A stretch of 12,901 nucleotides of DNA from a bacterium (GTDB taxonomy: Bacteria; Arandabacterota; Arandabacteria; Arandabacterales; JALGWA01). Made by a program: the position numbers and the translations under genes. The stretch lies in assembly GCA_050125095.1 (NCBI GenBank), contig JASFEA010000090.1, positions 1-12,901 of the forward strand. Direction: 5' to 3'. Positions within the stretch are counted from its first letter, which is position 1. The number at the start of each line of letters is the position of its first letter. The notes under the pieces are model-generated. The model saw nothing but the letters and a program-made list of their open reading frames with translations. It had not been told where the DNA came from and did no database searches. Below, piece by piece: positions 1-12,901 of this stretch.

Positions 1-897
1 GCCATCGGACTCGAAGCGCCAGCGGAACCTCGGACCGGCGGTGTAGCTGTAGTCGCCGGGGTCGATCTCGGCCTTGAAGGCCGGCTCGCCGCCGACGCTG
101 CGCGTCTGCCAGTTACAGTTCACCAGACGGTTCGTGTCCGTGTTGCCCCAGTAGTCCGGATTGCCGCCGCCGGGAGTACCGCACTCTGAGCCAGGGTTGT
201 TACTCGTGGCATTGAAGAGCCCGATCTCCACCCACTGAGAGCCGTCGTACATCTCCAGGAAGAAGTAGTCGTACTTGCACTCAGTGTCGTAGCGGGGGTC
301 GAAGTAAACCGTACAACCGTTCGCCACGTCAAATGTGCCCGGAAGTTCGAGCTCGGCGATACAGTTCCACTGATCTCCGTAACCCGGCGGATTGATCCAG
401 GTACCACACTCTACGGGAATGCCCTGCCACAGAGTGTCGGACCCGCACCACAGAGCAGAGTCGCCGCAGTAGCTCCTCTGATCGGTCCTGTACGTGTCCA
501 TGTGCCAGTAGTTGACACCCGTCTGCGAAGGCAGCGCGCGGACGTCATGATGGGAGATACAGCCCGGAATATCGTCCCACGGCGGGTTAGTGCCGCAGGA
601 ATCGCCGTAGGGCCAGTTCCCCTCAAAGCACCACGTCTCGCTGCCGTCGGGGCCACCGATGGCCTCACCGCCGTGACCGCCAAGCGGGTCACCGGGGCAG
701 TAGGTCTCGTTTGTGTGTATCTGGACCCAGGTCGTGTCGCCGGCCTGTAAGATCATAAAAGGTCCAGCTGCAGGTAGCCTGCCGACCGCATAGTCAGGCG
801 GCGGTACCGAACGCACCGGCTCCTTCATGGCGAAGGCAGCAAAGGCCGTCAGCAGTACCAGGGCCACCGCTAATGTTACTACTCCAAATCGCATCAT
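1..897 (-). CDS. Secreted Cys-rich protein, paralog of 1361..4597 (3'-truncated by window edge)
   Basis: Manual translation from ATG at 897 (GGAGG at 910-906, 8-nt spacer) is open for 299 codons to base 1: MMRFGVVTLAVALVLLTAFAAFA-MKEPVRSVPPPDYAVGRLP...QAGDTTWVQIHTNETYCPGDP...FDPRYDTECKYDYF...PRFRWRFESDG. Signal peptide ending A-F-A; aligns nearly colinearly with the N-terminus of the neighbouring gene. Absent from the ORF track because no stop lies in the window. Confidence 0.95.
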   Translation of the reverse strand, partial: MMRFGVVTLAVALVLLTAFAAFAMKEPVRSVPPPDYAVGRLPAAGPFMILQAGDTTWVQIHTNETYCPGDPLGGHGGEAIGGPDGSETWCFEGNWPYGDSCGTNPPWDDIPGCISHHDVRALPSQTGVNYWHMDTYRTDQRSYCGDSALWCGSDTLWQGIPVECGTWINPPGYGDQWNCIAELELPGTFDVANGCTVYFDPRYDTECKYDYFFLEMYDGSQWVEIGLFNATSNNPGSECGTPGGGNPDYWGNTDTNRLVNCNWQTRSVGGEPAFKAEIDPGDYSYTAGPRFRWRFESDG

Positions 898-905
898 GGT
901 CTTCC

Positions 906-1017
906 CCTCCGATGCAATGCAAATTACCTACCGGCAACGTGCCGGCAGATTAAGCCTTTAGGGAATTCACTTGTTGTCGGACAGGTTGAATCCCGTGCGG
1001 CAAACGGGAATCGGAGG
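906..1017 (-). ncRNA. Candidate structured 5'-leader RNA, copy 1
   Basis: Closing helix CCUCCGAU (1017-1010)/AUCGGAGG (913-906, contains the SD); hairpin UCCCGU-UUGCCGC-ACGGGA (1009-991); block CCUGUCCGACA (985-975); 11-bp hairpin AUCUGCCGGCA/UGCCGGUAGGU (950-926). Same blocks and order as 4611..4724. Confidence 0.6.
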
Positions 1018-1083
1018 TAAAACGTAATTAAGCTAAGTCGGCATCACCCCCTTCACTTGAAGCTGAAAAAGTCCAGCCTATGG

Positions 1084-1112
1084 AATATACCCATTAAAAC
1101 AAGAACAGCTAA
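1084..1112 (-). promoter_or_regulatory. Putative promoter of the 1..897 gene
   Basis: TTAGCT-N17-TATATT, spacer ending TGGG; same pattern at 4820..4848. Confidence 0.4.
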
Positions 1113-1283
1113 CCCTTTTTCTTGCTTTGCGCAACCCCGAATTTTGGGAAAGTTCTCAAAATGAGATATCAGGCATGATTAAGGAGGCCTTAAATGCCCG
1201 GGTGGGGCAGAGAGCCAGAGGGGGAAACGCATTCACGGCAGGAAACAGCCGCCCAGAGTGCCCGCCGGCGAAGAACCGCCGGT

Positions 1284-1318
1284 ACAAAATAGGGGGAGAG
1301 CCAAAGGGCCCTCCCCCT
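1284..1318 (-). terminator. Rho-independent terminator of 1361..4597
   Basis: 12-bp stem AGGGGGAGGGCC/GGCTCTCCCCCT (one G-U), loop CTTT, tail ATTTTGT, about 40 nt after the stop codon. Confidence 0.8.
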
Positions 1319-1360
1319 CTTCGCAGTGGCAATGCTGCAACAACCGCCTCACGATCAATG

Positions 1361-4300
1361 CTACTTCAGAATCAGCATCTTCTTCGTGGCGTTGAAATTG
1401 CCGGCGTTCATCTTGTAGAAATAGACTCCACTGGAAACCCGTTCGCCAGCCAGGTTTTTGCCGTCCCAGTTCGCCGCATAGCGGCCCGGTTCGACCCGGC
1501 CGTCTACAAGTGTAGTCACAAGCTGACCCATGGCGTTGTAAACTTTGATGTTCACATCCGCGGCGCGGGCCACCTCATACCGGATCTCAGTCACTCCGGC
1601 AACGGGATTCGGAGCGTTCTGATGAAGCGCCCACTGGAATTGCGCCTGTTTGGGAATATCACTGGTGCCACCCGTACCGGAACCCTGCGAAGGCAGACCG
1701 AATATGTCCTCCAGAATCGTGAGGATCAGATCTACCCTGCCCTCATAGGCACCGGGAGCGAATGACTGGTATCCCAGCGGCGCATTGCCCGTGCAATATT
1801 GATACGTGTGGTTTATCGACGCACATAAGTCAAAATTGACATACGCGCATTGACCCGTGCCCTGGTACTCGACATAAACCCCCATGTCCGCCTGGGCGAC
1901 ATCAGGATTTAGTACCGTCAGAAGCGGCTGCGCCGTGTATCCTGCCGGCGGGTTGACTTCTGTCTTGATCCAGCTCATGTCCTTGAGATAAGGACATTCC
2001 CTGTAAACAAGCATGGTGTCCAGGTCCAATGAAGTCGGAGTGCCAAACACGTTGACCGACGCAGCGCCTTCAGCATAGATGTAAGGCTTGTTGAACGCTG
2101 ACGGCATCTCATCAATGTAGTCGGTCCCCATGATGCCGCTCAAGAATTCTCCGCCAAGAGAATCCTCACCCACGCCGCCCTCGCTCTCCGGGGCCGCGCT
2201 ATAAGCCACCCGGTCGCCGCACAGAATCACCTTGCCGCCGCCGGCCAGATAATTGCGCATCTCTCTCTGGGCCTCGGCGTCGAATATGTCATTCGAGAAA
2301 TACGGCCCCGAGAACCACACAACGGCGTCGTAGTCGGTATTCCAGGTGCAGAGATAATGGATGTGGACGTTGGTTCCCGCTCCGGCGACGTCGAATTTGT
2401 CGTAGCAGTATCCCGCATCCGCCAGGGTGCGCTCGTAGATGTCCTCAAGAGGCTCGATATTATCCGCGGCGGCGAAGCACTGCGAATAATCGTAGTTCCG
2501 CCTCCCGTAGCCGTCCACAAGGAGTATTTTCACCCCGCTGTATTCCTCCGGGTAACGCGGCAGGATGTCGAATGTGTAGTAGTCCTCCGCGCGCCCCGTG
2601 TGATCCGGATCCGATGGATCCGCCTCATTGGGGAAGTACTCCTCATTGCTCAGGCCGTCAGTGCACTTCGCGTAATACCAGACCTGGGTGCCGCGCGCCC
2701 ACTCGCTCTCGCCGAAATCGTCCGGGCATAGCGTGCCCGTGTACTCTCCGCCGAGCGCCGGGTTGTGCGGGTCGAACGCCTGGAACAGATCCATTTCAAC
2801 CGACACCCAGGTGGCGCCCTCATCGATGCTGCCGATCAGTTCTACCGTGCTGACCTCATCCTTGTCGGTGACGTCTATGGTGAACGTGTTGAGCACCGGT
2901 ATCGAGTGCGCGCCGCCCGTGTAGTAGTTGATAGTATCGGGATCATAAGCGTCGAAATTCGAGTTGTACCCGCAGATACCCGGGAAGAACGAATCGCTCA
3001 GCAGGTCCGTGACCGTTACCTGGAACACGGTTGCATCTCCGTCGAAGAAACCGATGGAGACATTATCGATGATGTTCTCCGTGCCCCTATGCTTGCCGCG
3101 GCAGAACTGCCCCAGCGCGGAGTAGTCCTTAATGTCAAACGCGAATTGCATCGAATCGTGGACACCGCTGTAGAAGGGCGTAACATCGTCCTCGAAGTCG
3201 AAATTCCAGAAGAAGCAGCCGGACACCAGGTTGGTCTCGTCGATATCTATCCACGGGCACCACTGATCGTTCACGGCGTCACGGAACCGCACCATCGTGT
3301 TCGTGGCGTCGCAGGTTATATCCGGAGCGCACATGAACTGATCGTACTGAACGACGCACCCGGTGTTGAGCAAGGGCATCGTCGGAGCAAGCAGCCTGTA
3401 GAACCAACCGTTTCTCCAGGGCACCCCGACAGGATAGCCGCCTTCCGGCCTGGCTCTCCAGACTATGGACGAGTCCAGCGTGCATGTGGTTCGATCTCCC
3501 CCGTCACCTCCTTCGTACGGCGCGTCCGGGTCGTGGACCATATGCCACTGGTCTATTACGCCGTCCGGATCGGGGAAGCTCCAGTAGGAATCGAGACCCG
3601 TCTCGAAGTCCATGGTGTAGGTCTCGTCGTCTCCGACCACAACGACGTTATCGATAAATGCCGCCCCGTCACTGTTGCCGCTTCCGTCGGCATCGCTCCA
3701 GCCGCCATCCGACTTGAAGCGCCAGCGGAATCTGGGTGCCGTCGTTACGCCCAGCTCACCGGGATCGATGAAGGCGTGGAACGCCGGAATTCCGGAAATC
3801 GCTCTGGTCTGCCAGTTGCAGTTCAACAACCTGCTGGTGTCGGTATTGCCCCAGTAGTCGGGGTTCCCGCCACCCGGCTGGCCGCATTCCGCCCCGGGGT
3901 TGTTGCTGGTAGCGTTGAACTGCGCCAGCGACTGCCATTGAGTTCCGTCATGGTACTCGACATAGAAATAGTCGTACTTACATTCGGTGTCGTACCTCGG
4001 GTCAAACATAAGACTACACCCGCTGGCAACATCGAATGTCCCCGGAAGCTGCAGTTCGACAACGCAGTGCCAGTAGCTGCCGTACCCGGGGGGGTTGACC
4101 CATGTTCCACACTCGGTCGGCATACCGTTCCACATGCTGTCGGCTCCGCACCAGAGCGCCGAGTCGCCGCAATAGGACCTCTGGTCCGTTCTGTGGTCGC
4201 TGACATGCCAGTAGTTGATTCCCACTTCAGACGGCTGTGCCCACACGTCCACATGTCTGAAGCAGCGGGTGTCCCAGGGCGCATACGTGCCGCAAGAGTC

Positions 4301-4597
4301 GCCGTAAGGCCAGTTGCTCTCGAAACACCATGTCTCGCTGCCCACGGGACCGCCCTCGGCCTCGCCTCCATGACCGTCGAAAGGATCGCCCGGGCAGTAT
4401 GAGTCACTTGTATGCACCTGTACCCAGGTGGTGTCTCCTGCTTGAAGAATCACGAAAGGTTCAGCCATAGGTAAACGGCCGACTGCATAGTCTGGCGGCG
4501 GTACGGGCTTCGTGGGCTCCCTATATGCCAGGGACTCTGTTGCCAAGCCGCTGAGGATCATCCCCGTTGCCACCAGTAACGCAAATGCTAACTTCAT
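1361..4597 (-). CDS. Large secreted Cys-rich multidomain protein (two MAM/jelly-roll-like modules, GATase1-like fold segment, FlgD Ig-like/T9SS-type C-terminal domain), 1078 aa
   Basis: Start moved to ATG at 4597 (GGAGGTG 4610-4604, 6-nt spacer), giving signal peptide MKLAFALLVATGMILSGLATESLA. YDTECKYDYFYVE...RFRWRFKSDG...FIDNV resembles InhA-type MAM-like modules; KILLVDG...YDAVVWFSG...YLAGGGKVILCGD resembles a class-I GATase-like fold; tail QNAPNP...VYNAMGQLV...WDGKN..G..VSSGVYFYKM...TKKMLILK. Domain names are from motif recognition only. Confidence 0.9.
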   Translation of the reverse strand: MKLAFALLVATGMILSGLATESLAYREPTKPVPPPDYAVGRLPMAEPFVILQAGDTTWVQVHTSDSYCPGDPFDGHGGEAEGGPVGSETWCFESNWPYGDSCGTYAPWDTRCFRHVDVWAQPSEVGINYWHVSDHRTDQRSYCGDSALWCGADSMWNGMPTECGTWVNPPGYGSYWHCVVELQLPGTFDVASGCSLMFDPRYDTECKYDYFYVEYHDGTQWQSLAQFNATSNNPGAECGQPGGGNPDYWGNTDTSRLLNCNWQTRAISGIPAFHAFIDPGELGVTTAPRFRWRFKSDGGWSDADGSGNSDGAAFIDNVVVVGDDETYTMDFETGLDSYWSFPDPDGVIDQWHMVHDPDAPYEGGDGGDRTTCTLDSSIVWRARPEGGYPVGVPWRNGWFYRLLAPTMPLLNTGCVVQYDQFMCAPDITCDATNTMVRFRDAVNDQWCPWIDIDETNLVSGCFFWNFDFEDDVTPFYSGVHDSMQFAFDIKDYSALGQFCRGKHRGTENIIDNVSIGFFDGDATVFQVTVTDLLSDSFFPGICGYNSNFDAYDPDTINYYTGGAHSIPVLNTFTIDVTDKDEVSTVELIGSIDEGATWVSVEMDLFQAFDPHNPALGGEYTGTLCPDDFGESEWARGTQVWYYAKCTDGLSNEEYFPNEADPSDPDHTGRAEDYYTFDILPRYPEEYSGVKILLVDGYGRRNYDYSQCFAAADNIEPLEDIYERTLADAGYCYDKFDVAGAGTNVHIHYLCTWNTDYDAVVWFSGPYFSNDIFDAEAQREMRNYLAGGGKVILCGDRVAYSAAPESEGGVGEDSLGGEFLSGIMGTDYIDEMPSAFNKPYIYAEGAASVNVFGTPTSLDLDTMLVYRECPYLKDMSWIKTEVNPPAGYTAQPLLTVLNPDVAQADMGVYVEYQGTGQCAYVNFDLCASINHTYQYCTGNAPLGYQSFAPGAYEGRVDLILTILEDIFGLPSQGSGTGGTSDIPKQAQFQWALHQNAPNPVAGVTEIRYEVARAADVNIKVYNAMGQLVTTLVDGRVEPGRYAANWDGKNLAGERVSSGVYFYKMNAGNFNATKKMLILK

Positions 4598-4610
4598 TAA
4601 TTTCACCTCC

Positions 4611-4724
4611 AGTACGTCGGGCTGCCGCGCGCCGGAGGCCCGGCATGCGGTCTTGCCCACAGGGGAAGCCAAAGGTGTCGGACAGGCTGTCTTTCCCCCC
4701 TCCGTGGCAAACGGGAGACGTACT
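4611..4724 (-). ncRNA. Candidate structured 5'-leader RNA, copy 2
   Basis: Closing helix AGUACGUC (4724-4717)/GACGUACU (4618-4611), directly followed by SD GGAGGUG; hairpin CCGU-UUGCC-ACGG (4714-4702); block CCUGUCCGACA (4686-4676); hairpin CCGCAUGCCGG/CCGGCGCGCGG (4650-4625). Confidence 0.6.
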
Positions 4725-4819
4725 AAACAACACGGAAATCAGTCTATATACATGCCTCCTTTCACTCAGTATTCCGTAAGCGATATTGACTGCAATCGTC
4801 CCAACCCTGTCCCCAAGCC

Positions 4820-4848
4820 ACTATACCCAACTTCCGAGAAACCGCTAG
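4820..4848 (-). promoter_or_regulatory. Putative promoter of 1361..4597
   Basis: CTAGCG-N17-TATAGT, spacer ending TGGG, just downstream of the upstream gene's terminator; matches 1084..1112. Confidence 0.4.
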
Positions 4849-4864
4849 GGGCGCGTGAAGACAT

Positions 4865-4894
4865 ACAGAAAGGGGCACCCCTGAAGGATGCCCC
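4865..4894 (-). terminator. Rho-independent terminator of the C1A peptidase gene
   Basis: Stem GGGGCATCC/GGGTGCCCC, loop TTCAG, tail TTTCTGT, about 33 nt after the stop codon. Confidence 0.75.
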
Positions 4895-4927
4895 CATTTC
4901 TTCCCCTTACGAATCCCGGCCGGCGCT

Positions 4928-7411
4928 CTATCTGGCCAGCATTACCTTGGCCGTCTTTACTGCTCCCCCCGCATCCAGCCTCACGAAGTAGATGCCGGGT
5001 GAGACCCTGCCGCTAGCCGCAGACCTGCCGTCCCACACGACCGAATGATACCCCGCGTCCACCGGCGCGCTGATCAGCTCCTTCACAACACGGCCGCGCG
5101 TATCGAAGACTTTCACCTCGACCGCCATGGCACGGGGCACTCCGAAAAATATATGTGTAGAGCCGGAGAATGGATTCTTCTCGCTGCCGACAAGAACGAC
5201 ATCGTCGGGTATATTGACCTCCTCGTCCCTTTCCACCCCCGCGACATCCTGAACAATCGAAAACGGCGAGTCGCTTTCGTCGAAAACGGCATTATAGCCG
5301 CGGTCAAGGACCTCAATGCCTATCATGCACTCCGCGTGTTCGCCCGCCGGAATGTGCCAGGCGAGGGAGGTGTCGAAACCCGTTGCAACGCCCAGCGTGT
5401 CATCATAGGTCAGGCCGCCGTCGTAGGATGCCATCACGACCACCTCTCTCAGGCCATAGTCATCGGCCGCGACCCACTCGACATCCACCTGCGTGTCCTC
5501 CGTCAGTACCTCACCGCCGTTTGGATAGACAATCTCGACATATGGCGGCAGGACGTCCACCGACGCCGGGCAGCCCGTGATCTCGAAATCATCAACAGCC
5601 GCTTCCACGGTTGATTCGCTTCCGTAATCGCTCGCGACGAAGCGCAGCACCACCTCGTCGCTCAGGGGGACGTACCGGGCAAGATCGAATTCAGATTCGC
5701 GCCATTCCCTGTGGCTTTCCGTCTGGGTCTCCAGGTTGGTCCACGTGGTCCCCCCGTCGCCCGACACGTCCACTATCCATACGTCATCGGCGGCCGAATC
5801 ACCCGTGTCGCATGTATACCACTTCCAGTACCTCGCCATGGCGGACGCCCTGTCCGAGAGGTCGAATACAGGCGTCATCAGAGTGCGCTTACCGCCGTCC
5901 ACGTCGGCCATGTCAGGGCCGAAAGAGCGATTGGTGTTCGCCGTCACAAAAGACAAGACCATGGCGCCGGGGCTGTGGTCCCGCTCGGCCTGCACCAGAA
6001 CCGCATCGTTGGTTATGCTTCCCCGGGGGTTCTTTCTCACCCATGCCCCGGCAGTAGCATCGTCGTCCGGCGCCCCGCGGGTCCAGCCCATGTCCGCCTC
6101 AGCATCGTCCACAAAAACCGTTTCCACCGCGTCGCCGATATCGAGGCAGCAGTCGTCCGAAAACGCCCCCTGGTCGCATTCTATCGACAGAGTGAAGTGC
6201 GCCCTTGTACCGCAGGTTACCGCCGGGTCGACATGCACGGAGTAATGCGGCGGATCGGATTCCACGACGCCGTCCCCCGGGACGTCCGGGAAAGTCGTCG
6301 AACCCGCAAGGAGAACCTGCACGCCCGGCGTCATGCTCATCAGCGTGGCCGTCACATTGGTCGCGGTGACCCATCGCTGGTTGACAAGGCTCACTCTCAT
6401 CACAACCGTCTCTCCGGGCTCCGCGGCACCGTCACCGTCACCGGCCGAGTCATCAATCACACAGTTCTCGTAGGCGAGCTCTGTCCTCTGCCTGGGGGTG
6501 TAATACGTTACACAGGCCGCGAACCCGATGTCGGCGGTCCCGTACTTCATCCACGCATAGCCGTTCTCGCCCCAGTATGTTCCCCATGAGTTCTTTATGT
6601 GCCAGGCGCCGTCCCCGCCGCACATATCATCGTCCCAGCCCACGATCAGGACGCCATGGTTTATGTTGCCGTGCTGAGAGGTCTCGTAGCAACCGCCGTT
6701 GTAATAGTTGAAATCACTATAGACCGACATGCCGACCGCGACAGGCCCGTAGGTCATGACATGTTGTTTGATGCTGGCGACGCTTGTGTCGATGAATTCG
6801 TAGTCACCGAGATAGGTGACCACGTCACAGGTGTCCCCGTCGCAGTTGCCGTCAACGCCGTTCCTGTAGCGGTAACACACCTGCGTAACCGCCCCGACGG
6901 CCTCGTACATATCGTAGACGTCTTCCCACCAGCCTCCATCACAACTTGATGACCCGAAGTTGCAGTCGATGGCCTGCTGCACGGAAAGCCGCGTAGCGTC
7001 ATCGTCGTAGATCAGGAGCTGCGATTCCATGGCGGCGACTGAACACTGGGCCCAGCAGTCACCGCAGAGCTGGCGCCTTACAGGCGACACCGCGGCCGAA
7101 TCGGTCCAGTCGAAACGCGAGGGCAGGTCCATCGGCGCCCTCAAAATCGGCGCGCTCTCAAGCTCCTGGAGTATCTCGTAATAGTACTCGGGGACCTCCA
7201 GGCCGAGGAGATTCAGGCGCTCCTCCTCGGGAAGGTCCGAAATCGCATTGTGTCCGGCCACCCAGGAGTACCCGTTATCCTCTATCAGCCGCTGCACTTC
7301 CTCCAGCTCCGCCTGGCGCCGGCTGGCGTCTGCACGGGCAAGACCGGCCGACATGGCCACAAGGGCGATCACAAGAACGGTGGCCGTCATGTATCTGGTC
7401 AGGTGTTTCAT
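4928..7411 (-). CDS. Secreted papain-family (C1A) cysteine peptidase with propeptide, accessory beta-domains and FlgD Ig-like/T9SS-type tail, 827 aa
   Basis: Start ATG at 7411 (AAGGGAG upstream); signal peptide; LPSRFDW mature start; QLCGDCWA (catalytic Cys), LSVQQAIDC, CDGGW, NHGVLIVGW (His), WHIKNSWGTYWGENGY (Asn); then GDGDGAAEPGETV module, MAM-like module, YPNGGE module, tail FDTRGRVV...WDGRS...SPGIYFVRL...AKVMLAR. Confidence 0.93.
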   Translation of the reverse strand: MKHLTRYMTATVLVIALVAMSAGLARADASRRQAELEEVQRLIEDNGYSWVAGHNAISDLPEEERLNLLGLEVPEYYYEILQELESAPILRAPMDLPSRFDWTDSAAVSPVRRQLCGDCWAQCSVAAMESQLLIYDDDATRLSVQQAIDCNFGSSSCDGGWWEDVYDMYEAVGAVTQVCYRYRNGVDGNCDGDTCDVVTYLGDYEFIDTSVASIKQHVMTYGPVAVGMSVYSDFNYYNGGCYETSQHGNINHGVLIVGWDDDMCGGDGAWHIKNSWGTYWGENGYAWMKYGTADIGFAACVTYYTPRQRTELAYENCVIDDSAGDGDGAAEPGETVVMRVSLVNQRWVTATNVTATLMSMTPGVQVLLAGSTTFPDVPGDGVVESDPPHYSVHVDPAVTCGTRAHFTLSIECDQGAFSDDCCLDIGDAVETVFVDDAEADMGWTRGAPDDDATAGAWVRKNPRGSITNDAVLVQAERDHSPGAMVLSFVTANTNRSFGPDMADVDGGKRTLMTPVFDLSDRASAMARYWKWYTCDTGDSAADDVWIVDVSGDGGTTWTNLETQTESHREWRESEFDLARYVPLSDEVVLRFVASDYGSESTVEAAVDDFEITGCPASVDVLPPYVEIVYPNGGEVLTEDTQVDVEWVAADDYGLREVVVMASYDGGLTYDDTLGVATGFDTSLAWHIPAGEHAECMIGIEVLDRGYNAVFDESDSPFSIVQDVAGVERDEEVNIPDDVVLVGSEKNPFSGSTHIFFGVPRAMAVEVKVFDTRGRVVKELISAPVDAGYHSVVWDGRSAASGRVSPGIYFVRLDAGGAVKTAKVMLAR

Positions 7412-7473
7412 TATCGCTCCCTTCGTAGGACGGGCCTGGACCGCAGGCCGCAGTCTTCCATAATCCAATTACA

Positions 7474-7482
7474 ATTATAACA
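7474..7482 (-). promoter_or_regulatory. Extended -10 sigma70-type promoter of the peptidase gene
   Basis: TGtTATAAT, a perfect TGnTATAAT, about 63 nt upstream of the ATG in an AT-rich intergenic region. Confidence 0.6.
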
Positions 7483-7629
7483 CTTCCAGGCGGCTAACTA
7501 AACCGCCCATAGCCGCACTATTTTGATTCGCCGGCACGGTCCAGGTCGCGGCGCAATACAAATAACCCGCCATAAGAATCTCTAATCGCACAGATTATGC
7601 AAATATAAAGAAGATAATACAAAAATAGG

Positions 7630-8898
7630 CTAGTCGGGGATGACCTGATCGTCGAAGACGGCCTCTGGAGACCGCGGCCTGCGGATGAGATTGATCCTGC
7701 CGCCATCCACCAACACCTCGGCCGGCCAGCCGAGGCTCATGAAGTTCATGAGGCTCATCGTGTAACCATAAGCTCCCGCGTTGAAAATCCCGATGATGTC
7801 TCCTCTTTCCACGCGGGGCAGCATAACCCCATTGCCCAAGCAGTCGATCGGAGTGCAGATGGGACCGCATATATTGTACTCGAGCTCCGCGGGCTCGTTC
7901 ATTTTGCTTACGACCCTGACCGGGTGCCTGACATTCATGAAGACAGGCCTGCTGAAGGCATTCATGCCGCCGTCGGTAAGCACAAACCGTTTGCCACGGG
8001 ACTCCTTGACTCCAAGCACGCGCGTCAGAAAGACGCCAGACCTTGCGACCAGATAGCGCCCCAGTTCGAAAACCAGTCTGCACCCTTCTAGCCGCGCCGC
8101 GTTATCTGTCGCCATTCTTCGGGCCCTTTCGGATACTGTCTCGATGTCAAGGTCCCGGTCGTCTTCCCCGTAAGGAACGCCGAACCCGCCCCCGAAATCG
8201 ATGCATTCGAGGGGGAAACCCAGTTCGTCGGAGAGCTCGAAGGCGAGCCGGAGAACGTGGTCCATATGCCCGCATATGAAACCGGCGTCGAGCACCTGGC
8301 TCGCCGAGTAAACCTGTATGCCGGCAATATCAATGTTGGAAAGATCAGAGGCGCGTATCTCATCGGCGACCGCCTCTTCATCGAAACCGAATTTGCTCGG
8401 TCCGCCGACCATGACCTCGGGCGAACTCGGCGCCTCAGAAGTGTTGACGCGGAGAAGCACCCGCTGCCGCCTCGAAAGCCGACAGGCGTGCCTGTCGATC
8501 GTCGAGAGCTCGGAGCCGGACTCCGCGATTACCGCGTAAATCCCCATCTCGACGGCAAATGCGATTTCCGCTTCGGTCTTCGCCGGCCCGACGAAGAAGA
8601 TGTCGCGCGGTTTGAATCCCGTCCTGACCGCCGCCCTGAGTTCTCCCATGGAGCTCACGTCGGCGCCCGCCCCGAGATTTCTCATCCGGGAGCAGATCGC
8701 GAGTCCCGGATTGGCCTTGAACGAGTAAATAATATCGAAGTCGGGGAACAGCCGGCTGACCTCGGCGAATGCGGAATCTATCAGGTCGGCGGAGTAAGCA
8801 TAGAGGGGAGTTGAGTTATGTTCGAGCACGGCCTCCAGGCCCGCGCCCCCTATGTTGAAGGTCCCATCTCTTGAGAACAGGTCTTCTACCGCAGCCAC
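7630..8898 (-). CDS. Fold-type III PLP-dependent decarboxylase (diaminopimelate decarboxylase family; BtrK/SbnH-like)
   Basis: TPLYAY, YSFKANP (PLP lysine), DVSSMGE, GPAKT, LRVN, SKFG, IDFGGGFG, ELGRYLV, DGGM, GPICTPID, GAYG. GTG start overlaps the upstream gene by 13 nt. lysA symbol withheld because motifs deviate from canonical LysA. Confidence 0.9.
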   Translation of the reverse strand: MAAVEDLFSRDGTFNIGGAGLEAVLEHNSTPLYAYSADLIDSAFAEVSRLFPDFDIIYSFKANPGLAICSRMRNLGAGADVSSMGELRAAVRTGFKPRDIFFVGPAKTEAEIAFAVEMGIYAVIAESGSELSTIDRHACRLSRRQRVLLRVNTSEAPSSPEVMVGGPSKFGFDEEAVADEIRASDLSNIDIAGIQVYSASQVLDAGFICGHMDHVLRLAFELSDELGFPLECIDFGGGFGVPYGEDDRDLDIETVSERARRMATDNAARLEGCRLVFELGRYLVARSGVFLTRVLGVKESRGKRFVLTDGGMNAFSRPVFMNVRHPVRVVSKMNEPAELEYNICGPICTPIDCLGNGVMLPRVERGDIIGIFNAGAYGYTMSLMNFMSLGWPAEVLVDGGRINLIRRPRSPEAVFDDQVIPD

Positions 8899-9710
8899 TT
8901 CGCCCTGTAAACCTCGACGGTGGTGAGCCCCTGGAATATGTAAAACGGGAAGGGTTCCGAGACGCAGATGTCGACACCTATGACGTCGGAAGTGTACTCC
9001 TCCCCCATATTCGCACCCGTTTCGGCGAACATCAGCACCCTGGTGTCGTGCCGCTTCGCCGTATCCACGATATCGGTAAGTGAATCCGTAGTAAGAGTCA
9101 TCCCGGTGATAATGGCCACGTCGGCGCCTTTCACATAGGAATAGGTTCTGGTGCCGTGATCCACTTTCACGCCGTGCATCTCCCGGCCCACAAGATTCTC
9201 ATCCAGATCTGTGGCAACAACATCGTAGCCTTCGTTCTTGAGAGCCAACACGATGTTGCCCACAACTCCGGCGTTCAGCACCCTCATATCGCCGGGGCTT
9301 TTGCCCATCCTCTCCGCGAGGAGGTTCACTTCGGCGGCGATGATGGAAGCCCTCTTGCCCGCCTTCTCAACCGAGTTGCCCTCGAACTTATGAACGACCT
9401 GCGGATGCCGCACAATTGAAGCGAAGATGGAATCGAGGATGGCGATGCTGTAGCAGTCCTTCGTGCGCACGATCTCGCGGGCGTCCTTGCCGATCAGACC
9501 GGTGTCGATCTCGAGATTCTTGTCGCAGTAGCAGCACCCCTGCCCCATGGTCTGCGCCACGAGGAACGAGTACCTGAACACGCGTTCGTTTGCGTTCGGC
9601 TTAAAGGCGAGATCGACTTTCCAGAGACCCTTTACCAGAAAGGCCTCATCGTCGAGATGAGCAGACCGCTCGTAAGCCCTGTCTCTAAGGATGTCATAGA
9701 CACCCGCCAT
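8886..9710 (-). CDS. DUF364-like Rossmann-fold protein, 274 aa
   Basis: Start ATG at 9710 (GAGGA upstream). VLNAGVVGNIV...VVATDLD Rossmann-like segment and ADVAIITGMTLTTDSL resembling the DUF364 motif; C-terminal SEPFPFY. Confidence 0.7.
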   Translation of the reverse strand: MAGVYDILRDRAYERSAHLDDEAFLVKGLWKVDLAFKPNANERVFRYSFLVAQTMGQGCCYCDKNLEIDTGLIGKDAREIVRTKDCYSIAILDSIFASIVRHPQVVHKFEGNSVEKAGKRASIIAAEVNLLAERMGKSPGDMRVLNAGVVGNIVLALKNEGYDVVATDLDENLVGREMHGVKVDHGTRTYSYVKGADVAIITGMTLTTDSLTDIVDTAKRHDTRVLMFAETGANMGEEYTSDVIGVDICVSEPFPFYIFQGLTTVEVYRAKWLR

Positions 9711-9863
9711 CGTATCCTCTGTTCTGATTCGCGTCCCGGAGGGATCGCCCATCTTGCCCTAATGGGTTGGATAAAATCACTGTCTACTATATGCAATCTA
9801 ACCTCGATCGCCTCGATTAAAAAGCGATAATTGACCGCCCCGCGCCGGCGCCGGGCTATGCCC

Positions 9864-10760
9864 TTATGAAAAATTGGCCTTCAGCCATGCGCCGATCGCC
9901 CGCCCCGCTTCCGCATCCGAACCCAGGTAGTTGTGAGGCGCGCCATATAGCACGGTCCCCTCGAAGCCCGGGGCATTGGGCATGAGCTCCCTGGCCGCCT
10001 TTATGAAATCATCCGGGTCCCCCAGGAACGCCTCCTCCACGGAACCCACGATCATCAGAACCGGAACCCGGACACTCGAGAGCTCAGGGAACTCGTTGCG
10101 GTCGGTTCTCGACACATTAAAAAGCCCGAGTGGAGACCCGGACCTGAAGATGTCGTGATAGGACCGGGCCGAAATGGGGTAGTGGAAAATCCCCGGGGGG
10201 AGCAGGTCGAGCTCCCTGCCCTCTTTGATAAGGCCCTCGGCCAGCCCGAGGGCCGTGCCGAACTCGTCTCCCAGGGCGGCCCTCTGCTTGCCGAAATCAT
10301 CAGAGGGGGAGAGAAGCACCAGGCCCTCCACGCCGGCGAGGTCGCCCCTGGTGAAATAGTAGACCGCCTTGAGCGCGCCGTGGCTGTGGCCCTGGATCAC
10401 GATCCTGGTGCTGCCGCGCGATTTGGCGAAGTCCACCCAGGCGGCTATGTCGAGAGCGCTCTCCTCGAACACCTCGTATATCCCGCCAATCTGCCTGTAG
10501 GAGAACTCGCCCGAACCGGGGGCTTCCACGATGAAGTCCGATATGTAGTCATGGCCCCTGTTATTCGAAGTTATGAAGTTGAAACCAGCTTCCACGCAGG
10601 CATGTCCGATATGGTCGATGAACCGGTTCTCGTAAAAGTTGCCGTCGAGGCCGTGAGTGTGGACGACCGTCGACCTGCTCGCGCCGCCCTCAGGCGTGAC
10701 AAAAAGCCCCTGCAGCTCCAGGCCGTCTTCAGTAATGACTCTGGCGAACTCACCTTTCAT
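9864..10760 (-). CDS. Alpha/beta hydrolase (DUF1749-like)
   Basis: HTHGLDGN oxyanion region, GHSHG nucleophile elbow, GLVLLSPSD, C-terminal GAPHNY His; SD GGAGGAAG. Confidence 0.88.
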   Translation of the reverse strand: MKGEFARVITEDGLELQGLFVTPEGGASRSTVVHTHGLDGNFYENRFIDHIGHACVEAGFNFITSNNRGHDYISDFIVEAPGSGEFSYRQIGGIYEVFEESALDIAAWVDFAKSRGSTRIVIQGHSHGALKAVYYFTRGDLAGVEGLVLLSPSDDFGKQRAALGDEFGTALGLAEGLIKEGRELDLLPPGIFHYPISARSYHDIFRSGSPLGLFNVSRTDRNEFPELSSVRVPVLMIVGSVEEAFLGDPDDFIKAARELMPNAPGFEGTVLYGAPHNYLGSDAEAGRAIGAWLKANFS

Positions 10761-10921
10761 TTGCTTCCTCCCGCAATCTGCTTCCTCCCTAATATCGAGC
10801 CTTTGTTTCCTCCCGCATGTCGGACCCTAAACGACACCCCGCCGGCCTCCTCACCCACGGTCTGCACGCTCCCGCTAATATTGACCCGACTGCTGGAGGG
10901 ATTGCCGGATGGGCCGCTCAT
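10757..10921 (-). CDS. Possible 54-aa small ORF bridging the membrane genes and the hydrolase
   Basis: ATG 10 nt after the upstream stop, open for 54 codons (MSGPSGNPSSSRVNISGSVQTVGEEAGGVSFRVRHAGGNKGSILGRKQIAGGSK), TGA overlapping the hydrolase start as ATGA. No good SD; low-complexity product. Confidence 0.3.
   Translation of the reverse strand: MSGPSGNPSSSRVNISGSVQTVGEEAGGVSFRVRHAGGNKGSILGRKQIAGGSK
10762..10814 (-). repeat. Triple GGGAGGAARCA direct repeat in the hydrolase leader
   Basis: Plus-strand copies tgcttcctccc 10762-10772, tgcttcctccc 10779-10789, tgtttcctccc 10804-10814; the copy nearest the ATG is the SD. Confidence 0.75.
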
Positions 10922-10931
10922 CGGTCTTTCG

Positions 10932-11636
10932 CTAGAAGATGCTCTGGACCCACCTGATAAGAAAGCTCATTCTGCCGGTCAGGAGGGAAACCCTGGCCAT
11001 GACCGTGTAGCCGAAGGACGCTCCGAACGCGGCCATCAAGACCCAGATGCCTACTCTGGCGGCCTTGCCGAATGCTCCCGTATGCGGCTTAGAGAAGTAG
11101 AAATATATTAGCGCGCAGATCACGCCTATTACAACCACCAGCGTGGAGAAAGTCTGCCCGACCGTAGAAGCAACGCTTCCGCCCGGTTCGTACAGCGGTA
11201 TCATAGTGCTGTGAATCTGGGTGACGAAGTCCGACTGGAGGTAGCGCGTGAAATTGGTCCCGGCGGCGAAACCGATAATGAAGGCCATTGCCCAGCGAGA
11301 CAACCACGCCAGCCTGGTATACAGCCTCATCAAGAGGAGAATCCCAAGCACCAGCGGCACGATGTAGAAATACTCCGGGTCATTGCCCACCGCGACGGGG
11401 AAGACCGGTCCCATATGCGAAGGGAACAGTCTCGCCATCAGATTGGGAATCAGCGTCGTCCAGAAACCCACGGTCATCCAGTACGCCGCGGAAACGCCCA
11501 CGAAGAGATGTTCCGCGAACTTGTATGCCGGGTTGTCCTTGTAGAGGAAGCTGAAGATCATCAGCGTCAGCAACGCGCCGATCCAGAGGCTTATGGTCTC
11601 GGCCAGCTGCGACGCCAGTATAGGGGTGTCTTCCAA
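10932..11636 (-). CDS. Hypothetical integral membrane protein (about 6 TM helices)
   Basis: TTG start with GGAGG overlapping the upstream TAG; hydrophobic segments; motifs FSFLYKDNPAYKFAEHLFVG and FGASFGYTVMARVSLL. Confidence 0.88.
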   Translation of the reverse strand: MEDTPILASQLAETISLWIGALLTLMIFSFLYKDNPAYKFAEHLFVGVSAAYWMTVGFWTTLIPNLMARLFPSHMGPVFPVAVGNDPEYFYIVPLVLGILLLMRLYTRLAWLSRWAMAFIIGFAAGTNFTRYLQSDFVTQIHSTMIPLYEPGGSVASTVGQTFSTLVVVIGVICALIYFYFSKPHTGAFGKAARVGIWVLMAAFGASFGYTVMARVSLLTGRMSFLIRWVQSIF

Positions 11637-11645
11637 TTCCGCCTC

Positions 11646-12524
11646 CTAGAACTTCCTCTTCTTGCGCTTCTCCATGAGATAGGTGAGGTTGCCGATCAGA
11701 ATGAACCCCACGATCACAAGATGCGCGGTCACCTGCGGCCCCATGGATGTGCTCGCCGCGCGCGACATGTCGCGGTACCTGGGGTAGTGCTCCATCAGCG
11801 CCGCCTCGTACTCGGCCGCGCCCTGCAACCCGCCGAGGAACCCGAGCATCTGCTTGGGGTAATAGGGATAGAGAAGCGGCGCCATGACCGCGGTGGTGCC
11901 TCCGCCTACCGGAATGTCTCCCGGGTCGCCCGCGAACTGAACCCACTCCTTTGTCCCCGGGAATCCCGAGCCGATGGCCAGTATGATATCGAAATCCCTG
12001 AGGTCATCTATGCCCTCCATCATGGGGAAGGACTCAATGTCCACTCCTGCAAGATCCGTCGTATACATGGACTTGAAATCCGAAAGAAGTGCGTTGATCA
12101 GTCCCTGGTTCCCGGCCTTGTATCCCAGATGAATGTAATGTTCGCCGTGGACCTTGCCCTCGAACTCCCCTTCGACAACATCCTCGATGAGCTCCTGCGA
12201 TTGCCTCGGCCCGGTCGCCCAGAGCGCAATCATGTATATTCTGTGACCTTTTTCGAAACAGTGGCGCGTGAAGGCGGTGGCCATCGGCTGATTCTCCGGC
12301 GCAGTGCTCGGGCCGTAATCGAAACTCATGAGGACTTTCGATCCCGGCGGCAGGTTCTCCACCGCGTCGAAGAGGTCGGTTACGATCTCGCTCGGTGGAA
12401 TAGTAGTGGTGTAATGTACAATGAGAGGTATGATGACCGCGAGCGCGATCAGGAGGAAGATGACCCGCCTGTCCAGCGCGCCCAGCGCTTCATACCAGGT
12501 GACTCTCCTCTTTTCCTCTTCCAC
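11646..12524 (-). CDS. Hypothetical membrane protein: N- and C-terminal TM helices flanking a soluble alpha/beta domain
   Basis: GTG start 4 nt after upstream stop; TM RVIFLLIALAVIIPLI, motifs VLMSFDYGPSTAPE, YIHLGYKAG, PYYPKQMLGFLGGLQGAAEYE, C-terminal TM and basic tail. Confidence 0.88.
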   Translation of the reverse strand: MEEEKRRVTWYEALGALDRRVIFLLIALAVIIPLIVHYTTTIPPSEIVTDLFDAVENLPPGSKVLMSFDYGPSTAPENQPMATAFTRHCFEKGHRIYMIALWATGPRQSQELIEDVVEGEFEGKVHGEHYIHLGYKAGNQGLINALLSDFKSMYTTDLAGVDIESFPMMEGIDDLRDFDIILAIGSGFPGTKEWVQFAGDPGDIPVGGGTTAVMAPLLYPYYPKQMLGFLGGLQGAAEYEAALMEHYPRYRDMSRAASTSMGPQVTAHLVIVGFILIGNLTYLMEKRKKRKF

Positions 12525-12528
12525 TCTT

Positions 12529-12901
12529 CTAGCCCTTGCCCTCGCTTCCGAGATACGAGCGCTCTATACCGAGAATCAGCCTCAACGACGTCGAGACGAT
12601 TCCGAGTGCGATACCGATCATAATGGCCCTCTGCCCGGCCATGTTGGGCACCGAGAGTATCCACGTGCTCAAGTTCGGGATGTGAAGGAACTGGAGCGGC
12701 TCCGGCAGCCAGAAAGTCAGATAATAACCAAGCGGCGTCGGTCTCAGCAGTATGATGAACGCGGCGACCAGCAATATCGTGGCCTCGCGGGTCTTGGCCC
12801 GGAAAGCCCTGTAGGAAGCGGACGCCACAAAAAACGCCAGCAGAGAGAACATGGTCGCCTGCAGGGGCTGGAAAGCCGAGTCGTAAAGGTACTTGAAGAG
12901 A
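12529..12901 (-). CDS. Hypothetical integral membrane protein (5'-truncated by window edge)
   Basis: Frame stays open upstream of the ORF-track ATG (LFKYLYDSAFQPLQAT-MFSLLAFFVASASYRAFRAK...AGQRAIMIGIALG...LRLILGIE); the true start lies outside the window. Confidence 0.88.
   Translation of the reverse strand, partial: LFKYLYDSAFQPLQATMFSLLAFFVASASYRAFRAKTREATILLVAAFIILLRPTPLGYYLTFWLPEPLQFLHIPNLSTWILSVPNMAGQRAIMIGIALGIVSTSLRLILGIERSYLGSEGKG

Follow-up and report, generated by a model that had tools for sequence, protein, structure and literature searches.

A lineage-restricted, Shine-Dalgarno-sequestering 5′ leader of type IX secretion cargo genes and its possible pairing with the 5′ UTR of a gene for a small secreted protein

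Two elements that precede paralogous cargo genes of the type IX secretion system (T9SS) in an uncultured bacterium are copies of an undescribed, lineage-restricted and structured 5′ leader that is predicted to sequester the Shine-Dalgarno (SD) sequence. It is proposed, with a probability of roughly one half, that a trans-acting RNA, namely the 5′ UTR of a gene for a small secreted Ig-like protein (termed the partner 5′ UTR), targets this leader. The window analysed is a whole contig of 12.9 kb from a metagenome-assembled genome (MAG) of 3.35 Mb, and its genes are on the minus strand. Leader positions are given for the minus strand, which corresponds to the mRNA of the genes at 1..897 and 1361..4597. 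The features of the window, and of the partner 5′ UTR elsewhere in the genome, are as follows.

1..897, minus strand: gene 1, ATG at 897-895, truncated at the contig end; N-terminal domain of the T9SS cargo family
906-913, minus strand: copy 1, 3′ strand of helix P1, AUCGGAGG; overlaps the Shine-Dalgarno sequence GGAGGGG (904-910)
928..948, minus strand: copy 1, P4 hairpin CUGCCGGCA-CGU-UGCCGGUAG, from the fold; also terminator-like in a simple scan
961..994, minus strand: copy 1, P3 hairpin GGGAUUCA / UGAAUUCC, with block 2 in the loop; 92% of cells paired in 23 sequences
975-985 and 4676-4686, minus strand: 11-mer CCUGUCCGACA, in both copies
976..985, minus strand: copy 1, block 2, CCUGUCCGAC, perfectly complementary to partner 5′ UTR nt 1-10
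996..1009, minus strand: copy 1, block 1, UCCCGUUUGCCGCA, in which CCGUUUGCCGCA complements nt 70-81 of the partner 5′ UTR (G000:C134)
999-1009 and 4706-4716, minus strand: 11-mer UCCCGUUUGCC, in both copies
1010..1017, minus strand: copy 1, 5′ strand of P1, CCUCCGAU, the anti-SD; constant in 23 of 23 type-1 sequences
1040..1054, minus strand: copy 1, upstream SD-like block GAAGGGGGUGAUGCC, whose GGGGGU is able to pair with ACCUCC of the anti-SD as the alternative helix P0
1291..1318, minus strand: terminator-like hairpin 3′ of gene 2 (simple scan)
1361..4597, minus strand: gene 2, ATG at 4597; secreted protein of 1078 aa with a C-terminal T9SS type A sorting domain
4611-4618, minus strand: copy 2, 3′ strand of P1, GACGUACU, followed directly by the SD sequence GGAGGUG (4604-4610)
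4619..4658, minus strand: copy 2, P4, a composite GC-rich hairpin, from the fold
4662..4700, minus strand: copy 2, P3 (GGGGGGAA...CUUCCCC), with block 2 in the loop
4677..4686, minus strand: copy 2, block 2, CCUGUCCGAC, from the sequence
4706..4716, minus strand: copy 2, block 1, UCCCGUUUGCC, in which CCGUUUGCC complements nt 73-81 of the partner 5′ UTR
4717..4724, minus strand: copy 2, 5′ strand of P1, AGUACGUC, which pairs with GACGUACU
4751..4762, minus strand: copy 2, upstream SD-like block AAAGGAGGCAUG, from the sequence
4871..4895, minus strand: terminator-like hairpin 3′ of the papain-family peptidase gene (simple scan)
4928-7468, minus strand: papain-family peptidase gene, upstream of gene 2
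G000:C134:7567-7776, plus strand: partner 5′ UTR, preceding the small secreted protein gene

At the sequence level, the two 11-mers that the preliminary description had noted in both leaders are found on the minus strand at the positions given above and in a common order. A pattern combining them has exactly two sites in the 3.35-Mb genome, copy 1 and copy 2, with identical order. At the level of RNA secondary structure, P1 consists of 8 perfect base pairs in each copy, as described, and its two versions, CCUCCGAU/AUCGGAGG in copy 1 and AGUACGUC/GACGUACU in copy 2, are both present in the minimum-free-energy folds. In copy 1 the Shine-Dalgarno sequence itself serves as the 3′ strand of P1. The fold computation agrees with helices P3 and P4 as well. 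A P2 hairpin with a UUGCC loop had been assigned to both copies; it appears in the fold of copy 2 only, and in its place copy 1 either has GCC:GGC paired or forms a CCCG:CGGG stem around a loop of 9 nt. Folding z-scores for the exact spans are −4.1 for copy 1 and −3.0 for copy 2, and shuffled sequences fold as well in 0 of 200 and 2 of 200 cases, respectively. The opposite strand folds about equally (z −4.1 and −2.7), and folding energy alone therefore has no power to choose the strand.

Genes 1 and 2 are paralogous, with 68% identity across the N-terminal domain. In the protein encoded by gene 2, only a C-terminal FlgD_ig domain and the T9SS sorting domain are recognisable by PDB and Pfam sequence searches. 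The Atlas neighbours of the cargo protein are T9SS clusters without a name, mostly consisting of records labelled Eiseniibacteriota and Krumholzibacteriota. The cargo family, defined by the N-terminal ~300 aa, is multi-copy, with eight matches in this genome, and is present in 17 of 18 genomes of the phylum; the T9SS-sorted cargo proteins found downstream of leaders are about 1100 aa in length. Copy 1 (906-1017) lies between the terminator-like hairpin at 1291-1318 and the ATG at 897 of the truncated gene 1. Copy 2 (4611-4724) is similarly situated between the hairpin at 4871-4895 and the ATG of gene 2 at 4597. As the hairpin at 1291..1318 follows gene 2, this arrangement suggests that copy 1 is at the head of its own transcription unit.

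The preliminary description had proposed that the element is of an undescribed kind. In agreement with this, a check of the whole window against Rfam 15, on both strands, gave no family match for the leader at E≤10. The lone Rfam match that overlaps a leader is to M23, on the opposite strand, with 20.2 bits as compared with a gathering score of 41.2 (E 5.9). Homologues do exist within the lineage. With a covariance model, the type-1 (copy-1-like) leader is detected in 13 of the 18 genomes of this small candidate phylum, and leaders are also found on metagenome contigs. The type-1 model finds no match in the two genomes of the sister family f3 or in 133 genomes outside the phylum; spread beyond the phylum was judged on samples, 133 genomes for the leader and 383 for the partner. 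The leader set comprises 23 distinct type-1 sequences and seven type-2 (copy-2-like) sequences, type 2 being seen only in the genus of the window and on related metagenome contigs. Leaders are about 110-125 nt long and are part of a 5′ UTR of ~200 nt.

All 14 full-length type-1 matches adjoin the start codon of a member of the T9SS cargo family. Within this genome the leader is found on five of the eight cargo paralogues, and it is present on orthologues in other genera and on metagenome contigs. A listing of downstream genes, as had been suggested earlier, thus yields one family of paralogous cargo genes and no metabolic or transport regulon. The sole invariant 10-mer across all 30 leaders, which represent at least nine genera, is CCUGUCCGAC, and its flanks are divergent. 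Block 1 is not conserved in several type-2 copies, and one copy, L046, is without P4. Type-2 subfamilies have the SD-complementary strand at other positions, and beyond one subfamily of two sequences they display no equivalent of P1. The earlier observation that P1 differs in sequence between the two copies holds as a difference between types, but its support consists of this one type-2 subfamily of two sequences.

Several candidates were rejected. In a pattern scan of contigs, L087 and L104 are the sole true leaders among the 80 matches listed; 52 of these 80 have a 35-nt spacing and are mostly the antisense of a conserved coding stretch, which we take to be the GatB C-terminal domain (...VGQVMK...GKA). 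The pattern match in L003 is inside a coding region, presumably DUF4159-like, and is attributed to chance. The leader was also considered as a small open reading frame, and the reading frames disagree between copies. A literature search found nothing joining Eisenbacteria with riboswitches. Work found on Eisenbacteria and small RNA concerns CsrA and is unrelated to the present RNA, and among the matches listed on small-RNA or SD-leader control of T9SS none is pertinent.

The secondary structure is conserved among the 23 type-1 sequences. Paired cells amount to 91.7%, as compared with 37.7-57.7% with slid partners. The covariation score is 0.211 versus 0.111 for shuffles, with 0 of 500 shuffles equal to the observed value, the 23-sequence alignment having been fitted to the covariance model and so being biased in favour of the structure. 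Covariation, which the preliminary description could not establish from two copies, is seen in P4, where both sides have changed in six of eight pairs, and to some extent in P3, which is 92% paired and has one doubly and five singly changed pairs. It is not seen in P1, where all 8 base pairs are constant in 23 of 23 type-1 sequences. This invariance within type 1 is explained by the pairing of the anti-SD CCUCCGAU against the SD AUCGGAGG.

The anti-SD has a second potential partner. An SD-like block, GAAGGGGGUGA in type 1 or AAGGAGGUGAUGC in type 2, is located about 25-30 nt upstream. Within this block GGGGGUGA is constant in 19 of 19 type-1 leaders, and P0, formed by GGGGGU and the ACCUCC of the anti-SD, is compatible with 19 of 19 type-1 sequences according to RNAalifold. 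The G-rich 5′ strand of P3 also has an alternative partner, a pyrimidine run just 5′ of block 1, and the resulting helix is P2. Among 27 distinct sequences P2 is 90% and P3 94% compatible, neither value being above that of shuffles, and the two are treated here as alternatives and not as proven helices. A GCC:GGY helix from RNAalifold was dropped, as it is 93% compatible within type 1 but just 58% compatible across both types. Since both the anti-SD and the P3 5′ strand have two partners, the leader RNA displays two mutually exclusive sets of predicted helices. The attributes of an SD-sequestering leader, an anti-SD complementary to the SD together with a competing pairing, are present on these predictions. 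SD-like blocks of the same kind have been observed in the UTRs of other secreted-protein genes.

The invariant block CCUGUCCGAC occurs 20 times in the genome; five occurrences are in leaders and one other, judged by eye, is non-coding and found on contig C134. The plus strand of this contig has, in order, TTGACA-17 nt-TATACT, six bases, GUCGGACAGG, a hairpin, ~59 nt, UGCGGCAAACGG, an SD-like block, and an SD sequence with ATG. The sequence GUCGGACAGG constitutes nt 1-10 of the partner UTR, is positioned at the predicted transcription start and is the complement of CCUGUCCGAC. The second leader block, CCGUUUGCCGC, is the complement of an internal stretch of the partner UTR, GCGGCAAACGG. Both leader blocks are mirrored in the partner UTR as exact reverse complements and their relative order is kept, with a spacing of 13-22 nt in leaders versus about 47-62 nt in the partner UTR. 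The gene product is a secreted protein of 189-206 aa with a Big_1 match below threshold. It has two C-terminal repeats that are reminiscent of dockerin, a resemblance not reported by Pfam. Rfam searches of the partner UTR loci at E≤1 gave nothing relevant.

The partner UTR is phylogenetically conserved as well. All nine complete loci shown have TTGACA-17 nt-TATACT or TATAAT and, after 6-7 nt, GTCGGACAGG; two more loci are cut at contig ends. The −10 box followed by the 10-mer is found once per genome in 10 of the 18 phylum genomes and in none of the 383 genomes sampled outside the phylum; a reversed-pattern control had two matches. In an alignment of nine partner UTRs, nt 1-10 are constant, and variation is seen upstream of +1 as well as at +11 and +12. 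Conservation thus starts exactly at the first transcribed base as predicted from the consensus promoter. A stem followed by UGUUUUGA is seen in the partner UTR of family f1 only. Small-protein homologues in G006, G008, G012 and G013 were rejected as partners; they are paralogues (35-65% identity) with differing UTRs. Among the 18 phylum genomes, which are incomplete and closely related MAGs, both leader and partner UTR are present in ten, the leader only in three (G006, G008 and G012, 85-91% complete), the partner only in one (G010), and neither in four.

Contiguous complementarity is found between the 10-nt block of 30 out of 30 leaders and nt 1-10 of nine out of nine aligned partner UTRs. 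When Watson-Crick pairs only are counted, runs at block 2 are 10-12 nt in cognate pairs, and shuffled partners equal these in 0-9 of 1000 trials. At block 1, 11 of 14 cognate pairs reach runs of 9-12 nt, and the second-best run is not equalled by any of 1000 shuffles for 8 of the 14. With G-U pairs allowed, shuffled partners often equal the run length (3-230 of 500). These contiguous-run counts replaced an RNAduplex analysis over whole leaders, which gave long meaningless duplexes with z near 0. Predicted accessibility is of little help: relative to the leader mean of 0.40 it is slightly higher for block 2 (0.53) and no higher for block 1 (0.39), and it ranges between 0.08 and 0.67 for the 5′ seed of the partner. 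RNA contigs from three metatranscriptome runs (X6-X8) are located on coding parts of both genes, and none covers 871-1392 or 4525-4872.

Block 1 offers a view of changes in both RNAs. Its 9-nt core, GGCAAACGG, has the partner variants GGCAGACGG, GGCAAAUGG and GGCAAGCGG (A>G twice, C>U), and each of these changes keeps a wobble pair with the unchanged leader. Of two positions that flank the core, one is mostly a C-G pair, is U-A in G007 and G003, and is U-G in one copy; G003 has one G-G mismatch at the flanking positions, too. In 11 type-1 cognate pairs, 118 of 121 cells are paired, and 291 of 5000 permutations, whose mean is 116.5, do as well. A compensatory change across leader and partner at block 1 is suggestive in these sequences, not significant. 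Of the three type-2 leaders from this genome that were compared, two have a diverged block 1, with 8 of 11 positions able to pair.

The leader is proposed to control how the T9SS cargo genes are translated, by occluding their Shine-Dalgarno sequence. In type 1, the anti-SD CCUCCGAU would close the whole domain through its pairing with AUCGGAGG, and in an alternative state the upstream SD-like GGGGGU would take the anti-SD instead. The invariant blocks may be pairing sites for a second RNA and not a ligand pocket. Nucleotides 1-10 of the partner, GUCGGACAGG, would pair with CCUGUCCGAC in the P3 loop, and the internal GCGGCAAACGG would pair with CCGUUUGCCGC. Perhaps the pairing at block 1 prevents P2 and moves the leader towards P1 plus P3, in which the SD is closed. 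The sign of the regulation is only a guess, as in-silico masking of both blocks in the 23 type-1 sequences had a mixed outcome: SD accessibility was lower in 14, higher in 3 and unchanged in 6.

A more elaborate version can be put forward only tentatively. Here two mRNAs of an uncultured, Eisenbacteria-like order would form an antisense circuit with two contact sites, in which docking of the partner would flip a bistable leader common to several paralogous cargo genes and thereby couple production of the small protein to that of the large cargo proteins. The partner leader would dock on the two invariant single-stranded blocks with its triphosphate 5′ end and an internal loop, and docking would switch the leader between a state with SD mimic and anti-SD paired and a state with anti-SD and SD paired.

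The mirrored blocks raise the question of whether they function at the DNA level. The boxes GTCGGACAGG and GCGGCAAACGG could be an operator bound by one or two regulators in either orientation, with a box over the transcription start in the small-protein gene and a roadblock inside the transcribed leader of the T9SS cargo genes. Such an operator is considered unlikely. It would nevertheless explain the mirror image and the +1 position as well as RNA pairing does: the boxes are found in both orientations relative to transcription with their mutual order kept, the core GTCnGAC is palindromic, and +1 to +10 of the small-protein gene is a classical operator position. A shift in the specificity of a regulator would account equally well for the position at which both partners have changed (GCCGC to GCCGU, GCGGC to ACGGC). 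Pairing between two sense RNAs is preferred on the basis of four properties. Conservation in the partner starts precisely at the base predicted to be transcribed first. Block 2 sits in the loop of a hairpin whose stem covaries and contains G-U pairs when read as mRNA, which would be needless for a DNA site. The spacing between the blocks differs threefold between the leader and partner contexts, which is unusual for a single protein. Finally, the substitutions in the block-1 core are all wobble-compatible on these strands. In addition, no gene for a regulator was identified.

The preliminary description had regarded the element as a cis-regulatory RNA that binds a ligand or a protein. The conserved, structured cis-regulatory leader stands, but nothing found points to a small-molecule ligand. 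In a true riboswitch, a small molecule such as a signalling nucleotide would stabilise P1 and close the SD, and the complementarity to the UTR would be incidental or a second layer. Several features would be in keeping with this: a fold of several helices closed by a P1 that includes or borders the SD, covariation in P3 and P4 alongside constant loops and joining nucleotides, alternative pairings typical of an expression platform, and the lack of a match to known families. The invariant loops had been taken as the usual signature of ligand binding; however, the conserved 5′ UTR of a second gene contains their exact reverse complements. This argues against a ligand pocket, because an aptamer would be nonfunctional as its own reverse complement, and the invariance of these nucleotides is accounted for by a perfect complement at the 5′ end of a conserved RNA. 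Against a riboswitch are also its restriction to a single family of paralogous proteins within one order of the phylum (present in 13 of 18 genomes, and 0 of 133 outside), the lack of conservation of block 1 in several type-2 copies and of P4 in L046, and a gene context that points to no ligand. A riboswitch, for which nothing now speaks specifically, is judged to be quite improbable.

Very improbable, too, is a leader bound by a translational regulator such as CsrA, at the GGA-containing SD and SD-like blocks, which the fold would simply display, with no part played by an RNA acting in trans. Two homologues of CsrA score above the Pfam cut-off in this genome, which is 91% complete and yielded no Hfq. 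The leaders contain GGA or GGAGG in two or three purine stretches, namely the upstream block, the SD and, in type 2, CACGGAGGGG, and the presence of the upstream block in other secreted-protein UTRs would fit a regulator of this type. CsrA leaves unexplained, however, the invariant CCUGUCCGAC and its mirror at the 5′ end of another UTR, and the type-1 upstream block of family f1, GAAGGGGGUGA, is without GGA. That the 11-mers are functionless remnants of the duplication that gave rise to the two paralogous genes, 68% identical over their N-terminal domain, can be dismissed, as the 10-mer is constant in 30 leaders from at least nine genera while its flanks diverge, and the helices covary.

Almost nothing is known of gene regulation in this uncultured phylum, which is represented by 18 species-level genomes in the collection searched. 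If pairing with the partner RNA is correct, it would define a testable post-transcriptional regulon for type IX secretion cargo. Its parts, a leader with SD mimic, anti-SD and SD, and a partner RNA with a 10-nt 5′-terminal seed, could be rebuilt as reporters in a laboratory host. There is also a caution for riboswitch hunting, in that invariant loops within a covarying scaffold can be the target sites of an RNA or of a DNA-binding protein. For riboswitch candidates, this can be checked cheaply by looking in the same genome for sequences that are the reverse complement of the loops.

The proposed leader and partner partly resemble known regulatory systems. The rpoS leader is opened by the trans-encoded base-pairing RNAs DsrA and RprA, and RybB is a small RNA whose seed is at its extreme 5′ end. 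Like rpoS, the leader has a long 5′ UTR in which the SD is sequestered by an upstream complementary strand. The candidate partner RNA is similar to RybB-type RNAs in having a conserved single-stranded 5′-terminal seed followed by a hairpin, and, as in other trans-acting small RNA systems, several paralogous targets have one common target site. Unlike these systems, the partner looks like the 5′ UTR of a protein-coding mRNA and not a free-standing small RNA, there are two separate predicted pairing sites, none of which is over the SD or anti-SD, an Hfq gene was not found, and the case is known from sequence alone.

Riboswitches of the c-di-GMP-I and c-di-GMP-II classes are found upstream of adhesin and protease genes, and signalling nucleotides control such genes in other bacteria. 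The leader shares with translational OFF riboswitches a multi-helix domain whose P1 includes or borders the SD, constant nucleotides in loops and joining segments, and covarying peripheral helices. It differs from them in having no Rfam match at E≤10, in its limitation to a single gene family in a single order, and in invariant nucleotides that are mirrored in another RNA, with no candidate ligand. A further parallel is SreA of Listeria, a riboswitch-derived RNA that acts in trans: here, too, an element from the 5′ UTR of one gene might pair with the leader of other mRNAs, although neither of the two RNAs in the present case is a known riboswitch.

The 3′ part of the partner UTR, the conserved 5′ UTR of the gene for a small secreted Ig-like protein, contains the sequence GACCGACAU about 30 nt before its own Shine-Dalgarno (SD) sequence at loci L218, L219 and L220 (genomes G007, G010 and G014). 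This sequence can pair with the 5′ GUCGG of the same UTR. Such internal pairing would explain the low predicted accessibility of the seed (nt 1-10 of the partner UTR, complementary to block 2 of the cargo leaders), which is 0.08 in G010 and G014; the value is 0.35 in G007. The leaders of the T9SS cargo genes could act as competitors of this internal pairing; the leader might therefore be the regulator and the partner its target.

In family f1, the partner UTR displays a second stem-loop (GCGUCAGG...CUGGCGC) followed by UGUUUUGA. Premature termination after this stem-loop would release an RNA of ~95 nt that carries both complementary sites. In the f2 genomes no U-run follows the corresponding stem-loop. 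The f1 regions are:

L224:1513-1617, partner UTR
L223:1406-1510, partner UTR

The GC-rich hairpin P4 of leader copy 1, together with the 3′ AAUUUGCAUU (window 926-950, minus strand), is terminator-like by a simple scan. Attenuation at P4 is unlikely because the U-run that follows it is not kept in family f2.

Metatranscriptome contigs from three wetland runs (two studies) align at 93-100% identity with coding stretches of the two leader-controlled genes, at window positions 1-855, 1386-1782 and 3520-3731. This is consistent with expression of both genes or of close relatives, with DNA carry-over a possible source. A papain-family gene is found directly upstream of copy 2, and two other genes lie further on:

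4928-7468, minus strand, papain-family (Peptidase_C1) protein of 846 aa with a FlgD_ig domain
7630-8898, Orn/DAP/Arg decarboxylase
8886-9752, DUF364 protein

A repeat of ~22 nt, TGTGCATTTCAAGACCTGACCCC and variants, is present in 2-4 copies upstream of several paralogues, 5′ of their extended -10 promoters, and is common to paralogues with and without the leader. These repeats are likely transcription factor binding sites. They are located as follows:

G000:C86 (window's own genome), about 12,560-12,650
G000:C69, upstream of 14,949
L045, L048, L051, L053 and L054, upstream regions

The small protein gene is followed by a second conserved putative leader within the first 200 nt after the stop codon (L207, L208, L209, L211, L212, L214), in which a AGGAGGUGAUGC block precedes GCUUCCUUCGACAA...GAAGCUAGACCAGAGCAGGCUU, then GGAAAGGAG and a ATGAAGAAA start.

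Many secreted-protein gene leaders of the phylum have a purine block, GGAAGGGGGUGA or AGGAGGUGAUGC, ~70-130 nt 5′ of the start codon:

1040-1054, minus strand, window copy
4751-4762, minus strand, window copy
L224:1600-1640, other occurrence
L207, L208, L209, L211, L212, L229, L231 and L232, other occurrences

Among these leaders are the partner UTR, the leader of the gene 3′ of the small protein gene and those of paralogues that lack blocks 1 and 2. No start codon lies at a usable distance from the purine block. It matches the extended SD, which is complementary to the 16S 3′ end, and may serve as a decoy or standby site for ribosomes or be bound by CsrA.

Follow-up and report, generated by a model that had tools for sequence, protein, structure and literature searches.

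How is the synthesis of large secreted proteins set in a bacterium whose mRNA leaders can fold, directly before the start codon, into a multi-helix structure closed by a helix that reaches the ribosome-binding site? The stretch of DNA analyzed here (the window: 12,901 nt of contig JASFEA010000090.1, from an assembly of the phylum Arandabacterota) carries two such leaders, and an earlier, sequence-only reading had claimed that their closing helix (P1) covers or abuts the Shine-Dalgarno (SD) sequence in both copies, so that the folded state would be translation-OFF for both large secreted proteins. Is P1 a real helix? Does it act on translation through the SD, and is the P1 fold the only one available to the leader?

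The minus strand is the coding strand for the genes of this part of the window. Read 5' to 3' along it, a papain-like cysteine protease gene is followed by the gene of a 1078-aa protein and then by a truncated paralog, with one leader before each of the last two (copy 2 and copy 1, respectively); the terminator-like hairpins of the preceding genes lie at 4895-4871 and 1318-1291, and the leaders come after them. The products of the copy-1 and copy-2 genes are paralogs with ~70% identity over the N-terminal 300 aa. Leader-associated proteins measure ~1080 aa: behind a signal peptide comes a large body rich in Cys, Trp and Asp, and a T9SS type A sorting / FlgD-Ig domain forms the C terminus. Because the protease upstream of copy 2 also has a T9SS/FlgD-Ig tail, the window neighborhood is a secretion-cargo cluster. 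The protein body belongs to no Pfam or NCBIfam family: searches of Pfam, NCBIfam, PDB sequences and the Atlas name only the C-terminal sorting domain, and an InhA-like MAM lead for the body is weak (Atlas score 0.88, against a reliability line of 0.9). At least 181 homologs, mostly unnamed, occur in metagenome protein sets, the family reaches up to 8 paralogs per genome, and the gene context of these downstream proteins gives no metabolic clue to the signal and points to no candidate ligand.

Both descriptions of P1 in the sequence-only reading were borne out, coordinates included (Table 1): the whole GGAGG of copy 1 lies within the P1 3' strand (913-906), and in copy 2 an 11-bp helix made of 8 Watson-Crick pairs, followed by U-G, U-G and U-A, reaches into the SD's GGA. 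The spacer between SD and AUG is 8 nt in both window copies. Folding of the ~150-nt leaders gives MFE structures that contain P1 in both copies, with z = -2.65 for copy 1 (1 of 200 shuffles as stable) and z = -2.28 for copy 2 (4 of 200).

Table 1. Features of the two leaders and their genes (window positions; position 1 is the first letter of the window).
Feature	Position	Strand	Sequence or detail	Basis
Copy 1 (type 1) decoy	1043..1054	-	GAAGGGGGUGAU; GGGGGU can pair ACCUCC (1018-1013)	
Copy 1 P1 5' strand	1010..1017	-	CCUCCGAU, anti-SD mimic	fold + anchored test
Copy 1 core	914..1009	-	includes UCCCGUUUGCC segment (loop 2)	
Copy 1 P3	994-987 with 969-962	-	GGGAUUCA/UGAAUUCC around CCUGUCCGACAAC (985-973)	
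Copy 1 P4 hairpin	950-926	-	flagged terminator-like	
Copy 1 P1 3' strand	906..913	-	AUCGGAGG, includes SD GGAGG (910-906)	fold + anchored test
Copy 1 AUG	897-895	-		
Paralog gene after copy 1	1..897	-	runs off window	
Copy 2 (type 2a) decoy	4755..4763	-	GAAAGGAGG; GGAGGC can pair GUCUCC (4719-4714), overlapping 3' end of P1 5' strand	
Copy 2 outer-helix 5' strand	4735..4741	-	UGAUUUC; pairs GAAAUUA in 156-nt fold, upstream decoy in longer context	
Copy 2 P1 5' strand	4717..4727	-	UUUAGUACGUC; 8-bp core AGUACGUC at 4724-4717	fold + anchored test
Copy 2 core inside P1	4619..4716	-		fold, comparison
Copy 2 P2 hairpin	4714-4702	-	loop UUGCC	
Copy 2 P3	4699-4661	-	invariant loop UGUCCGAC (loop 4684-4671)	
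Copy 2 P4 hairpin	4658-4619	-	GGGC/GCCC base	
Copy 2 P1 3' strand	4608..4618	-	GACGUACUGGA; core 4618-4611; last three bases are the SD's GGA	fold + anchored test
Copy 2 Shine-Dalgarno	4606..4610	-	GGAGG; 8 nt before AUG 4597-4595	
Copy 2 spacer, outer-helix 3' strand	4598..4604	-	GAAAUUA; ends one base before AUG	
Secreted-protein gene after copy 2	1361..4597	-	1078 aa; signal peptide; C-terminal T9SS type A sorting / FlgD-Ig domain	
Papain-like cysteine protease gene with T9SS tail	7468-4928	-	Peptidase_C1, E = 3.7e-44, + T9SS/FlgD-Ig tail	

Pairing of this kind can arise by chance, and several controls bear on it. The anchor word UCCCGUUUGCC is common to both copies and the 8-bp P1 cores lie directly 5' of it; the 8 nt directly 5' of TCCCGTTTGCC find a perfect reverse complement downstream, at a distance of 96 nt (copy 1) or 98 nt (copy 2). 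From one copy to the other, 3 of the 8 pairs stay unchanged and 5 have both bases replaced, and these two-sided differences support a real closing helix. As a background set, 338 long ORFs of the genome with GGAGG before their first ATG were taken: a contiguous Watson-Crick complement of at least 8 bases over the SD, within 140 nt upstream, occurs before only two (2/338), and both belong to one divergent gene pair with mirrored SDs. The members of this pair (contig C15 of the window's genome, G000) lie ~170 nt apart and their SD regions, GGGAGGAT, are mutual reverse complements, so that each leader has a perfect 9-nt anti-SD against its own SD only if transcription starts beyond the partner's RBS. 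Ranking by RNAduplex energy of the RBS against the upstream 130 nt was tried as evidence for P1 and rejected, as it did not discriminate: the copy-1 value is reached by 130 and the copy-2 value by 115 of the 338 background genes, and in shuffles by 214/500 and 14/500, respectively. As it can be read from these comparisons, the case for P1 rests on perfect, position-matched and compensated helices, not on stability. The copy-2 3' core GACGUACU, which has no SD role, is kept in the ortholog of genome G002 and in a relative's contig from an RNA library, the sole change being G4618 to A at the innermost pair; the apparent compensation comes from two or three type-2a sequences of one genus. We regard P1 as very probably a real, selected helix, and its two natural versions within one window amount to a built-in compensatory-mutation experiment.

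How widely is the leader distributed, and what is kept? Searching by pattern revealed a third copy in the window's genome, and gave matches in 13 of 61 sampled genomes, all of the window's order. A covariance model built from 13 type-1 leaders matched 13 of the 16 genomes of the order and neither of the two of the sister family, these 18 genomes being the phylum's full set in the collection; the order's three genomes without a match are 94%, 87% and 57% complete. The 19 leaders collected in all, from one order, fall into several types, and P1 is conserved across nine genera. Type 1 (the copy-1 kind) comprises 14 full leaders in 11 genomes, plus two cut by contig ends; both P1 strands and the SD are identical in 14/14, and 8/8 P1 pairs are invariant in the 13-sequence alignment. 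Such invariance is, in terms of covariation, no evidence for or against pairing, and the conservation could stem from the SD together with a further function of CCUCC. Elsewhere in the same alignment, two-sided changes affect 5 of 8 pairs in P4 and one pair in P3, which also has G-U changes; overall, the share of paired cells is 91.3%, as opposed to 40-56% if the partner is shifted by 1-3 columns.

Type 2a (the copy-2 kind) occurs only in G000 and G002. The G002 leader keeps 7/8 core pairs (C.A innermost) and the U-G, U-G of the extension, where A.A replaces U-A. A metatranscriptome library (run X13) holds a 244-nt contig (depth 19.4) with a 93%-like copy-2 leader, which covers 4560-4764, from the decoy described below into the coding region, and is unlike the window beyond 4764. 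Apart from G4618-to-A, its P1 and extension are unchanged, and it shows compensated changes in P4; A4601-to-U and a deletion at 4735 fall within the outer helix UGAUUUC/GAAAUUA and weaken it. This contig, which comes without RNA ends, is a hint, not proof, that the relative's leader is co-transcribed with its gene. Both the window and the 93%-like relative are present in public runs, as contigs.

Three further, diverged leaders upstream of paralogs (type 2b in G000 and G002, type 2c in G000) keep CCCG..GCCACGG, GGGGAA/UUCCCC and CCUGUCCGAC. No clean P1 could be assigned to them, the best candidate by eye being UUUCC plus GUCA or UCAC with GGAGGUGA(C), over the SD. The word CCGAC(A)A is found twice in the enlarged type-2b P3 loop (L329 and L330; ..GUCCGACGACAACCGACAAC..) and again just after the decoy in the type-1 leaders of genus g1 (GAUGCCGAC), and may be a repeated recognition word. 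The leader always precedes one subfamily of the ~1080-aa secreted proteins with T9SS sorting tail: among 29 further paralog upstream regions, one carries it (G002, contig C17), one is cut by a contig end and 27 are short and without the motif, as are the leaders of three more G000 paralogs. A search of genome and metagenome contigs with the pattern GTTTGCC..CCTGTCCGAC gave at least 239 loci; among the matches listed, 4 passed a loose filter and none had the leader.

Other conserved words lie further upstream. A simple promoter scan of the window flagged none of the promoter-like words of the leaders. The conserved word (C)TTGGGTATAGT, at 4820-4830 of the window (minus strand) and ~60-70 nt upstream of the type-2 decoy, also occurs in G000 (contigs C86 and C122) and in G002 (C17), and is probably the -10 region of a type-2 leader promoter; type-1 leaders have GGTATAAT-type or TTGACA..TATAAT boxes in its place. 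A 21-nt repeat, TGCATTTYMAGACCTGACCCC, is dispersed 205 times in the 3.35-Mb genome G000 (111 forward, 94 reverse; 0 for the reversed control), often in tandem or inverted pairs, intergenic and upstream of secreted-protein paralogs (for instance at C86:12614-12634 and C86:12650-12670, before the leader of a paralog), with none on the window's contig among the first 100 places listed; it looks like a REP-like element or a binding site.

The leader is ~110-115 nt long and consists of P1, a small hairpin with loop ..UUUGCC.., P3 around the invariant CCUGUCCGAC loop, and a variable P4 hairpin. The structure inside P1 is partly resolved, and the energetics given here are model predictions throughout. 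RNAalifold pairs the loop-2 UGC with a GCA next to P1, a pairing that is broken (C.A) in 2 of 13 leaders and unmatched in the G002 type-2a leader. By eye, the candidate pairings are P2 (CCG paired to CGG or UGG), loop 2 with J3/4, and GGUCA/UGACC at the 5' end of some leaders of family f2. In the 156-nt fold of copy 2, the outer helix UGAUUUC/GAAAUUA lies on the other side of the SD from P1. In five f2 type-1 leaders (L007, L008, L011, L012, L013), the predicted 5' end, GGUCAGAC, lies ~8 nt after a TATAAT box and could pair, by eye and in some MFE folds, with UGACC directly before AUG; GGUCAGAC/UGACC may thus form a second SD-flanking helix comparable to the outer one of copy 2. Copy-1 P4 is terminator-like with a poor U tail (AAUUUGCAUU). 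An attenuator based on an intrinsic terminator was looked for and not found: there is no terminator inside the copy 2 leader, tails differ among leaders, and the copy-1 P4 feature is not conserved.

Does P1 act on translation? The 3' end of the genome's 16S rRNA, ...GGAUCACCUCCUUUCU, carries a canonical anti-SD, and in 3311 regions before the first ATG of long ORFs, GGAGG counts rise to 76, 73 and 62 at -12 to -10, against ~4-11 further upstream; Shine-Dalgarno pairing is in use in this organism. In 14/14 type-1 leaders the P1 3' strand includes the SD GGAGG, which in the two type-2a leaders adjoins P1. Given this anti-SD, and with the SD included in copy-1 P1, the P1-closed fold of the copy-1 type should block initiation. 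The claim that folded means OFF for both genes is well supported for the copy-1 type, with P1 and the SD it includes identical in all 14 leaders, but is weaker for copy 2, where P1 just abuts the SD and only 2-3 wobble/A-U pairs touch it: with P1 formed, the model pairs no SD base beyond the GGA, leaves the two final G 0.97 and 0.36 unpaired, and keeps the AUG largely open.

Accessibility was predicted by folding each leader in a context of 70 nt upstream and 30 coding nt, once freely and once with the P1 5' strand barred from pairing by a hard constraint, and this comparison, which the sequence-only reading had offered as a check, gave a divided answer. The SD opens in several f2 leaders (in G006, from ~0 to 0.23-0.58), but rises in neither window copy: in the wide context, the MFE fold of copy 1 lacks P1, blocking brings no improvement in copy 2, and other pairings take over. 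On balance, we find it likely that P1 controls translation through the SD, with less assurance than we have in the helix itself.

A further element shows that P1 has a competitor. A strong SD-like tract, hereafter the decoy, lies ~25-45 nt upstream of P1 in 19/19 leaders (GAAGGGGGUGA in type 1, GAAAGGAGG in 2a, A/GAGGAGGUGAUGC in 2b and 2c), and matches the 16S tail over up to ~11-12 nt (e.g., GAAGGGGGUGAU, AAGGAGGUGAU). When the 5' segment is folded, the decoy of each of the 19 leaders pairs with a pyrimidine tract at, overlapping or next to the P1 5' strand (ACCUCC in type 1, GUCUCC in 2a, UUUCC plus GUCAU/AUCAC in 2b and 2c). These decoy hairpins do not exceed shuffled sequences in stability (z between +0.40 and -2.13; 6/200 shuffles as stable in the best case). 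With each state forced in ~70 nt of upstream context, the decoy fold has an advantage of 2.0-6.2 kcal/mol over P1 in 11 of 14 type-1 leaders, with near parity in 3, and in copy 2 P1 is the predicted ground state (-69.3 vs -65.7 kcal/mol); in the type 2a decoy state the SD is predicted to be paired elsewhere. The decoy fold and the P1 fold are mutually exclusive, as in a two-state design. The P1 fold exists, but since a conserved decoy competes for its 5' strand and is often favored by energy models, which do not single P1 out, it is one of at least two states and cannot be called "the folded state". An upstream ORF after the decoy was also considered and rejected: it stops after 3 codons in copy 1 (AUG CCG ACU UAG) and runs 23 in copy 3, two type-2b leaders change its frame, and most f2 leaders have no AUG there.

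Taken together, the reading to which we incline, with moderate confidence, is that of a riboswitch-like, SD-sequestering two-state leader in which a factor that binds the core tips the balance to P1, and which thus operates as a translational OFF switch. With P1 closed around the conserved core, the SD would be buried (type 1) or flanked (type 2a) and translation would be low; in type 1, closure would bury the SD within AUCGGAGG and block 30S binding. With the decoy hairpin formed, P1 would be open and the SD more available, making translation possible. The conserved core with its invariant loops would be the likely sensor, and the factor tipping the balance to P1 could be a small molecule, a second messenger or, with lower probability, a protein. 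We infer the switching itself, its direction and any ligand, and a small molecule as the trigger is a tentative suggestion that falls somewhat short of an even chance.

By Rfam and by a literature search on Eisenbacteria and riboswitches, the leader family is previously undescribed. Rfam 15 covariance models gave 0 matches at gathering thresholds over the whole window, the best sub-threshold scores being M23 (20.2 bits against a cut-off of 41.2, on the wrong strand) and ES003 (17.1 bits against 37), and a full-text search yielded no paper on a riboswitch in Eisenbacteria, a label taken from the sources of homologous proteins. Translational OFF riboswitches that hold the SD in P1 or the closing helix include SAM-II/V, preQ1 and some TPP and THF leaders. 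As in these, a compact multi-helix core lies directly before the start codon, and the 3' strand of its closing helix carries the SD while the 5' strand is an anti-SD (CCUCC). Unlike them, the present leaders have no Rfam match, the strand competing against P1 is a strong SD-like tract on the 5' side of the aptamer, the genes encode secreted T9SS-tail proteins rather than metabolic or transport functions, and the P1 of one subtype only abuts the SD. The add adenine riboswitch of Vibrio vulnificus, an ON switch of the purine class with thermodynamic control of SD exposure, is a three-state system in which a 5' sequence competes for the P1 strand, giving two ligand-free folds. Competition of a 5' sequence for the P1 strand is shared with our leaders, whereas their sequence is unrelated and their direction is one that we infer to be OFF. 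In Clostridia, c-di-GMP riboswitches precede secreted adhesins and proteases, and the likeness, of a leader RNA before large secreted or surface protein genes, is one of gene context only, as the leaders match neither c-di-GMP-I nor -II nor other Rfam models.

What else could account for these observations? A trans-acting protein or small RNA might read the invariant loops (CCUGUCCGAC, UUUGCC) and stabilize or open P1, with the same SD sequestration. Loops that are single-stranded and invariant are the sort of target that a sequence-specific binder could use, words of the CCGAC(A)A kind are found repeatedly (two of them in the P3 loop of type 2b, and again after the genus-g1 decoy), and the regulated secreted proteins have no metabolic link. 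However, the genes adjoining the leaders encode no candidate binding protein, and the complement of the loop occurs at 34 places in the genome against 33 for the reversed control, the exact matches being the leaders and one other site, so there is no obvious antisense partner. A compact multi-helix core closed by P1 is, in addition, more typical of ligand-binding aptamers. We consider an effector of this kind unlikely.

Less probable again is a constitutive leader, in which the upstream tract would be a stabilizer bound by 30S, the core would protect or space the mRNA, and the P1/SD overlap would be incidental or would tune the rate. The tract matches the 16S 3' tail over the ~11-12 nt noted above at most, and starts no conserved ORF. 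Such an element exists: the STAB-SD of Bacillus thuringiensis cry3A mRNA binds 16S and blocks RNase J1 (PMC4113751). The two share an SD-like tract far upstream that is complementary to the 16S 3' end and not initiating, and differ in that here the tract adjoins a complementary pyrimidine tract which is also the P1 5' strand, and in that RNase J was not found in the present genome. The search for RNase J (TIGR00649) in the 91%-complete G000 was negative, and the same search was positive in 13 of 14 control genomes, which falls short of proving absence. A stabilizer would also leave unexplained both the 110-nt core with its invariant loops and the compensated, non-SD P1 of copy 2.

A more unusual arrangement would be a riboswitch class of inverted layout, with the 5' decoy SD as anti-sequestor and free 30S as effector, either by itself or jointly with a small-molecule ligand of the core. 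Since the decoy complements the 16S tail almost perfectly, free 30S could act in this way: by binding the decoy, 30S would free the CCUCC strand, and P1 would close over the real SD. We hold this for a long shot; if true, it would tie the synthesis of large secreted proteins to ribosome availability.

RNA thermometers of the fourU and ROSE kinds are simple hairpins whose weak pairs, U-rich or non-canonical, occupy the SD. Melting of such pairs at higher temperature could be imagined here, where wobble-rich SD pairing is present (UUU with GGA in copy 2) and the MFE of some f2 leaders pairs the SD with AUUUUCCG, in an alternative register AUUUUCCG/CGGAGGGU. Yet the type-1 P1, with 8 Watson-Crick pairs of which 5 are G-C, is not labile and sits within a four-helix core, and to our knowledge thermometers need neither invariant loops nor such a core, which makes a thermometer highly improbable. 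The weakest alternative of all, that CCUCC-like tracts pair SDs merely by composition in a G+C-rich genome and that P1 has no function, is compatible with duplex energies matched by 115-130/338 background genes and 214/500 copy-1 shuffles, but is already disfavored, and very improbable, given that two diverged copies have perfect 8-mers where the shared anchor places them, 5 of the pairs being compensatory, that the background rate is 2/338 and that the helix is conserved across nine genera.

If the SD-sequestering two-state leader is confirmed, these sequences would represent an orphan riboswitch-like RNA family from an uncultured phylum, with an unusual regulon of paralogous secreted proteins that carry T9SS tails, and with a decoy ribosome-binding site, located before the aptamer, as the competing strand. 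It would also provide a handle on which signal controls secretion cargo in these organisms.
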